Positions 1 through 64,000 of a stretch of 64,000 nucleotides of DNA are shown piece after piece. The first letter of the stretch is position 1. Every line of letters begins with the position of its first letter. Both the position numbers and the translations under genes were made by a program. A model generated the notes under the pieces. The model worked only from the letters and a program-made list of their open reading frames with translations, was not told the origin of the DNA and made no database searches. Source of the stretch: Gemmatimonadales bacterium (GTDB lineage: Bacteria; Gemmatimonadota; Gemmatimonadetes; Gemmatimonadales; GWC2-71-9); contig DASYQX010000073.1 of assembly GCA_036004985.1 (NCBI GenBank), positions 10,713 through 74,712 on the forward strand, read 5' to 3'.

Positions 1-2
1 TC

Positions 3-143
3 ACGCAGCGCCAGCGCGACAGCATTCTTGCGAAGTCGCGCATCCCGGGCGCGTCGGGCGTGGGGCGCGCGATGAGCGCGGCCGACTCGACGAGCGCGCG
101 GATCCAGCGGGCGAACGCGGTGGCGACGGATACGAGCCGTTAA
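3..143 (+). CDS. 3' end of an unidentified CDS entering from the left edge (partial)
   Basis: Frame is open from the window edge to TAA 141-143, with G/C at nearly all third positions. A hairpin (195-218) and a T-rich run follow. The opposite-strand frame sharing those third positions is also open, but its only start is ATG at 43. No domain recognised. Confidence 0.3.
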   Translation, partial: TQRQRDSILAKSRIPGASGVGRAMSAADSTSARIQRANAVATDTSR

Positions 144-324
144 CACGTGGTCCCCGTGGTTCGGATCCCGTGCCCTTGAAGGGGCCGGTCCTTTAGGACA
201 CGGACTCACTCCCGTCCTGGCCGGTCTCTTTCTGCTCGGCGCCTGCGGGCCCTCGAATCCCTGCTCCGGTCACGAGTTCGGGCGGCTGCGGCGAACCTCC
301 CTCCCCTACGCGGGCCATTGGGTC

Positions 325-687
325 GTGGCGCGGGGCGATACCCTCACCTTTCCCGACTCGCCCCAGATGAGCGACCGCTTCCGGATCGGCGTCGTAGTGT
401 TGGACACGACGACCGTGGTCGTCGGGCGAAGATGCCGGTTTCGCGGACAGATCGTCTTTCGCACCCCGCGCGCCGAGACCCTGGCGGTGCACTGGCTCGG
501 CCAGCAGGAGCAGGCGCTCGTCAGCGGCTGGCCGGCCGACGTCGGGCCCTTCGCCGGGGTGTCACTGGCGTGGTGGGGACGGGACTCGCTGCGCGGGTCC
601 GTGCTGTTCGACTCCCGGCTCGGCGTCCAGGTTCGCCCCGGCGTGACCGCGCAATTCGTGGCCGGGCGGTTATCTTCCCGTCCATGA
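325..687 (+). CDS. hypothetical protein (120 aa; alternative ATG at 367)
   Basis: ORF with strong GC3 bias. Its TGA overlaps the ATG of the next gene (ATGA at 684-687). No family recognised. Confidence 0.6.
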   Translation: MARGDTLTFPDSPQMSDRFRIGVVVLDTTTVVVGRRCRFRGQIVFRTPRAETLAVHWLGQQEQALVSGWPADVGPFAGVSLAWWGRDSLRGSVLFDSRLGVQVRPGVTAQFVAGRLSSRP

Positions 688-1079
688 GAGGCTTCTTCTT
701 CCGCCTGGTCATCACCGCCCTCGGCCTGTGGGCCGCGGCGACGATCGTGCCGGGGGTGACGATCACCGGGTGGCGCGCCCTGATCGTCTCCGCCCTCCTG
801 TTGGGCATCGTCAACGCCGTGATCCGGCCCATCATCCTGATCCTGACGCTGCCCCTTACCGTCCTGACGCTCGGCCTGTTCATCTTCGTGGTGAACGGCA
901 TCTCGCTCGGCGTGGTGGCGTGGCTCGTGCCGGGGTTCGAGCTGGCCGGCCTCGTGTCCGCGACGCTGGGCGCGATCGTCGTGGGGCTGACGAGCTGGTT
1001 CGCCTCCGCCTTCGTCGGCGGCTCGGGCCGCATCGAGCGGATCCAGCGGGTCGAGGTGACCGGCCGCCGGATCGAGTGA
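684..1079 (+). CDS. phage holin family 4-like (PF04020-type) membrane protein
   Basis: MRGFFFRLVITALGLWAAATIVPGV..., four hydrophobic segments typical of this small membrane family. ATG at 684 lies inside the longer 318..1079 ORF. Confidence 0.8.
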   Translation: MRGFFFRLVITALGLWAAATIVPGVTITGWRALIVSALLLGIVNAVIRPIILILTLPLTVLTLGLFIFVVNGISLGVVAWLVPGFELAGLVSATLGAIVVGLTSWFASAFVGGSGRIERIQRVEVTGRRIE

Positions 1080-1106
1080 CGGAGTAGGCGGCTCCTCCCC
1101 GACCGG

Positions 1107-1886
1107 ATGAACTGCAAGCTCTGCGGCGCCACCGACCTGCCGCTGTTCTACACGCAAGGGGACCGGCGCCAGTACCGGTTCTACCGCTGCCCACGCTGCC
1201 GGCTCGTGGTATACGACACGCGCACCGGCGTGAATCAAGAGAAGTACATCCTCTCGCGCGTCGACCCCGAAGCGCCCACGCGCCAGAATCGCGGCCACTG
1301 GCAGACTCATGCCTTTATCCGCCGCCACGCGGCGGCTCCGGGGCGCTTGCTCGATCTGGGCTGCGGCGACGGCACCGTCCTCTGCCTCGCGCGCAAGGAC
1401 GGCTGGACCGTGAAGGGCGTCGAGCTGTTCCCCGAGCAGACGGCGCTGGTGCGGGCGCAGCTCGGGCTCGACGTCGAGACGTCGGACATCATGACGTTCA
1501 ACGGCGGATCGGAGGCGTGGGACTGCGTGGTGCTGACGCACGTGCTGGAGCATCTGCCGGACCCGCTCGCGGCGCTCCGGAAGATCCGCGATCTGTTGAA
1601 GCCCGGCGGCGTCGGCGTGCTCGAGTTCCCCAACATCGACGCCCTCGATGCGCGGCTGCGGCGCCTGCTCGACCGGCTGCACATCCATCGCCGGCACTAC
1701 GCGCCCACGTATGCGCCGGGCCACGTCCAGGAATTCTGCCGCGCGTCGTTCGCGTTCGCCGCCGAGCGCGCCGGGCTCGCGCTCGAGGTGTGGGAGACGT
1801 ACGCCGTCAATCCGGTGAAGTACTTCCTGTTTCGCCTGCTGCCGATCGGCAACAAGGCCCGGGTCCTGGTTCGGAGACCGCGATGA
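1107..1886 (+). CDS. class I SAM-dependent methyltransferase with N-terminal CxxC..CxxC zinc ribbon
   Basis: CKLCG...CPRC ribbon, LDLGCGDG SAM-binding motif, VLEHLPDP motif. Confidence 0.85.
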   Translation: MNCKLCGATDLPLFYTQGDRRQYRFYRCPRCRLVVYDTRTGVNQEKYILSRVDPEAPTRQNRGHWQTHAFIRRHAAAPGRLLDLGCGDGTVLCLARKDGWTVKGVELFPEQTALVRAQLGLDVETSDIMTFNGGSEAWDCVVLTHVLEHLPDPLAALRKIRDLLKPGGVGVLEFPNIDALDARLRRLLDRLHIHRRHYAPTYAPGHVQEFCRASFAFAAERAGLALEVWETYAVNPVKYFLFRLLPIGNKARVLVRRPR

Positions 1887-2968
1887 TCGACGTCGAAACC
1901 CCTGCCCTGCTGCTCCACCTCGACGTCGTGGAGCGGAATCTCACGCGCATGGCGGAGCGGGCGCGCCGCCTGGGCGTGAGCCTGCGGCCGCACATCAAGA
2001 CGCACAAATGCCTCGAGCTGGGCCGGCGCCAGCTCGCGCACGGCGCCGCGGGCATCACAGTGTCGACGTTGTTCGAGGCCGAAGCATTCGCGCGGGCGGG
2101 ATTCTCCGACCTCACCTGGGCGTTTCCGCTCGACCCGACGCACATCCCCCACGTGCGGCGCATCGCCGAGCAGGCGACCCTGCGCGTGGTGCTGGACGAC
2201 CTGCACACGGCCAAGGCGCTGGCGGGGTCGGGGTTGCATGCGTGGCTCAAGGTCGACTGCGGGTACCACCGGGCCGGCGTCGACCCGTCGTCGCAGTACG
2301 CGTTGGACGTGGCGCGCGAGCTCGGTGCCGAGCGCGGCCTGACCTTCGACGGGATTCTGAGCCACTCGGGGCATGCCTACCGGACGCGCAACCGGGCGGA
2401 GGCGGCCCAGGTCGCCGAGCAAGAGCGTCAGGTGATGGTCTGGTTCGCCGAGCTGCTGCGCAAGGACGGGCTGCCCGTGCGGGGGATCAGCGTAGGCTCG
2501 ACGCCGGCGATGGCGGCGGTGGAGAGCCTCGCGGGCGTGACCGAGGGGCGTCCCGGGAACTACATCTTCCACGACCGCACGATGGTGCTGATCGGCTGCT
2601 GCACGCCCGAGGATGTGGGCGTGACGGTCCTGGCGAGCGTCGTGTCACACCAACCCGGTGCCGCGCATTTCGTCGTGGACGCCGGGGCGCTGGCGCTCTC
2701 GAAGGACCTGGGGCCCACCCATCTCGACCTCCCGCCGGCGATGGGCGAAGTGCGGGGCGCGCCGCACCTGACGGTCGCCTCGCTGTCGCAGGAGCATGGG
2801 ATCATCCGCGCCGCCTCTCCGGCGGCGATCGAGGGGAAGTTCAAGGTGGGCGAGCGGGTGGAGCTGGTCCCCAATCATTCGTGTCTAACGATGGCGCACT
2901 TCGATGAGTACACCGTCGTCGAGGGCGGTAAGGTGACGGACCGCTGGAGGATCGAGCGCGGGAGATGA
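1883..2968 (+). CDS. D-TA family PLP-dependent enzyme (alanine racemase N-terminal fold; D-threonine aldolase / D-serine dehydratase-like)
   Basis: TPALLLHLDVVERNLTRMAERARRLGVSLRPHIKTHKC with the PLP lysine context. ATG 1883 overlaps the upstream stop (ATGA). Confidence 0.8.
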   Translation: MIDVETPALLLHLDVVERNLTRMAERARRLGVSLRPHIKTHKCLELGRRQLAHGAAGITVSTLFEAEAFARAGFSDLTWAFPLDPTHIPHVRRIAEQATLRVVLDDLHTAKALAGSGLHAWLKVDCGYHRAGVDPSSQYALDVARELGAERGLTFDGILSHSGHAYRTRNRAEAAQVAEQERQVMVWFAELLRKDGLPVRGISVGSTPAMAAVESLAGVTEGRPGNYIFHDRTMVLIGCCTPEDVGVTVLASVVSHQPGAAHFVVDAGALALSKDLGPTHLDLPPAMGEVRGAPHLTVASLSQEHGIIRAASPAAIEGKFKVGERVELVPNHSCLTMAHFDEYTVVEGGKVTDRWRIERGR

Positions 2969-3369
2969 GCGCGCCCTGGCAGGCCTACGTCGCCATCGCC
3001 TGGGCGCTCGTCGGCCCGCCGCTGCTCGTTTACGCGGCGACCCGGGTGCGCCGCGCCCAAATCCCGCTGCACGCCACCCTCATGATCACCGCCGTGGTGG
3101 TCAGTGTAGGCGTACTGGTATCGTTCGGCTTCGTGGCGGAGCCGAGTCCCCGGCGCGCAGCGCTGATGGCCCTGCCGCTCTTCAAGATCCACCTGGCGTT
3201 CGCGTTCACGGCGCTCGCCGGGATGGCGTGGCAGCTCACGAGCCGTGGCATTCCCAGGCTGCGCGCGCTACACCGCCACACGGGGCCGTATGTGGTGTTC
3301 GTCTGGTGCCTCACGCTGATCACCGGGATCTACAACTTTGTCTTCCTTTACGTGATGGGCTCGCCATGA
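2965..3369 (+). CDS. DUF420-like integral membrane protein
   Basis: 134 aa with four hydrophobic helices. ATGA overlap with the upstream gene. Family assignment made by eye only. Confidence 0.65.
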   Translation: MSAPWQAYVAIAWALVGPPLLVYAATRVRRAQIPLHATLMITAVVVSVGVLVSFGFVAEPSPRRAALMALPLFKIHLAFAFTALAGMAWQLTSRGIPRLRALHRHTGPYVVFVWCLTLITGIYNFVFLYVMGSP

Positions 3370-3647
3370 AAGTCTTCCTGCGTCACTTCTTCATCGCCCT
3401 GCTCCCGCTGGCCTTCGGTGTCGGCGCCGGCTGGGCGTTCGCATTCTCGGTGCCGACCTGCGGCCGTCTGGTGGGGCCGGTCTTCGCCCCCAAGTGCCAC
3501 TGGATGCAGCTCGAGTATTACATTCAGTTTCAAGTGGCCGGCACGGCGCTCGGGTGTCTCATCGCGACCATCCTGGGCACCTGGCTGGAACTTCGCAGGC
3601 GCCGCGCCGTACAACGGTCGGACTCCAACCAAGGAGGGCCGTCATGA
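3366..3647 (+). CDS. small membrane protein (93 aa)
   Basis: MKVFLRHFFIALLPLAFGVGAGWAF..., two or three hydrophobic segments. ATGA overlaps at both ends. Confidence 0.6.
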   Translation: MKVFLRHFFIALLPLAFGVGAGWAFAFSVPTCGRLVGPVFAPKCHWMQLEYYIQFQVAGTALGCLIATILGTWLELRRRRAVQRSDSNQGGPS

Positions 3648-4066
3648 GAAGGATTCTCACCCTGGCCAGCGCCCTGAGTCTTGGGAGCGCAGCCGCCCTG
3701 GTCGCGCAGGACACCACCCGGATGGCGCCCGCTGCGCCGGCGCCCAGCACGGCGACCGTCGAGGCCGTGTTGGCCCGCAGCGTGCTGGACCGGATGCCGC
3801 AAGACACCGGCATCGCCTTCCCCGCCGAGGTCGGCGAGGTGGTGCTGTGGACGCGCGTGACCGGCGGCGAGGGTCAGACGCTCAACCACGTGTGGTTCAA
3901 GGGCGACACGGAAGTCGGGAACGTCCCGCTCATGATCGGCGGGTCGCCGTGGCGCACGTGGAGCCGCAAGACCATTCCGCTTGAGGCAACGGGGGCATGG
4001 CATGTAGAAGTGCGCGACGCGGCGGGGAACGTCCTCAAGAGGATAGATTTCACAGTAGGACAGTAG
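3644..4066 (+). CDS. secreted DUF2914 domain protein
   Basis: Signal peptide MRRILTLASALSLGSAAALVAQ. C-terminal WRTWSRKTI...GAWHVEVRDAAGNVL pattern typical of DUF2914. AAGGAGGG lies upstream. Confidence 0.75.
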   Translation: MRRILTLASALSLGSAAALVAQDTTRMAPAAPAPSTATVEAVLARSVLDRMPQDTGIAFPAEVGEVVLWTRVTGGEGQTLNHVWFKGDTEVGNVPLMIGGSPWRTWSRKTIPLEATGAWHVEVRDAAGNVLKRIDFTVGQ

Positions 4067-4083
4067 CCAAGGACCTGCAGCAC

Positions 4084-4177
4084 CTAGACGCGCAGACGCA
4101 CCGCGGAAGACCGTGAGCAGGAGACGGGAGATGCCACAGCCCACATCCAGTTCACCGCTGTGCGTCTGTGCGTCTAG
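4084..4177. repeat. long-range inverted repeat built from AGACGC words
   Basis: CTAGACGCGCAGACGCAC (4084-4101) versus GTGCGTCTGTGCGTCTAG (4160-4177). 17 of 18 positions are complementary, with a 58-nt spacer. Intergenic. Confidence 0.6.
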
Positions 4178-4217
4178 TCGTGGCCTCTCCTGCTTCCCTA
4201 CTCACTCGACACTGTGC

Positions 4218-4223
4218 TATTCT
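4218..4223 (+). promoter_or_regulatory. putative -10 box TATTCT, 8 nt before ATG 4232
   Basis: TGcTATTCT followed by 8 nt and then ATG, with no Shine-Dalgarno sequence. Fits the recurrent leaderless pattern in this window. Confidence 0.35.
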
Positions 4224-4231
4224 TTTCGGCC

Positions 4232-4594
4232 ATGGATCTCGTCCAGCAAATCGTCGCCAACCTCAAGGTCGAGGAAGGCCAGGCCGAGAAAGGTGTGGGC
4301 GCGATCTTGATGGCGCTGCGCATGTCCGTGGACAAGACCACATTCGAGAAGGTCAAGGCGGTGATCCCGAACAGCGAGAGTTACATGGGGCGCGCGCTGA
4401 TGAGCACAGCGCGCACCGGCGAGATGATCGGGGTCATGGGTCCCGCCGCGTTGATGGCGGGCCTCGCCGCTGCCGGCTTCCGCAAGGACGACGTCCCGCG
4501 GCTCGGCCGCATCGTCCTCGAGCACCTGCGGCCGACGCTCGGCAACCCGGCCGTCGAGAAGTTCCTCGACGGGGCGCCCGCGCTGAAGGGCTAG
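4232..4594 (+). CDS. DUF2780 family protein
   Basis: MDLVQQIVANLKVEEGQAEKGVGAILMAL... resembles DUF2780. An upstream GTG at 4214 is possible but is overlapped by the -10-like box. Confidence 0.7.
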   Translation: MDLVQQIVANLKVEEGQAEKGVGAILMALRMSVDKTTFEKVKAVIPNSESYMGRALMSTARTGEMIGVMGPAALMAGLAAAGFRKDDVPRLGRIVLEHLRPTLGNPAVEKFLDGAPALKG

Positions 4595-5424
4595 GGGAGC
4601 GCTACGAACTGCCCCAGGAACGCCCGCGCGTTCGGCGTGTCGGTGCGGTAATCCCAGCTGGTCGCCCGGCAGGGAAAGTCGCCCGTCGTGACGGTGGCCA
4701 CGATCACATTGAGATTCCCCGCGATGAACTTCGGGCCGCCGGAATCCCCGTAGCAATCCCCGCCCAGATCGGTCGCGCTGATGTTCATGAGCAAGCCGAG
4801 CCACGCGGGCTGCAGCGCCATGAACTCCGACTCCGAGACCTTGCGCAGCCCGTCGTAGGGAAAGTCCGGCACGCCCGTGCGCGTATTCGATGTGCCGTAG
4901 CCGACGTTCACGAAGATCTGATCCGCGAGTCCGCCGGCCTCAGCCAGCTGATCCAAATACCCCGCCGGCGGCAGCCGGTAGATCGTCATGCCCTTCGTGG
5001 CGTTCGCGGGCAGGAACACGACCGCCAGGTCGTGCAAGTCCCCTTGGTCGTGCCCGAAGCCGGGATCGAACGTGTAGCCCGTCGCCTTGATGAACCGGAA
5101 CGAGCGGGCGTACAGGTCGGACGAGAACGAGACGTAGAACTGGGTACCCGGCGGGGTGAACGAGCTGATCACGCAGTGGGCGGCCGTCAGGAACACCGTC
5201 GGCGCGATGAGACTGCCCGTGCACCACTCGTCGTCACCGTTGATGACGCCGTCGCGGTTGAAGTCGAACAGCAGGGCGCCGACGCTCGCGAAGTCGCCAC
5301 CGGTCGGCGTGCCGTTGATGATGAAGCTGGGCTGCTCCGGCGTGGCCGTGGGAGCGTTGCGGTCCGTGCAGGCCGCGGGAACAAGAGAAAGAATCCCGAC
5401 CGCTACCAGGTGCATCGCGCGCAT
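4591..5424 (-). CDS. secreted trypsin-like (S1) serine protease
   Basis: LTAAHCV (His), GDSGGP (Ser), signal/lipoprotein-like N-terminus MRAMHLVAVGILSLVPAAC. GGAGG lies 6 nt upstream of the ATG. Confidence 0.85.
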   Translation of the reverse strand: MRAMHLVAVGILSLVPAACTDRNAPTATPEQPSFIINGTPTGGDFASVGALLFDFNRDGVINGDDEWCTGSLIAPTVFLTAAHCVISSFTPPGTQFYVSFSSDLYARSFRFIKATGYTFDPGFGHDQGDLHDLAVVFLPANATKGMTIYRLPPAGYLDQLAEAGGLADQIFVNVGYGTSNTRTGVPDFPYDGLRKVSESEFMALQPAWLGLLMNISATDLGGDCYGDSGGPKFIAGNLNVIVATVTTGDFPCRATSWDYRTDTPNARAFLGQFVALP

Positions 5425-5509
5425 GAGCTGCCTCCGGTGGGAGTCGAACGGTCCCGACATACGCTGGAAGATGCGCCTCCGCCGGGAACGTGGCAACCGG
5501 CCGCCGCGC

Positions 5510-7921
5510 TCACCGCAGCCGCATGATCCGCCCGACCGACGGCACGCCGTTTCCGTTCACCAGAAAGAGCATGTAGGGCCCCGGGGGAGCGGTGGTGCGG
5601 CTCCCCGGGATCGCGACCGCCAGCCCCCCAGGCGCCTGCGAGAAGCTCAGCGGCACGAGCCGCGCGCCCATATCGAACGCATGCGTCACCGAGCTCAGCC
5701 GGATGAACGTCACCTTCGTGATGCCCGCGCCGTCCGGCGTTTCCACGAAGACGGTCTGACCGTACCCGACCTCGCTGGGCATCGCCCCGGCGATGCTCGG
5801 GCGTGCACCCTGGAAGAGATACGGGGGCGAGAAGAGCTCGTAGTTGAGCTCGTCGATCCCCCCGCCACCGTCCCCGCTGCCGGTGTGGAGCACCCGGCCA
5901 TCCGGCAGCAACATCGACGTCGAGTGGTAGATGCGCGTGACGGCGTTGCTCGCCAGCGTCGTCCACACGCCGGTCGCGGGGTTCCACAGTTCCGCCGCAT
6001 GGACGGCGCCGACGGGGTTGTTGAAGCCGCTGCCGCTCGTGCCGCCGGTGACGAGGACGTCGCCGGTGGGCAGCAGGGTGGCGTTGATCTGCCGGCGGGC
6101 GAACGCCATCGAGCCGGTGTACGCCCACGCCGGACTGGGCTGATTGAGGTCGATAATCTCCGCGGTGTTCGTCGGAGGGTCGCCGCCCCCGACGTAGAGG
6201 ATCTTGCCGGGCCCGTACATGACCGCCGAGCCGAACTCGCGCCACGGGTTGTACTTGCGGACGGGGCCGTCGGTCCAGCTCCCCGAGCCCATCACGCTGA
6301 GATAGCGCGACTGGGGTTCTTCCCCGGCGTAAAAGACGCGCCCGTCGGGCGCTACGAACATGCGCGGATAGTACGGCAGCGACTTGCTCGCCGTCGTGAG
6401 CTGTCGCCAGCTCGTGCCGTCCCAGACTTCTGGAATCGTCACGACCGTTCCGCTCTCGTCTCGTCCGCCGATCGTCAGCATCCGGCCGTCCGGCAACGTC
6501 GTATTGGTCGGATACCATCGCCCCCATGCCATAGCCGGCGCGACCTGCCACGACCCGCTCGCGGCATCGAACACGTTCGTGTTCGGCAACCCGTGGTCGT
6601 TGCTGATGTGCCCGCCGGCGACGAGCAACCGGCCGTCGGGGAGGAAGTCGTGGCCGGCGCAGAACAGCAGCGACGGGGCGGGCACAGCCGTGAAGCTCCC
6701 GGTCGCCGGGTCCCACACCTGCGGATCGCCGTCGTGGCCCCAGCTCAGCACCTTGCCGCTCGGGAGCAGGTTGAGGTGCAGCTGCACGATCGGCGCCGCG
6801 AGCACCGCCGACCATTGGCCGACAACTGCCTCAGGCGGCGGGTTGCCCGACGTCGTCGTCCCGGTCACCACGTTCGACAACCCACCGAACGTGGCGTCCT
6901 GGTTCAGCGTTCCTCGATAGGCCACCAGCTGGACGTCATAGGTAGTGGCGGGAGACAGGCCCTCGACGGTACAGGTCCGATGTGCGCCAATCGTGGTCCC
7001 CCCCACGGGCGTGGTGCAGGTCCCCTGGGCCACCACCGTCGCCGATGCCCAATCGATAGGAGGCCTGGCATAGCGCACGTCGTATGTCGCGGCGTGGCCG
7101 GTCCCGTCGTCGACCTCCGTGAAGCCCAGCGTAAGCGACCTGTCGGATCGCGCCTCCACCGCCAGGTCGGCCACAGTCCCCGGCGCCCCCGGCGCAGGGG
7201 GGGCCGTCACGACGGTGAGATAAGGACGATGGCTGGTCACAGGATCCCGGCTGCTGCCAAAAGACCGATAACGATCCGCTAACCTCGCGGGATCAGAATT
7301 CACCAGGAGACCGAAGTTCGTGGCCGGGTTGCTGAACCAGCCTTGGACAATGGCCGTCACATCCCACTGCTTGAATCCGACGGCCTTGTCGATGTCTCTG
7401 GTATCTACCGAGGGCCCTATGTCCGACTGCGCCAACGGAATGTGGTTGCGACAACAAGCACTTGGAGTCCAACCATTGACCCCGTCGTAGGTGTAGCCTG
7501 TCGCTCTGGTGAGGTCGGGGTTTTTGTTCACGATCTGGTGCACGGTTACCGTGTAGACGGGATCCGTGCTGGCGTCACTCTCCACAAGGTAGAGATTCAA
7601 CGACGCGCTTTGTACCGTCGAGCCAGCAGGGATGCTGGTGAGGTCGAACTTCATCAGAATCGCATTGGCAATGGTGTCGCGCGGCCACGTATACAGGTGG
7701 AGTTGCGGATCCGTCGCGTAGTTTACGGCATCGATGTTGAGATACGTGTCACTAGTTGGAGGGATGACAATGCTGGACGACTGAGCGGCAGCCGGGGCGG
7801 CGCGGGGAGTGGCGGGTTCCGTGGGGCGGTCGCTGTCGCGGCAGGCGTGCAGCAGCAGGAGGTTGATCATGAACGCACCCAGGCCGGTGACCAGGGCACG
7901 TGCGTAGCGGGACCGGGACAT
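5510..7921 (-). CDS. glyoxal/galactose oxidase-like protein (DNRLRE-like + FN3 + kelch propeller + DUF1929)
   Basis: The kelch-type repeats and the C-terminal VTHAFDMG...LFLVNGNGVPS region match the glyoxal oxidase N-terminal/DUF1929 architecture. An FN3-like segment is in the middle. Start could instead be ATG 7963. Confidence 0.8.
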   Translation of the reverse strand: MSRSRYARALVTGLGAFMINLLLLHACRDSDRPTEPATPRAAPAAAQSSSIVIPPTSDTYLNIDAVNYATDPQLHLYTWPRDTIANAILMKFDLTSIPAGSTVQSASLNLYLVESDASTDPVYTVTVHQIVNKNPDLTRATGYTYDGVNGWTPSACCRNHIPLAQSDIGPSVDTRDIDKAVGFKQWDVTAIVQGWFSNPATNFGLLVNSDPARLADRYRSFGSSRDPVTSHRPYLTVVTAPPAPGAPGTVADLAVEARSDRSLTLGFTEVDDGTGHAATYDVRYARPPIDWASATVVAQGTCTTPVGGTTIGAHRTCTVEGLSPATTYDVQLVAYRGTLNQDATFGGLSNVVTGTTTSGNPPPEAVVGQWSAVLAAPIVQLHLNLLPSGKVLSWGHDGDPQVWDPATGSFTAVPAPSLLFCAGHDFLPDGRLLVAGGHISNDHGLPNTNVFDAASGSWQVAPAMAWGRWYPTNTTLPDGRMLTIGGRDESGTVVTIPEVWDGTSWRQLTTASKSLPYYPRMFVAPDGRVFYAGEEPQSRYLSVMGSGSWTDGPVRKYNPWREFGSAVMYGPGKILYVGGGDPPTNTAEIIDLNQPSPAWAYTGSMAFARRQINATLLPTGDVLVTGGTSGSGFNNPVGAVHAAELWNPATGVWTTLASNAVTRIYHSTSMLLPDGRVLHTGSGDGGGGIDELNYELFSPPYLFQGARPSIAGAMPSEVGYGQTVFVETPDGAGITKVTFIRLSSVTHAFDMGARLVPLSFSQAPGGLAVAIPGSRTTAPPGPYMLFLVNGNGVPSVGRIMRLR

Positions 7922-8092
7922 GAGAGGCTCCGGGGGGGGGGGCGCGGCATCGATCGCGTGCATGCTGCGGGCCAACAGAGCGAACCGCCCAGGTGCCTTG
8001 CGATGCAATGGGTTGCGCCGCTGGGCGGGACTCACGAGGCGGAGGAGTGTGTGGAGCGATCGCGTCCGCCGCGGCGCGGCCGCCACGCGGCG

Positions 8093-8677
8093 CTAGAGCA
8101 CCATCCATGCCGCCACCGCGGCCGCCTTGTCTTCCGAGCGCCACGAACCGACGACCTGCTCGCCCAGCGCCGCCACGCGCGCCTTGAGCCGCGGCACCGG
8201 CGTCCGCAGGACCTGCGCTGCCGAAGCGTAGAGCTGCTTTTCCGGGGTGACCTGGGCGCGCAAGCGGCTTTTTCCCGCGGCCGTTTCGATCACTGTCCGA
8301 AACAAGCGACCTTCCTCGGCGTGCGCCCGGATGTGCTCGTTGGCGATTGCCACGGGATCGATCGTGCTGCCCACCACGATCCCCACGCCGCGGATGCGGT
8401 GGCCGGTCGCGCGATACTCGGCGATCAGCTTGGCCACGGAGCGGTGGGCGAAGCGCTCGACCGCGCGGACCAGCCGCGCCACGGACTTCGCGGCCCGCGC
8501 GTCGTGCCGGCCGAGCCCCGCGTGGAAGGGCTGGCGTGCCTCGGGAACGGCGGGATCGGAGAGCTCGGCGATCCGCCGGTCGACGACGCGCGGCGCCCTC
8601 CGCGGACCGGCCAGCAGCACGGCGGTCGCCCAGCCCGACTTGACGCGGAAGCCCAGCGCGGCGGGAGCGGCCTTCAC
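8093..8677 (-). CDS. hypothetical protein (194 aa)
   Basis: ORF with good GC3 bias immediately downstream of lspA. No motif recognised. Confidence 0.6.
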   Translation of the reverse strand: MKAAPAALGFRVKSGWATAVLLAGPRRAPRVVDRRIAELSDPAVPEARQPFHAGLGRHDARAAKSVARLVRAVERFAHRSVAKLIAEYRATGHRIRGVGIVVGSTIDPVAIANEHIRAHAEEGRLFRTVIETAAGKSRLRAQVTPEKQLYASAAQVLRTPVPRLKARVAALGEQVVGSWRSEDKAAAVAAWMVL

Positions 8678-8678
8678 G

Positions 8679-9164
8679 TCACGGTCGGCGAGCCAACGCG
8701 AGCACCAGAACGAGCGCTCCGAGCGTAATGCCGACGTCGGCGACGTTGAACGTCCAGAATCGGAATTGGCCGATGCCGATGTCGATGAAATCGACGACGC
8801 CCACAGGCGAGCGTACCCGATCGACGAGGTTGCCGAGCGCGCCGCCCACCACGAGCGCCAGGCCGATCGCGGCGAGACGGTTCGCGGGGTCGGTGCGACG
8901 ATACAGCACGGCCAGAACCAGCAGCGCCACCGCGGTCAGGAACATCAAGGCCGGGCGCGAATGCCGCCCCAGGGACAAGCCCATCGCCGCGTCGGAATTG
9001 TACGACAGCGTCAGGCGTACCACGTCGCCCACGACGGGATGCGGGACGTACGCAGGCGCGAGGCGCGCCTCGGCCGCCCGCTTGGTGGCGCAGTCCGTCA
9101 CGAGGATGGTGGCCATGAGCGGCCAGAACCAGCGTGCCCGCCGACTGAAGGTCAATGGAGTCAT
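8679..9164 (-). CDS. lspA: signal peptidase II (lipoprotein signal peptidase)
   Basis: GALGNLVDR and FNVADVGI motifs, four TM segments, typical length of about 160 aa. Confidence 0.9.
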   Translation of the reverse strand: MTPLTFSRRARWFWPLMATILVTDCATKRAAEARLAPAYVPHPVVGDVVRLTLSYNSDAAMGLSLGRHSRPALMFLTAVALLVLAVLYRRTDPANRLAAIGLALVVGGALGNLVDRVRSPVGVVDFIDIGIGQFRFWTFNVADVGITLGALVLVLALARRP

Positions 9165-11414
9165 TTACAGCCGCATCTGTCGCAGGAGCGCCTGAAACCG
9201 CGGCTCGTCCCGGAGCGGATCGAGCATCGGATTCACGGCGAAGTACGCGAGCCACCCACGTCGTTCCGCGTGGGCCCGCTCCGCCCAGTCCAGCGCGCCG
9301 GACGCGTCGCCCAAGGCCAGGTGCAGCATCGCGAATGCCACGGGTGAAACGTAGTCGGTCCGCGCCGTGGCCTCGAGGTCGTGCAGGAGTGTCTCGGTCT
9401 CCTCTCGCTTCCCGGCGCCAGCGAGGAGCCATCCCAGCGTGGCGATCGTATACGCCGCTGCCCCGGGGAGCCCCAGCGCGTCGCGCACGACCCGCTCGGC
9501 CTCCGCGGCACGGCCCAGGTAGGCGAGGGCGGCTCCCAGCATGCGGTAGCTCTCTGCCGCCGTGGGGTTCATTTCGATGGCGCGGGTCAGGTGATAGCAC
9601 GCCTGGTCGTAGCGCCGTGCGTAGTAGTACAGCCACCCGACGCCGCGCCGAATGGAGACGGACCCTCCATCCAGCTCGAGCGCCGTATGTCCCTCGAGCA
9701 GTGCCTCCTCGTGCTTCCCCTGAGACGCCAGCAGGAACGCGAACCACTGGTGGGCCGTCGGATAGCGCGGGTCCAGCTCGATCGCGCGACGAAACTCGCG
9801 CTCCGCAGCGGCCCAGTCCCAATCATAGATGAACAAGCTCCAGGCGAGCGAGGCGTGCGCCTCCGCCAGCGTCTCGTCGAGCTGGAGCGCCTTGAGCGCG
9901 TACTCCTTCGCCCGCGCAAACCCCTCCGCGACCGGGACGCTTCGGTAGTCCAGCTGCAGCGCGTAGGAATCCGCGAGGCCGGCGTACGCCGGCGCGTAGC
10001 CGGGGTCCAGCGCGGCGGCCTGCTCGAACAGGCCAATCGCTTCGCTCGCCCCTTCGTACGTGCGTTTGTTCCACGTGTAGCGGCCCTTCAAGTACAGCCC
10101 GTACGCCTTGACGTTTTCGGTGTAGCGCCGGGGCACCGGCTCGGCAAGATCGGCGAACGAGGTAACGCGCAGCGTGCTCACGATCGTGCGCGCAATCTCG
10201 TCCTGGATCGCAAAGACGTCGTCGAGCTTTCGGTCGTAGCGCTGGGACCACAGCAGCCGGCCGTCGTCGGCGGAGGTGAGCTGGGCCGTGATGCGCAGGC
10301 GCTGGCCCGACCGGCGCACGGTGCCCTCGATGACGACCGCCGCGCCGAGCAGCGCGCCCACGGCGCGCACGTCCAGGGGCTTCCCTTTGAGCGCGAAGAC
10401 CGACGTCCGGGAGGACAGGCGGAGCCCGTCGACCTTGGCGAGGGCGTCGATCAACTCGTCGGTGATCCCGTCGCTCAAGTACTCATTGTCACGGTCGGGG
10501 CTGGCGTTGACGAACGGCAGGACGGCGACGGAGCGGGTCGCCGCGGGCGACGGGCGGGCGCCGCGGCCCTCGGCCTGGAGCGCCGCGAGGAATTCGGCGA
10601 CGCTGGTGAAGCGCTCGGCGGGGTCCTTGGCGAGCCCCCGGGCGAGCGCCTGCTCGACGGCGGCGGGGGCGTCCGGCCGCAGGGCGCGCACTGGGCGGGG
10701 GATTTCGGTCACGTGCTTCGCCATCGTCGCGCGCGCGCTGGCACCGCGCAGCGGCGGGTCGCCCGCCAGCATCTCGTATACGACACACGCGAGACTGTAG
10801 ACGTCGCTCGCGTTGCCGAGGTTCGACTCCCCGCTCGCCTGCTCCGGGCTCATGTATTCCGGAGTGCCGACGGCGATGCCGGCGTCGGTCACGACATCCA
10901 CCGGAGCCGCCATGCCCGGCTCGCAACAGGCGCGCGCGACGCCGAAATCGGCGAGCACTGCGTGCCCGTCCGCGAACAGGATGTTTTCGGGCTTCACATC
11001 GCGGTGCACGAAGCCGTTGCGGTGGGCGTAGTCGAGCCCCGCGCCGACCTCCTGCGCGATGCGCAGCGCGTCTTTCAGCGGAAGGCGTTGCTCCCGGTCG
11101 AGCCGCTCGCGCAGCGACCCGCCCGGGACGTGCGGCTGCACGTAGTAGAGCACGCCGTCGACCTCGCCCGAATCGATGAGCGGCACGATGTGCGGGTGGG
11201 AGAGCCGGGCGGCGATGCCGATCTCGCGCAGAAACCGCTCGGCGCCGAGCGAGGCGCTGAGATTGGGCCGCAGCACTTTGATCGCCACCTTGCGGCCGTG
11301 TTTCTTTTCTTGGGCGAGGTACACCGTCGCCATCCCGCCGTGGCCCAGCTCGCGTTCGACCGTGTAGCGGTCGGCGAGGGCGGCGATCAACGCGGCGCGG
11401 TCGCGACTGGCCAC
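9165..11414 (-). CDS. Ser/Thr protein kinase with C-terminal TPR repeats
   Basis: Hanks kinase motifs (HRDVKPENIL, DFG, SPEQ). A VLPFVN...DGITDELI middle domain is followed by multiple TPR-like repeats. Confidence 0.9.
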   Translation of the reverse strand: MASRDRAALIAALADRYTVERELGHGGMATVYLAQEKKHGRKVAIKVLRPNLSASLGAERFLREIGIAARLSHPHIVPLIDSGEVDGVLYYVQPHVPGGSLRERLDREQRLPLKDALRIAQEVGAGLDYAHRNGFVHRDVKPENILFADGHAVLADFGVARACCEPGMAAPVDVVTDAGIAVGTPEYMSPEQASGESNLGNASDVYSLACVVYEMLAGDPPLRGASARATMAKHVTEIPRPVRALRPDAPAAVEQALARGLAKDPAERFTSVAEFLAALQAEGRGARPSPAATRSVAVLPFVNASPDRDNEYLSDGITDELIDALAKVDGLRLSSRTSVFALKGKPLDVRAVGALLGAAVVIEGTVRRSGQRLRITAQLTSADDGRLLWSQRYDRKLDDVFAIQDEIARTIVSTLRVTSFADLAEPVPRRYTENVKAYGLYLKGRYTWNKRTYEGASEAIGLFEQAAALDPGYAPAYAGLADSYALQLDYRSVPVAEGFARAKEYALKALQLDETLAEAHASLAWSLFIYDWDWAAAEREFRRAIELDPRYPTAHQWFAFLLASQGKHEEALLEGHTALELDGGSVSIRRGVGWLYYYARRYDQACYHLTRAIEMNPTAAESYRMLGAALAYLGRAAEAERVVRDALGLPGAAAYTIATLGWLLAGAGKREETETLLHDLEATARTDYVSPVAFAMLHLALGDASGALDWAERAHAERRGWLAYFAVNPMLDPLRDEPRFQALLRQMRL

Positions 11415-11423
11415 ACCCGGCTC

Positions 11424-11873
11424 CTAGGGCCTGATGCCGCGCGCCAGCGCCGTCGCCGCGAACACCATCAACACGACGAGCCCCGTCTCGATGTCGCTGA
11501 TCAGCGCCATGCCACGGGCCGGGGCGGGATCGATGGCCTCGCCCTTGGCCGTGCGGGCCCGCCAGCGGACCAGGGTCACCATCGGCCAGACCTCGAGGGC
11601 GAGGATCAGCGCGAACAGCGTCATCTTGGCGTAGAACACCGGCTCCGCGAGGTAATACGCGCTTCCCTTCTCGAGGCCGGCGAACGCGCGAATCAGACCT
11701 GTGCCGATCCAGAGGGCGGCAGCGACGCCCCAGAGAGCGTCGGCGCGAAACACACGCCGCAGGCCCGATACGTCCAGGGTGCCGCGCAGCGCCCGCGCGC
11801 GTATGAAGACCGCGCCGAGGCCGATGGGAAGGGCGAGCAGGTGGAAGGCGGCGAAGAGCCAGCGGAGGGTCAT
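11424..11873 (-). CDS. DUF2214-like membrane protein
   Basis: MTLRWLFAAFHLLALPIGLGAVFIRARAL..., four TM helices. Confidence 0.7.
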   Translation of the reverse strand: MTLRWLFAAFHLLALPIGLGAVFIRARALRGTLDVSGLRRVFRADALWGVAAALWIGTGLIRAFAGLEKGSAYYLAEPVFYAKMTLFALILALEVWPMVTLVRWRARTAKGEAIDPAPARGMALISDIETGLVVLMVFAATALARGIRP

Positions 11874-11880
11874 GGCGGGA

Positions 11881-11886
11881 AATCTA
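11881..11886 (-). promoter_or_regulatory. putative -10 box TAGATT, 7 nt before ATG 11873
   Basis: Minus strand reads gACTAGATTtcccgccATG, with no Shine-Dalgarno sequence. Confidence 0.4.
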
Positions 11887-11920
11887 GTCGCCGCCACGAC
11901 GGCGTGCGCCCGGCGATGGA

Positions 11921-12424
11921 CTACCGGTCGGGCAGGCTCCGACCGGCCAGGAACTCAGCCGTCCAGCGCCCGTCGCGTATCTCGTCGAGAACGCTGTCAA
12001 CCGCGACGTCCATCACGATGCAACCGCGGACGACGCTGACGAAGCCTCCGTCGATGCGCATCCGTTTGGCACCCGCTGCGTAGGCTGCGGGGTTCGTCAG
12101 GCGCAGGCCGGCCAGCGCATAGAGTCGGGTCGGGACCGACCCGGTCGCCAGCAGATGGCGGAACACGCTGTCCCCTTGCTCGCTGCGGGCGACAACCTGC
12201 CACGCAAGTACCTCGGGTGGCGTCACACCCGTGATTCCCACGGACGCGGAGGAGAAACGGTCTGCGTCGCGCAACACTGCCGCTGCCAGGGCTTGCGGGT
12301 CCGACGTGGAGCGGACGGGTGGCTCGAACTCCGGCCGTTGCGCCAGCGGTGACTGCATCACGAGCATGACGACTCCGAACCCCCATCCGAGACTGGCGAG
12401 TTGAACCACGCGGCGGCTGACCAT
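11921..12424 (-). CDS. hypothetical secreted protein
   Basis: MVSRRVVQLASLGWGFGVVMLVM signal-like N-terminus. GGGAGGA lies upstream of ATG 12424. Confidence 0.6.
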   Translation of the reverse strand: MVSRRVVQLASLGWGFGVVMLVMQSPLAQRPEFEPPVRSTSDPQALAAAVLRDADRFSSASVGITGVTPPEVLAWQVVARSEQGDSVFRHLLATGSVPTRLYALAGLRLTNPAAYAAGAKRMRIDGGFVSVVRGCIVMDVAVDSVLDEIRDGRWTAEFLAGRSLPDR

Positions 12425-12531
12425 GGCGTCCTCCCGTTGGGCATTTGCTACCACGGTAAGAAGACGCCTTGTCACCCACCTGATGCACAGATTACAAGAT
12501 GCTGAACTGGGCGTTACGGGTTCCGCGACGC

Positions 12532-12888
12532 TCACCGCGCGTAGTGATCGGCTCCGAGGAAATGCAGGGACACGTACGGCGCGTCGCCCACCACCCAGCT
12601 GTCGTGCGGGTCGGCGGGAATGTGAAACAACGTCCCCGGCGTGAGCTCGACGATGCGCCCGTCCTCGAACGCGGCGACCGCCCGTCCCTCGAGGACCAAC
12701 CCAACGTGTTCGACGGTGCAGCGGGGGGCGCCGACGGTCGGTCCGACGTCGCTAGACCACCGCCAGCCGGGCTGGTAGGTCGCGCGGCCGATCGTGAGGC
12801 CGCCGAGGGTGACCAGCTCGAACCGGCCCTTGGCGAACTGCCGGATTTCGTCGGGCGCATCGAACCGCTTCAGGATCGCGTCGAGCAT
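12532..12888 (-). CDS. cupin domain protein
   Basis: 118 aa with a beta-rich GxxxH/E cupin-like core (EHVGLVLEGRAVAAFEDG...). Confidence 0.75.
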   Translation of the reverse strand: MLDAILKRFDAPDEIRQFAKGRFELVTLGGLTIGRATYQPGWRWSSDVGPTVGAPRCTVEHVGLVLEGRAVAAFEDGRIVELTPGTLFHIPADPHDSWVVGDAPYVSLHFLGADHYAR

Positions 12889-12891
12889 GGG

Positions 12892-13359
12892 TTAGAGTCC
12901 GATCAGGGTACGAATGAACCAGGCCGTCAGAGCCACACCGCCCACGACCAAGGCGCCATACAGCGCCAGGACGCCACCGGCCAGCAGGGCCACGAAGAGC
13001 CGGTCGGTTCTCCCGGCCTCGACCGGGTTGGCGGCGTGACGTTCGAGCAGGGCTACGTTCTTGAGGTTGGCCTTCCACACGACGTCGAAAGCGTCGCCCA
13101 CGACCGGGATCCCGCCGGCCAGTGCGTCGAGGGCGATGTTGGACGCCATGCGACCGAGCGTGGCGGGTGAGACGCCGAGGCGAACCGCTTCCACGAGCAT
13201 CCAGCCGGCGAGGACGCCGCCGGCGGCGTCGCCCAGGCCGGGGATGAGCCCGAGGAGGGGGTCGAGCCCGAAGCGGAAGCCGGTGCCCGGCACCGGGATC
13301 CCCGCGTCGAGCCAGTGAGCGAAGCGGCGGAGGTGTGTGAGGCGGGCCTCCGGGGTCAC
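12892..13359 (-). CDS. DUF4112 domain membrane protein
   Basis: LDAGIPVPGTGFRFGLDPLLGLIPGLGD...IPVVGDAFDVVWKAN is the characteristic DUF4112 core. Confidence 0.8.
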   Translation of the reverse strand: MTPEARLTHLRRFAHWLDAGIPVPGTGFRFGLDPLLGLIPGLGDAAGGVLAGWMLVEAVRLGVSPATLGRMASNIALDALAGGIPVVGDAFDVVWKANLKNVALLERHAANPVEAGRTDRLFVALLAGGVLALYGALVVGGVALTAWFIRTLIGL

Positions 13360-13363
13360 CGCT

Positions 13364-13738
13364 TCACTGGGCGTTTGCGGCGCGCGACTCCCGTTTGAAC
13401 ACGATGACCTTGCCCGTCAACTGCTCCTGCCGCGACTCATCGCCCCCGACCACGGTGATCGACGCGTTGTCGAGCAACACGGCTTCTCCGCCGAGCCGCG
13501 CTGCTTCCTTCAAGAGACGCTCGCGGGGTGTGCGCTCGAATGGCCATCCCCGGGACTGGACCGACAGGAGCGCGATGACCGTGTAGGGCTGCTGGGGCTC
13601 CTGCGCGATGAGCCGTACCGAGTCCGGGTGTGTCCGCGGTCGGGGCGTCGTATCGAGCAGGAGCACGTGTCGATAGCTGCCGCCGCAGGCCACGGCAGCC
13701 ACCAGCGCGACGACGGGGATGAAGCGGGACGAGGACAT
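13364..13738 (-). CDS. lipoprotein, unknown function
   Basis: MSSSRFIPVVALVAAVAC lipobox. GGAGG lies upstream of ATG 13738. Confidence 0.7.
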   Translation of the reverse strand: MSSSRFIPVVALVAAVACGGSYRHVLLLDTTPRPRTHPDSVRLIAQEPQQPYTVIALLSVQSRGWPFERTPRERLLKEAARLGGEAVLLDNASITVVGGDESRQEQLTGKVIVFKRESRAANAQ

Positions 13739-13879
13739 GGGGCCCTCCGTTCGGAGCGTTGCCGATCGGCCACGGGTGCACAACAGCCGCTCATGAATGA
13801 TACGCGCTTGGGACGACGGATGTTCACGGTGGGGGAGCGCAACGGCCGTACCCACGGCTCAGAACCGGTATCGGTGTCA

Positions 13880-13900
13880 TTGACGTCCGGTTGACGTCCG
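13880..13900. repeat. tandem direct repeat TTGACGTCCG x2 (11-nt period)
   Basis: TTGACGTCCGgTTGACGTCCG, each copy containing palindromic GACGTC. Lies in the divergent intergenic region between the lipoprotein and Uma2 genes. Confidence 0.5.
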
Positions 13901-13937
13901 CGCTGCATCCTTGCTCGCTGTGGAATCGGAGCGACGT

Positions 13938-13943
13938 TACGTT
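13938..13943 (+). promoter_or_regulatory. putative -10 box TACGTT, 6 nt before ATG 13950
   Basis: TACGTTtccgccATG, with no Shine-Dalgarno sequence. Confidence 0.35.
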
Positions 13944-13949
13944 TCCGCC

Positions 13950-14492
13950 ATGGCGCCAGCCGCCCTCCAGACGGCGGAGGACTTGCTCCACTTCCGGGAG
14001 CCCGGCAAGACCGCGGAGCTCGTCCGTGGCGTGCTGATCGTGCGCGAGCCGCCCAGCACCGGCCACGGCGCGCGAGCCGCACGGCTTACCCTGCGGGTCG
14101 GCGCGTTCGTCGAGCAGCACGGGCTGGGTGAAGTCTTCGCGCAGGACACGGGCTTCAAGATCGAGCGCGACCCCGATACCGTGCGCGCGCCGGACGTTGC
14201 CTTCGTGGCACGCGAGCGGCTGGCGCAGATCCCGGAGGCGGGCTACGCTGAGATCGCGCCGGACTGGGTGGCGGAGATCCTCTCACCCGGCGACCGGCCC
14301 GGCGAGGTGCTGGAAAAGGTGGGGCAGTGGCTCGGCGCCGGTGTGCGGCTCGTCTGGATCCTCGACCAGGTCCGGCGTGACGCGCGCGTCTACCGCGCCG
14401 ACGGGACCGTCTCGATCTTGGCGCTAGACGACGACCTCGACGGCGAGGACGTTCTGCCGGGCTTTCGTTGTCCGCTCCACAACATTCTCTGA
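13950..14492 (+). CDS. Uma2 family (DUF820) endonuclease
   Basis: The ...APDVAFV....PDWVAEILSP...K..Y...GV...W pattern is typical of the Uma2/PD-(D/E)xK family. Confidence 0.85.
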   Translation: MAPAALQTAEDLLHFREPGKTAELVRGVLIVREPPSTGHGARAARLTLRVGAFVEQHGLGEVFAQDTGFKIERDPDTVRAPDVAFVARERLAQIPEAGYAEIAPDWVAEILSPGDRPGEVLEKVGQWLGAGVRLVWILDQVRRDARVYRADGTVSILALDDDLDGEDVLPGFRCPLHNIL

Positions 14493-14686
14493 GGGAGCGC
14501 TCGCCACTCAGCCACGGCGGCGCGGCGATGTAGCCGTCGAGACTCATCGCGACCAAATGGCGCACGCGTCGCACAGTGGATACGCCGCCCAAAAAACGGG
14601 TGAGTGGAGTCGAGCTGTTGTCCGTGGGCTGAAGCCCCGGCTCGGACAACTCTTTGCTTCTGGTCATCACCGGATAAGGAAGGGGC

Positions 14687-15121
14687 CTAAACGAGCCGCT
14701 CGAGTTGATCCAGAAAGCCCACCTGCCCCGCGAGAATCTTCCGCCTCGCGGCGGCGATGCTGAACCAACCTCCGCGATCGATCTCCGGAAACTCCGTCCC
14801 CCTGAACGTGAACGTATTGCTGCGCACGAGCGCGGGATCGCAATTGCCCTCGAATGCCCACGCGTGGACCACCTTGCCACTGCGCTGCTTGAGCGGGGAC
14901 AGCGGCAGGAACGTAGCAGCAGCGGGGAAGCCCGTTTCCTCGGTGAACTCGCGACAGGCAGCGGTCAACGGATCCTCGCCAGGGCCGAACTCGCCTTTGG
15001 GGATGGACCACGAACCCTCGTCTTTGTTGACCCAGAACGGACCGCCGGGATGCACGAGAAACACCTCGAGGCCCGCGCGGCTACGGCGATACATCAACAA
15101 GCCGGCACTGGTCTTGGGCAT
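14687..15121 (-). CDS. NUDIX hydrolase
   Basis: Nudix box GEFGPGEDPLTAACREFTEETG. Confidence 0.85.
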   Translation of the reverse strand: MPKTSAGLLMYRRSRAGLEVFLVHPGGPFWVNKDEGSWSIPKGEFGPGEDPLTAACREFTEETGFPAAATFLPLSPLKQRSGKVVHAWAFEGNCDPALVRSNTFTFRGTEFPEIDRGGWFSIAAARRKILAGQVGFLDQLERLV

Positions 15122-15154
15122 GCACGAATCACAACGTTCGCCATGATGTGAGCC

Positions 15155-18049
15155 TTACGGGCGCCGCCGTACCGACCCCAACGTCCGATCCAGGAACCGA
15201 TTGATCGCGGGCACCCGCGCCTCGAGCGGCGGCACGTGGCCTCCACCGGGCACAAGCACGAGCTGCTTCGGCTCGCGCAACAGATTCCACAGCGGCAGCG
15301 CCCGCGTGAACCAGGGATGCTCCTCGTCGTCCCGGCCGTTCAGCAATAGTTTCGGTGCCCTGATGTAGGGGGCAAAGTTGAAATTGGCCGCCTCCGGCAG
15401 CGTCGGTTGTATCCGCTCGTCGATCCCGCCACCGATCAGCACGACGGCACGGAACCGGTCGTCCACCGCCGCAAGCGGCAGCCGCGATCCCGCGCCCCAG
15501 CTTACGGCCACGTACGCGAGACGCCGTGTGTCGATGTCGTCCCGCGTCGCGAGATAGTCAAGCCCGCGGCGTAGCTCGGTCGCATGCAGCACCATGAGGT
15601 CGCGGAACCGCACCGATGAAGACGGCGGCGGCTCCCACGCCGGCCCGAACGCGCGCTCCGCCATTCCTTTGAACACGATGGCGAGCGCGGCTCGACCCGC
15701 CCGAATGTTCGGCGCGATCGCCCATTCGACTTCTTCAGGCACCGTGCGCACCTGAGCGAATGCCCCCGAGCTGGCCACGTAGACCATCGTCTGAAAGGGG
15801 GACGTCGCCTGCTTCGGCAAATAGAGATAGGCGAGCGCTGTATCACCCTCGAGCGCCACGTAGCGGACCTTCTGCCGCGTCCAATCCGGTGTGACCGTGG
15901 TCTCGAACACTTGAGACTCGAGCGGCCGGTTGTCGTAGCGATAATGCGCGAGCAGCGCGGGAAACTCAGCCTCGGCCACCGGCGTGTAGTGCGGCGTGCG
16001 CGTCTCCACGGTAATCCGAAACGCACCTTGATCGTGGCCTGGGGCGGCAGGACCGGCGACACGCGCGCAACGGAATCCCAGCGAGGGCGAGGATGCTCCG
16101 GGCGCAAGCGCGCCATAGGTCGAATACAGATAGATCGGGTCCTCCCACGATCCCCCGGTGATGCCATACCCGTTTTGCAGCGGATTCGCGGTCCACTCCT
16201 TCACATTCCCGGCCATGTTGTACGCGCCGTACGTGCTAATCCCAAACGGATAGGCATCGACCGGAGCCGGCCCGCTGCTCCCGAAGTTGGCGCGCATACT
16301 CGTCGCACTGCCCGGGCCTACATAGCCCCATGGCATCATGACGCCCTCGGTCGTCGCGGCGAGACCGTTGCGCGCGGCCTTCTCCCACTCGAACACCGTG
16401 GGCAGACGCTTCCCCGCCGCGGCGCAGTACGCCGACGCCTCGAGCCAGCTCACATCGGTGACCGGATATCGAGCGCGCCCCGGCGGATACTCCTGCCCGC
16501 TCCAACCCCTCGGCCCGGGCATGCCACTCCGATCAGCAAAGCGCGCGAGCTCCGGCCGTCGATAGCCGCCGCTCGCCACAAACGCCTTGTACTGCTCGTT
16601 GCTCACCTCGTACGTGTCGATGAAGTAGTCGTCGAGCCGCGCCTCGAGCCCGAGTGGCATCTTCGGGCCCGAGAGGCGGTACACGCCGCCGGGAACCAAC
16701 ACCATTTGCGCGGGGGCTGAGTCCGCCGGCGTCAAGCGGACGGCAATCGAGATCGGCTGGCCGGTTCGAAACCCGTTCCGCTGCGGCCGGCTGCCGTGCA
16801 CGCTGGCCGGCGTCGCAACGGGAACGAAGCGTTCCTTCGTTATCAGGACGCGATAGTCGCCACGCACCATCCGGCGCTCCCGAATCGGCGTCTCGCCGAG
16901 CAAGACACTGTCGGCCGGACGGTCCGCTGCCTCGGGTGCGAACCGCTGCGCGTACACCCGCGCCCCGGCCGGCTCGCTCGTCACGGTCAGGATGTCGGCG
17001 ACGGTGGGCATCAGGCGTGCGACCGCGCTGTCTGCGGGCAACAGGCGCTCCGCCTCCGTCAGCGCCGCATAGGCTTGGGCGTAGCGACCCGAGTCGGCGA
17101 ACAACGTCGCGCGTGCCAGGAGCTCGCGCCCGCGCTCGCGGGCGGCGCGGCTACGTCCCGGCAGGAAGATGGCGAGAATCACCAGCAGGATCAGAACGCC
17201 GGCGGGAATGGCGTACGCCGGCCGCCGGACGAGGCGGGCGACGGAGCCGAGATCGGCCTCGGGACCGGCGTGGGGCAGCGCGGCGATGAATGCGGCGGCG
17301 CTGTCGAACCGCACCTCGGGTGCCTCGCTCAAGGCGCGGCGCACGGCGCGGTCGATCCCTTCGGGCAGCACGGGCCCCACCGCCGACCGCCGTGGCGGCT
17401 CCCCCGTCAGCAGCTCATGGAGCACGCACGCCAGCGCGTAGACGTCGGTGCGCGCGTCGATCGGACCCGCGCGCCCTCCCAGCATCTGCTCGGGGCTCAT
17501 GTAGTCGGGTGTGCCGACTGCGATGCCCGTCGCTGTCAGGCGCTCGTCCGCAGACTCCGCGACAGCGCGCGCGATGCCGAAATCGGCGATGACGGCGTGC
17601 CCCTCTTCGAGCAGGATGTTTTCAGGCTTGATGTCGCGGTGGATCACGCCGCGGCGGTGTGCCGACTCCAGGCCGTCGGCGACTTCGCGCGTGATGCGCA
17701 GCGCCTCGTCCAGCGGCACGGTCCGTTCGCGCTCGAGCCGCTGACGCAGCGACTCTCCCTCGACGTAGGGCATGACGTAGTACAGGAGGCCGGCGGCTTC
17801 CCCGGAGTCGAGCAGCGGCAGAATATGGGGGTGGCTGAGCTGCGCGGTGACCCTGATCTCCCGCAAGAAGCGGTCGGGGCCGAGGGCGTGCGCGAGCTCT
17901 GGCTTGAACACCTTGATCGCGACGAGACGATCGTGCTTCATGTCTCGCGCGCGGTACACGATTGCCATGCCGCCCTGGCCGAGCTCGTGTTCGACGGCAT
18001 ACCGACCGCTCAAGGCGGTCGTGAGGCGCTCGCGCTGCTGCAGGTTCAC
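15155..18049 (-). CDS. multidomain Ser/Thr kinase: kinase-TM-PEGA-FGE/SUMF1-like-alpha/beta hydrolase
   Basis: HRDIKPENILL/DFG/SPEQ kinase core. TM (AYAIPAGVLILLVILAIFL), PEGA-like segment, FGE-sulfatase-like region (VSWLEASAYCAAAGKRLPTVFEWEKAAR...GNVKEWT), and a C-terminal S9/DLH-like hydrolase. GTG start. Confidence 0.85.
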   Translation of the reverse strand: MNLQQRERLTTALSGRYAVEHELGQGGMAIVYRARDMKHDRLVAIKVFKPELAHALGPDRFLREIRVTAQLSHPHILPLLDSGEAAGLLYYVMPYVEGESLRQRLERERTVPLDEALRITREVADGLESAHRRGVIHRDIKPENILLEEGHAVIADFGIARAVAESADERLTATGIAVGTPDYMSPEQMLGGRAGPIDARTDVYALACVLHELLTGEPPRRSAVGPVLPEGIDRAVRRALSEAPEVRFDSAAAFIAALPHAGPEADLGSVARLVRRPAYAIPAGVLILLVILAIFLPGRSRAARERGRELLARATLFADSGRYAQAYAALTEAERLLPADSAVARLMPTVADILTVTSEPAGARVYAQRFAPEAADRPADSVLLGETPIRERRMVRGDYRVLITKERFVPVATPASVHGSRPQRNGFRTGQPISIAVRLTPADSAPAQMVLVPGGVYRLSGPKMPLGLEARLDDYFIDTYEVSNEQYKAFVASGGYRRPELARFADRSGMPGPRGWSGQEYPPGRARYPVTDVSWLEASAYCAAAGKRLPTVFEWEKAARNGLAATTEGVMMPWGYVGPGSATSMRANFGSSGPAPVDAYPFGISTYGAYNMAGNVKEWTANPLQNGYGITGGSWEDPIYLYSTYGALAPGASSPSLGFRCARVAGPAAPGHDQGAFRITVETRTPHYTPVAEAEFPALLAHYRYDNRPLESQVFETTVTPDWTRQKVRYVALEGDTALAYLYLPKQATSPFQTMVYVASSGAFAQVRTVPEEVEWAIAPNIRAGRAALAIVFKGMAERAFGPAWEPPPSSSVRFRDLMVLHATELRRGLDYLATRDDIDTRRLAYVAVSWGAGSRLPLAAVDDRFRAVVLIGGGIDERIQPTLPEAANFNFAPYIRAPKLLLNGRDDEEHPWFTRALPLWNLLREPKQLVLVPGGGHVPPLEARVPAINRFLDRTLGSVRRRP

Positions 18050-18112
18050 GCCGCTGAATCTGCGTTGCGCAGAGCGGTGCGCAAACCGGAATGGGGCCGG
18101 GAGGGGCTAAAG

Positions 18113-18185
18113 CTGGGGCGGGAGGACTCGAACCTCCAACTTCCCGGTTAACAGCCGGGCGGTCTGCCAGTTGACCTACACCCCA
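18113..18185 (-). tRNA. tRNA-Asn (anticodon GTT)
   Basis: Hand-folded cloverleaf: acceptor TGGGGTG/CGCCCCA, D arm GGTC..GACC, anticodon arm CCCGG-CTGTTAA-CCGGG, T arm GGAGG-TTCGAGT-CCTCC, discriminator G. CCA is not encoded. Confidence 0.9.
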
Positions 18186-18202
18186 AGAAAACGAACCACC
18201 GT

Positions 18203-18208
18203 TAACTT
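18203..18208 (+). promoter_or_regulatory. putative -10 box TAACTT, 7 nt before ATG 18216
   Basis: gtTAACTTaccctccATG, with no Shine-Dalgarno sequence. Confidence 0.35.
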
Positions 18209-18215
18209 ACCCTCC

Positions 18216-19661
18216 ATGAAGTACTTCGTCACCGGCGCGACGGGGTTCATCGGCGGGCGGCTCGTCCGCCAGCTCCGCGGCGCCGGGCACGACGTCCGCG
18301 CCCTCGTCCGCTCCCCTTCCAAAGCCAAAGACCTCGCCAGCCTCGGCGTCGCCCTCCACGCCGGCGACATCACCGACAAGAACTCAATGCGCGCGGGGAT
18401 GGCCGGCGTGGACGGCGTGTTCCACCTCGCCGGCTGGTACAAGATCGGCGTCCGCCAGCACGGCGAGGCCGAGCGCAGCAACGTCCAGGGAACCCGCCAC
18501 GTCCTCGAGCTGATGCGGGAGCTCGAGATCCCCAAGGGCGTGTACACCAGCACGCTCGCGGTTTTCTCCGACACGCACGGCTGGGTGGGCGACGAGTCCT
18601 ACCGCTTCGACGGGCCCTGGCTCTCGGAATACGACCGCAGCAAGTGGGCCGCCCATCACCAGGTGGCGCTACCGATGGTCCGGGAGGGACTGCCGCTGGT
18701 GATCGTGCTGCCGGGCGTCGTGTACGGCCCGGGTGACCCCAGCGTGATCGGCAATCTGCTCCGTCAGTACGTGGCGCGGACGCTCCCGATCCGCCCCCAC
18801 GGTGCGGCGTTCTGCTGGGGCCACGTGGACGACACGGCCCGCGGACACGTCCTCGCGATGGAGAAGGGACGTCCCGGGGAGTGCTACATCCTCGCCGGGC
18901 CCCCGCACACGCTCGAGGAAGTGCTGGAGATCGCGGAGCGGATCACCGGGATCCGCCCGCCCCGGCTCCGGCCCCCGGCGTTCCTGCTCCGGGCAATGGC
19001 CGCCGTGGCGAGCGCCGTCGAGAAGGTCATCCCGCTGCCGCAGACGTACAGCAGCGAGACGCTGCGCATCGCGGCGGGCGTCACGTATCTGGCGAGCAGC
19101 GAAAAGGCGCAGCGCGAGCTGGGGTTCGCGCCACGCCCGCTCGAGGAAGGCCTGCGGGAGACACTGGAGCACGAGATGGCAATCTTGGGAAAAAGGGAAA
19201 GGGGAATGGGGAATGGCGAGGCGATCCCCACCGTGGCACCGGCGGTTCCCGCCGACTTGCCAGAGATTCTGTCCCTCCTCGCAGCGAGCAAGCTGCCAGC
19301 GGCCGGGATCGCAGACCACGTCGCCACGACACTCGTCGCGCGCCAGGGTGGGAAGATCGTCGGGTGCGCGGCCGTGGAGATCTACGGCACGGCAGGATTG
19401 CTGCGGTCCGTGGCGGTAGCTACCGCCCGCCGCGGTACGGGGCTGGGACAGCGGCTGACTGCAGCAGCCCTCGAGCTGGCCGCACAACGCGGGGTCCGAG
19501 CCGTCTACCTGCTCACGACTACAGCCGGCGACTACTTCCCGCGGTTCGGCTTCAAGCCGATCGACCGAAAGACGATGGACCCGGCCTTGGAGCGGTCGGA
19601 GGAGCTGCGCGGCGCCTGCCCGGCGAGTGCCCTCGCGATGCGTGCCGACCTGCGCACGTGA
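18216..19661 (+). CDS. NAD-dependent epimerase/dehydratase fused in frame to a GNAT (ArsN2-like) N-acetyltransferase
   Basis: MKYFVTGATGFIGGRLV Rossmann start. The C-terminal ~150 aa read ...LLRSVAVATARRGTGLGQRL...YFPRFGFKP (GNAT). There is no stop between the two parts. Confidence 0.8.
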   Translation: MKYFVTGATGFIGGRLVRQLRGAGHDVRALVRSPSKAKDLASLGVALHAGDITDKNSMRAGMAGVDGVFHLAGWYKIGVRQHGEAERSNVQGTRHVLELMRELEIPKGVYTSTLAVFSDTHGWVGDESYRFDGPWLSEYDRSKWAAHHQVALPMVREGLPLVIVLPGVVYGPGDPSVIGNLLRQYVARTLPIRPHGAAFCWGHVDDTARGHVLAMEKGRPGECYILAGPPHTLEEVLEIAERITGIRPPRLRPPAFLLRAMAAVASAVEKVIPLPQTYSSETLRIAAGVTYLASSEKAQRELGFAPRPLEEGLRETLEHEMAILGKRERGMGNGEAIPTVAPAVPADLPEILSLLAASKLPAAGIADHVATTLVARQGGKIVGCAAVEIYGTAGLLRSVAVATARRGTGLGQRLTAAALELAAQRGVRAVYLLTTTAGDYFPRFGFKPIDRKTMDPALERSEELRGACPASALAMRADLRT

Positions 19662-19768
19662 AGCAGCTCGTCATCCCACGCTACGGGCCCCCCGAGGTCC
19701 TCGAGGTGCGGGAAGCGCCCGACCCGCCAGTCGAGCCGGGGACGGCGCGGATCCGCGTGGCGCAACGT
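19658..19768 (+). pseudogene. N-terminal remnant of an MDR-family quinone oxidoreductase / zinc alcohol dehydrogenase
   Basis: V-KQLVIPRYGPPEVLEVREAPDPPVEPGTARIRVA matches the GroES-like N-terminus of QOR proteins. GTG overlaps the upstream stop (GTGA). Similarity ends after ~36 aa and the frame runs into the palindromic element. Confidence 0.45.
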
Positions 19769-19793
19769 CGGGAAGGTCGTGTTGGTACTCTGA

Positions 19794-19855
19794 GGTGTCG
19801 GGTGCCGGGTGCCGGGTATGCATATCCCGACACCCGATACCTGACACCCGACACC
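19794..19855. repeat. imperfect palindrome built from GYCGGGT words
   Basis: GGTGTCGGGTGCCGGGTGCCGGGTAT-GCAT-ATCCCGACACCCGATACCTGACACCCGACACC. The outer 11 bp are perfectly complementary. Abuts the dnaJ stop codon and may act as a terminator. Confidence 0.6.
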
Positions 19856-20928
19856 TAGTATTTCAGTCCCGTCTTCTCCGCGAACGCCTTCACCGCCGCC
19901 TCCTGCTCCGCACTGAGCCGCTCCGGAATCTCGACGTGCACCTCGACATACTGGTCACCGCGGCGGCCGTTCTTCTCGATCCCCTGCCCCGGGATCCGGA
20001 ACTTCTGGCCGTGTTGGGTGCCGGGGGGCAGCTTGAGCACCACGCGCCTGCCGTCGAGCGTTTTTACTTTGATCCGCGAGCCGAGCATCGCCTGCGCGAG
20101 ATTGATCGGCACGACACACATGACGTCCAGTCCCTCGCGCCGGAAGAAGCGGTCGGGCTCGATCTGGATCTGAACGACGACGTCCCCTTTTCCCTTCGGG
20201 CCCTGGTCTTTGATCCGCACCAGCGTGCCATCCTCGGTCCCCGGGGGGATCGTCACGTTGAGCCGCTTCTCGACCTTCACTTCCCCGCTCCCCTGGCAGG
20301 TGCCGCAGCGCTGGGAGGGCACGGTGCCCTTGCCGCGGCACACAGGGCACGGCCGGTTCACGGCGAAGCCGCCCTGGCCGAACGAGATCGTGCCGCGTCC
20401 CTTGCACTCGGGACACGTCGAGATGGTCGCCCCCGGTGCCGCACCCTTGCCGCCGCACGTGGGGCACACCTCCGACATCGTGAGGGTGATGGGGATCTGC
20501 CCGCCCAATGCCGCCACGCGGAACGGGATGGAGACGGTCGTCTCGATCTCCTCGACCGCCTCGCGCGCCTCCGCCCCACCACGCCGCCCGAAGATCGACG
20601 AAAACAGATCGCCGAGCCCGCCGAACGAGCCGAGGTCGGAGAGGTCGAAGTCGACGGACTCGGCGCCCCCGCGGCGGCTGCCACCCGCACCCGCGCCGGC
20701 GAATGCGCCGTAGCGGCGCAGCTGATCGTACTTCTTCCGCTTCTCGGGGTCGCTCAGGACATCGTGCGCCTCGTTGATCTCCTTGAAGCGCTCCGCCGCC
20801 TGCGGATTGTTGGGATTGCGATCAGGATGGTGCTGCTTCGCGAGGCGGCGGAACGTCTTCTTGATCTCGTTCGTCGTGGCCGTCTCGGGAAGGCCGAGCA
20901 CCTGGTAGTAGTCGCGCTGGGGGGCCAT
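19855..20928 (-). CDS. dnaJ: molecular chaperone DnaJ
   Basis: J domain (DYYQVLGL...HPD), G-rich linker, four CxxCxGxG zinc motifs, C-terminal domains. Confidence 0.95.
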   Translation of the reverse strand: MAPQRDYYQVLGLPETATTNEIKKTFRRLAKQHHPDRNPNNPQAAERFKEINEAHDVLSDPEKRKKYDQLRRYGAFAGAGAGGSRRGGAESVDFDLSDLGSFGGLGDLFSSIFGRRGGAEAREAVEEIETTVSIPFRVAALGGQIPITLTMSEVCPTCGGKGAAPGATISTCPECKGRGTISFGQGGFAVNRPCPVCRGKGTVPSQRCGTCQGSGEVKVEKRLNVTIPPGTEDGTLVRIKDQGPKGKGDVVVQIQIEPDRFFRREGLDVMCVVPINLAQAMLGSRIKVKTLDGRRVVLKLPPGTQHGQKFRIPGQGIEKNGRRGDQYVEVHVEIPERLSAEQEAAVKAFAEKTGLKY

Positions 20929-21494
20929 CACTCACCCTGCCAGGTCAGCACGACCACGCGCGCGGGCCGAAGCAGCTGGTCGCGCAGCTTGTACCCCGCC
21001 TGGAGCACCTGGCCTACTGTATGGTCCTGCTCCGGCGCCGCGGCCGGCTGCGTCGTCACCGCCTCATGGACCGCGGGGTCGAACGGCACGCCGGCTTGGT
21101 CGATCCGGGTCACTCCCGCCGCCTCGAGCTCCTTCCACATCTTGCGCTCGACCAGATCCACGCCGTCGTGAATCGTCTTGGCGTCGGTCTGGGCCGGGTC
21201 GACGTGCGCAAACCGCGACAGGTCGTCGAGGGCGTCCGCCAGCCGTTGTACGAGCTCCGCTTGCGCCCTGATCCACGCCTCGGCGCGCTCCTTGGCCATG
21301 CGTTTCCGATAGTTGTCGTATTCGGCCGCCAGGCGCAGATGCCGGTCCTTGAGCGCGTCCAGCTCCGCCTGGAGCCGCACGACCGCCTCCCCGGGCGGCT
21401 CGACCGGGAGGGGCGCCTCGGGCAGCGCGTCCGCGGTGGGAGCTGTGGGCTCCACAGCTTCGGCGTCGTTGGGGCGATGCTTCTTGTCGGTCAT
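20928..21494 (-). CDS. grpE: nucleotide exchange factor GrpE
   Basis: LRLAAEYDNYRKRMAKE and a C-terminal beta domain (PFDPAVHEAV). Its stop overlaps the dnaJ start. Confidence 0.9.
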   Translation of the reverse strand: MTDKKHRPNDAEAVEPTAPTADALPEAPLPVEPPGEAVVRLQAELDALKDRHLRLAAEYDNYRKRMAKERAEAWIRAQAELVQRLADALDDLSRFAHVDPAQTDAKTIHDGVDLVERKMWKELEAAGVTRIDQAGVPFDPAVHEAVTTQPAAAPEQDHTVGQVLQAGYKLRDQLLRPARVVVLTWQGE

Positions 21495-21634
21495 AGTCTC
21501 CGGACTGCGTGAGCAACCAGCGTGCCGCGCCCAGCACGCCGTTTTGGCCGAACGCCAACCGGGAGCGTGCACGGAACTTTCAGTCTGACAACAAGATAGA
21601 CGACGAGACGGGGCCTGTCGAGCATGCGCAAGGA

Positions 21635-22489
21635 TTACGGACGGACTGGCTGGGGAGTTCCACCGGGACCCAGCGCGACATACCTCGCGAGAAATGCCAC
21701 CATGTCCCCTACCACACGCTCCCGCTGCGGATCATTCAGCACTTCGTGATACATCTCGGGATACCACCGCACCTCGACCGTTCCTTGCAAGCCGTCGGCG
21801 AACGCGCGCGCGAGATGTGCGTCCACGATCCGGTCCTCGCCCGCCAATAGGAACAAGAGTGGGCAGTCGATGCGGTGACCGTCGGCGACGACGGCGCGTT
21901 GGGCCCACTGGATCTCGGCCCACGCGCCCGGCGTCATCACGTCGTGGCAGGCGGTATCCGCCGCCCAAGCCGCATTGACCGCGTGGTCACGCGAGAGCTG
22001 ATCGCTGTCGACCCGCGCCCGCACGCGGAGTGTGGGCCACAGGTCGGCGAGCACGCGGCCGGTGAGCCGTTGCCAAGCCCGCGGGGCACGCCACAGACCC
22101 AACCAGGGGCTCGAGACGACGGCGGCGGCGAGGGGATCGCCCGGTTGGGTTTCGAGGTAGCGCAGCGCGACCAGCCCACCGAACGAGTGGCCGACGAGCA
22201 CTTGCGGCGCCGTACTGCGCTGGCGCACCGCCCGGCGGAACGCCTGGAGGTCGCCGAGCAGCTGGCTGAAGCGCGACAAGTGCCCCTGCCGGCCCCCGGA
22301 CCGCCCGTGGCCCCGCTGATCGAGCAGGTAGGCGGCCAGTCCAGCGCGCTTCAAATGCTCCCCGGTGCTCGCCCAGCGTCCCGCATGATCGGACCAGCCG
22401 TGCAAGAACAACACGGCCGCGGCGGGCCGCGCGGGCTCGTACGCGTCGAACGTGAGGGGCGTGCCGTCGGGGGCGTTGAAGCGCGTCAT
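21635..22489 (-). CDS. alpha/beta hydrolase (lysophospholipase / monoacylglycerol lipase-like)
   Basis: LFLHGWSDHAGRW, nucleophile elbow GHSFGG, C-terminal YHEVLND. Confidence 0.85.
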   Translation of the reverse strand: MTRFNAPDGTPLTFDAYEPARPAAAVLFLHGWSDHAGRWASTGEHLKRAGLAAYLLDQRGHGRSGGRQGHLSRFSQLLGDLQAFRRAVRQRSTAPQVLVGHSFGGLVALRYLETQPGDPLAAAVVSSPWLGLWRAPRAWQRLTGRVLADLWPTLRVRARVDSDQLSRDHAVNAAWAADTACHDVMTPGAWAEIQWAQRAVVADGHRIDCPLLFLLAGEDRIVDAHLARAFADGLQGTVEVRWYPEMYHEVLNDPQRERVVGDMVAFLARYVALGPGGTPQPVRP

Positions 22490-23745
22490 CGCTCCCCCTG
22501 CAACTGCCGACGCAAGAGATCCATGGCGGCCTGTGCCGCGCGCGCCCGGATCTCGCCCCGGTCGCCGGGGAAGACGCGCTTCAGGGCGCGCGTGTCGGCG
22601 CCAAGCCGCGCCGCGAGCCACACCGTGCCGACCGGCTTGTCCGGGGTCCCCCCCGACGGCCCCGCGATGCCGGTGACGGCGAGCGCCGCCCATGCCTCGA
22701 AACGGCGCTGAGCGCCCTCGGCCATCGCGCGGACGGTCTCCTCGGAGACGGCACCGTGCGCCTCGATGATCGCGGGGGGTACGTCGAGCAGCTCGGTTTT
22801 TACGGCGTCGTCATAGGCCACGACGCCGCCCACGAACACATCGGAAGCCCCGGGGACGGCGGTGAGCCGCCCCGCGAGCAGCCCGCCGGTGCACGACTCC
22901 CCCACGGCGAGCCGGCCGCTGCGCGCCCGCAGCGTGTCGAGCACGACCGCCGCGAGGTCAGCGCCGTCCTCACCGTAGCAGTGATCGCCCAGGCGCGCCC
23001 CGAGAAGCTCGGCTGCGGCCGCGAGGCGCTTCGCGGCTTCGTCGCCCGTCAGCGACCACGCGGTGAGGCGCAGGTCCACCCCGTCTACCGAGGGCAGGTA
23101 GGCGAGTGTCAACGGCGCGATTGCTTCCTCCATGGGCCCGACTCGCTCGGCGAGTGCCGACTCCGGGACGCCGGTCGTGCGCAGGGTGCGCGACTGCACG
23201 ACGCGCGCGCCGCCTTCGAGGCGTCGCGTGCGCTCGGCGATGCGCGGCAGGACCTCCTCGACGAGCAGCCCGCGCATCTCGCTCGGCACGCCGGGGAGCA
23301 GGACCGCGACGCGGCCGCGGGCGTCCTCGAGCCACAGGCCCGGCGCTGTCCCCCTCGGGTTCGGCAGGACCGTCGCCCCGTCGGGGACCTCGGCCTGGGT
23401 GCGGTTCACGGCGGGCATGGGCCGGCCGAAGCGGCGGAACCGCGCCTCGAGGCTCCGCAGGACCGCGTCGTCGAGCCGCAGCGGCATCCCGAACAGCGCC
23501 GCGACCTCACGCTTGGTCATGTCGTCGCGCGTCGGGCCGAGCCCGCCGGTGGCGATCACGCAGCCGGTGCGATCGAGGGCGTCGGCGACGGCGGCGCGGA
23601 TCGCGTCGGGGCGATCCGCGACTGTCACGTGCCGGACGACTTCGGCGCCCGCGGCGGCGAGGGCCCGGGCCAGCTCGGGGGCGTTCGTGTCGGGCGTCAG
23701 GCCCAGCACCAGTTCGGTGCCGATGGTGACGACCTCGAGCTTCAC
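22486..23745 (-). CDS. cinA: competence/damage-inducible protein CinA (MoCF-binding + PncC-like deamidase domains)
   Basis: V-KLEVVTIGTELVLG...GGLGPTRDDMT N-terminal domain and C-terminal ESCTGGLLA motif. GTG start overlaps the pgsA stop (GTGA). Confidence 0.85.
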   Translation of the reverse strand: MKLEVVTIGTELVLGLTPDTNAPELARALAAAGAEVVRHVTVADRPDAIRAAVADALDRTGCVIATGGLGPTRDDMTKREVAALFGMPLRLDDAVLRSLEARFRRFGRPMPAVNRTQAEVPDGATVLPNPRGTAPGLWLEDARGRVAVLLPGVPSEMRGLLVEEVLPRIAERTRRLEGGARVVQSRTLRTTGVPESALAERVGPMEEAIAPLTLAYLPSVDGVDLRLTAWSLTGDEAAKRLAAAAELLGARLGDHCYGEDGADLAAVVLDTLRARSGRLAVGESCTGGLLAGRLTAVPGASDVFVGGVVAYDDAVKTELLDVPPAIIEAHGAVSEETVRAMAEGAQRRFEAWAALAVTGIAGPSGGTPDKPVGTVWLAARLGADTRALKRVFPGDRGEIRARAAQAAMDLLRRQLQGER

Positions 23746-24383
23746 GTGTCGACTTTGAGGAGCGCCCGGTAGCGGTACAGGTAGACGCCGAGGGAGTACA
23801 CCGTCAGGACGATCGCGCCGGCGAGCGTGACGGCCACGACAGTGCCGTGGAACTTGTCCCAGAAGTTCCGAAACGCGCCGGCGATGTGGTGGGCGGCGAT
23901 GGCGTCCTTCCAGGCGAACCACGCGATCGTCGCGCCGATGAACACGTTCTGGACGACGGCCTTGGCCTTGCCCGCCCCCACCGCCGGGATCACGACGCCG
24001 CGCCGCTTGGCGAAGAAGCGAAAGGCCGTGATCAAGACTTCCCGACCGACCAGGAGCAGGGCGACCCACACCGGGAGGCTGCCCCACCAGGGGATCCGAT
24101 AGTCCACCAGGATGGTCGGGTGGCGGGTGATCCAGAAGATGGGGATCAGGGTCGCGAAGAGGAGGAGCTTGTCGGCGATCGGGTCGAGGAGCTGGCCCAG
24201 CTCGCTGACGGTGTTGGAGCGTCGCGCGAGCCAGCCGTCGATGGCGTCGGAGATCGCCGCCACGAGGAAGATCCCGAGCGCAATGACCTTGGGCCAGTAG
24301 CCCTGGATGAACGGCAGCAGCGCGATGACCGGCGTGAGGCAGATGCGGGCCAGCGTGATGATGTTGGGCAGGGTCCAGCGCAT
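23742..24383 (-). CDS. pgsA: CDP-diacylglycerol--glycerol-3-phosphate 3-phosphatidyltransferase
   Basis: CDP-alcohol phosphatidyltransferase motif DAIDGWLAR...G..LDPIADK, multiple TM helices. Confidence 0.85.
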   Translation of the reverse strand: MRWTLPNIITLARICLTPVIALLPFIQGYWPKVIALGIFLVAAISDAIDGWLARRSNTVSELGQLLDPIADKLLLFATLIPIFWITRHPTILVDYRIPWWGSLPVWVALLLVGREVLITAFRFFAKRRGVVIPAVGAGKAKAVVQNVFIGATIAWFAWKDAIAAHHIAGAFRNFWDKFHGTVVAVTLAGAIVLTVYSLGVYLYRYRALLKVDT

Positions 24384-24397
24384 CGGACCGGCGCCTT

Positions 24398-25072
24398 TCA
24401 GCTCAGCGTCTTCAGCACCAGCTTGCTGACCGCTTTCAGCGTGTCGAAGACGCCGTCTCCGCGGGTCGCCACGGCTTCGTGATAAGGGGCGCGGCCCACC
24501 CACTCGCCGCCCGTCTTCTCGATCAGGTTCTCTCCCGGGTGGCCCGGGTCGGGCGTCACCTTTTGCTGCGCCGCGTCTTCGATCGGCCAGCCGGGGTTGA
24601 GCGCCGCCTGCAGCTCCTTGATGGGAGCGGCGTTGGGGAGGTCGCGCTTGTTGTACTGGATCGTGAACGGAATCTTGGTCAGGTCGTACCCGTACTCGGC
24701 CATGTTGTCGTACAGGTTCTGCATCGACTCGACGTTCGCCTCCATCCGCTCGATCTGGCTGTCCGCCACGAACACGATGCCGTCCACACCCTTCAAGATC
24801 AGCTTGCGGCTGGCGTTGTAGTAGACCTGGCCGGGGACCGTGTACAGGTGGAACCGCGTCTTGAAGCCGCGGATCGTGCCGAGATCGACCGGAAGGAAGT
24901 CGAAGAACAGCGTGCGCTCCGTCTCGGTCGCGAGCGAGATCATCTTGCCGCGTGTATTGGGCGAGACCTTGCCGTAGATGTGCTCGAGATTGGTGGTCTT
25001 GCCGCCGAGACCGGGGCCGTAGTAGACCAACTTGCAGTTGATCTCGCGGGACGCGTAGTTGATCATCGACAT
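24398..25072 (-). CDS. mglA: MglA-type Ras-like small GTPase (with ~35-aa internal insertion)
   Basis: [20 protein letters not shown]-loop, [31 protein letters not shown]. Very close to Myxococcus MglA as I recall it. Confidence 0.9.
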
Positions 25073-25084
25073 GGGCGCGTCCCT

Positions 25085-25570
25085 CTAACCGAAGAGTTTG
25101 TCAATTTCGTCTTCCGCCCCTGCGAGCAAGCCCTTTTCCTGGCCCGGCCCGGCGCCCACACGATTGAACATCTCGGCGAAGACCTTGTTGAGGTTCTCGA
25201 CCGCGGCCTTGGCCTTGAGCTTCACGAGGCCGAGGGTGGCGCGCTGGTCGAAGAGCACGACCAGGATGACCCGCTTGGCGATGTCGGCGAGATACATCGA
25301 TTCCCGCTGGCCCTGATGGACCAGGGAGGCAAACTCGGGCTCGCCGATCATCTTGGCGAGCTGATCGTTGGCGCTGAAGTCGGCGGCGGTGAGCGAGGCA
25401 AATGCGGTGGGGTCGAACTGCGGGGTCTCGCCCACGGTGGCGACCAGTTGGCCGGTACGGTCGACGAGCAGGGCGCAGCGGGCGTTCGAATCCCGCAGGA
25501 ACGCCGAGAGGTATTGCTGGATCTGCTTGAAATCGCTCTCACTGAACGACCAGCTCGCCGCCCCCGCCAT
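25085..25570 (-). CDS. mglB: MglB-like Roadblock/LC7 domain protein (GTPase-activating partner)
   Basis: Roadblock/LC7-type sequence (ALLVDRTGQLVATVG...) immediately upstream of mglA. AGGAGG lies before the ATG. Confidence 0.85.
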   Translation of the reverse strand: MAGAASWSFSESDFKQIQQYLSAFLRDSNARCALLVDRTGQLVATVGETPQFDPTAFASLTAADFSANDQLAKMIGEPEFASLVHQGQRESMYLADIAKRVILVVLFDQRATLGLVKLKAKAAVENLNKVFAEMFNRVGAGPGQEKGLLAGAEDEIDKLFG

Positions 25571-25582
25571 GCGCCTCCTAGG

Positions 25583-26200
25583 TCACTCGGTCTCGGACAT
25601 GTCGCGCCGGGCCGACAACGCCTGGGCGATCGTCACCGCGTCGGCGTACTCGAGGTCGCCTCCGACCGGGAGCCCGCGCGCGATCCGCGTGACCCGGACC
25701 CCGGTCGGCTTCAACACCTGCTGGAGGTAGGTGGCCGTCGCTTCGCCCTCCATCGAGGGGTTGGTGGCGACGATCACCTCCCGCACGCCAGAGCCGGAGC
25801 CGCCGGAGCCGTTGGCCACCCGCGCCACCAGCCGATCGAGGTGGAGGGCGTCGGGGCCCATGCCCTCAAGCGGGGACAGCCGACCCCCCAGGACGTGATA
25901 GCGCCCGCGGTAGCGGCCGGCCCGCTCGATAGCGCCCACGTCGGCCGACTCTTCGACGACGCACAGCAACGCCCCGTCCCGCCGAGGATCACGGCAGATC
26001 GGACAGGGGTCCTCTTCGGCGAGGTTGCCGCACGTCCCGCACGCTTGCACTTGGCCGCGCACCCGCCGGATGGCCGCCGCCAGGCGTTCCGCGGCGTCCG
26101 CCGGCTGTTTGAGCAGGTGAAACGTGAGCCGCTGCGCCGTTTTCCGTCCGATGCCGGGGAGCTTGGCGAGCTCCGCCACGAGCTCCTCGATGGCCGACAC
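25583..26200 (-). CDS. recR: recombination protein RecR
   Basis: LPGIGRKTAQRL HhH motif, C4 zinc finger CGTCGN...CPIC, Toprim domain. Confidence 0.95.
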   Translation of the reverse strand: MSAIEELVAELAKLPGIGRKTAQRLTFHLLKQPADAAERLAAAIRRVRGQVQACGTCGNLAEEDPCPICRDPRRDGALLCVVEESADVGAIERAGRYRGRYHVLGGRLSPLEGMGPDALHLDRLVARVANGSGGSGSGVREVIVATNPSMEGEATATYLQQVLKPTGVRVTRIARGLPVGGDLEYADAVTIAQALSARRDMSETE

Positions 26201-26205
26201 GGATC

Positions 26206-26523
26206 CTACAGCGGCAACTGAAACGGGAACGGCAGGCCCGACGCCAGCTTCCGCACTTCGGCCTGGTAGAGCTCGGCCGCGCGCTTCTGCGCCTCCGCCA
26301 CCGCGGCGAGCACGAGATCCTCCAGCATCTCGACGTCGCCCTGACTGACCGCCTGCGGGTCGATCTTGATGGCGCGAATCTGGCCGCGCCCGTCGGCCGT
26401 GGCCTGCACCATGCCGCCCCCGGCCGATACCGTCACGGTTTGCTGGGCCAGCTGGGACTGGATCTCCGACAGCCGCCCCTGCATCTGCTGGCTCAGCTGG
26501 AGCAGGCTGGATAAATCCGCCAT
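26206..26523 (-). CDS. ybaB: YbaB/EbfC family nucleoid-associated protein
   Basis: MADLSSLLQLSQQMQGRL...VSAGGGMV...G.I..IKIDP is the typical YbaB sequence. A TTG at 26559 is an alternative start. Confidence 0.9.
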   Translation of the reverse strand: MADLSSLLQLSQQMQGRLSEIQSQLAQQTVTVSAGGGMVQATADGRGQIRAIKIDPQAVSQGDVEMLEDLVLAAVAEAQKRAAELYQAEVRKLASGLPFPFQLPL

Positions 26524-26530
26524 ACGTCGA

Positions 26531-26536
26531 AAGTTA
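26531..26536 (-). promoter_or_regulatory. putative -10 box TAACTT, 7 nt before ATG 26523
   Basis: Minus strand reads ggGTAACTTtcgacgtATG. Possible internal promoter directly after dnaX. Confidence 0.3.
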
Positions 26537-26560
26537 CCCCTCGTCAGAATGGGTGGCAAG

Positions 26561-28204
26561 CTACTCGAGCAACTCCAAATCTAACGCGTCGACAGCGGCG
26601 TTCAGGCCCGCGTCCTTGGCACGCAGCGCCCGGAGGCGCTCCGCGTTGGCGCGCTCCTCCGTGAGACGCACCGGCCGCTCCACCGCCGCGCCCCGCTCCC
26701 CGGGCCGGGGCCCGGTCACGGTGACCCGGACGGGATCCGTCACGTAGCGCCCGATGAGCTGCCCGATCTGGTCGCGCTGGCGCTCGAGCCCCTCGGCATG
26801 GCCGGCCGCTCCCGGCCGCAGCGTCACCGTGGTCCCGGCGACGGCCGTGACTTCGGCATCGGCGAGCAGGCTACCGAGCAGCGGGGCCTTGCTCCTCGCA
26901 TCCACCACGATTTGCGGCCAGGCGGAGCGGAGGTGCTCGAGGGAGAGCGGCCCCTTGGTCGGAGGGTCGGACGGTCGGACGGTCGCACGGTCAGGCGCAG
27001 GCGGCGCGACGTCCCGGAGCACTGGCGGTGGGGAGGGATTCCGTCCGACGGTCCGACTGTCCGACGGTCCGACGCCTTTCAGCGCGTCCAGTACTTGCCC
27101 GATCTCGACCGTCCGATCCGCCATCGCCCAGCGCAGCAACAGCAGCTCGACCTGAAGCCGCGTATTGCCGCCCCGGCGCACGCGCTCCTCGACGTCGCTC
27201 AGGATGCTGAGCAGGCGGACCACGTCGGGCGCCGGCAGCTGGGCGCTGTACGTCCGGATCAGCTCCTGCATGCGCTCGGTGAGCCCCTCCGGCTGCCCGC
27301 CGACATCGACGAGGAGCAACGCCCGCAGCGTTTCCCCCGCCCCACTCACGAACTCCCCCAGATCGGCCCCCGCCTCGAGCAGGCGCTCGACGAGGGGAAA
27401 CACGGCGGCGGGGTCGCGCTCGGCGATGAGGCGGAGCGTCTCGGCATACAGGTCGTCGGGAATGAGGCCGAGCACCTCGCGCACGCGCGCGGCCGTGACG
27501 GGCCCTTCGCCGAAGGAGAGGACCTGATCGAGGATGGACAACCCGTCGCGCATCCCGCCGTCGGCGCTGCGCGCGATCAGGTGGAGCGCGTCGTCCTCGG
27601 CGGCGAGCTGCTCGGTCGCAAGCACCTGCTTGAGCCGGGCGACGATCGCGTGCGGGCCGATGCGCCGGAAATCGAAACGCTGGAGCCGGGACAGGATGGG
27701 TGCCGCGGTCTGGGCGATCTTCTGGGGCTCGGTCGTGGCGAACACGAACACCACACGGGGCGGCGGCTCTTCGAGGATCTTGAGGAGCGCGTTCCACGCC
27801 TCGCGCGTGAGCATGTGCGCCTCGTCCACGATGTAGACCTTGGAGCGGGCTTCCCCGCTGGCGGCATACATCGCGCGCTCGCGCAGGTCGCGCGCGTCGT
27901 CCACGCCGCGGTTCGAGGCCGCGTCGAGCTCCACGACGTCGAGGTTCGCCGACCCACCCCAGATGCGCGTGCACGAGTCGCAGGTGCCGCAGGGCTCGCC
28001 GCTGGGCGCGCGGCGCTCGCAGTTGAGCGCCATCGCGAGGATGCGCGCCGCGGTCGTTTTCCCGACGCCGCGCGGGCCGGCGAAGAGGTAGCCGTGGGCC
28101 ACGCGCCCCTGCGCCACCGCGCCGCGCAGCGCGGCGGCGACGTGATCCTGGACGATGAGGTCGGCGAACTGCTTGGGGCGGTATTTGCGGGCGAGTGCGA
28201 TCAT
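26561..28204 (-). CDS. dnaX: DNA polymerase III subunit gamma/tau
   Basis: AAA+ clamp-loader motifs (GPRGVGKTT, CxxCxxC zinc module, VYIVDEAHML, SRLQRF) and a low-complexity tau linker. Confidence 0.95.
   Translation of the reverse strand: MIALARKYRPKQFADLIVQDHVAAALRGAVAQGRVAHGYLFAGPRGVGKTTAARILAMALNCERRAPSGEPCGTCDSCTRIWGGSANLDVVELDAASNRGVDDARDLRERAMYAASGEARSKVYIVDEAHMLTREAWNALLKILEEPPPRVVFVFATTEPQKIAQTAAPILSRLQRFDFRRIGPHAIVARLKQVLATEQLAAEDDALHLIARSADGGMRDGLSILDQVLSFGEGPVTAARVREVLGLIPDDLYAETLRLIAERDPAAVFPLVERLLEAGADLGEFVSGAGETLRALLLVDVGGQPEGLTERMQELIRTYSAQLPAPDVVRLLSILSDVEERVRRGGNTRLQVELLLLRWAMADRTVEIGQVLDALKGVGPSDSRTVGRNPSPPPVLRDVAPPAPDRATVRPSDPPTKGPLSLEHLRSAWPQIVVDARSKAPLLGSLLADAEVTAVAGTTVTLRPGAAGHAEGLERQRDQIGQLIGRYVTDPVRVTVTGPRPGERGAAVERPVRLTEERANAERLRALRAKDAGLNAAVDALDLELLE
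26957..27074. repeat. intragenic inverted repeat of tandem 8-nt words (GGTCGGAC x4.5 / CNGTCCGA x4) inside dnaX
   Basis: 26957-26992 reads GGTCGGAG GGTCGGAC GGTCGGAC GGTCGCAC GGTC. 27041-27074 reads CCGTCCGA CGGTCCGA CTGTCCGA CGGTCCGA CG. The arms are complementary with a 48-nt spacer. Confidence 0.7.
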
Positions 28205-28211
28205 TGAGGAG

Positions 28212-28217
28212 AATCTA
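28212..28217 (-). promoter_or_regulatory. putative -10 box TAGATT, 7 nt before dnaX ATG 28204
   Basis: Minus strand reads atTTAGATTctcctcaATG, with no Shine-Dalgarno sequence. Confidence 0.4.
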
Positions 28218-28236
28218 AATCAAATGTCCAACCGCA

Positions 28237-28285
28237 GAATGTCCAATATCCAATTTCGAAATTCGACATTCGATATTGGACATTC
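28237..28285. repeat. AT-rich 14-bp perfect inverted repeat between ffs and dnaX
   Basis: GAATGTCCAATATC (28237-28250) and GATATTGGACATTC (28272-28285). The surrounding sequence is made of TCCAA / TTCGA words and is a conspicuous AT-rich island. Confidence 0.7.
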
Positions 28286-28302
28286 GATGTTTTCAGTTGA
28301 AT

Positions 28303-28400
28303 GCCCCAGGCACCCCGCAGCGAATCCCGGCATCGCTTAGCGCTGCTCCCTGCGGGGGCCTGACGCGGTTCACGAGCGGAAAACCTGCGGACCTGGGGCG
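28303..28400 (-). ncRNA. ffs: signal recognition particle RNA (small bacterial SRP / 4.5S type)
   Basis: Minus strand contains CGUGAACCGCGUCAGGCCCCCGCAGGGAGCAGCGCUAAGCG (domain IV GUCAGG...AGCAGC core). Terminal helix GCCCCAGG/CCUGGGGC. Classic position upstream of dnaX. Ends are approximate. Confidence 0.75.
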
Positions 28401-28407
28401 CCGGAAA

Positions 28408-28425
28408 GATAGCCCCGGGGCCATC
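28408..28425 (-). terminator. possible hairpin terminator after the Ig-like gene
   Basis: Minus-strand GAUGGCC-CCGG-GGCUAUC stem-loop followed by UUUCC. The U tract is short. Confidence 0.25.
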
Positions 28426-28456
28426 GGGCTGCCAAGCGGTGAGGGGAGCTCCGAGG

Positions 28457-30022
28457 CTACCGCACCTGCACGACGTCCAGCATCACGGCGGCGCTGATGC
28501 CGGCGGTGGTGATCTTGAGGTTGGCGCGGCCGGGGCGCACGGACCTGAATGTGAGGACCACGGCCGCCTGTTCCTCTTCGGCGCTCAAGAGCCGGGCCAC
28601 CTGCAGCCGGGCGTCGAATTGCGCGCGGTTCTCCCACAACATGCGGGCCAGGTTTGCTACCGACGTGGGGTGGCCGTCGGCGTCCAGGGCCCGCAGCCGC
28701 ACGACGAAGGTCGTATCGAGCGCCACGATCACCCAGCGCCCGTCCACACGGAAGCCCTTGTGCTCCAAGACCAGCTCCACCGCCGGCCCGGGCTCGACCT
28801 GGAGCGTCACGCGCTTCTCGAGGGAGTCGATCGTCGCCACGACCGTGGCCGGGCCTACCCGCCCGCCGAGCGTGACTGTCACGCGCACCCGGCCGGCCGA
28901 GTCCGTCATCGCGGTGGCCGGCGACACGGCGGCGTTTGCGGCGCGGAACGTGACGACCCGCCCGACGGCGGGATGCCCGACTCTCGTGCGGGCTTCGAAT
29001 ACCAGAGGCTCCCCGAGGTCGTCGTGGACCGTGCCGCCCGGCGTCGGCGGCGTGAGGAAGCCCGTCCCCGCCTCGGACAACGGCATTCCGAGCAGGACGT
29101 CCACCCGCGCCAGGGGCTTCCCGCGGACCACGACCTGCAGGATGCCGCCGCGGCGGACCACGCTCCGCGCGACGGTGATGCGCGCACGCCCGAGTGAATC
29201 CGTGACGGCGGTGTCGGGGGGGATGCCCATGCCCTCCGTCCCGCTACGCAGCACCACGGGCTCGCCACCCACCGGGTAGCCGATGGAATCGCGGACCAGG
29301 ACGGCGACGGGCACGATGGAGTCGAGCCCGTGCTCGAAGAGGACCTCGCGCGGCTCGGCGGACACCGTCGCGGGCGGGCCGGGGCGCACGGCGAGCTCGA
29401 CGATCGGACGGCCCGGCAACGTCCCGCCCGCAGCGGGCGCGACTTCGAGACGGTACGTGCCGAGCCGCCGACCGACACTCAACGGGAAGAGCGCGAACCC
29501 GCTGTCGTCCGTGGCGACGACCACGTCGCGGCCCGACCGGCCGTCGATCGTCCCACTGCCCTTCAGCACGAGCTGCACGCCGGGCTGAGGCATGCCGCCC
29601 AATGCCGCGAGCACCACGACGCGCGCGCCGCTGCCGGCGGCGGCCACGATGCGCGGCTGGCGCACGACGACCTGCAGCGTGACCGGCGCGGGAGGAATGG
29701 CCACGGGCGCCGCCGCGGGCGCGGGGGCCGCCGCCGGCCGTCCGGCAACACATCCCGCGATGCTCGCCACGACATCCGAGGAGGCGCCCAGACCTCGGAT
29801 GTCCGCCCAGTCGCGGTCGGTCGGGCGGAACGCCAGGCAGTTGCGCCGGACCAAGTCGGCGGTCTCCTGGTTCCCAATCAGCGGGTTCGACAGCAGCTCA
29901 ATCAGATCGGCTTTGAGCAGCGGCGCGCCACGCTGTGCCGCAGCGGCCCCGGCCAGCGCCCCGAGGAGGAGCGCGGCGCGCGCCACGTGGCGCGTCATGG
30001 CGGCAACACCGGACGAGATCAT
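28457..30022 (-). CDS. secreted protein: N-terminal Cys-pair domain + Big_1-like Ig repeats (module copy A)
   Basis: Signal peptide MTRHVARAALLLGALAGAAAAQ (ATG 29998 is an alternative start). The LLKADLIELLS...LVRRNCLAFRPTDRD...IAGC domain is shared with 31457..32458. Repeated ...G.PV.G..V.F...TDS.GRA.V.V... Ig-like units follow. Confidence 0.8.
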   Translation of the reverse strand: MISSGVAAMTRHVARAALLLGALAGAAAAQRGAPLLKADLIELLSNPLIGNQETADLVRRNCLAFRPTDRDWADIRGLGASSDVVASIAGCVAGRPAAAPAPAAAPVAIPPAPVTLQVVVRQPRIVAAAGSGARVVVLAALGGMPQPGVQLVLKGSGTIDGRSGRDVVVATDDSGFALFPLSVGRRLGTYRLEVAPAAGGTLPGRPIVELAVRPGPPATVSAEPREVLFEHGLDSIVPVAVLVRDSIGYPVGGEPVVLRSGTEGMGIPPDTAVTDSLGRARITVARSVVRRGGILQVVVRGKPLARVDVLLGMPLSEAGTGFLTPPTPGGTVHDDLGEPLVFEARTRVGHPAVGRVVTFRAANAAVSPATAMTDSAGRVRVTVTLGGRVGPATVVATIDSLEKRVTLQVEPGPAVELVLEHKGFRVDGRWVIVALDTTFVVRLRALDADGHPTSVANLARMLWENRAQFDARLQVARLLSAEEEQAAVVLTFRSVRPGRANLKITTAGISAAVMLDVVQVR

Positions 30023-30026
30023 GGCC

Positions 30027-31250
30027 TCAGGGCCGGGGGCATCCCGAGCGCGCGAACCGCCGCTCGACCGTGCCGACGTCGGCGTACAACCGGCGATCGC
30101 GCACGGTCCGCGCGGAATCGAGCGTCGCGGGTGCGACCTTCCGGGCCGTGTTGTACGCAATCCAACGTCCATCGAGCTCGATCAAGCCGCGCGCCAGGTC
30201 GGAGCACACCATCTTGCGGCCGTCGAACAACCGCGCGCGCGTGTCGAACGCGGCGACCGCGAAGCCGAGCGTGTCGCCGAGACGATCGATCCGGTCCAAC
30301 GCGACGGCCGCGCTGAGCTGTGGCGCCCCCGGATCCGCCGCGTGACTCGACGGACCGGCCAACAGCCGATATCCGCCGAATAAGGCCCCCGCGGCCACGA
30401 TGCCCACGGCGCCGAGACCCGCCGCCCGACTGACCGGCTGAAGCGAGAACCGCCGGCGCACGGGCGCCGGAAGAGCGTCCGGATCGACCTCCGGTTCGGC
30501 TGGGAACAGGAACGGAGGTTGATCGAGGGCCGGCGGGGGTACGACGTCCGCGGAGGCGGCGATGCCGTGCGGGTGGTAGTTGGCCCATGCCAGGTGCACG
30601 ACCTCCTGCCCGTTGGGGAGGAGGGAAACGCGCTCCGGCAGTTCGTAGAACGGCAAGCACTCGGTCGAGCGCGCCGCGTCCGACCCGATGCGATACACGC
30701 CGCCCGTCACCTCCGCGCCCCCAGCGACGACCAAGGCGATCTGCCACGGCTGGTCGAAGCACGCGCGGTGCGCCTCCATGTCCGACACCGAGAGCCGGGC
30801 GTGCGGGGCGACGTGACTATGGTACCAGCCCAGCAGCTGGTCGCCGTTGCGCTGCGTTTCCTCCTGCGCGATCGCACGGCCCTGCAGCAGCGCCGACTCC
30901 AGATGGTCCCCGCCGATCGACCAGGGGATGTGGACCGTGGACTCGACCACGATGTACGGGGTCCGCGAGTCTGGAGACATGTAGACGCCACCCACGAGGA
31001 AGCCGAGCGACGAGGCGCCCTTCGGCTGCGCGGCGACCTGCGCGTGTACGGCTTCGAGGGCGCGCTGCGTGATGAAAATGGGACAGGCAGGGTCGGCGCC
31101 TAGCTGGCCGACCGGTCTCCAGAGGATCGCGTCCGCGGTCGGCATCGGCCGCTCACGGTAGTCGCCTGCGACAGCGGCGCGGGTGACACCGGAGAGCGGG
31201 ACCGCGTCGGCGACGCGGTACTTCGCAGGGCTGCCCCGGACGACGTCCAT
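30027..31250 (-). CDS. membrane-anchored JAMM/MPN+ domain protein (module copy A)
   Basis: GWYHSHVAPHARLSVSD is HxHx7Sx2D (30780-30821), with upstream LEAV Glu. Single TM (AAGLGAVGIVAAGALFGGY). C-terminal ~90-aa domain ends GCPRP. Paralog of 32443..34020. Alternative start ATG 31145. Confidence 0.8.
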   Translation of the reverse strand: MDVVRGSPAKYRVADAVPLSGVTRAAVAGDYRERPMPTADAILWRPVGQLGADPACPIFITQRALEAVHAQVAAQPKGASSLGFLVGGVYMSPDSRTPYIVVESTVHIPWSIGGDHLESALLQGRAIAQEETQRNGDQLLGWYHSHVAPHARLSVSDMEAHRACFDQPWQIALVVAGGAEVTGGVYRIGSDAARSTECLPFYELPERVSLLPNGQEVVHLAWANYHPHGIAASADVVPPPALDQPPFLFPAEPEVDPDALPAPVRRRFSLQPVSRAAGLGAVGIVAAGALFGGYRLLAGPSSHAADPGAPQLSAAVALDRIDRLGDTLGFAVAAFDTRARLFDGRKMVCSDLARGLIELDGRWIAYNTARKVAPATLDSARTVRDRRLYADVGTVERRFARSGCPRP

Positions 31251-31456
31251 CGCCCCACCGCACCGCAACTTCCTCGCCGCGGCAGGGTCGGCGCGCCCGG
31301 CTGCGCCCCCACAGGGATGCCCTGTGCGGCTACAGTAAGTGCATTGTCAGAGTGAGGTTAGAACCAGGGTGTCGCCCCGTTTTTACGGGCGCCAGGGACG
31401 CTCGTAGGCTGTCACGGGCGCATCAGGGCGCTCAACTGTTGCAGATGTGTTACACC

Positions 31457-32458
31457 TTAGGGGCAGTCCACCCTGCCCGGCGCGGCCCGCGGCGGCACCG
31501 TGACCGTCAGATAGTGGCGCAACCCGCTTCCGATGACAGCGAGGCTGGTCGTCCCGGGCTGATCGGGTTTCAAGGCGACCGTCCCGGCGAGACTGTCCTG
31601 CGCGATCCGCAGCACGCGAAAGATCCGGGCGTCGGCGACGGCGGCTCGCAGGCCGGTGAGCGAGGCGGCGTTGGCAAACGCATCCTGCGCCGTCACCCGC
31701 AGCACGACGACGGTGTCGGGACGCAGCACGACGCGTCCCGCGAGGCCCGTCGCCCCGCACCACACGACGAGCCGCGCGGCCGGGCCCGCGGTCACATTGA
31801 ACGCCACCTGCTTCTCGACGATGCCCACCGCGGCGATGACCGTCGCGGGGCCTGTGCGCTGGCCCAGGATCACCCCCACCCGCGCGTGCCCGTCTGCGTC
31901 GGTCGCGACCGTCGCGGGCTCGACCCGCGCGTTCACCCCGGAGAACTCCACAGTTTGTCCGGCGAGCGGCAGGCCCGCGGAATCCCGCGCCTCGAAGATG
32001 AGGGCCCGCGGCAGCTGCGCGCCGGCAGACCCGCTCTGTCCTCCGCCCGCGACGAACGCACTCCGCTCCGCGGACACGCGCCGGGTCGGCACGGACGGAG
32101 GCCGCGCGATGGACGAAGGGGCCGGGACCGGGAGGGGGGAGGGTGCCCGGGTGGGGACGGGGCCGGGAGCGGCGGGCGCCGACACCGGGGGTGGGGGCCG
32201 CCGTGCAGCCGCGGCACGGCGGCGCGCGCACGCATCCACAGCCGCCAGCACCGCCGGTTCCGCGCCCAGCCGGAGCAGGTCCTGACGATCCCGCTCCGTT
32301 GGGTCGAACGTCAGACAGTTCCGGCTCACGAGCTGGGCGACCTCTTGCTGCGTCATCGCGGAGCCGGAGAGCAGGCGCACCAGGTCGCTTTTCCGCAGTG
32401 GCGCGACGCCCTGCAAGACGCACAACAGTGCGAACAGTGCGATCACGGCCGAGGACAC
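31457..32458 (-). CDS. secreted protein: N-terminal Cys-pair domain + Big_1-like Ig repeats (module copy B)
   Basis: C-terminal 330 aa of the 752-aa track ORF. Hydrophobic N-terminus SSAVIALFALLCVLQG, then LRKSDLVRLLS...LVSRNCLTFDPTERD...VDAC and Ig-like units. GTG starts at 32458 or 32446 (GTGA overlap). Confidence 0.75.
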   Translation of the reverse strand: MSSAVIALFALLCVLQGVAPLRKSDLVRLLSGSAMTQQEVAQLVSRNCLTFDPTERDRQDLLRLGAEPAVLAAVDACARRRAAAARRPPPPVSAPAAPGPVPTRAPSPLPVPAPSSIARPPSVPTRRVSAERSAFVAGGGQSGSAGAQLPRALIFEARDSAGLPLAGQTVEFSGVNARVEPATVATDADGHARVGVILGQRTGPATVIAAVGIVEKQVAFNVTAGPAARLVVWCGATGLAGRVVLRPDTVVVLRVTAQDAFANAASLTGLRAAVADARIFRVLRIAQDSLAGTVALKPDQPGTTSLAVIGSGLRHYLTVTVPPRAAPGRVDCP

Positions 32459-34020
32459 CGTGACCGCTCGAACTGCCTTTCGACCGAGTCGACGCTGGCA
32501 TAGATCCGCCGGTCGCGCCCGGCGCGCTGCGGGTCGAGCGTTCCTACCACGTCCCGGCGCTGGACGTTGTAGACCTCCCAGAGGCGCTCGATCGCAACGA
32601 GCCCGCGCGCCAGCGCGGCGCAGTCGATCTGGCGATTCGCGAACAGGGCCGCGCGATCCTGATAGTTGCGGACCGCGCGGGACAGGGTGTCGCTCAGCCG
32701 GTCGAACCGAGCGAACGAGGCGTCGACGGGGCGCGGCGTGGGGGTGGGAGGTCGGGCCGGGCCGGCCGGGGTCACCGGCGTTTGCTGCAGCAGTGACCCG
32801 AGGCCGAACGGCAGGGGCTCGCCCGGTTGCCGCAAGAACACGTACCAGTAGCCCGCGGCGGCGCCGCCCGCGACGATGAGGAGGACAGCGAACACCGCCA
32901 GCCAGCGTCCGCGCCGCGACCGGCGCGGCGCCCGTTGCTCCAGCAGCCGGAACGACGGCGCTGGTGTGCGCCGCGGCTCGTGCTCCGGTGCGCCGCGCGG
33001 CGGCGTGGGACGCGGCGGCGGAGGCGGCGGGGCGGGCGGTTGCCGCTCCGGCGGAGCGATCGGCTCGAACCCCAACGGCAGCCCCTCGGGCGGGGTGTGC
33101 CGCACCGGTGCCGGCGGGGGGGGCGGGGGAGGCGCGGGGGGCGCGGGGGGCGCGGGGGGCGCGGGGGGCGCGGGGGCTGGCGGAGGCGCAGGCCTGTCGG
33201 GCACGAACACGGGCGCGGACGGCCTGGTCCTGGGCACGTGGTGTGCCGGCTCGTCGTCCGCGCTCGTCTTGATGATCGGCAGATCGTCCACCGGCGACGG
33301 CGGTCTGGGAGCCGGGGGAGAAGGAGCCGGAGGAGGAGGAGGCGGCGGCGGCGGGGGCGGAGCTGCGGCGGCCGGGGCGCGCTTCGGCGCGACGGGGTTG
33401 TAGGCTTTGTAGTTCTTCCACGTGATGAACGACCGCTTCTTGCCGTCGGCGCGGATCGAGTCGGGCTGCAGCAGCTCGTAGAAGGAGAGCGGTGTCTCGA
33501 CCCAGGCGGCGCTGGAGCCTGCGCGGAAGAACCCGCCGACGACGCCCTCCGGCTGCGCGGCGACCACCACGGCGACATGCCACGGATCGGTGAAGTACTT
33601 CGCGTGCGTCTCCACGTCGTGCGTCGACAGGCCGAGCGGCTGCCCCGGGTGGCTGTGATACCAGCCGAGCAGCCGTCCTGCGGCGCGGGCGAGCTGCTCC
33701 TGCATCCGGTCCCACAGCCGCGCGACCACGACCTCGGTCTTGTCACCGTAGATCGCCTGGTTCAGGCGGAGCGTCTTGTCGATCACCGCGTACAGCGCCC
33801 CCGTCTCCGGGTCGCGCCAGACGTCGCCGACGAGGAACCCGAAGATGGCCTGCTGCGGCGACGCTTTGAGATGGTCCTGCAGCGCCACCACCGCCTCTTG
33901 CTGGAAGAAGATCGGGTACGGCGCCCGCCCGGAGTGTCGCGATCCCTGGCTCGTCGGGTTCCAGAGGATCGCGCGGGCCATGGGCATCGGCTGCGGGCGC
34001 GCCTCGAGCTTGGCCGTCAT
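32443..34020 (-). CDS. membrane-anchored JAMM/MPN+ domain protein with long Pro-rich linker (module copy B)
   Basis: GWYHSHPGQPLGLSTHD is HxHx7Sx2D (33616-33657), with upstream QEAV Glu. ~145-aa Pro-rich linker, TM (WLAVFAVLLIVAGGAAAGYWYVFL), C-terminal domain ends RCPRP. ATG 34020 overlaps the ltaE stop (ATGA). Confidence 0.8.
   Translation of the reverse strand: MTAKLEARPQPMPMARAILWNPTSQGSRHSGRAPYPIFFQQEAVVALQDHLKASPQQAIFGFLVGDVWRDPETGALYAVIDKTLRLNQAIYGDKTEVVVARLWDRMQEQLARAAGRLLGWYHSHPGQPLGLSTHDVETHAKYFTDPWHVAVVVAAQPEGVVGGFFRAGSSAAWVETPLSFYELLQPDSIRADGKKRSFITWKNYKAYNPVAPKRAPAAAAPPPPPPPPPPPAPSPPAPRPPSPVDDLPIIKTSADDEPAHHVPRTRPSAPVFVPDRPAPPPAPAPPAPPAPPAPPAPPPPPPPAPVRHTPPEGLPLGFEPIAPPERQPPAPPPPPPRPTPPRGAPEHEPRRTPAPSFRLLEQRAPRRSRRGRWLAVFAVLLIVAGGAAAGYWYVFLRQPGEPLPFGLGSLLQQTPVTPAGPARPPTPTPRPVDASFARFDRLSDTLSRAVRNYQDRAALFANRQIDCAALARGLVAIERLWEVYNVQRRDVVGTLDPQRAGRDRRIYASVDSVERQFERSRCPRP
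33133..33177. repeat. 9-nt tandem repeat CGCGGGGGG x5 (encodes (PAP)n on the minus strand)
   Basis: C positions recur at 33133/35, 33142/44, 33151/53, 33160/62 and 33169/71. Lies within the Pro-rich linker of the JAMM-B gene. Confidence 0.8.
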
Positions 34021-35051
34021 CGCAGCGCCTCCGCGATGAGTCGCGCGGCGCGCTCCACGTCCGCCCGGCTGGCGTCGAGGTGCGTGACCGCGCGCAGCCG
34101 GCGCGGGCCGAAGCGCACCACCAGCACGCCAGCCTGCGCCAGCCGCGGGGTCGCCGTCTCCGACGAATCCGCCTCACGCACCAGATCGAGCATCAGGATG
34201 TTCGTCTCCGGGAGGGACGGTCGGACGGCCGGACAATCGGACAGGAGCTCCGCGAGTCGGCGTGCGTTGGCGTGGTCCTCCTCGATGCGCTGCAGGTTGT
34301 GATCCAGGGCGTACAGCGCCGCCGCGGCGAGGATGCCGGACTGGCGCATGCCGCCGCCCAGCCGCTTGCGGATCTCCCAGGCGCGGGGGCGCAGCTCCCG
34401 CTTGAAGGCGAGGCAGGAGCCGACGGGGCAGCCCAACCCCTTCGACACGCTGACCATGACGGTGTCGGCGCCACGCGCCAGCCGGGAGGGCGGGACGCCC
34501 GCCGCCGCCGCTGCGTTCCACAGGCGTGCCCCGTCGAGATGCACGGGAAGGCCGGCGCTCCGCGCCGCCTGCACCAGCCCATCCATGGCTTCCGGGCGGA
34601 GCACGCGGCCCCCGGCCGCGTTATGCGTGTTCTCGACGGCGAGCGCCGAGACGCGCGGCATGTGGGGCGACGCCGGCCGCAGGGCGCCCCGCACCAGGTC
34701 GGGCGTCAGCAAGCCGTCGGGGGTTGTGATGGGCCGGATCTGCACACCCGACAGGGCGGCCGCGCCCGCGAGCTCGTAGTGGACGAGGTGGGCGTTGGCC
34801 TCGATCAGCAGCTCGGTCCCGGGGCTCGTGAGCAGCGCGACGCCCGTCTGGTTCGCCTGGGTCCCCGACGGGAAGAATAGCGCGTCTTCCATGCCGAGGA
34901 GGGTGGCGATCCGTGCCTCGAGGCGGCGGGTCGTAGGATCGCCATCGAGGACATCGTCGCCGACCTCCGCGTCGGCCATGGCGCGGCGCATCGCCGGGGA
35001 CGGTTTGGTGACGGTATCGGAGCGCAGGTCGATGCGCGGCGACGCGGTCAT
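34017..35051 (-). CDS. ltaE: low-specificity L-threonine aldolase
   Basis: IDLRSDTVTKPSPAMRRAM...GDDV..DP....LE......G.E.ALF.PSGTQANQ and SVSKGLG (PLP lysine) are typical of beta-eliminating lyase/threonine aldolase enzymes. Confidence 0.9.
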   Translation of the reverse strand: MTASPRIDLRSDTVTKPSPAMRRAMADAEVGDDVLDGDPTTRRLEARIATLLGMEDALFFPSGTQANQTGVALLTSPGTELLIEANAHLVHYELAGAAALSGVQIRPITTPDGLLTPDLVRGALRPASPHMPRVSALAVENTHNAAGGRVLRPEAMDGLVQAARSAGLPVHLDGARLWNAAAAAGVPPSRLARGADTVMVSVSKGLGCPVGSCLAFKRELRPRAWEIRKRLGGGMRQSGILAAAALYALDHNLQRIEEDHANARRLAELLSDCPAVRPSLPETNILMLDLVREADSSETATPRLAQAGVLVVRFGPRRLRAVTHLDASRADVERAARLIAEALR

Positions 35052-35917
35052 CCCAGCCGGACCCGCTGCTGCCGTCGCATCCGGATCAGGTCGTAGGTCT
35101 CCGCCACCTCGCCTCCCAGCAGGAAGACGTAGGCCGTGTAGTAGATCCACAGGAGGAACAGGAAAAAGGCGACGATATTCGCGTCCGAGGCCACGCGGTC
35201 GAAGGTGGCGAACCGCGCCACGTACAGCGTGTACAGGCGTTTGGCGATCTCGAACGCCACGGCGCAGAACAGCGACGCGACCAGCCCCGTGCGCCAGTAG
35301 ATCCGCCGGCTCGGCAGGAACTTGAAGATCAGGAAGAACACGACCGTCCCGAACGCCAACGCCCCCAGCTCGGTGCCGAAGCGCCACAGGAAGGAGTCCT
35401 TGCCGCCTCCGATCGCCGAGAGAAAGCCATTGGCGACCAGGAGCGACCCGGTGACCGCCATCATCCCCAAGTCGAGCAGCTTCGCGACCGGCCAGGGGCG
35501 GCGCTCGTCGGTGTCGAACACCTCGTTCAGGGCGGCCCGGAGGCCGCTGAACAGCCGCGTCGAGAACCAGAGGAACAGCGGCACGGCGAAGAGGGTGAGC
35601 CGGACGCGCTGCCGCACCAAGTGGCTCAGCGCTTGCTCCACGGCGCCAAACGCGTCGGCCTGCCCCTCCCGGCTGGCGACGGCCAGCGGCAGGAACCGCT
35701 GCAGCAGCTCGTGGACGTCCAGCTGGTGCGTGGCAATCTGGTGTTGTACGAGAAAGCCCACGACGGCGAGCGCCAGGCCCACGAAGGGAATGGCGGTGAG
35801 GAGGAGGTCGAACGCGAGGGCGCTGGCGAGAAAGGGGACGTTGTCTTCGTAGGCCGCCTCGAGGGTCCGCCGGACGATGCCGGTGACCGAGCGATGCCAG
35901 CCGCCTTCGCCGTTCAC
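35048..35917 (-). CDS. YihY/BrkB family membrane protein
   Basis: NVPFLASALAFDLLLTAIPF..., six TM segments, YYTAYVFLLGGEV C-terminal motif. GTGA/ATGA overlaps at both ends. Confidence 0.85.
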   Translation of the reverse strand: MNGEGGWHRSVTGIVRRTLEAAYEDNVPFLASALAFDLLLTAIPFVGLALAVVGFLVQHQIATHQLDVHELLQRFLPLAVASREGQADAFGAVEQALSHLVRQRVRLTLFAVPLFLWFSTRLFSGLRAALNEVFDTDERRPWPVAKLLDLGMMAVTGSLLVANGFLSAIGGGKDSFLWRFGTELGALAFGTVVFFLIFKFLPSRRIYWRTGLVASLFCAVAFEIAKRLYTLYVARFATFDRVASDANIVAFFLFLLWIYYTAYVFLLGGEVAETYDLIRMRRQQRVRLG

Positions 35918-36222
35918 GCGACGGGCTCGTCCCCCTCCTCGATCTCCGCCGCCGGGGCGCGCCGGCGGCGGCGCGCGGCCTGGAGCCGCCGCTGCAGCTC
36001 CTCGCGGGTCGAGCGCGGCGCCTCATCCGTCTCTTCCTCCTCGGCTTCCATCAGCCCGCGCACCTCGTCGACCTTTGCTTCGGCGGTGTCGCGGAGATTC
36101 TTCAGCCGCTTCGACAACCGCCGCCGCGTGTCTTCCCCCGCTTCGGGCGCGAACAGGAACCCCACCACGGCGCCCACGGCGACGCCGAGGAGAAACCCGC
36201 CAAAGCCCCGTCCCTCGCTCAC
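35914..36222 (-). CDS. YtxH domain protein
   Basis: GFLLGVAVGAVVGFLFAPEAGEDTRRRL is the YtxH signature, followed by a charged helical tail. Confidence 0.75.
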   Translation of the reverse strand: MSEGRGFGGFLLGVAVGAVVGFLFAPEAGEDTRRRLSKRLKNLRDTAEAKVDEVRGLMEAEEEETDEAPRSTREELQRRLQAARRRRRAPAAEIEEGDEPVA

Positions 36223-37577
36223 TCGCCCGCCTCGGCGTCATCGGGCGCCGCGACGAGGGCGGCCCGCGGCGCCGCGTGAGAGGCGAGCGGCGGGCGCACG
36301 TAGCGGTCGGTGGCCGCGCGCGTCCCCTTCACCCGCAGCTGCTCGAACAGGAACGCGAACGTCTGCTCAAGCGTCGCCCCGATCGCCGCGCGCACGTCCG
36401 CCGACAAGTCCCACAGCCGCCGCTTGAAGGGGCCGATGGCCTTCTTGCGGCTCTTGTAGATGAACTGCTCCTCCGTGTCGCCCTTCTTCCACTCGTCCTT
36501 GCACTCGGCCTTCACCCACTCGTTGATCTCCCGGCGCAGGTCGGCGGGGAGCTTCGGGTGATCGAAGACGATCGTCTGGAAATTGGTGGCGAGATGGATC
36601 TCGACCGCCTCGCAGGCGGGGAACTGACCGAACGCCTCGGGCGGCAGGGTGGAAGCGCCATGCTGTACCGCGCCACCCAGCCCGTACTTGGTCCGGGCCT
36701 CGTGCGACAGCGCCCGCAACGCCTCGAGGTCGATCTGCACCTTCGCAATCGAGCCGTCCGGCAGCACTACGCCGCCGTGGCTCGTGCCCGTCTGCACCGA
36801 GATCTTGGAGATCCCCACGTACTGCTTCCCCAGCCGCTTGAGGGTGCGGAGAAAGCCCTCCATGAACGCCTTTAACTCGTGGACGTCGCTGTTCTTCCCG
36901 CCGACCTCGCCGATTTCGGCGCCCACCGAGACGGTGACCCCGTCCGGCTCGCGGTCGCGGATGAACTGCGTGAACTCGGCCGCGCGTTCGTAGTTGGTGC
37001 GTTGCTGCTCGTCGAGGGTGGGTTTGGCGAGGTCCACCAGCGTGGAGGTGTCGACGTCGATGTTGTAGAAGCCGGCGTGCAGCTCTTCTTCGATGAGGGT
37101 CCGCAGCGCCGCCAGCTCGGCCTCGGGGTCGGCGGCGTACTTTTTGGCGTTCACCTGAACGTGGTCGCCCTGGATGAACAGCGGCCCCACGAACCCTTCG
37201 CGCAGCGCCGCCGCCGTCATCACGGCGACGTACTCGGCGGGACGCTGATCGGTGTAGGCGATCTCGCTGCGGGCGATCTCGCAGATCACCGCCCCGACCT
37301 CCAGTCGTTTGGCCGCCCGGAAGATCGCCCGGCCCGTGTCGTAGGCCAGCACGCGCACGTTGATCGCGGGCGTCGTGAAGGCCGGCACCTCGCCACGCCC
37401 GCGGGCCAGGTACAGCTCGTGGATCGAGGCGGGCCGAACGCCCGCCCACTGCCCGATCTCCCAGATCAGCCAACGGGCGCGCTCTTTCTCGTCCGGCGTG
37501 CCGAACACGGCCTGGCGCGCCAGGTCGTCCATGGCCGCGCTCTGGCGCAGCTTGGGATCGTCGAACTGTTTGAGCAC
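36219..37577 (-). CDS. fba: class II (metal-dependent) fructose/ketose-bisphosphate aldolase family protein, long form
   Basis: FTTPAINV..., PLFIQGDH..., TSHGG class II aldolase-like motifs. GGGAGG lies upstream of the GTG start. Substrate not determinable. Confidence 0.7.
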   Translation of the reverse strand: MLKQFDDPKLRQSAAMDDLARQAVFGTPDEKERARWLIWEIGQWAGVRPASIHELYLARGRGEVPAFTTPAINVRVLAYDTGRAIFRAAKRLEVGAVICEIARSEIAYTDQRPAEYVAVMTAAALREGFVGPLFIQGDHVQVNAKKYAADPEAELAALRTLIEEELHAGFYNIDVDTSTLVDLAKPTLDEQQRTNYERAAEFTQFIRDREPDGVTVSVGAEIGEVGGKNSDVHELKAFMEGFLRTLKRLGKQYVGISKISVQTGTSHGGVVLPDGSIAKVQIDLEALRALSHEARTKYGLGGAVQHGASTLPPEAFGQFPACEAVEIHLATNFQTIVFDHPKLPADLRREINEWVKAECKDEWKKGDTEEQFIYKSRKKAIGPFKRRLWDLSADVRAAIGATLEQTFAFLFEQLRVKGTRAATDRYVRPPLASHAAPRAALVAAPDDAEAGE

Positions 37578-37600
37578 GTAAGCCTCCCCGCGGAAGCAAT

Positions 37601-38398
37601 TTACGACTCGGCCACCTCGATGACCAGCCCGTCGTACGCGGGCGCGATGCCGCTCGGGAGCCGAGCCGCAAGATCGGCGTGCGGCGCGTCGTGCGTCAGG
37701 TGCGTGAGCCAGGTGCGCCGCGCGCCGATGCGCTGCGCCGTCGCGACCGCCTCCGGCACGGAGAGGTGCAACGGATGCGGCTGCGGCAACAGCGCGTTCA
37801 ACACCAGCACCTCGAGCCCCCCGAGCTGCGTCGCCACGTCGTCCGGGACCGCCTTCACGTCCGTCAGGTACGCGACCGGCCCCACGCGGTAGCCGAACAC
37901 GACACTGTGGTCGCCGTGCGGCAACGCCAGCGGCAAGATCGGCACGCCCGCCACCGTCGCGCTCCGCCCCGCCTCCAGCGTGTGCGCAGCGAGCTCGGGT
38001 TTGCTGGTGCCGGCGCGCGCCACGATCGCCGGATCGAAGATGTAGGGAAACTTCGCCACCAGCTCCGCCATCGTCGCCGGGGGGCCGTAGGCGGGCAGAC
38101 CGGCGCCGTGGCGCACGGAGATCGCCCGCAGGTCGTCGATGCCGTGCACGTGGTCGGCGTGCGCGTGCGTGAACAGGACGGCGTCCACACGGTCCACGCC
38201 GGCCGCCACGAGCTGCAGCCGCAGCTCGGGCGGCGTGTCGATCAGCAGCCGCTTGACCCCTCTGCCTCCCCCCGTCTCGATCAGCGCGGCGGTCCGCGTG
38301 CGCTTGTCGCGCGGGTCGGACGAGGTGCAGGTGCGACAGCGACAGCCGATCTGCGGGACGCCAAACGAGGTACCCGTCCCGAGGAAAATCAGCCGCAC
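37601..38398 (-). CDS. MBL-fold metallo-hydrolase (PhnP/GPMBL-like)
   Basis: FLGTGTSFGVPQIGCRCRTC and HAHADHVHGIDDL metal-binding motif. Confidence 0.85.
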   Translation of the reverse strand: MRLIFLGTGTSFGVPQIGCRCRTCTSSDPRDKRTRTAALIETGGGRGVKRLLIDTPPELRLQLVAAGVDRVDAVLFTHAHADHVHGIDDLRAISVRHGAGLPAYGPPATMAELVAKFPYIFDPAIVARAGTSKPELAAHTLEAGRSATVAGVPILPLALPHGDHSVVFGYRVGPVAYLTDVKAVPDDVATQLGGLEVLVLNALLPQPHPLHLSVPEAVATAQRIGARRTWLTHLTHDAPHADLAARLPSGIAPAYDGLVIEVAES

Positions 38399-38399
38399 G

Positions 38400-39800
38400 T
38401 CACACTTCCTCGACCTTGATGAGGTTCGTGCTGCCCGATACCTCCCACGGCACGCCGGCGGTCATCACGATCTTGTCGCCCGGTTTCGCGTATTCGCGCT
38501 TGAGGATGAGGTCGCGCACCACCGCGAGCATCGCGTCGTAGCTCGGCACCCGGTCCACCAGGACGGGGAGGACGCCCCACACCAGCGCCAGCTGGCGGTA
38601 GGTCGTGCCCTCGGTGGTCACGGCGAGAATCGGGACCGGGGGCCGCAACGCGGCGACCTTGCGAGCGGTGAATCCGCCCTTGGTGAGCGTGACGATCAGC
38701 GGGGTCTTGAGGAGGCGGGCGACCGCGTGCGTGCCCCACGCGATGGCGTCTTCCACCATGACATCCTCGCGCGGCACGAGGCGGCGCTGCTCCTCCCGCC
38801 CAATCGTGTTGCGCTCCATCTCCCGGATGATCCGGTCCATGGCGCGCACTGCCTCGATCGGATACTCCCCCGTCGCGGTCTCCGCCGACAGCATCACGGC
38901 GTCGGTTCCGTCGAGGATCGCGTTGGCCACGTCCGACGCTTCGGCGCGCGTGGGCCGCGGATGGTGCACCATCGACTCGAGCATCTGGGTCGCGGTGATG
39001 ACCGGCTTGCCGTGCCGGTTGGCCTCGCGGATCAGGCGCTTCTGGACGAGGGGCACTTGCTCGAACGGCAGCTCGACGCCGAGGTCGCCCCGTGCCACCA
39101 TCACGGCGTCGCACGCACCCAGGATCCGGTCCAGGTCGTCGAGCGCGGTCGCTTTCTCGATCTTGGCGACGAGCTTGATGGTGGGCGGCACCAACGCGCG
39201 CAGCTCAGCCAAGTCCTCCGCCCGGCGGACGAACGACAGCGCCAGGTAGTCCACGCCGCGTCCCACGCCCTCCCGCGCGTCCTCGCGATCTTTGTCGGTG
39301 AGCGCCGGAGCGGAGACGTGCACGCCCGGGAGGTTCATCCCCTTGTGGGCCGTGAGCGTGCCTCCGTCCACGACGCGACCGCGCACCCGCGGCGGCTCGA
39401 CCGCGGTCACCTCGACGGAGAGCAACCCGTCATTCAGGAGAATCCGGCCGCCCACCCGAGCGTCGTTCGCGAGACCCGAGTACGTCGTGGGCAGCTCGTC
39501 GTGGCGCGCGACCTCCTCGGGCGCGAACACGACCACCTGGCCGGGAGCGAGCTCGCGGGGCGCCGGCAGGGCGCCCACCCGGATGCGCGGCCCCTGCAGG
39601 TCGAACAGCACCGCGACCGGCACGCCCTGTTGCTCGGCCACCCGCCGTACGGTCGCGATCCAGCCCGCCCGCGCCTCCGGCGTGCCGTGCGAGGCGTTGA
39701 TGCGGGCGACGTTCACCCCGGCTTCGAGCAGCGCGGCGATCTGTGGCTCGGTCGCAGTGGCGGGACCCAGGGTCGCCACGATCTTGGTCCGGCGGATCAC
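38400..39800 (-). CDS. pyk: pyruvate kinase
   Basis: RRTKIVATLGP, NASHG, MVARGDLGVE, and ATQMLESM motifs. Confidence 0.95.
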   Translation of the reverse strand: MIRRTKIVATLGPATATEPQIAALLEAGVNVARINASHGTPEARAGWIATVRRVAEQQGVPVAVLFDLQGPRIRVGALPAPRELAPGQVVVFAPEEVARHDELPTTYSGLANDARVGGRILLNDGLLSVEVTAVEPPRVRGRVVDGGTLTAHKGMNLPGVHVSAPALTDKDREDAREGVGRGVDYLALSFVRRAEDLAELRALVPPTIKLVAKIEKATALDDLDRILGACDAVMVARGDLGVELPFEQVPLVQKRLIREANRHGKPVITATQMLESMVHHPRPTRAEASDVANAILDGTDAVMLSAETATGEYPIEAVRAMDRIIREMERNTIGREEQRRLVPREDVMVEDAIAWGTHAVARLLKTPLIVTLTKGGFTARKVAALRPPVPILAVTTEGTTYRQLALVWGVLPVLVDRVPSYDAMLAVVRDLILKREYAKPGDKIVMTAGVPWEVSGSTNLIKVEEV

Positions 39801-39888
39801 TCGATCTCCCGTACGGATGGGGGTGGCAGAAGATAGCTCCAGTTATCCACAATTGGGCTACGCTCTGGAGATGTGGAAAAGTAGGCCA

Positions 39889-40350
39889 TCACCGCACGAC
39901 TTCGAGTTGTTTCTGCTCCAGTCGCTGGCGCAGCTCAAGTAGTACGTGAATGGCGCGGGCGAGGGTGGACGCCGGCATGCCCTCGATGGCCCGCGCCGCG
40001 AGGCGCCGCTCCAGCTGTCCGACGCGCAACAGCACCTCCAGGCCGTGCCGCGTGAGGGTCACGCGGACGCCGCGGTCGTCGTCGGGATCCACGCCGGTCT
40101 CCACCAAGCCTTTCACCTCGAGGCGTTGGATGAACGTCGTGGCGGCGGCGCGGGAGACCCCCAGCTCGCGGGCGACGTCGCTGGGACGCGCCCCATCGGG
40201 GCCTCCCCGATCGACGGCCGACAGGGCGGCGTGGGCGCGATGCGACAGACCGAAGGCACGATAGGCACGGTCGCCGGCGCGCTCAATCGCCTGCTGGGCG
40301 GCGGCTACGGCGTCCGTGAGCTGCAGAGCCAGCTCGGAGCGATCGCTCAC
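39889..40350 (-). CDS. MarR family transcriptional regulator
   Basis: Winged-helix region RPSDVARELGVSRAATTFIQRLEVKGLV...DPDDDRGVRVTLT. Confidence 0.9.
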   Translation of the reverse strand: MSDRSELALQLTDAVAAAQQAIERAGDRAYRAFGLSHRAHAALSAVDRGGPDGARPSDVARELGVSRAAATTFIQRLEVKGLVETGVDPDDDRGVRVTLTRHGLEVLLRVGQLERRLAARAIEGMPASTLARAIHVLLELRQRLEQKQLEVVR

Positions 40351-40366
40351 GGTCCCCCCGAAGTAA

Positions 40367-40393
40367 TTAACATATTGACCGTCAACATATTAA
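40367..40393. promoter_or_regulatory. 27-bp AT-rich pseudo-palindrome, candidate MarR operator
   Basis: TTAACATATTGAC-C-GTCAACATATTAA, i.e. TTAAyATrTTGAC half-sites. Lies in the divergent marR / ABC intergenic region. Confidence 0.45.
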
Positions 40394-40447
40394 CTAGATT
40401 CCACCCTTCCGCAAGCCTCTCTCCCGCCCCGCCACTGCGGCCGGGAC

Positions 40448-40453
40448 TAGATT
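40448..40453 (+). promoter_or_regulatory. putative -10 box TAGATT, 8 nt before ATG 40462
   Basis: gACTAGATTggtgccccATG. A second ACTAGATT copy is at 40393-40400. Confidence 0.35.
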
Positions 40454-40461
40454 GGTGCCCC

Positions 40462-41199
40462 ATGATCGAGGTGCGGGATCTGACGAAACTGTACGGGAAC
40501 CTGGTCGCCGTCGACGGGCTGTCGTTCGCCGTCGCGCCGGGCGAGGTGTTGGGGCTGGTCGGCCCGAACGGCGCCGGCAAGACGACCACGTTGCGCAGCC
40601 TCGTGGGCATCATTCGGCCGACCCGGGGCACGATCAGCATCGGCGGGCGGGACCTCCAGCGCGACCCTGTGGCGGCCAAGCGGCAGCTCGCGTTCATTCC
40701 CGACGAGCCGCGCCTGTTCGAGTATCTGACGGTCGAGGAGCATCTCCGGTTCACCGCGCGTCTGTACGGCGTCGGGCAAGGCGACGCGGACCGGCGCATC
40801 CCCGCCCTGCTGAGCGAGCTGGAGCTGACCGAGAAGGCGGGGGCGGTGCCGGATGAGCTGTCGCGCGGCATGAAGCAGAAGCTGGCCATCGCGTGCGGCC
40901 TGCTCCACGAGCCGCAGGCGCTGTTGTTCGACGAGCCGCTCACGGGACTGGATCCGGCGGGGATGCGGCGCATGAAGCAGACGATCGTCGAGCGAGCCCG
41001 CGTGGGCGCCGCCGTCATCCTGAGCTCTCACTTGCTGCACCTCGTCGAAGAGATCTGCACGCGCGTGCTGGTAATCCATCGCGGGCGGTTGGTGGCGCTG
41101 GGCACCATCGCGGAGATCGTCGCCGCGCGACCCGACCTGCAGGGCAAGACGCTGGAGGAGGTGTTCCTGGCGTTGACCGAGCGCGGGAGCGATGCGTGA
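40462..41199 (+). CDS. ABC transporter ATP-binding protein
   Basis: Walker A GPNGAGKTT, signature LSRGMKQKL, Walker B LLFDEP. Confidence 0.9.
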   Translation: MIEVRDLTKLYGNLVAVDGLSFAVAPGEVLGLVGPNGAGKTTTLRSLVGIIRPTRGTISIGGRDLQRDPVAAKRQLAFIPDEPRLFEYLTVEEHLRFTARLYGVGQGDADRRIPALLSELELTEKAGAVPDELSRGMKQKLAIACGLLHEPQALLFDEPLTGLDPAGMRRMKQTIVERARVGAAVILSSHLLHLVEEICTRVLVIHRGRLVALGTIAEIVAARPDLQGKTLEEVFLALTERGSDA

Positions 41200-42929
41200 T
41201 CGGCGCCGCCCTGTATCTCGCCCGCCGCTCGTTCGCCAATGCGATGCGCCGCCGGCTGGCGCGGCTGCGGCAGCCGAAGTACCTCGTCGCGTTTGCGGTG
41301 GGGGTCCTGTACTACTACTGGCTGATCCTGCGGCCCCGCTCGAGCGATGGCGGGCCGGGATTCCCCCTCATCGCCGGAGAAGTGATCGCGATTCTGGGCC
41401 TGGCCGCGCTCGCCGCGACGAACTGGCTGTTTGGCAGCTCGCGCAGCCCCTTCGCCTTCACACCCGCCGAGACCCATTTCCTGTTCACGGCGCCGCTCAC
41501 GCGCCGCCAGGTGCTGGACTTCAAACTGCTGCGCTCGCAGCTCCCCATCTTTCTGTCGTCCCTGTTGTCGGTGCTGCTGTTCTCGGGCGGCCACTTCCCG
41601 GCGACGCGGATCATGCGCGTGTTGGGTCTGTGGCTCGTGTTCGCCACGCTCCAGATGCACACCGGCGTAGCGGCCCTGGTGCGGCAGAGCCTCGAGGAGC
41701 ACGGGGTGACCGCGGTGCGCCGCCGGCTCGGGGTGTTCACCGTCGTGGCGGTCGTCGCAGCGCTCACGGTGCTGACAGTGCGCCGCGAGCTCCCGGGGTT
41801 GCAGGCGGCGTTCACGCTGGATCCTCGGATCGGTTTCGACGCCCTGAGCGCGGTGTTGCACCGCGGTGTGCTGGGCGTCGTGGTGTGGCCACTGGCGGCA
41901 CTCGTCCGCCCCGCGCTGGCGCCGGACCTGGCCGGGTTCGTGGCGCGGCTCCCCGCGGCCCTGCTCGTCGTCGCGTTCCATTACGTGTGGCTCGTGCGCT
42001 CCTCGCTCGCGTTCGAGGAGGTGGCCGTCGAGGCGGCGGAGCGGATGGCGCGCCGCATCGCCGCCTGGCGCAGCGGGCGGCGGCTGGCGCCGGTCGAGGG
42101 GCGGGGCAAGCGCGCCCGCCGGGCGCTGACGCGGCTCGCCGCGACCGGGAGCCCCGCGCGCGCGATCGCCTGGAAAAACGTGCAGGCGGAGTGGCGGGGG
42201 TCGGGCGTGCGTCTTCCCGTGATCATCGGCATCGGCGTGGTCGTCGTCGCCTGGGTGGCGAGCCTGGGCGAAGCGGCGGGGACGGGACTGCAGGTGCTCG
42301 CGACGCTCTTCCTCATCTTCGGCGGCATGACGCTCGTGTTCGGACCGTACGTGCTCCGCAACGACCTGCGCTCGGATCTCCTGCTGTGGGACCTGCTGAA
42401 GGGCTACCCGGTGCGGGGGGCCGACCTCGTCGCCGGTGAGGCGCTCGGCCCGGTCACGATCCTGACGGCCGTCGCCTGGGCGTGTCTGTTCGGCGCGTTC
42501 GCCACGTCGTTGCTGCTCGACCTCCCCGCATTCCCGGTGTCGGACCGCGTGGCCGCTCTGCTCGCCGCCGCGATCGCGGCGCCGGTGGTCATCAGCGTGA
42601 CGACCTTGATCCAGAACGCGGCCGCCCTGCTGTTCCCTGCCTGGGTTACGCTGGGGCCGGCCCGGACCGCCGGCATCGAGGTGATCGGCCAGCGGCTCCT
42701 CACGATGGTCGGCAGCCTCGTCCTGATGGGGATCGCGTTGATCCCCGCCCTCCTCGTGGCGGCGCTCGGCGTCGCCGTCGGCGGACTGGCGGGCCTGGAT
42801 GGGGCGTGGCGGGCGGTGCCGGGGGCCATCGGGCTCGCGGCGACCCTGGGCGTCGAAGCTCGGCTGGCGCTCGCGTGGCTGGGACGGGTGTTCGACCGCT
42901 CAGACCCCGCCGCGGAGCTGGTCGGCTAG
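41196..42929 (+). CDS. putative ABC exporter membrane protein
   Basis: 577-aa polytopic membrane protein. GTG start overlaps the ATPase stop (GTGA). Resembles the putative ABC exporter family by architecture only. Confidence 0.7.
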   Translation: MIGAALYLARRSFANAMRRRLARLRQPKYLVAFAVGVLYYYWLILRPRSSDGGPGFPLIAGEVIAILGLAALAATNWLFGSSRSPFAFTPAETHFLFTAPLTRRQVLDFKLLRSQLPIFLSSLLSVLLFSGGHFPATRIMRVLGLWLVFATLQMHTGVAALVRQSLEEHGVTAVRRRLGVFTVVAVVAALTVLTVRRELPGLQAAFTLDPRIGFDALSAVLHRGVLGVVVWPLAALVRPALAPDLAGFVARLPAALLVVAFHYVWLVRSSLAFEEVAVEAAERMARRIAAWRSGRRLAPVEGRGKRARRALTRLAATGSPARAIAWKNVQAEWRGSGVRLPVIIGIGVVVVAWVASLGEAAGTGLQVLATLFLIFGGMTLVFGPYVLRNDLRSDLLLWDLLKGYPVRGADLVAGEALGPVTILTAVAWACLFGAFATSLLLDLPAFPVSDRVAALLAAAIAAPVVISVTTLIQNAAALLFPAWVTLGPARTAGIEVIGQRLLTMVGSLVLMGIALIPALLVAALGVAVGGLAGLDGAWRAVPGAIGLAATLGVEARLALAWLGRVFDRSDPAAELVG

Positions 42930-43288
42930 CAGGTCTCGGACCAGTCCACTTCGGACACGCGGGTGCACCGCGTGCATTTCAGCGTGACAGGCGTGCCCGC
43001 GAAGTCCTGCCGCTCGTGACAGGCGGGGCAGACGGCGTAGGTCGTGACCACGTCGTGTCCCCCACCGAGTGTGGGGCGGAGCACGCCCGTGCGCAGGACG
43101 ACGCTCCAGCGATCCGGCGGCACGACGCGTACCTTGACGTCCACGAGGCTCAGGCGCACGGGCCGCTGGCCCACTTCGAGCACGACTTTGCCGTCGGGGG
43201 TCTCTTCCAGGATCGGGTACCACGCGCCACGGCGCAGGATGTCCGCAACGTTGTCCTGACAGCGGGCCCAGCCGAGGGAACGCTTCAT
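42926..43288 (-). CDS. zinc-ribbon protein, unknown family (paralog 1)
   Basis: GWAR...LRRGAWYP...PPDRWSVV...TYAVCPACHERQ...LKCTRC. Roughly 40% identity by eye to 43993..44376. Confidence 0.7.
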   Translation of the reverse strand: MKRSLGWARCQDNVADILRRGAWYPILEETPDGKVVLEVGQRPVRLSLVDVKVRVVPPDRWSVVLRTGVLRPTLGGGHDVVTTYAVCPACHERQDFAGTPVTLKCTRCTRVSEVDWSETC

Positions 43289-43298
43289 GCGGGGGCCC

Positions 43299-43321
43299 AA
43301 TCTAGCACAAACAACTAGATT
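43299..43321. promoter_or_regulatory. back-to-back divergent -10 boxes forming a 7-bp inverted repeat
   Basis: AATCTAG-cacaaacaa-CTAGATT. TAGATT lies 10 nt before ATG 43288 (minus strand) and 5 nt before ATG 43327 (plus strand). Confidence 0.4.
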
Positions 43322-43326
43322 TCGTT

Positions 43327-43908
43327 ATGCGCGCGATCGGAATCGTTGCTCGGTTACAGATTCAACGCTCGACCTTGAAGACGGGCGAGAAGCCCGACCG
43401 CGTCTACGACCCCGCTCCGTTGCTCGCCGTGCCGCGTCTCACGGTCACCGCGGACGGCGTCCTCGGCGCGAGCGCGGATGGCGGCTGGATCGTGGACGTC
43501 CACCATCGCGCCCACCCCCACACCAAGAACGACGACGGACTGCACGGCGTCTCGGTCGGCTTCACGTCGCATTACGTCGCGATGCGCGAGCACTTCGGTG
43601 ACCGGATCGTGGTCGGGTGCGCGGGAGAAAACATCATCGTCGCGGCCGACCGCTCCTACACCTACGACGATGTGGCCGGTGGACTCGCGGTCGTCGGGGC
43701 GGACGGACGGGAGCGCGTCCGCCTGCGCGTGTTGCAGGTCGCGCACCCCTGCCGCCCATTCACCGGCTGGGCGCTCGGCGGCCGCCGGGTCGAGCCGGAC
43801 GTCCTCAAGACCCACCTGCAGTTCCTGGACAGCGGGATGAGGGGGTTTTATTGCGTGGGTGAGGGAGCGGGCGAGGTCGAGATGGGAGATCGATTGGTAC
43901 TGCTGTAG
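43327..43908 (+). CDS. MOSC domain-containing protein
   Basis: Beta-barrel-like sequence with GENIIV and an invariant-type Cys in VAHPCRPF. Confidence 0.6.
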   Translation: MRAIGIVARLQIQRSTLKTGEKPDRVYDPAPLLAVPRLTVTADGVLGASADGGWIVDVHHRAHPHTKNDDGLHGVSVGFTSHYVAMREHFGDRIVVGCAGENIIVAADRSYTYDDVAGGLAVVGADGRERVRLRVLQVAHPCRPFTGWALGGRRVEPDVLKTHLQFLDSGMRGFYCVGEGAGEVEMGDRLVLL

Positions 43909-43920
43909 CGACGGCAAAGC

Positions 43921-43994
43921 GGGAAACGAGAAACGGGAAACGTGTCCCGGCGTGCGGTCACGTTTCCCGTTGTGCGTTTCCCGTTTCCCGTTTC
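43921..43994. repeat. inverted repeat built from GAAACG / CGTTTC words (candidate bidirectional terminator)
   Basis: GGGAAACGAGAAACGGGAAACGTG ... CACGTTTCCCGTTGTGCGTTTCCCGTTTCCCGTTTC. Inner 13-bp perfect stem (43932-43944 / 43959-43971) with a 14-nt loop. Lies between convergent genes. Confidence 0.6.
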
Positions 43995-44376
43995 AGCTCA
44001 GCTCGTCCCACGCTAGTCCCGCCGTCTTGTGGCAACGATCGCATGTCATCTCGTCGATGCGCGCCTCGAAGCCCTGGCGGTGCCGGCAGGTCGGGCAGAC
44101 GGCATAGGTGAGCGGAAAGACGCGGCCCAGCTTCTCGAGCACCCGCGGCTCGCACCGCACGACGGTCCAACGCTCCGGCGGATGGTAGCGGATTTCCAAG
44201 AAGCGGCGGTCCACCGGCACGTTGTGCCGGTTGACGTCCAGCACGACGATGTTGCTCGTGGAAATGCGGACGACGGGATACCAGGCGCCGCGTCGCAGCA
44301 CGTGCGCCCCTGCCGGCCCGACCCGGGCCCAGCCCTTCACCTGCAGGCGGGTGGGCGTGATGGGTTGGAGATCCAT
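43993..44376 (-). CDS. zinc-ribbon protein, unknown family (paralog 2)
   Basis: GWARV...LRRGAWYP...PPERWTVV...TYAVCPTCRHRQ...MTCDRC. ATG 44376 was chosen because TAGACT lies 7 nt upstream. Confidence 0.7.
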   Translation of the reverse strand: MDLQPITPTRLQVKGWARVGPAGAHVLRRGAWYPVVRISTSNIVVLDVNRHNVPVDRRFLEIRYHPPERWTVVRCEPRVLEKLGRVFPLTYAVCPTCRHRQGFEARIDEMTCDRCHKTAGLAWDELS

Positions 44377-44383
44377 GGCCATT

Positions 44384-44389
44384 AGTCTA
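44384..44389 (-). promoter_or_regulatory. putative -10 box TAGACT, 7 nt before ATG 44376
   Basis: Minus strand reads cgcTTAGACTaatggccATG. Confidence 0.35.
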
Positions 44390-44479
44390 AGCGCACCAAG
44401 CGGATAAGGTCGTGACTGCAATCACAAGGCCCCCGGTCAATGCCAGGGGTGGACGGTGCGATTCGGCGGGTGTGGCTGT

Positions 44480-46969
44480 TCAACCACACTCCGAGAACCC
44501 GCACACGTGGCACTTGGCGCAGCCCTCGATAAAGGCGAGTTGCGAGCCGCAATCGGGGCAGGCGCCGATGAAGTCCTGGTCGGGGCCGCGGACTCGCAGG
44601 GCCGCGTCGCCGTCCGAGCCGGTGACGACCTCGCGCGCGGACACGGCGGAGGGGGACGCGCCGGGGGGGGGGGGGCTGAGCAGGTCTTGCTGCACCCCCT
44701 GCTTGTCCCGCATCCATTTCTCGAACGCAATGCCGATCGCGTCGGGGACGGAGAGCACCTTGTTCGGCCCCAGTCCCACGGCGCGGTCCGATGAGATGCC
44801 GCGCAGCTGGCGGTAGATCTCCTTCAGGGGGATGCCGGAGCGGAGCGCGAGGGAGATCAACCGGCCGACGGCCTCCACGTCCGCCATCAGCGCGCCGCCC
44901 GCCTTGCCGAGCGAGATGAAGACCTCGAACGGCTGACCCTTGTCGTCTTCGGTGATCGTTACATACATGGTGCCGAGCGGGGTCTCGACCCGGCGGGTGG
45001 AGCCCTTGAGCAGGTCGGGGCGCGACCGCTTGGCGCGACGCTGCAAGTTCTCGGCTTCCGCCTCGTGGAGCTTGGCGCGTGTGCGCTCGAGCTCGGCTTC
45101 GAGCTCGGCGATGCGTCCCAACGCCTCCGCGAGGCTCGCCTGGCCGGCTCCCCCCCCACCCTGCCCCGCCGCCTGCTCCTGCACCTTCTTGGCGGTGGAG
45201 CCGGTCGAGAGCACCTGCATCTCGCGCGCGCCGTCGCGGTACACCGTGACGCCCTTGCAGCCGAGCGTGTAGGCATAGCGGTAGATCTGCTCGACGGAGT
45301 CCTCCGTGGCGTCGTTCGCGAAGTTGCAGGTCTTGGAGATCGCCGAGTCGGTGAAGTCCTGGAACGCGGCCTGCATCTGGATGTGCCACTCGGGGGTGAC
45401 GTCGTGGGCCGTGACGAACACCCGCTGCCACGCCGCCGGCACGGCCTCGAAATGGATGTGCCCCGCCTCGGCGATCGCTTGCATCAGCGCGTCGGAGTAC
45501 CACCCCTCGCGCTGGGCGATCGCCACGAACGCCTCGTTCACGTCCGGCATCAGCACGCCCGCCTGATTCCGCATGAACGCAACGGCGAACAGCGGCTCGA
45601 TCCCGGAAGAGCACCCGGCGATGATCGAGATGGTGCCCGTGGGCGCCACCGTCGTCAGGTTGCAGTTGCGGAGGCGCCGGAGCGGCCGAACCCGCTCGCC
45701 GCGCGCGTCCCGGGCGCAGGTCGCGTCCGGCCCCCAAATCGAGCGCTCCCATTCCGGGAAGACGCCGCGCTGCTCGGCCAGCTTCTCGGAGGCGACCTTC
45801 GACTCCTCGTCGATGAACGCCATCAGGCGGCGACCCAGCGCCACGCCCTCGTCCGAGTTGTACGGGATCCCCAGCTGCACCAGCAGGTCGGCCCACCCCA
45901 TGATCCCGAGCCCGATGCGACGGATCCGTTTGGCGAGGTCGTCGATCTCCGCGAGCGGATACTTGTTCGCGTCGATGACGTTGTCGAGGAAGTGGGTGCA
46001 CAGGTGCACCGCGGTCCGCAGGCGCTCCCAGTCGACGGCGCCGTCCTTCACGAACAAGCCGACGTTGATCGACCCGAGGTTGCAGACGTCGTAGGGCAGC
46101 AGCGGCTGCTCCCCGCACGGATTGGTCGCCTCGTAGCTGCCGAGGTGCGGCACCGGGTTGTAGTGGTTGGCGCGGTCGATGTAGAAGACGCCCGGTTCCC
46201 CGGTCTTCCAGGCGCCGTGGACGATCTTGCGGAACACGTCGTGGGCGTCGAGCTGGCCCACGACCTTCCCCGTGCGCGGGTGGATCAGGTCGTACGCCGT
46301 CCCCGCCTCCAGCGCCCGCATGAACGCGTCGGTGACCGCGACGGAGATGTTGAAGTTCGTGACCTGCGTGAGGTCGTCCTTGCAGCTGATGAACTCGAGC
46401 ACGTCGGGGTGGTCGACGCGCAGGATGCCCATGTTGGCGCCGCGCCGGGTCCCGCCCTGCTTCACGACGTCGGTCGAGGCGTCGTACAGCTTCATGAACG
46501 AGACGGGGCCGGAGGCGACCCCCATCGTCGAGCGCACCACGTCGTTCTTGGGCCGCAGCCGGGAAAAGGAGAACCCGGTCCCGCCCCCCGACTGATGCAC
46601 CAGGGCCATGGCGCGCAGGGTGTCGTAGATCCCGCTGCGCCCGTTGGACAGGGCGTCCTCGACCGGCAGCACGAAACACGCCGACAACTGTCCCAGCGGG
46701 CGGCCGGCGTTCATGAGGGTCGGCGAGTTCGGCATCCACACCCGAGTGGCCATGAGCTCGAAGAACGTCTCGGCCACGCTCTCGACGGCCCGCTCGGACG
46801 CCCCGTAGGTCCGGTCTGGGGCCGCGATCGTCCGGGCCACGCGCCAGAACAGGTCCTCCGGCGTTTCCGCCGGCTTCCCGTGGTCGTCCTTCACCAGGTA
46901 GCGGCGCTCGAGGACGGTGCGGGCGTTGGCGCTCAGATCAAGCTGGCCTTGCGGGGTGGAAGCAGTCAT
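44480..46969 (-). CDS. nrdJ: adenosylcobalamin-dependent (class II) ribonucleotide reductase
   Basis: NPCGEQPL, TVAPTGTISI, a TSCPD-like insertion (VLSVPDAIG), and a C-terminal CPDCG...CAKCHVCG zinc ribbon. Confidence 0.95.
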   Translation of the reverse strand: MTASTPQGQLDLSANARTVLERRYLVKDDHGKPAETPEDLFWRVARTIAAPDRTYGASERAVESVAETFFELMATRVWMPNSPTLMNAGRPLGQLSACFVLPVEDALSNGRSGIYDTLRAMALVHQSGGGTGFSFSRLRPKNDVVRSTMGVASGPVSFMKLYDASTDVVKQGGTRRGANMGILRVDHPDVLEFISCKDDLTQVTNFNISVAVTDAFMRALEAGTAYDLIHPRTGKVVGQLDAHDVFRKIVHGAWKTGEPGVFYIDRANHYNPVPHLGSYEATNPCGEQPLLPYDVCNLGSINVGLFVKDGAVDWERLRTAVHLCTHFLDNVIDANKYPLAEIDDLAKRIRRIGLGIMGWADLLVQLGIPYNSDEGVALGRRLMAFIDEESKVASEKLAEQRGVFPEWERSIWGPDATCARDARGERVRPLRRLRNCNLTTVAPTGTISIIAGCSSGIEPLFAVAFMRNQAGVLMPDVNEAFVAIAQREGWYSDALMQAIAEAGHIHFEAVPAAWQRVFVTAHDVTPEWHIQMQAAFQDFTDSAISKTCNFANDATEDSVEQIYRYAYTLGCKGVTVYRDGAREMQVLSTGSTAKKVQEQAAGQGGGGAGQASLAEALGRIAELEAELERTRAKLHEAEAENLQRRAKRSRPDLLKGSTRRVETPLGTMYVTITEDDKGQPFEVFISLGKAGGALMADVEAVGRLISLALRSGIPLKEIYRQLRGISSDRAVGLGPNKVLSVPDAIGIAFEKWMRDKQGVQQDLLSPPPPGASPSAVSAREVVTGSDGDAALRVRGPDQDFIGACPDCGSQLAFIEGCAKCHVCGFSECG

Positions 46970-47120
46970 GCTGGCTCGTCCCTCAGCGGTAAGAGCGGGC
47001 TCACGGCTCGATGGTCAATGGTGAAGTTAGCGAGACGCGGAAGGTCAAGGTAGACGCGGCGGAGGGGGCAAGCAAGCCTGCGGGCAACCCGCGCTGCGGC
47101 GCGACCATTGACAATTCACA

Positions 47121-47666
47121 TCACAAACTTGGTTGCGCGGGTGGAAAGACGCCCCCGCGGTGCCGCCCAGCCTCCACTACGTAGTGCTCCCAGGTCGCGC
47201 GAATGCGCGCCCGCAGCGCGTCGTCCACGGGCCGCACCACGCGCGCCGGCACGCCCATCACCAGTGAGCCCGGCGGCACCTCCAGCCCCTCGGGCAGGAC
47301 GGCGCCCGCCGCGACCACGCTGCCTGTGCCCACGCGCACACCGTTCAGCAACACGCTGCCCATCCCGATGAGGCACTCATCCTCCACGGTGCAGCCGTGC
47401 AGGATCACGCGGTGGCCGACGCCGACCCGCGCGCCGATGCGGGCCGGTTGCCCCTCGTCCACGTGCACGATGCTCCCATCCTGGATGTTGCTGGCCTCCC
47501 CGACGACGATCGGCGCCATGTCGCCGCGCAGCACCGCCTGGTACCACACGCTCGCCAGCCGGCCGAGGGTCACGTCTCCGATTACCACCGCGGTCGGCGC
47601 GATGAACGCCGTGGGATCGATGTGCGGGATTACTGTCTCACCGGCGGGAACGGCCACTGCACCCAC
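47121..47666 (-). CDS. gamma-class carbonic anhydrase family (hexapeptide-repeat) protein
   Basis: Left-handed beta-helix repeats with IQDGSIVH.....IG..V.VGH.VILHGC. The 5' end overlaps the kinase gene, so the true start may be internal. Confidence 0.85.
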   Translation of the reverse strand: MGAVAVPAGETVIPHIDPTAFIAPTAVVIGDVTLGRLASVWYQAVLRGDMAPIVVGEASNIQDGSIVHVDEGQPARIGARVGVGHRVILHGCTVEDECLIGMGSVLLNGVRVGTGSVVAAGAVLPEGLEVPPGSLVMGVPARVVRPVDDALRARIRATWEHYVVEAGRHRGGVFPPAQPSL

Positions 47667-49555
47667 GCCTCCACCGGCTCGCCGTTCTTCTGGGCGGGGT
47701 TCCAGCGGAGGTTCCTCGCCATGTCGAGCGCTTCATTATTGAAGGTCTCGACGTTGGAGGGGACGTACACCCGTGCCTCGAGCGTCCCGCCGGAGACGGA
47801 CACCTTGATCAACAGGATCGCCTGGCGTGGGAAGACCGGCGCGTCGGCGGGCACGGGGATCCGCGTCGGCGAGAGCGGCACCGGGCGCGTGTCGAAACAG
47901 AGGTTGTCCTGGTTGTAGGCGGGGCCGAACTGGTCGCAGGGGCCGGCGCCGGGGTCGCGCTGGCTCGAGGCCTGGAGCGCCACCTGGACCGTGCTGGTGT
48001 CACCCGGGGTGATCGCCACCTGGCGGTCGAACGTCTGGTAGCCCGCCACCTGCACGGTCAAGCGGTGGACGCCCGGCGGGAGGTCGAGCTGGGTGCCGCG
48101 CACCTGCTGGCCCCCGATGATGACGCGAGCGCCCTGCGGCACGCCCCGGAGGACGAGCCGCCCGGGGGTGCCGGGCGGCGCGCTGGGGCGGCGCGTGGTG
48201 CGAGGCGTCGTGTCGCGGCGTGCGGAGTCAGCCGCGGCGACGGCGGCCGAGTCGACGCGCGTTGTCGTGTCCGCGGCAATCGTCGTGTCCCGGGCCGCGG
48301 TGCTGTCGGGAGCCCTGGTCCCAGCGGATGCGAAGATGAGTCCCTGCTTGTAGGCGTAGAAGCCCCCACCGCCCAGGACCGATCCCACGATCACGAGCCA
48401 GAGCACGAGCCCCGCCGCCACCGAGCGTTTGGCCGGCTCGCCGACGCCCATGGCCGGCACCGCGCCGGGGGACCCCGGGGGAGGGGGCGGGGCGCGCGTG
48501 CCGGGGGCGCGCGGCACCGGCGTCGTGGGCGCGCTGGCCAGGCGGCCGCCGAGCGACGGCATGGCCATCGTGGCGTCGGTCGTGAAGGTGAGCGACCGTC
48601 CCGCCTCCAGCACCTGGATCAGCTCCTCCGCGGTCTGGAATCGCTGCTCGGGGAGCTTGGCCATCATGCGGCGGATGATCTCGAACAGCTGGCGCTTGTC
48701 CAGGTTGTCGAGCGGCGGGGTGGGCAGCTCCTCCATGATGTGCTTGTAGCCGATCGAGAAGGAGTCCTCGCCGTCGAACGGCACGCCCCCGGTAAGGCAT
48801 TGAAACGCGACGACGCCGAGCGAGTAGATGTCGCTGCGGCCGTCGAGCTGCTGCGCTTTCGCCTGCTCGGGGCTCATGTAATGGGGCGTGCCGATCGACA
48901 TCCCCGTCCCGGTGAGCTTGCCTCCGGTGGCCGCCTTGGCGATGCCGAAATCGGTGACGACCGCGTGCCCGTGCTCGTCGAACATGATGTTGTCGGGCTT
49001 GATATCGCGGTGGACGATGCCGCTCTTGTGGGCGTACGCGAGGGCGCGCGCGACTTCGGCGAGGACGCGCCGGATCTCGGTCGGCGGGAGGGCCCCGCGC
49101 GAGGCGAGCACGCTGGAGAGCGGCTTGCCGCGCAGGAACTTCATGACGAAGTAGATCACCCGGCCGGATTTGCCGACGCGGTAGATCGGAATGATGTTCG
49201 GGTGCTCGAGCCTGGCGGAGGTGCGGGCCTCGCGTTGGAACCGCTCGACGAACTCCTTGTCGAAGGCGAGGGAAAAGGGCAGGACCTTGATCGCCACTTC
49301 GCGGTCGAGCTGTTTTTCGTTGGCCTTGAATACGATGGCCATCCCGCCGCGGCCCAGCTCGTCGAGAATCTCGTACTCTTCCTGGAGCTGCTGCCGCACC
49401 ATCTCGACTTCCGTCACCTCCCGCGCCTCCCCAGTGGCGCCGACCGGGGTCGTCGCCGTCAGGTCTAGGCCGCAGGAGTCACAGAACTTCGCGGTATCCT
49501 TGTTCTGGGTGCCACAGCGGGAGCAGTACAATCCCATCTCCGAGGGAATCGCCAC
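47630..49555 (-). CDS. Ser/Thr kinase: zinc ribbon-kinase-TM-PEGA-TonB_C-like
   Basis: YCSRCG...FCDSCG ribbon, HRDIKPDNIM/DFG/SPEQ, TM (AAGLVLWLVIVGSVLGGGGFYAY), PEGA (LVLRGVPQGARVIIGG...), and a C-terminal TonB_C-like end (ALDMARNLRWNPAQKNGEPVEAWV). Confidence 0.9.
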   Translation of the reverse strand: MAIPSEMGLYCSRCGTQNKDTAKFCDSCGLDLTATTPVGATGEAREVTEVEMVRQQLQEEYEILDELGRGGMAIVFKANEKQLDREVAIKVLPFSLAFDKEFVERFQREARTSARLEHPNIIPIYRVGKSGRVIYFVMKFLRGKPLSSVLASRGALPPTEIRRVLAEVARALAYAHKSGIVHRDIKPDNIMFDEHGHAVVTDFGIAKAATGGKLTGTGMSIGTPHYMSPEQAKAQQLDGRSDIYSLGVVAFQCLTGGVPFDGEDSFSIGYKHIMEELPTPPLDNLDKRQLFEIIRRMMAKLPEQRFQTAEELIQVLEAGRSLTFTTDATMAMPSLGGRLASAPTTPVPRAPGTRAPPPPPGSPGAVPAMGVGEPAKRSVAAGLVLWLVIVGSVLGGGGFYAYKQGLIFASAGTRAPDSTAARDTTIAADTTTRVDSAAVAAADSARRDTTPRTTRRPSAPPGTPGRLVLRGVPQGARVIIGGQQVRGTQLDLPPGVHRLTVQVAGYQTFDRQVAITPGDTSTVQVALQASSQRDPGAGPCDQFGPAYNQDNLCFDTRPVPLSPTRIPVPADAPVFPRQAILLIKVSVSGGTLEARVYVPSNVETFNNEALDMARNLRWNPAQKNGEPVEAWVQWPFPPVRQ

Positions 49556-49588
49556 AACTTAGGCCCCGGTGAGACGGGGGTCAACCGA

Positions 49589-51856
49589 CTAGCGCGCCAC
49601 GACTTGGAAACGGCGCGTCCGGGTGACGCTGCTGCCGCTGCTGGGATCGGTGATGATGACGGTGAGTCGGTAGGTGCCCTTGCCGACGTCGCGCAGTTCC
49701 ACCGCGCGGTGCACGCGGGTCACGGGGCCCTCGGCGGCGGCGTCGAACTCGAGCAGGACCGGCGCGCGATTGCCGCCGAACAGGCCGCGGATCGCACTGA
49801 GCAGCGAGCGTCCGCCCTCGCGCTCGAGGCGCACGACGGTGTGGTAGGGAGCGCCCCGGGGGAGACCGTAGAGCTCGTAATAGAGGTCCGCGCCGCTGCC
49901 CTCCGGAAACCGGTTCAGGGGATTCAAGCGGACGGTGTCGCCCGGCGGCAGCCACACCAGTCCCGACCCCGCGCGGCCCACCACGACATCGCTCACCGCG
50001 AAGCGACGGCCGTCGAGCGCGCTCACGTCGAGCGAGTCGACGCGCACGACGTCGCCCGCCTCGCCGTTCGGCGTGGCGACGAGGAGGCGGTAGCGATACC
50101 GGCCGGGCGGCACGGCCACCGCGAGCCGCCCGGTGAGATACGCGGGATTGCGCAGCGCCTGGCGCGACGCGAACACGCGCAGCGTGTCGAGCCGCGCGAC
50201 GATGCGATCGGCCGAATCGGAGACGACGAGCCGGAAGTGCAGCGGGTAGCGCAGGCCGTCGTCGGCCTGCTCGCCCAGCAGCCGCTCGCCGGGGATCGCG
50301 AACACGACGTGGAGCGTTTGCGCGGCCTCCCCTTCCTGAGGCTCGCCCTCGGCGCCGGCCACGAACTCGCTGGCCACGACGTCGAGGGGAAGCTCGAAGC
50401 GCTGGGCGTAACTGTCGCTGGTGGTGCCGAACCGGATGTTGCGGCGGCCCCGCGCGCGGTCCTGACTGAGCTCGCTGGCGGGCGTGCCGAGGCCGTGGCC
50501 CACGCGCGCGTACAGGGGGCCGAACTCGTCGCGCGACGCGTACAGCTGCGAGACCTCGGGATCGGCGAACGACGTGGCCCGCACGGCGCGGCGGAAGCCG
50601 AGGACGTCGACGAGGCTCTCCACCAACTTGAAGTCCTGCACGTCGCCGCGGGCGGCGAAATGAAAGATCAGATCGCCGCCCTCTCCCTCGCGACGGTAGA
50701 GCCAGCTCTCGTTCGCGGCGCAGCCCTCACCATTGGCCTCCTGGCTCTCCGAGCAGACGAACCGCGCGCGGCGGTCGGGCTCGCCGTGGCGCAGGTAAAT
50801 CACGCCCCGGTCATCGAACTCGGCCTGCCTGGCGCGATAGACCTCGGTGATGTCGTAATGGCGGTGACGGCTGACGAGCCGGAAGCTGCGGCGCGCGTAG
50901 AACCAGCGGCGGTAATGCTCCGCGAGCCGCTCGCCGACCTCGCGCGCCTCGACCACGTCGCGTCGCGTCCAGAACGCGTCGAGCCAGCGCACGCGCGCCG
51001 CTGGATCGGGGAGGGCGTCGAACGCCGCCAGCTCCGCCGAGTCGGCGATCCACGCGAGGTCCGTCCGGTACATCGTCAGCGCCGGTGCCGACGTGGCGGC
51101 GCGCGCACCGGCGAAGTACTCGCGCCAGCCGTCCGCCGGACGTCGGGCGAAGTAATAGGTGCGCGCCACCTCGAGCAGGCCGACGCCGGAATCGCCTCCC
51201 ACGGCGAGGTACCCGCGGAACCCCGCGAGGGCGGAGTCCGCCTCGCCGGCTTCGCGCTCCACCCGGCCGCGCACCAGCTGGACCTGGGCGTTCCGCCCGG
51301 CGGGCGACGCGGCGGCGAGCCGCACCGCGCCGAGCGCGACCTCGAGCCGGGGGCGGATGCGCTGCGTCAACGCGGTGTTCGCGAGGTCCACCACGGCAGA
51401 GGCGAAGCCTGGGTCGGCCTCGGTCGCCCGGGCGAAGGCCTTCGCCGCCTTGGAGAGGTAATCCTTGCCCAGCATCTGGCGCAGGTTCTCGATGGCGAGC
51501 ACTGCGTGCTCGCCGAGGGCGAGCTCCGCGAGGCCCAAGCCGTACCACGGGTAGGGCCACTCCGGCCGCAGCTCCGCCGCCCACTCGAACTCGCCGGCCG
51601 CGTCGTCGTAGTGCGACTTGGCGGCGAGCTCGCCCAGGCGGTAGGCGATGAAGCCGAGACGGAGATGGATGAGGGGATCGCCGCGCCGCTGTTTCGCCAC
51701 GGCGATCGTCGCCGCCTCGAGCCGTCCGAGGGCCACGCTGTCGGCCACGGCGGCGAGCGAGTCGCGCAGCGCCTCCAGCGCCGCGCGGTCGGCGGGGGAT
51801 TGGGCCGCGAGGGGGGCGACGGCCAGAGCGAGAACGGCAAGCACGCAGCGCAGCAT
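49589..51856 (-). CDS. secreted TPR + GWxTD-like domain protein
   Basis: Signal peptide MLRCVLAVLALAVAPLAAQ and N-terminal TPR-like helices. The core DDRGVIYLRHGEPD resembles the GWxTD family. Confidence 0.75.
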   Translation of the reverse strand: MLRCVLAVLALAVAPLAAQSPADRAALEALRDSLAAVADSVALGRLEAATIAVAKQRRGDPLIHLRLGFIAYRLGELAAKSHYDDAAGEFEWAAELRPEWPYPWYGLGLAELALGEHAVLAIENLRQMLGKDYLSKAAKAFARATEADPGFASAVVDLANTALTQRIRPRLEVALGAVRLAAASPAGRNAQVQLVRGRVEREAGEADSALAGFRGYLAVGGDSGVGLLEVARTYYFARRPADGWREYFAGARAATSAPALTMYRTDLAWIADSAELAAFDALPDPAARVRWLDAFWTRRDVVEAREVGERLAEHYRRWFYARRSFRLVSRHRHYDITEVYRARQAEFDDRGVIYLRHGEPDRRARFVCSESQEANGEGCAANESWLYRREGEGGDLIFHFAARGDVQDFKLVESLVDVLGFRRAVRATSFADPEVSQLYASRDEFGPLYARVGHGLGTPASELSQDRARGRRNIRFGTTSDSYAQRFELPLDVVASEFVAGAEGEPQEGEAAQTLHVVFAIPGERLLGEQADDGLRYPLHFRLVVSDSADRIVARLDTLRVFASRQALRNPAYLTGRLAVAVPPGRYRYRLLVATPNGEAGDVVRVDSLDVSALDGRRFAVSDVVVGRAGSGLVWLPPGDTVRLNPLNRFPEGSGADLYYELYGLPRGAPYHTVVRLEREGGRSLLSAIRGLFGGNRAPVLLEFDAAAEGPVTRVHRAVELRDVGKGTYRLTVIITDPSSGSSVTRTRRFQVVAR

Positions 51857-51866
51857 TACCGCTCTC

Positions 51867-51872
51867 ATTATA
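51867..51872 (-). promoter_or_regulatory. perfect TATAAT -10 box, 10 nt before ATG 51856
   Basis: Minus strand reads gcgTATAATgagagcggtaATG. The upstream ATG 51868 overlaps the box itself. Confidence 0.4.
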
Positions 51873-51917
51873 CGCTGCACGGCGCGGCCAGTTCGCGCCG
51901 CCCGCGTTCGCGCTGCG

Positions 51918-54704
51918 TCAGAAATCGGCTGTGAACGCGGCGTATGCCTGCGGCGAACCAACGGCCGGCTGCGCGACGCCCACCCGGAGGCGTAACGGAA
52001 AGTCGTAACTCAGTGTCAGGTCGCTCACCAGCTCGACGCCCGCCGACCGCAGCCGATGCAACCGCGCCGGTTGCCCCGAGTCCCAGGCGTCGCCGGCGTC
52101 GCCGAACACGGCGAGGGAGAACTTGTCGACGCCGAACGGCAGGTGGCCGACCCCCTTCCCCACCAGCGCGAGCGGCACGCGATACTCCAGCGTGATCGTG
52201 GCCGCTCGACGGCCGCGCACGGTGCCACCGGCATAGCCCCGGACCGGGAACGCGCGCGCGGTGCCGAGCGACACGGTCTGTCCGAAGCCGACGTCGAGCG
52301 CCTCCGAAGAGACGCCCCCCACCGCGAAGCTGTGGCGTATGGACCCATCGATCGCACCGGCGGCCAGGCGGACCGCCAGGACCGGATGCGCGAAGCCACC
52401 CAGGCGTGGCCCCAGGCGCGCGTACAGCGCCAGTCGCCCGCGGACCTCGTTCGACCAGCGGGCGGTCCCCTGTTCCTCGCGGCGCCGGTACAGCATGCTC
52501 GCGACGAACCCGTCCTGACGAGACACGGTGAGCGGCGCGGTGATGACGTGACCGACCGCCAAACCGACCGAGCCTCCGACGAAATCCTCGGGCAGGCACC
52601 CGGCGCAGACGGCGGTCACCGTCGTGTCCGGCGTGACGGCAAACCGCGTCCCCTCGTATTCGGCGGCGAGGCGGATGCTGGCGACGGTGCGCCACCGCCG
52701 CGTGACGACCGTGGCGCCGATCGCCGCATCGAGCTCGTCGTTCAACAGGAGCCGACCCCCCGTCGAGCCGATCACGTGCCAGTTGTTCGATGCGGACGCG
52801 TCGAGCGTCGGGTTGCCGAGCGCGCGCGTGACGAGTGCGACCCTGCCCTCGGCGCGAGCCGGCTTCACGGACAGAAGTCCCTCGATCAGGTAGACGTAGC
52901 GGCCCACGGCGTCGCTGCCCGCCGTGATGCCTCCGAAAAAGGCGCCGGCGGCGCCGGCGTCGCGGCCGAGCGGAATCCAGAAACGTGGCCGCAGCGATGG
53001 CCAGGCGTCGTAGCCGGTCTCGCGCGTGACGACGGCGGGGGCGGAGTCGAACGCCACCGGCGCCGGGGCGACGGCGACCGGCTCGTGGCGCGTCGCGGGG
53101 GGGGAGGCCGCGCGCAGCTCCCAACCGTCGCTCGCCAACGTGGTGAACAGCATAGTGTCGCTCGGAAGCATCGCCGGTGAACGCGCACCGAGCGGCTCAG
53201 TAGTCAGCTGCGCGACACCGCCGTCCGGTGTCCACGAGTGCACCTGGGGGAAGCCGTCGGCATCAGCGACGTAGAGCAGCCCTCGCCCGCCGCGCACCCA
53301 GAGCGGGTCGGTGACGACGCCGGGCGGCTCGACGAGTACCACGATCGACTCGGGCGCGGCCGCCGGCCAGCGCACCAGCGCCCAGCGTCCCTCGCGGTGA
53401 CGCGTGGCGGCTACCCAGCGGCCGTCGGGGGACGGGACGATCGCACCCCAGGTCGTCCCGGGTGGGTCCGGCACGCCCGCCACCGCCGGCGCGTTGTCGC
53501 CTGGTCCGAGCGCGATGGCCGCGCCGACCCGACCCCCGCGCGGCTCGATGAGCCGCGCGCCGCGGGTGGCGCGCCGCCAGGCGCCATCGGGCAGCCAGTG
53601 CCACAGGTCGCTGCGGATGTGCCAGCGATCGGTGAACTCCAGCTGCGCGACGATCAGCGTATCGCCCAGCCAGTCGTAGCTGACCTCCCCCGTCACACGG
53701 TGCGAGCGGAGGACGCGCCAGCTCGCGACGTCCGCGACCCGCAACCGCGGCGCGCCGCGGCCGTCATCGTGCAGATAGGCGACGCTCCGCCCGTCGGGCG
53801 AGACGCGCGGCACCGGCGCGCTCCGGAGGGACCCGACAATGCGCCGGCTGGACGAGGCACTACCCGAGGTTGGGATCGCCCCCGCGATCGCCCGCGCCCA
53901 ATCGTCGCCCAGAGAGCGCGGCGACCCCGCTCGACGCAATTGGCTGCCGACGCGGAACGGGATGAGCTGACCGCCCGTGGCTTCGATGAACCGGGGCACG
54001 AGGGAATCGCCGGCGCGCCGGCCCAGATCCTTGAAGAAACGGCTCCCGTACGCGTAGGGAGCCAGGCCGTCGGGCCAGCGCGTGAAGAACCTCGCGTCCC
54101 ACGACGAGCGGGCAGTGCCGGCGGCGGCGTCCGCCGCGGTCACCTGCCGGTGAAAACTCCCCACCGCGCGGCCGGCGCCCGTGAACCGCGACTCATAGTA
54201 GGTGGCGAGCCCTTCGACCACCCAGCTCGGCTGGTACTCGTTGGGGAACAGCCCCGGTGCTCGGCCGAACATCGACTGCAGCACCGCCCAGATGCCGCGT
54301 GAGCGGTCGAGATGAAAGACGTGGGTCAGCTCGTGCACCGCCACGAGGCGCACCCAGCTGTCGTAGTCTTGGAGGCCAGGGTCGGCGACGGGGGGCACGA
54401 GCAATAGCGTGACGCGATTCGACGGATAGGTGGACGCGAAGCCGTTCGGGACATCCACGTCGTCGGCGAGTGTGAGGTCGATGATGCCGCGTGGCGCATG
54501 CAGCTCGGAGGCGAGCAGGCCGTAGGCGCGCTCGGCCTCTCGTGCGGTCTCGCCGGCGACGGCCCGATACGCCGGCTGGAAGTGAATGCGGAAGTGCTCG
54601 GTGTGCAGCGTTCGCCAGCGGGCCGACGGATCCTGCGCTGCGGCACCGCTGGCGAGCGCGAGGAGCAGCATCGGCGTAACCGGACAGCAGCGGGCGGCGG
54701 TCAT
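51918..54704 (-). CDS. outer-membrane fusion protein: HExxH peptidase-like + TolB/PD40-like propeller + Omp85-type beta-barrel
   Basis: Signal peptide. VAVHELTHVFH zinc motif. SPDGRSVAY / SPDGRWVAA PD40-like repeats. C-terminal barrel ends ...AAFTADF with a terminal aromatic residue. Confidence 0.8.
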   Translation of the reverse strand: MTAARCCPVTPMLLLALASGAAAQDPSARWRTLHTEHFRIHFQPAYRAVAGETAREAERAYGLLASELHAPRGIIDLTLADDVDVPNGFASTYPSNRVTLLLVPPVADPGLQDYDSWVRLVAVHELTHVFHLDRSRGIWAVLQSMFGRAPGLFPNEYQPSWVVEGLATYYESRFTGAGRAVGSFHRQVTAADAAAGTARSSWDARFFTRWPDGLAPYAYGSRFFKDLGRRAGDSLVPRFIEATGGQLIPFRVGSQLRRAGSPRSLGDDWARAIAGAIPTSGSASSSRRIVGSLRSAPVPRVSPDGRSVAYLHDDGRGAPRLRVADVASWRVLRSHRVTGEVSYDWLGDTLIVAQLEFTDRWHIRSDLWHWLPDGAWRRATRGARLIEPRGGRVGAAIALGPGDNAPAVAGVPDPPGTTWGAIVPSPDGRWVAATRHREGRWALVRWPAAAPESIVVLVEPPGVVTDPLWVRGGRGLLYVADADGFPQVHSWTPDGGVAQLTTEPLGARSPAMLPSDTMLFTTLASDGWELRAASPPATRHEPVAVAPAPVAFDSAPAVVTRETGYDAWPSLRPRFWIPLGRDAGAAGAFFGGITAGSDAVGRYVYLIEGLLSVKPARAEGRVALVTRALGNPTLDASASNNWHVIGSTGGRLLLNDELDAAIGATVVTRRWRTVASIRLAAEYEGTRFAVTPDTTVTAVCAGCLPEDFVGGSVGLAVGHVITAPLTVSRQDGFVASMLYRRREEQGTARWSNEVRGRLALYARLGPRLGGFAHPVLAVRLAAGAIDGSIRHSFAVGGVSSEALDVGFGQTVSLGTARAFPVRGYAGGTVRGRRAATITLEYRVPLALVGKGVGHLPFGVDKFSLAVFGDAGDAWDSGQPARLHRLRSAGVELVSDLTLSYDFPLRLRVGVAQPAVGSPQAYAAFTADF

Positions 54705-54713
54705 GGGTCGCGC

Positions 54714-54743
54714 AAGCTAGCATTGCCCCTTTCGACCCGTCAA
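54714..54743 (-). promoter_or_regulatory. sigma70-like promoter TTGACG-18-TAGCTT, 9 nt before ATG 54704
   Basis: Minus strand reads aaaTTGACGggtcgaaaggggcaatgcTAGCTTgcgcgacccATG. Confidence 0.45.
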
Positions 54744-54758
54744 TTTGCCCAATAGATT
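54731..54758 (+). promoter_or_regulatory. sigma70-like promoter TTCGAC-16-TAGATT upstream of the FHA/kinase operon
   Basis: -35-like 54731-54736 and -10 54753-54758, 39 nt before GTG 54798. Overlaps the divergent promoter. Confidence 0.35.
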
Positions 54759-54797
54759 GGCCTACCTTACTTTGCGCCCTGTGGAGCACACCCGCCC

Positions 54798-55826
54798 GTG
54801 ACCGCCTGCCACTACTGCGGCCGCCAGAACGAGGCCGGCGCGCAGTTCTGCACGGACTGCGGAAAACCGCTGACCACAACCGCGGCCGCGCAGGCCGCGG
54901 CCGCGGCGGGAGGGGGGGGTGGCACCCGCCCGCTTGCGGTCGGGGCGGGCGCCCCGGCGGGTCCCCCTCCTGAGACCGCTTCCTGTCACTTCTGCGGCGC
55001 CACGATCAACACGCAACTCCCATTCTGCCCGCATTGTGGCCGCCGGCTCACCGCCCCAGGGTCGGGCCCTGTCTGCTCGCGCTGCGCCTCCCCTGTAGGC
55101 CCAGGGACGCGCTTTTGCGCCACCTGCGGCGCGCCGCTCGGGGATGGCGTCTCCACCAGTTTCACCCCGCGCAGCGACTTCACGTTCTCACTCGTGTTGC
55201 TGGATGACACGGGGACCGAAGTGAAGCGGTTCGAGCGCAAGCACGCCATCACCACGATCGGGCGCGTGGAGGGCGACGTGCGGTTCCCCGAGGATCCGTT
55301 CCTCTCGCCGCTGCACGCCAAGGTGTCGTGGGAGGAAAGCCACCTGGAGGTGCGCGACCTGGGGAGCCGCAACGGCACCTGGGTGTTCCTGGGAGCCCCG
55401 CACCGGCTCGCCGACGGCGATCTCCTCTTGATCGGCTCGCAGTTGATCCGGTTCCGGCGCCTGGGCTACCCGGGGCCGCACGCCGCGGACGCCGACGCGA
55501 CCAAGCGGATGGGGAGTCTCGTGCCCGCCGCCGATATCGCGAGCCTGACCCAGCTGCGGCCCGACGGCAGCGCGCGCGACGTGATCCAGCTCTCGCCGGG
55601 GCGCGACGTACACATCGGGCGGGAGCGCGGCGACTGGATCTTTCCGTACGACCCCTCGATGAGCGCGCAGCATGCGACGATCCGCTCCGAGGACGCCGAT
55701 TTCGTCGTGCTCGACGACCACAGCCGAAACGGTATCGCGATCGCGGCGCACGGGGCCATGGTGCTCGAGCACCGCTCGCGAATCATGGTCGGCGACAAGC
55801 TGCTGCGCGTCGAGCTGCCGACGTGA
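54798..55826 (+). CDS. triple zinc-ribbon + double FHA domain protein
   Basis: Three CxxC..CxxC ribbons (CHYCG..CTDCG, CHFCG..CPHCG, CSRCA..CATCG). Two FHA cores (TTIGR...SPLHAKV...DLGSRNGTWV and VHIGRE...SAQHATI...DDHSRNGIAI). Confidence 0.85.
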   Translation: MTACHYCGRQNEAGAQFCTDCGKPLTTTAAAQAAAAAGGGGGTRPLAVGAGAPAGPPPETASCHFCGATINTQLPFCPHCGRRLTAPGSGPVCSRCASPVGPGTRFCATCGAPLGDGVSTSFTPRSDFTFSLVLLDDTGTEVKRFERKHAITTIGRVEGDVRFPEDPFLSPLHAKVSWEESHLEVRDLGSRNGTWVFLGAPHRLADGDLLLIGSQLIRFRRLGYPGPHAADADATKRMGSLVPAADIASLTQLRPDGSARDVIQLSPGRDVHIGRERGDWIFPYDPSMSAQHATIRSEDADFVVLDDHSRNGIAIAAHGAMVLEHRSRIMVGDKLLRVELPT

Positions 55827-57382
55827 AGATCTGCCCCGTCTGCTCCACCGAGTACCCGGATGACGTGCGGTTCTGCCCCAACGACGGGCAGACGCTCCGG
55901 GCGTCGGGGGCCGCGACCAACCTGGTGGGACAGGTCGTGGCGGACCGCTATCACGTGATCAAGAAGCTGGGCGAGGGCGGGATGGGCCAGGTGTACCTCG
56001 CCGAGCACGTGAAGATGGGACGGCGCAGCGCGATCAAGGTGATGAACCCCGCGATGGTGCACGACCCCGATGCGGTAGCGCGGTTCAACCGCGAGGCGTC
56101 GAACGCGAGCCGCATCACCCACCCGAACGTTTGCGCGATCTACGACTTCGGCGAGACGCCTGACGGCCTCATTTACCTCGCGATGGAGTTCATCGAGGGG
56201 GAGCCGCTCACGGACCTCCTCGAGCGTGAGGGCGCGCTGCCGGTGCCGCGCGCCGTGAGCATTTTTCTCCAGGTGGCCGAGGCCCTCCAGGCGGCGCACG
56301 ACCTCGGCATCGTGCACCGGGACCTGAAGCCCGACAACGTCATGCTCATCCGCCGGCGCGATGGCGGCGACGGCGTGAAGGTCGTGGACTTCGGGATCGC
56401 CAAGGCGGTCGGCGGCGACGAGTCCGGCCAGAAGGTGACGAAGACCGGGTTGGTCGTGGGCACGCCCGAGTTCATGAGCCCCGAGCAGCTCTCGGGCGAC
56501 AAGGTCGACGGCCGCAGCGATCTCTATTCGGCGGCGTTGGTGCTGTATCAAATGCTCACCGGCAAGCTGCCGTTCGAAGCGAGCACGCTGCAGGAGACGA
56601 TGATCAAGCGGCTGACCGACGAGCCGACGCCGCTCGCCCAGTCGCGCCCCGACCGGACCTTCCCACCGGGCCTGCAGGCCGTGCTCGACACGGCGCTCGC
56701 CCGCACGCCGGTGGAGCGCTACCAGACCGTGGGAAAGCTCGCCGCCGATGTCGGCACGGCGACCGGCGTCCGCGCCCAGGCCGCCGCGATCCCGGCCACG
56801 CGCGGCGGCAGCGACGCCAAGACTCAGCTGCTCGAGGCCAAGAAGCGTTCGCGGGTTCCGGTCTTGGTCGGGGTGGTCGGCGTCGTGGCGGCGGGTGGCG
56901 CGGGCTGGGCGCTGCTCAACGGCGGGAGGGGAGAAGGGCGCCAGACAATCGGTCCGGACTCGGGCGCCGTGTCCCACGACACGGCGGGAAACCGCACCAA
57001 CCCGCAGACTGGAGACACGGCGCGACGGAACACCGGAGGGAGGCAGACGCTGGCGAACCACGACTCTGGGGGAAGGCCACGCGTGGACGTGGCTCGGGCC
57101 GGTGCGCTGCTGGACGATCTCTTCGAGAAGCTCGACGGCAAGACGCTGGCCGCCACAGTCGTCCGGGATTCCGCGCAGCACATCTACAACGCGGCCGGCA
57201 TGGCGCGCGCCGACCAGGCGTTCGCGGCGTATGTCCTCGCGAACTCGTTCGCTCAACTGGACGACGAGCAGCCCGGGCGGGGGCACAAAAGCACTGCGCT
57301 GCGGTGGGCGCGACAGGCCGCCGTTTTGCAACCCGGCACCCGGTCGTATGACCAACTGGTTCACGACCTGAGCCAACCCTAG
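55823..57382 (+). CDS. Ser/Thr protein kinase with N-terminal zinc ribbon and TM
   Basis: CPVCS...FCPNDG ribbon, GEGGMGQVYLAEH, HRDLKPDNVM, DFG, SPEQ, TM VPVLVGVVGVVAAGGAGWALL. GTG overlaps the upstream stop (GTGA). Confidence 0.9.
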   Translation: MKICPVCSTEYPDDVRFCPNDGQTLRASGAATNLVGQVVADRYHVIKKLGEGGMGQVYLAEHVKMGRRSAIKVMNPAMVHDPDAVARFNREASNASRITHPNVCAIYDFGETPDGLIYLAMEFIEGEPLTDLLEREGALPVPRAVSIFLQVAEALQAAHDLGIVHRDLKPDNVMLIRRRDGGDGVKVVDFGIAKAVGGDESGQKVTKTGLVVGTPEFMSPEQLSGDKVDGRSDLYSAALVLYQMLTGKLPFEASTLQETMIKRLTDEPTPLAQSRPDRTFPPGLQAVLDTALARTPVERYQTVGKLAADVGTATGVRAQAAAIPATRGGSDAKTQLLEAKKRSRVPVLVGVVGVVAAGGAGWALLNGGRGEGRQTIGPDSGAVSHDTAGNRTNPQTGDTARRNTGGRQTLANHDSGGRPRVDVARAGALLDDLFEKLDGKTLAATVVRDSAQHIYNAAGMARADQAFAAYVLANSFAQLDDEQPGRGHKSTALRWARQAAVLQPGTRSYDQLVHDLSQP

Positions 57383-57386
57383 GGCC

Positions 57387-58418
57387 ATGTTCGGACGCTC
57401 TCCCAAGTCCATTCGCATACAGGTCTTCGGCAAGACCGATCTGGGCCGCACCCGGGACCACAACGAGGACCGCTTCCTCGTCGCCGACCTGGGCCGGCGG
57501 GACGCCTCATTGCAGCCGCAGGTGCGCCAGCACGAGCTGGGGGAGCGAGGCTCGCTGTTCATCGTCGCGGACGGGATGGGCGGCGCGGCCGCGGGGGAAC
57601 TGGCGAGTGAAATGGCGACCAACACGATCTTCGCACACCTCGTGAAGACCTGGAATGCCGAAGATGAGCTGACGCCGCAGCGCTTCGCCTACCGCCTGAA
57701 GGAAGCCGTCGAGGTCGCCAACTCGAGCATCCACGCCCACGCGAAGGCACATCCCGAGGTCAAGGGTATGGGGACAACGACGACGGCGGCGGGCGTCCTC
57801 GGCGACCACCTGTACCTCACGCAGGTGGGGGACAGCCGCGCCTACCTGATCCGGCACGGTGAAGCCCATCAGCTCACCAAGGACCAGTCGCTGATGCAGC
57901 GCCTGGTCGAGGCGGGGGAGCTGACCGAAGAGGAAGCGGCGCAAAGCGAGCGGCGCAACATCATCCTCCAGGCGCTCGGCCCCGACCCCAAGGTCAAGGT
58001 CGACCTCACGCACCAGGAGATCCGGCGCGGCGACATCCTAGTGCTGTGCTCGGACGGCCTGTCGGGGCAGATCAAGAAGGAAGAGATCGCCGAGATCGTC
58101 AGCAACGCCCCCGAGCTGGGCGCCGCCTGCGACAAGCTCGTCGCGCTTGCGAACCAGCGGGGCGGGCCCGACAACATCACGGTCGTCATCGCCCGGTTCG
58201 ACGGCGAGGGCCTCCGCTCCTCCGGGGAGCACGAGGACGTCGGGCACCAGGTGTACCCGCTGATCGACACCGAGACGAGCACGGAGCCCGTCCCCATCTA
58301 CACGGGGAGCCGGCCGCCGGTGCCGGCCAAGGAGACCCGCGGCCGGTTGCTGACGACGCTGCTCGCGGCGCTGGCGGCCGCGGCCGCGCTCCTCTGGTAC
58401 TTCACGCGGAACGGGTGA
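57387..58418 (+). CDS. PP2C-family Ser/Thr phosphatase with C-terminal TM
   Basis: RDHNEDRF, ADGMGG, TQVGDSR, and CSDGL motifs. C-terminal LLTTLLAALAAAAALLWYF. Confidence 0.9.
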   Translation: MFGRSPKSIRIQVFGKTDLGRTRDHNEDRFLVADLGRRDASLQPQVRQHELGERGSLFIVADGMGGAAAGELASEMATNTIFAHLVKTWNAEDELTPQRFAYRLKEAVEVANSSIHAHAKAHPEVKGMGTTTTAAGVLGDHLYLTQVGDSRAYLIRHGEAHQLTKDQSLMQRLVEAGELTEEEAAQSERRNIILQALGPDPKVKVDLTHQEIRRGDILVLCSDGLSGQIKKEEIAEIVSNAPELGAACDKLVALANQRGGPDNITVVIARFDGEGLRSSGEHEDVGHQVYPLIDTETSTEPVPIYTGSRPPVPAKETRGRLLTTLLAALAAAAALLWYFTRNG

Positions 58419-59878
58419 GAGCCCAGTTCAAGTTCCTTTCCGGCGCGCGCGCCGGGCAGGTCGAGACCTTCCGGAAGGCGTACATCGGCCTCGGCCGGCA
58501 CCCCCTCTCCGACGTACGGTTTGACGCTGAGCGCGATCTCGACGTGTCATCGCGCCATGCGGCCATCGTCCGCAAGATCGAAGGCTTCGTGCTGCAGGAC
58601 CTCGGGAGCCGCAACGGCACGTTCGTGAACGGGCAGCGGATCGCCGGCGACACGATGCTCAAGGACGGCGACGTCATCGGCTTCGGCGCCTCCGGTCCGG
58701 CGGTCGAGTTCCGCGCGATCGAGAGCGACGCCGGAGACCAGCCGGCGACGGCGGCCGCCGAAGCGCTGGCGCAGCGGGTCTCCACACCCCGCGACCTGAT
58801 CCGCGCCACGCCGGCCGCGTCCGGCGCGGCCAGCGGCGCCGGCCCGACGCCCGCCCGGCGCTCCAGCACCGCGGTCCGCATCGCCGTCGAAGTGGCCCGG
58901 CAGACGGCGCAGCTGCGTCGCACGACCAAGGTGCTCATCGCGCTCCTCATCGTGACGGCGGGCGCGTTCGCCTGGCTGCAGTGGCAGGCGGCCCACCGGG
59001 CGCGCGAGCTGGTCCAGCTGCAGGCGCGGGCCGACTCCCTGATGCGTTCCGCGCAACAGCTGTCCGCGCAGTTCCATTCCGAGCTGCAGGGCGTGCGCGA
59101 TGCGCTGGCCGAATCGCAGGCGGAGACGGCCCGGCTGCGCCGCGAGCTCGTGGGCTCCGGTGGCGACGCCGCGTCGATGGCCCGGCTGCGCACCCGGTTG
59201 GACGACGCCGAGCGCCGCCAGCGGGCGCTCATCGACGCCGTGGGCGGCGTCGACTATCGCGCCATCTCCCACAAGAACCAGGACGCCGTCGCCATCGTGT
59301 TCGTCGAGTTCTCGGAGACGGAGAGCTACAGCGGCACGGCGTTCGCAGTGGACTCGAACGGCACGCTCGTTACCAACAAGCACGTTCTCGTCGGCGAGGA
59401 CGGGACGCGCACACCCCGGCGCATCGGAGTCATCTTCTCCGGCAGCATCCAGTTCTGGCCGGCCCAGCTGATCGGCGTGTCGCCCGAGGCGGACGTCGCG
59501 GTGCTGCGCGTCACGATCAAGGGCGGCACGCCGCGGGTCGCGGGCCTGGCGCGCTCACGCCAGGGGATCGAGCGCGGCGACCCCGTCGCCATCATCGGCT
59601 ACCCGCTCGGCTTCGACTTGCCGATGGAGGCGCAGGGCCAACGCCCCATCGCCGAGCCGACGTTGACCGTCGGCACGGTGAGCAAAGTGCTCACCGCGGT
59701 CGTGCAGGTGGACGGATACGGGGCGCCGGGCTCCTCGGGCAGCCCAATCTTCGACCGCGAAGGCCGGGTCGTCGCCGTCCTGTACGGCGGCCAGGGGGAA
59801 TCCCAGGGCAAGATAGTCTTCGGGGTACCGGCCTACGTGGTCGCGGACTACCTGCGGAGCCTCGGCTTAGTGAAGTAG
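58415..59878 (+). CDS. FHA-TM-coiled coil-trypsin-like (S1C) serine protease
   Basis: FHA core (IGLGRHP...SSRHAAI...DLGSRNGTFVNG), TM VLIALLIVTAGAFAWLQW, helical region, and a protease domain (TAFAVDSNGTLVTNKHV ... GAPGSSGSPIFD). GTGA overlap with the PP2C stop. Confidence 0.85.
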   Translation: MRAQFKFLSGARAGQVETFRKAYIGLGRHPLSDVRFDAERDLDVSSRHAAIVRKIEGFVLQDLGSRNGTFVNGQRIAGDTMLKDGDVIGFGASGPAVEFRAIESDAGDQPATAAAEALAQRVSTPRDLIRATPAASGAASGAGPTPARRSSTAVRIAVEVARQTAQLRRTTKVLIALLIVTAGAFAWLQWQAAHRARELVQLQARADSLMRSAQQLSAQFHSELQGVRDALAESQAETARLRRELVGSGGDAASMARLRTRLDDAERRQRALIDAVGGVDYRAISHKNQDAVAIVFVEFSETESYSGTAFAVDSNGTLVTNKHVLVGEDGTRTPRRIGVIFSGSIQFWPAQLIGVSPEADVAVLRVTIKGGTPRVAGLARSRQGIERGDPVAIIGYPLGFDLPMEAQGQRPIAEPTLTVGTVSKVLTAVVQVDGYGAPGSSGSPIFDREGRVVAVLYGGQGESQGKIVFGVPAYVVADYLRSLGLVK

Positions 59879-61024
59879 CGGGCCCGGCCAGGTGCTGGGC
59901 ACCAGCTGCGCCGTCGGGATGACGGCGCGGGCTTTCACGGGATCCATCAGCCGGACCCCACCGAAGAGCACCGCCCTCCTGAGCCGCCGCATGCCGATCT
60001 TGTGCCACACCCTGACGAAGTACGCGCTGTCCGCCGCGGCGTCGAGCACCACGCCGACTTCGTCCTCGTCCGGCACGCTCACCCGATGGCGGCCCGGCTC
60101 GACCTCGACCATGAGGTAGGAACCTTGGTCGATCTGCCCCACCGTGAGGCTGTCAACCGCGATCATGTAGCTCACGGATCGGTCCGTGTAGGGCCGTCGC
60201 TCCGTGTGGTAGACATAGATCCGGGCAGTGCCCCGCGACGGGGTGAACGAGAGCGCGGCGACCTCGGCCTTGTATGAGGCGGAGGCTATGCGGCTGGTCC
60301 AAGCCGCATTGCGGCAGCGCACCCCGTCGGTGCGCGTGGGAAAGATGCGGCGGGTGGCGCTGTCGAGCTGCCACGCCCGCCGCACATCGGTATAGAACGC
60401 CGCGTCCGTAGTGCGGACCTCCGCGACGATGGTGCCGTTGGGCACCGTGTCGCCCCGGCCGCAAACTGTCGTAAAGTGGTAGGCGACCGGCGGGAGGGGG
60501 ATGATCACGGGCGACTCCGGGATCCATCTGAGGCGTCCGCCAATGCCCTCTTCGGCCACCGTGATCCAGCGTGTCACCCGAGAGCCGACGACGCCGCCCA
60601 CCACCGCGCCGGTCAGCATCCCCAGCATCATCAGGTACTCGTTCTCCTTGTCGTGCTCGAGGGCGATGAGCCCGCCGGCACGGAATCCGAGGTCCGCGCC
60701 GATCGAGGTGCCCGGATACGGGATCTTGAGCCGCTCGATTGCGGTCAGCGGCAGCGTGCGGGCGCCGCCGGCGTCCCGGCTCTCGCACCCGGGCGTCCGA
60801 TCATCGCACACGACGAGCTGCTGGGCCTCAGGAGCGAAGGAGACGAGAAGGGGACCGGTGACGACGTCGCCGTCCTTGAGGTGAGCCCGCACAACGGCGC
60901 CGCTGTCGAAGAACACTTGCGAGCCCGGCGCCGACGCCGGTTCCGGGGCGTACGCCCAGGGAGAGTGCTGGCAGTGAGCGGCGAGGGTGACGGCGGCTGT
61001 GCAGGCGAGGGTGATGGCGCGCAC
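59867..61024 (-). CDS. secreted protein with C-terminal DUF2846-like domain
   Basis: Signal-like N-terminus. The C-terminal ARIYVYH......IAVD....G.I..GSYLMVEVEPGRHRV pattern resembles DUF2846. Confidence 0.65.
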   Translation of the reverse strand: MRAITLACTAAVTLAAHCQHSPWAYAPEPASAPGSQVFFDSGAVVRAHLKDGDVVTGPLLVSFAPEAQQLVVCDDRTPGCESRDAGGARTLPLTAIERLKIPYPGTSIGADLGFRAGGLIALEHDKENEYLMMLGMLTGAVVGGVVGSRVTRWITVAEEGIGGRLRWIPESPVIIPLPPVAYHFTTVCGRGDTVPNGTIVAEVRTTDAAFYTDVRRAWQLDSATRRIFPTRTDGVRCRNAAWTSRIASASYKAEVAALSFTPSRGTARIYVYHTERRPYTDRSVSYMIAVDSLTVGQIDQGSYLMVEVEPGRHRVSVPDEDEVGVVLDAAADSAYFVRVWHKIGMRRLRRAVLFGGVRLMDPVKARAVIPTAQLVPSTWPGPLLH

Positions 61025-61039
61025 GTGTTCCGGCCGTCC

Positions 61040-62755
61040 CTAGTACTGCATGTACTTCAACGATCCGGCGGCGTCGGTCCACGCGAGGTGCCGGGTCCCG
61101 CCGCTGGTGACTTTGAGACTCGTGAGACGGAAGTTCCCGGGGCCTTGCAACGACAGCGGGACAACTGTCCACGCTCCCGCGCCGGCACACGCCGTGGAGC
61201 AGGTCGCACCCTCGTACCGGCCGGTCACCAAGTTCGCGAACGCCACCTCCAATTGGTCGCCGGGACCGAGGGCCAGGCTCGGCCTGTAGAATCCGACATC
61301 GGCATTGGGCGCGGCCACCGTCGCCACGACCCGGCTGGCCCAGTTGGTCGCGATGTCGCAGGAAGCGGAGCACGTCGCGTACTTGACGGTTCCGTTCGAC
61401 TGGTCTTCGTATGTGACGTGCAACGCCCCCTGGCTGTCCACGAGGAGGGAGGAGCCGATACCGACCCGCCCGGCGGTATCGACGATCCCCACGGTCCACG
61501 CCGCTGGACTGCAGGGTCCCGGGCAGGTGGCGTACCGGAGATCCCCGTTGCCGTCCTCGAAGTAGGCCACGTGCACCCTCCCGCCGGCGTCGACGGCGAC
61601 GGACGAGAAGGCACCCACGTTGCCGAGCGTGTCGACTGTCGTCGATGCCCAGTTGGCCTGGACCAAGCAAGACGACGCGCACGTCGCGCTGCGAAGATCG
61701 CCGGCGGCGAAGTAGGTGAGATGGAGCCGATTGGCGGGCGCGATAGCGAGCGACGTGAACGCGCCGACCCCACCACCCGCGACTGCGACGTTGCCGCTGC
61801 CGGCGGCCGCGTACTTGGCGGCATCGTTCCCGAAATCCTGGTAGGCAACGCTCAGTCCACCGCTGCTGTTCGCGGCGAGTGAAGCATAGAGTCCCACCTT
61901 CCCTGCACCGCCGGCATCATCGAGCGTCGTCGTCGTCCATCCGGTCCGCTGCGTGCAGTCCCCGCTACAGGTCGCGAGCCGCAGCGTCATCGTGAAGGCC
62001 ACGGACTCGGACCAGCGGTACGCGATGCGGGGGCGGCCATCCGCGCCGAGCACCAGCGAGGCGAAGTCACCGGGGGAGTCGAGGATCACCAGGGCGCCGC
62101 GCGCGGTCGTGAAGTTCCACACCACTGGGTTCGCCAGGGCCCCACCCGACGTGCTGTGGATGCGATCGTCCACCCGCGCCGTGTAGCTGCGCAGCGCCGC
62201 CAGCGGGGTCGAGAATCGGAGCGACTTGGTCGCGGGATCGTAGCTGACCGCGCCCGCCACCGGCGTGACACCGTCCAGAACCTGCAACGGGTTGTCCCCC
62301 AGGCTCGCCGTGTCGAGCGGTTCGTTGAAGTACACGGCGACGGTGACCCCGGCGCTCGCGTCTCCGCAGCAGGGAGGGACGATCGAGTCCGTCCCGAATG
62401 CCACCGCGTTGTCGGCGATCACGAACGCCACCGCGGTGGATCGCTCGCCATTGGGATTGACCACGCGGATCTCGGCCGTGGCCGGCGCGACGACGTCTTG
62501 ATCGTCAATGAATGCAACGAGTCGGGTGGAGTCGACGAACGTCGTCAGGCGGGGAGCGCCGTTCCACTGGACCACAGAGCTGTCGCGGAAGTTCCTCCCG
62601 TTCACCACGAGCGCAAACGGACCTGAATTCGGCCGGGCGCGATTCGGACCAATCGAGACGATCGCCGGTGCGGTGGGCGAGGGGCCGGTGGCGTCGCTGC
62701 ATGCGTACAGGGCAAGCACGATGAGCGCCAATAGCGCGGATCTACGCACGTGCAT
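61040..62755 (-). CDS. lipoprotein: IPT/TIG + SbsA-Ig (Big_5)-like + seven Cys-pair propeller-like repeats
   Basis: Lipobox LALYAC. IPT-like IVSIGPN...NGRNF. FNEPLD...V.YDPATKSLRF Ig-like segment. ~50-aa repeats with (K/R)YATCxxxC...W...VD..G.VG..SSL. Confidence 0.8.
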   Translation of the reverse strand: MHVRRSALLALIVLALYACSDATGPSPTAPAIVSIGPNRARPNSGPFALVVNGRNFRDSSVVQWNGAPRLTTFVDSTRLVAFIDDQDVVAPATAEIRVVNPNGERSTAVAFVIADNAVAFGTDSIVPPCCGDASAGVTVAVYFNEPLDTASLGDNPLQVLDGVTPVAGAVSYDPATKSLRFSTPLAALRSYTARVDDRIHSTSGGALANPVVWNFTTARGALVILDSPGDFASLVLGADGRPRIAYRWSESVAFTMTLRLATCSGDCTQRTGWTTTTLDDAGGAGKVGLYASLAANSSGGLSVAYQDFGNDAAKYAAAGSGNVAVAGGGVGAFTSLAIAPANRLHLTYFAAGDLRSATCASSCLVQANWASTTVDTLGNVGAFSSVAVDAGGRVHVAYFEDGNGDLRYATCPGPCSPAAWTVGIVDTAGRVGIGSSLLVDSQGALHVTYEDQSNGTVKYATCSASCDIATNWASRVVATVAAPNADVGFYRPSLALGPGDQLEVAFANLVTGRYEGATCSTACAGAGAWTVVPLSLQGPGNFRLTSLKVTSGGTRHLAWTDAAGSLKYMQY

Positions 62756-62757
62756 CG

Positions 62758-63348
62758 TCAGAACCGTATGCCGAAGGTGAACGGCAGAATCACTTCGCTG
62801 TGGCCGCTGAAAAGGTGGAACCGCGCCTCGGTGAAGGCCTCGGCGTTGCGCAAGGGAAACCGGAGACCCACGCCAGGAGTGAGCGCCCCACCGAACGGAT
62901 GGTAATCAACCCTCGTGCCGTTGTCGTAGCGGCTCGAAACAGACGCCCGATAGAAGGTCAGCCCCCCGATCACATAGGGCCGGACGCGGGACCGGGTCAG
63001 GTCGTACGTCAGGTCGACGTTCGCCGCGACGGTGCGGGAGTCGGACATGAGGGAGAAATCGGGGAAGGAAGAGCGGTATTCGCGCTCGCGCTCATAGTAG
63101 GCCACACCTAACCGGAGACCCAGCCGGTCGAACTGTCGTATGTAACCGCCTTGGAGCGAGAGCCCGAGGGATGGCCCGTAACCACCCGCGTACGAGCTAG
63201 GGAAGCGGATGAGACGGCCGAGCTCGAAGCCCCCGGCGACGTAGAATCTGGGGCCGGATGAGTGCGGCGTCGTGTCGGCGGGTTCCTGGGCGATGACGGG
63301 GCGAGGGAGCGCGGCGGCGAGTGCGACCAACAGGGGAGCGAAGCGCAT
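62758..63348 (-). CDS. small outer-membrane beta-barrel protein
   Basis: Signal peptide MRFAPLLVALAAALPRPVIAQ, alternating beta-strand pattern, C-terminal FTFGIRF. GGAGG lies upstream. Confidence 0.75.
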   Translation of the reverse strand: MRFAPLLVALAAALPRPVIAQEPADTTPHSSGPRFYVAGGFELGRLIRFPSSYAGGYGPSLGLSLQGGYIRQFDRLGLRLGVAYYEREREYRSSFPDFSLMSDSRTVAANVDLTYDLTRSRVRPYVIGGLTFYRASVSSRYDNGTRVDYHPFGGALTPGVGLRFPLRNAEAFTEARFHLFSGHSEVILPFTFGIRF

Positions 63349-63500
63349 GAAGCCTCCGAGGAAGGGCAGCGTCCGTCCTGTGTACCCCCGAAATCCCTGA
63401 AGGCACACCCGTTGCGCGGACGCAACAGCGGCAAAAATCCGTGTTGCCGCGGCCTCCTCCACATCCAGGCGCCCCTGACCGATCAAGGCTCGTCTGGTCA

Positions 63501-63806
63501 TCAGCGCAAGAAGATTGTGCCGCAGAGAACCGCCACGAGTATCAGGAGAGCGATCAACCACGCTCGCGTGGTTCTCCGCGCCCAGGAAGCGTCCCACCAG
63601 GGTTGGCGGGGATTGACCTGCAAGGTTCGCACGACCGCCAACGCCCGTTCATACTCGGTGTCGTCGACGACCGCGACGATGGTCGGACTGCCTGGAAGGC
63701 CGGCCACGTTCTCGTTACGAATCATGCACTGAATGCCCGCTGCATCCAGCGCGATTTGCGCGCTCTCGACGAGGGAAAGATCCGTCGTGCTCAGAATCGG
63801 TCTCAT
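63501..63806 (-). CDS. DUF2007 domain protein with C-terminal TM
   Basis: The L....A..A.L.AAGI......N........G....V.V.D..Y..A pattern matches the putative signal-transducing DUF2007 fold. Confidence 0.7.
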   Translation of the reverse strand: MRPILSTTDLSLVESAQIALDAAGIQCMIRNENVAGLPGSPTIVAVVDDTEYERALAVVRTLQVNPRQPWWDASWARRTTRAWLIALLILVAVLCGTIFLR

Positions 63807-63812
63807 TGGATC

Positions 63813-63998
63813 TCAATCGGGCCAGCCGGGACTCCACCCCCTGACCGCCGCTCGGATGAATACCAGACCCAGGCCCAGGGCGAAGAGCCCGAGGAGCAGC
63901 GCCATCCAAACGCGCGGAAACCCGACGATGCCACCGATGATCATAAACGTACCGCCGAGGGACAGAAAGACGCCCAGAACGCCGGCTGCGACTCGACT
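63813..63998 (-). CDS. 3' end of a membrane protein gene entering from the right edge (partial)
   Basis: Open frame reads ...AAGVLGVFLSLGGTFMIIGGIVGFPRVWMALLLGLFALGLGLVFIRAAVRGWSPGWPD, ending at TGA 63813-63815, 6 nt before the next ATG. Absent from the ORF track because the start lies outside the window. Confidence 0.5.
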   Translation of the reverse strand, partial: SRVAAGVLGVFLSLGGTFMIIGGIVGFPRVWMALLLGLFALGLGLVFIRAAVRGWSPGWPD

Positions 63999-64000
63999 TC

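Follow-up and report, generated by a model that had tools for sequence, protein, structure and literature searches.

A predicted membrane-tethered MPN domain protein and its genetically linked Ig-repeat partner form a duplicated module in Gemmatimonadota

Introduction

Known MPN/JAMM domains are soluble isopeptidases or scaffolds within large cytosolic complexes. In the enzymes, a catalytic glutamate deprotonates the zinc-bound water (PMC9313428), and MPN- proteins serve as scaffolds that partner a second MPN protein (PMC9313428). The family described here is a new architecture of this known fold. It was encountered in a window of 64,000 nucleotides from a Gemmatimonadales bacterium (GCA_036004985.1, contig DASYQX010000073.1), the whole stretch of DNA that was analysed. 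In this family, a eukaryote-like MPN domain on a predicted membrane tether is genetically wired to two unclassified, putatively periplasmic domains and an Ig-repeat protein. We searched Pfam, NCBIfam, PADLOC and the literature for a described family with this layout and found none, in keeping with what a sequence-only reading of the window had supposed.

Results

Two diverged gene pairs in a conserved genomic position

The module consists of two gene pairs, B and A, with all four open reading frames on the minus strand and boundaries that agree with the sequence-only reading. The first gene of pair B (B-MPN, 32443..34020, 525 aa) encodes an MPN domain, a Pro-rich spacer, a transmembrane (TM) helix and a C-terminal domain that we call CPRP. 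Its start abuts the stop of an upstream threonine-aldolase-like gene. The second gene (B-Ig, 31457..32458, 333 aa, GTG start) begins inside the end of B-MPN, with a 16 nt overlap with the upstream stop, and encodes a signal peptide, a small domain termed IgN, a Pro/Ala linker, one Big_1-like repeat and a C-terminal beta domain. In pair A, the MPN gene (A-MPN, 30027..31250, 407 aa) has the same order of domains, with a short spacer containing FLFPAEPE; its orthologs share 60-65% identity and have an N-terminus of the form MD.... A-Ig (28457..30022, 521 aa) starts 4 nt past the A-MPN stop and encodes a signal peptide, IgN, a linker, three Big_1-like repeats and a C-terminal beta domain.

In BLASTP comparisons, the MPN paralogs share 38% identity over 203 aa (E 4e-36), rising to 51% over the last 88 aa (E 3e-24). 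The Ig paralogs share 38% over 170 aa (E 2e-23) and their N-domains 51% over 59 aa (E 4e-15). With pairwise identities of 38-51%, the two pairs are paralogs, as had been proposed, and the whole module has been duplicated and has diverged.

The module is flanked by the housekeeping blocks fba-ytxH-yihY-ltaE on one side and ffs-dnaX-ybaB-recR on the other, which are syntenic in other metagenome-assembled genomes (MAGs). With such flanks, the locus is core and not mobile. A mobile or defence island was rejected in view of the flat GC content (~70%), the syntenic housekeeping flanks and the lack of defence matches; a PADLOC search for defence systems gave no match. A promoter and terminator scan found no terminator, and the sole promoter-like site belongs to the SRP RNA. 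Genes for ubiquitin-like (Ubl) proteins of the ThiS/MoaD type, E1/E2-like proteins or CD-NTases were not found within +/-10 kb of either the syntenic loci (including L001) or the non-syntenic ones, in support of the earlier statement that no ubiquitin-like machinery is nearby. Response-regulator genes are present near some of the non-syntenic loci. A link to type IV pilins as a general feature was rejected, since pilin-like genes lie downstream of the module at only three C-type loci, all of one sub-clade.

The MPN fold

The MPN domain of B-MPN (33391..34020) spans residues 1-210 and scores 33 bits against Pfam JAB (PF01398), over the cut-off of 22.5. The corresponding region of A-MPN (30546..31163) scores 15.9-17.6 bits, under this cut-off, and is recognised through its identity to B. 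Profile matches to the PDB entries of Rpn11 and CsRpn11 have E values of 5e-5 to 6e-7. The AlphaFold2 (AF2) model of B-MPN has pLDDT >90 over residues 1-210, and a Foldseek search with it returned BRCC36, Rpn11 and CSN5 at E 1e-8 to 1e-7. Matches to Prok-JAB (PF14464) are weak (17.6-18 bits, under the family cut-off), and the only NCBIfam match is to the desampylase model (~13 bits, also under cut-off). Judged by these profiles and the predicted structure, which agree with one another and with the earlier fold assignment, the N-terminal domain is of the MPN/JAB superfamily fold. In the JGI annotation, several homologs are labelled "proteasome lid subunit RPN8/RPN11", a name that goes beyond present knowledge.

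The metal site and the general-base glutamate

The HxH-x7-S-xx-D signature is intact in both copies (H122, H124, S132 and D135 in B; H144, H146, S154 and D157 in A) and aligns with the motif of Rpn11. The sequence-only reading had taken the JAMM motif to be complete. This is true for the metal-binding signature, but not for the general base. In high-posterior HMMER alignments with Rpn11 and CsRpn11, the catalytic Glu at the start of strand beta2 (PM-E-VMGLMLG; E48 of Rpn11) corresponds to Ala58 in B. In A it corresponds to Ser80, and Ser is also the family consensus. Gln57 (B) and Ala79 (A) directly precede this position. The Glu of '(L/Q)EAV', which had been put forward as the upstream conserved Glu, lies in helix alpha1, is displaced by three residues in one copy relative to the other, and varies between D, A and E in the family. 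As the absence of the Glu is read from alignments, another acidic residue might reach the metal site.

Across the family, the zinc ligands themselves are not strictly kept. At least one His is missing in about a quarter of the A-type homologs, and in 10 of the 18 MPN domains of loci found through the CPRP domain. In all nine members of the C-type clade, HxH is replaced by RG, RE or RR and D by E, with the CPRP domain and the IgN partner kept in each. Family members with ligand-loss variants such as RGG, RGE and HSR retain both the TM/CPRP domain and the gene for the partner. HxH, S/T and D show almost no variation in the B-type clade, and the combined motif QA, HH, TDH is present in 14 of 14 loci that were found without using it. 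Such near-invariance indicates that some function of the B-type metal site is under selection; this could be catalysis by way of an unconventional base. Besides HSH and S..D, basal clades of Gemmatimonadota show a conserved Glu that immediately precedes the canonical position. Their MPN domains may be active enzymes, and the ancestral role may thus have been proteolytic.

Since neither MPN copy in the window has the catalytic Glu, the role of both is probably binding, as scaffolds, rather than proteolysis. The description of the module as an apparently active JAMM does not survive this result, nor the dispensability of the zinc ligands across the family. To judge from the ligand-loss clade, which keeps the partner, and from the existence of CPRP proteins without MPN, catalysis is needless for the module.

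Spacer, TM helix and CPRP domain

The MPN domain of B is followed by a Pro-rich spacer (32926..33390; ~43% Pro over ~160 aa) that is predicted to be disordered (pLDDT <50) and cytoplasmic. The TM helix core comes next (residues 374-392, 32845..32901; residues 369-396 in the AF2 helix). In A, the TM segment comprises residues 273-291 (30378..30434), with an RRR flank on the N side. The MPN proteins lack a signal peptide, and their TM helix has clusters of Arg on its N-terminal flank; RRSRRGR at this place in B indicates an N-in topology. The CPRP domain of B (32446..32730), with invariant columns, is modelled as a three-helix bundle (pLDDT ~96). It contains C467 and C522, the only two Cys in B-MPN, both of which are invariant in the family; the CPRP domain of A (30030..30314) has the invariant C349 and C404. 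The Arg flanks, the absence of a signal peptide and the placement of the Cys residues all point to a cytoplasmic MPN domain and a periplasmic CPRP domain. Composition, Arg flanks and the AF2 model thus uphold the proposed succession of Pro-rich spacer (in B), single TM helix and C-terminal domain ending in CPRP, and with it the suggested tethering of the MPN domain to the membrane. A PDB profile search with the CPRP domain returned designed helical repeats only, with zero passing stretches. A conserved short motif, (L/I)(L/I)FPDE, on the predicted cytoplasmic side next to the membrane is common to MPN-bearing and MPN-less CPRP proteins.

Partner Ig proteins and the IgN domain

B-Ig begins with a signal peptide, followed by a 65-aa IgN domain (32207..32416) that is modelled as four short helices (pLDDT 89) and carries the invariant C48 and C77. 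In A-Ig, IgN lies at 29738-29938, with C62 and C91. The two invariant Cys follow the signal peptide, and IgN is much more conserved than the Ig repeats. Signal peptide, conserved N-domain, linker and Ig repeats are thus all present, as the sequence-only reading had described. For Big_1 (PF02369), A-Ig scores 50.3 bits, over the cut-off of 34.9, and B-Ig scores 27.8 bits, under it. Three Big_1-like repeats (residues 136-223, 238-300 and 332-425) and one C-terminal beta domain were found in A-Ig, and one of each in B-Ig; the earlier counts of 4-5 and 2-3 repeats were slightly high, but the Big_1-like character was correct.

A Foldseek search of the PDB with IgN found nothing (best E 2.5). Pfam and PDB profile searches identified no relative, the PDB matches being designed helical repeats with zero passing stretches. 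An IgN profile run against an index of 5.8 billion proteins matched only short contig-end fragments, from which the architecture was not readable. No beta-barrel, lipobox, sortase, PEP-CTERM or T9SS signal was seen in the sequences of the Ig proteins, and Pfam gave no match to an intimin/invasin-type N-terminal outer-membrane beta-barrel or to LysM. The earlier labels 'adhesin-like' and 'specificity-determining' are speculation.

Gene linkage and taxonomic range

The two gene types also co-occur elsewhere. In a neighbourhood survey, an IgN gene comes after 46 of 58 CPRP genes, at a median distance of 46 nt. When IgN genes were found by their own motif, the CPRP gene was directly upstream in every case (52/52). 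CPRP proteins also occur without an MPN domain; in one such case (L100), an IgN gene comes next. Conversely, at least eight B-type genes lack an adjoining Ig gene, as do both MPN genes of L152, which indicates that the MPN protein can stand alone. The pairing of an MPN gene with an exported Ig-repeat gene was thus correctly noted, but the strict genetic link is that of the CPRP domain to IgN, and not of JAMM to Ig.

The family was found only in MAGs of Gemmatimonadota, with several paralogs per genome. Three GTDB scans for a cultured host returned MAGs only. A pattern search with protein A alone gave 599 pattern matches and no relative.

Discussion

The explanation that we favour, and whose chances we regard as roughly balanced, is that each gene pair constitutes a Gemmatimonadota-specific two-protein assembly that spans the inner membrane, with CPRP docking IgN and the MPN domain acting as a scaffold. 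The first protein would be bitopic, with the MPN domain in the cytoplasm on its Pro-rich tether, a TM helix, and, on the periplasmic side, the three-helix CPRP domain stabilised by a disulfide. Translation of the second protein would be coupled to that of the first, and its signal peptide would direct its export. The four-helix, disulfide-bonded IgN domain of this second protein would dock onto CPRP, which would leave the Ig repeats extending into the periplasm or envelope. The MPN domain, with the HxH/S/D metal site and without the general-base Glu, is best read from its sequence as a zinc-site-bearing pseudo-isopeptidase scaffold, that is, a non-catalytic or very weak binding module. As is usual for MPN domains, it may form dimers (A with B where both are present), and it could connect the periplasmic Ig protein with a partner in the cytoplasm, for anchoring or transmembrane signalling.

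Alternatively, the MPN protein might be an active membrane-tethered JAMM metalloprotease that cuts a cytoplasmic C-terminal tail or isopeptide with a non-canonical base, under periplasmic control through CPRP and the Ig partner. The intact HxH-x7-S/T-xx-D motif in both window copies, its near-invariance in the B-type clade and the basal clades with a conserved Glu adjoining the canonical site would fit such an enzyme, as would the nearest relatives in sequence and structure, which are the catalytic MPN+ proteins Rpn11, BRCC36, CSN5 and CsRpn11. However, Ala (B) or Ser (A) takes the place of the canonical Glu, after Gln and Ala, respectively, family members that have lost ligands retain the whole module, no gene for a Ubl, E1, E2 or evident substrate is linked, and A falls below the Pfam JAB threshold. 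We consider this alternative unlikely. It is still less probable, in our judgement, that the Ig and CPRP domains sense an envelope cue and the MPN domain sequesters or releases a regulator, in a one-component-like transmembrane signalling system analogous to an anti-sigma factor. Conserved domains on either side of the membrane in a bitopic protein, the multiple paralogs per genome and the response-regulator genes near some non-syntenic loci are compatible with this idea. So is the short cytoplasmic motif common to MPN-bearing and MPN-less CPRP proteins; in this reading, the juxtamembrane (L/I)(L/I)FPDE motif would be a further docking site. Yet there is no consistent linkage to a sigma factor or another regulator, the main locus lies amid housekeeping genes, and MPN domains are not known to sequester regulators in bacteria.

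Two further readings appear quite improbable. The Ig protein could be the functional product, for adhesion or as matrix, which MPN-TM-CPRP retains or hands over at the inner membrane. Big_1/invasin-like repeats, their differing number in the paralogs and the pilin-like genes downstream of a few C-type loci would suit a surface adhesin. Against this, the Ig proteins have none of the anchoring or secretion signals sought, IgN is the more conserved part, the pilin link is confined to one sub-clade, and the large conserved cytoplasmic MPN domain would be left unexplained. The other reading is that A and B form a membrane-tethered MPN-MPN heterodimer, in which a metal-site (iso)peptidase or substrate-capturing activity is switched from the periplasm via CPRP-IgN, with no ubiquitin-like system. 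If so, the module would be a bacterial counterpart of Rpn11-Rpn8 or BRCC36-Abraxas, and a new kind of JAMM-built transmembrane signalling.

Returning to the scaffold assembly, if both the CPRP-IgN contact and the scaffold role hold true, the module would be a new envelope-spanning one with two new domain families (CPRP and IgN), at a conserved core-genome position in a poorly studied soil phylum. It would also provide a natural series from a possibly complete JAMM through Glu loss to zinc-ligand loss, useful for understanding how JAMM enzymes become pseudoenzymes. In any case, the finding corrects the impression of a complete JAMM motif.

Among described systems, ZipA is a bitopic tether protein with a Pro-rich cytoplasmic linker. 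The window proteins resemble it by analogy, in the predicted placement of a globular cytoplasmic domain on a long Pro-rich tether with a single TM anchor. The orientation, the domains and the additional periplasmic module and partner differ, and there is no homology. The partners share Big_1-like beta-sandwich repeats with intimin and invasin (PF02369, PF09134), but in place of a LysM or beta-barrel anchor they have the unique four-helix IgN, tied to CPRP. The Prok-JAB proteins (PF14464), which include Mec+/CysO and MoaD-processing enzymes, the HvJAMM desampylase, CBASS Cap3 and the N-domain of lambda gpK, are bacterial or archaeal MPN domains that match the window copies weakly. These are soluble proteins with a complete JAMM, and their genes are linked to Ubl/E1-like, tail or cyclase genes; nothing of this kind is seen for the module.

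The best matches are the Rpn11/CSN5/BRCC36-type MPN+ isopeptidases (PF01398; CsRpn11, PDB 6FJV), with the same fold and the same HxH-x7-S-xx-D signature. The window copies differ from them in lacking the general-base Glu (Ala58, Ser80), in the predicted TM tether and extra periplasmic domain, and in having no ubiquitin-like substrate system; moreover, the family tolerates the loss of zinc ligands. In the MPN- scaffolds Rpn8, CSN6 and Abraxas/Abro1, the MPN fold is also found without all catalytic residues. Unlike typical MPN- proteins, the window copies keep all three zinc ligands, which other clades of the family have lost, and they are bacterial and predicted to be membrane-bound. MPN- subunits partner a second MPN protein (PMC9313428), and the window encodes two diverged MPN paralogs side by side; an A-B heterodimer would be a putative parallel.

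Gene organization and paralogy

All four genes are located on the minus strand of the window, which has a GC content of about 70%. B-MPN (34020..32443, 525 aa) is followed by B-Ig (32458..31457, 333 aa), which has a GTG start and shares its first 16 nt with the end of B-MPN. After a gap of 206 nt comes A-MPN (31250..30027, 407 aa), with an MD... start that is kept in orthologs, and then A-Ig (30022..28457, 521 aa), which starts 4 nt past the A-MPN stop. The close or overlapping starts of the partner genes, which the sequence-only reading had pointed out, are thus confirmed. In BLASTP comparisons, A-MPN and B-MPN share 38% identity over 203 aa (E 4e-36), and 51% in the last 88 aa (E 3e-24). For A-Ig and B-Ig, the identity is 38% over 170 aa (E 2e-23), and 51% in the 59-aa N-terminal domain (E 4e-15). 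Both the MPN proteins and the Ig proteins are therefore paralogous, which confirms that a two-gene module was duplicated in tandem.

A threonine-aldolase-like gene ends immediately before the B-MPN start. On the 3' side of A-Ig, the bacterial small SRP RNA (28300..28399, minus strand, Rfam RF00169, 44.3 bits) is located between the A-Ig stop and dnaX, forming the classical ffs-dnaX-ybaB-recR block. The sole sigma-70-like site of the region (28435..28406, minus strand) lies just upstream of this RNA. A second metagenomic contig (L001) carries the same block, again with both pairs. In view of the flanking genes and this conservation, the module belongs to a housekeeping region and does not lie in an island. 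Directly after recR, there are genes for an MglB-like Roadblock/LC7 protein and an MglA-like small Ras/Arf-like GTPase (24398..25570, minus strand), in an order that is kept in L001 and in a Gemmatimonadales MAG (L152). The sole tRNA gene in the window is a tRNA-Asn (GTT) at 18112..18185 (minus strand).

Architecture of the two proteins

The assignment of an MPN fold is supported by several results. B-MPN scores 33 bits against Pfam JAB (PF01398, cut-off 22.5), and A-MPN only 15.9-17.6 bits, below the cut-off. A profile of 54 family members matches the archaeal Rpn11 homolog 6FJV (E 6e-7) and yeast Rpn11 (E 5e-5). In the AlphaFold2 model of B-MPN, residues 1-210 have pLDDT above 90, the Pro-rich stretch (43% Pro) is disordered, and a helix (369-396) and a C-terminal three-helix bundle (434-520, pLDDT about 96) follow. 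A Foldseek search of the PDB with this model retrieves BRCC36, Rpn11, CSN5 and CsRpn11 (E 1e-8 to 1e-7).

No signal peptide is found in the A and B MPN proteins, and Arg clusters (RRSRRGR in B, RRR in A) lie on the N-side of the TM helix. From these features, we infer that the MPN domain and the spacer are cytoplasmic, and that the C-terminal domain, named CPRP after its invariant ending, is periplasmic. Two cysteines of the CPRP domain are invariant across the family; in B-MPN, they are the sole cysteines of the protein (C467 and C522). The pair is compatible with a periplasmic disulfide. Just before the TM helix, there is a short cytoplasmic motif with the family consensus (L/I)(L/I)FPDE, represented by FLFPAEPE in A (window 30450..30480) and VFVPDRP in B-MPN (residues ~277-283). 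Since it is common to CPRP proteins with and without MPN, it may be a docking motif.

The partner proteins consist of a signal peptide, the IgN domain of about 65 aa, a Pro/Ala linker and beta-sandwich repeats. A-Ig has three Big_1-like repeats and a C-terminal domain, and B-Ig has one such repeat and the same C-terminal domain. Across 48 loci, IgN shows the highest conservation within the partner and has two invariant Cys, which are C48 and C77 in B-Ig. AF2 predicts it as four short helices (pLDDT 89), for which Foldseek (best E 2.5), Pfam and PDB profile searches return no match.

State of the JAMM motif

MPN+ enzymes are defined by the motif E-x(n)-H-x-H-x7-S-xx-D, in which the Glu deprotonates the zinc-bound water, whereas MPN- proteins are scaffolds (PMC9313428). 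The HxH-x7-S-xx-D part is present in A-MPN (H144, H146, S154, D157) and in B-MPN (H122, H124, S132, D135), but the motif is not complete, contrary to the sequence-only reading. HMMER alignments place Ala58 of B (QQ-A-IFGFLVG) and Ser80 of A (AS-S-LGFLVG) opposite the catalytic Glu of Rpn11 (PM-E-VMGLMLG) and CsRpn11 (R-E-VAGLLVG), with high posterior probabilities in this segment. The preceding position is occupied by Gln57 in B and Ala79 in A. The Glu of the (L/Q)EAV segment, earlier taken for the conserved upstream Glu, sits in helix α1, three residues out of register between A and B, and its position is D, A or E in relatives. Judged by these alignments, both window copies appear to lack the general base that the family's own definition calls for. 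Another residue might conceivably act as base at the metal site.

The motif varies widely across the family. Of 87 A-type homologs, roughly three quarters have HSH at the HxH position, and the others have HSL, HSQ, HSM, HSR, RSC, RCH, QTH, RGS, RGG, RGR, RGE, RTH or HSA. Among 18 MPN domains from loci recovered via the CPRP motif, which is unbiased with respect to HxH, ten have lost at least one His. Clustering of 91 MPN domains yields four main groups. B-type domains (n=46) have Q-A at the Glu site and almost invariant HxH and S/T..D, a pattern that is repeated in an IgN-anchored set. A-type domains (n=10) have A/S-S at the Glu site, and three have lost a His. In all nine C-type domains, HxH is replaced by RG, RE or RR and D by E, and yet all nine retain CPRP and an IgN partner. 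The module as a whole thus tolerates losing the metal site completely. The basal clades (n=13) have a conserved Glu/Asp one residue ahead of the canonical position, together with HSH and S/T..D. Basal Gemmatimonadota MPN-CPRP proteins (loci L039-L067; clusters 1 and 2) carry R-E-x-R-F-G-F-L-L-G, with the Glu one residue early, and an Asn at the otherwise invariant His four residues past the Asp. Basal-clade proteins may be true, still active enzymes. By the same comparison, the window copies A and B appear intermediate, with the metal site retained and the base lost.

Linkage, range and novelty

HMMs of MPN, CPRP and IgN were run over the fetched loci. Among CPRP genes with enough downstream DNA, an IgN gene comes next in 46 of 58 cases, at a median distance of 46 nt. 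Conversely, in a second set, collected independently with a degenerate DNA pattern that matches the core of IgN, a CPRP gene directly precedes all 52 IgN genes. The genetic pairing is robust. Exceptions go in one direction, a CPRP/MPN gene without IgN. Eight B-type genes are directly followed by dnaX, with no partner between, and in L152 (6032..9131) two MPN-TM-CPRP genes lie between ltaE and dnaX, neither with an adjacent Ig gene.

When 1.84 billion representatives are searched with a CPRP profile, 429 clusters match (E ≤ 1e-3), with the domain always at the extreme C-terminus. In the best 150 of these 429, about 60 carry MPN, and many others are proteins of 150-280 aa, some of them fragments and others genuine short forms that consist of a cytoplasmic tail with (L/I)(L/I)FPDE, a TM helix and CPRP. 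In at least one case (locus L100), such an MPN-less form is followed by an IgN gene. The conserved functional unit is thus CPRP plus IgN, with MPN as a frequent but optional cytoplasmic head.

Some loci have unusual arrangements. In L052 (2530..7124), three tandem CPRP genes precede one IgN-Ig gene. MPN is missing from two of them, one of which has an Arg-rich N-terminus with 'DRR' repeats, and this MAG carries one more module on a different contig (L088). In L051 (4666..7206), two MPN domains share one stop-to-stop frame before a single TM helix and CPRP, either as a tandem-MPN fusion or as two in-frame neighbouring genes. In only one C-type sub-clade, type IV pilin-like genes (GFTLIELL prepilin motif, Pfam N_methyl) occur 1-2 kb 3' of the Ig partner (L082 ~7835, L084 ~5921, L151 9737..11490).

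Three scans of 185,579 GTDB species genomes, which used the MPN motif, the CPRP motif and the DNA pattern of IgN, found the architecture in Gemmatimonadota MAGs only, save for one 2.2-kb contig with another label, and in no cultured strain. Matches beyond Gemmatimonadota are bare MPN domains. In their sources, homologs are named 'hypothetical protein' or, by JGI, 'proteasome lid subunit RPN8/RPN11', and PADLOC reports no defence-system match. Ubl, E1 and E2 genes are absent from every neighbourhood examined. In the classic survey of JAB systems in prokaryotes, no membrane-anchored JAB is mentioned (PMC1779556), and a literature search for a membrane-anchored JAB/MPN family of this type found nothing. 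The fold is known, the lineage-restricted architecture is new, and two of its domains are unclassified.

Possible roles of the pair

The sequence-only reading was largely right, except that its 'apparently active' JAMM domain is unsupported. The main rival to a non-catalytic role is a real metalloprotease under periplasmic control. That the metal ligands are strictly conserved in the B-type clade keeps such an enzyme a candidate, but the missing Glu and the existence of clades without the ligands argue against it. Anti-sigma-like signalling and a role as adhesin anchor are both possible, but neither draws specific support from the data.

The best-supported model is an envelope-spanning protein pair. 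The periplasmic CPRP bundle would dock IgN, so that the Ig repeats are held at the inner membrane, and the cytoplasmic MPN domain, on its flexible Pro-rich tether, would act in binding or as a scaffold, with no protease role. In genomes that have A as well as B, their diverged MPN domains might associate with each other. By analogy, such a pair would resemble the MPN+ and MPN- subunits of eukaryotes.
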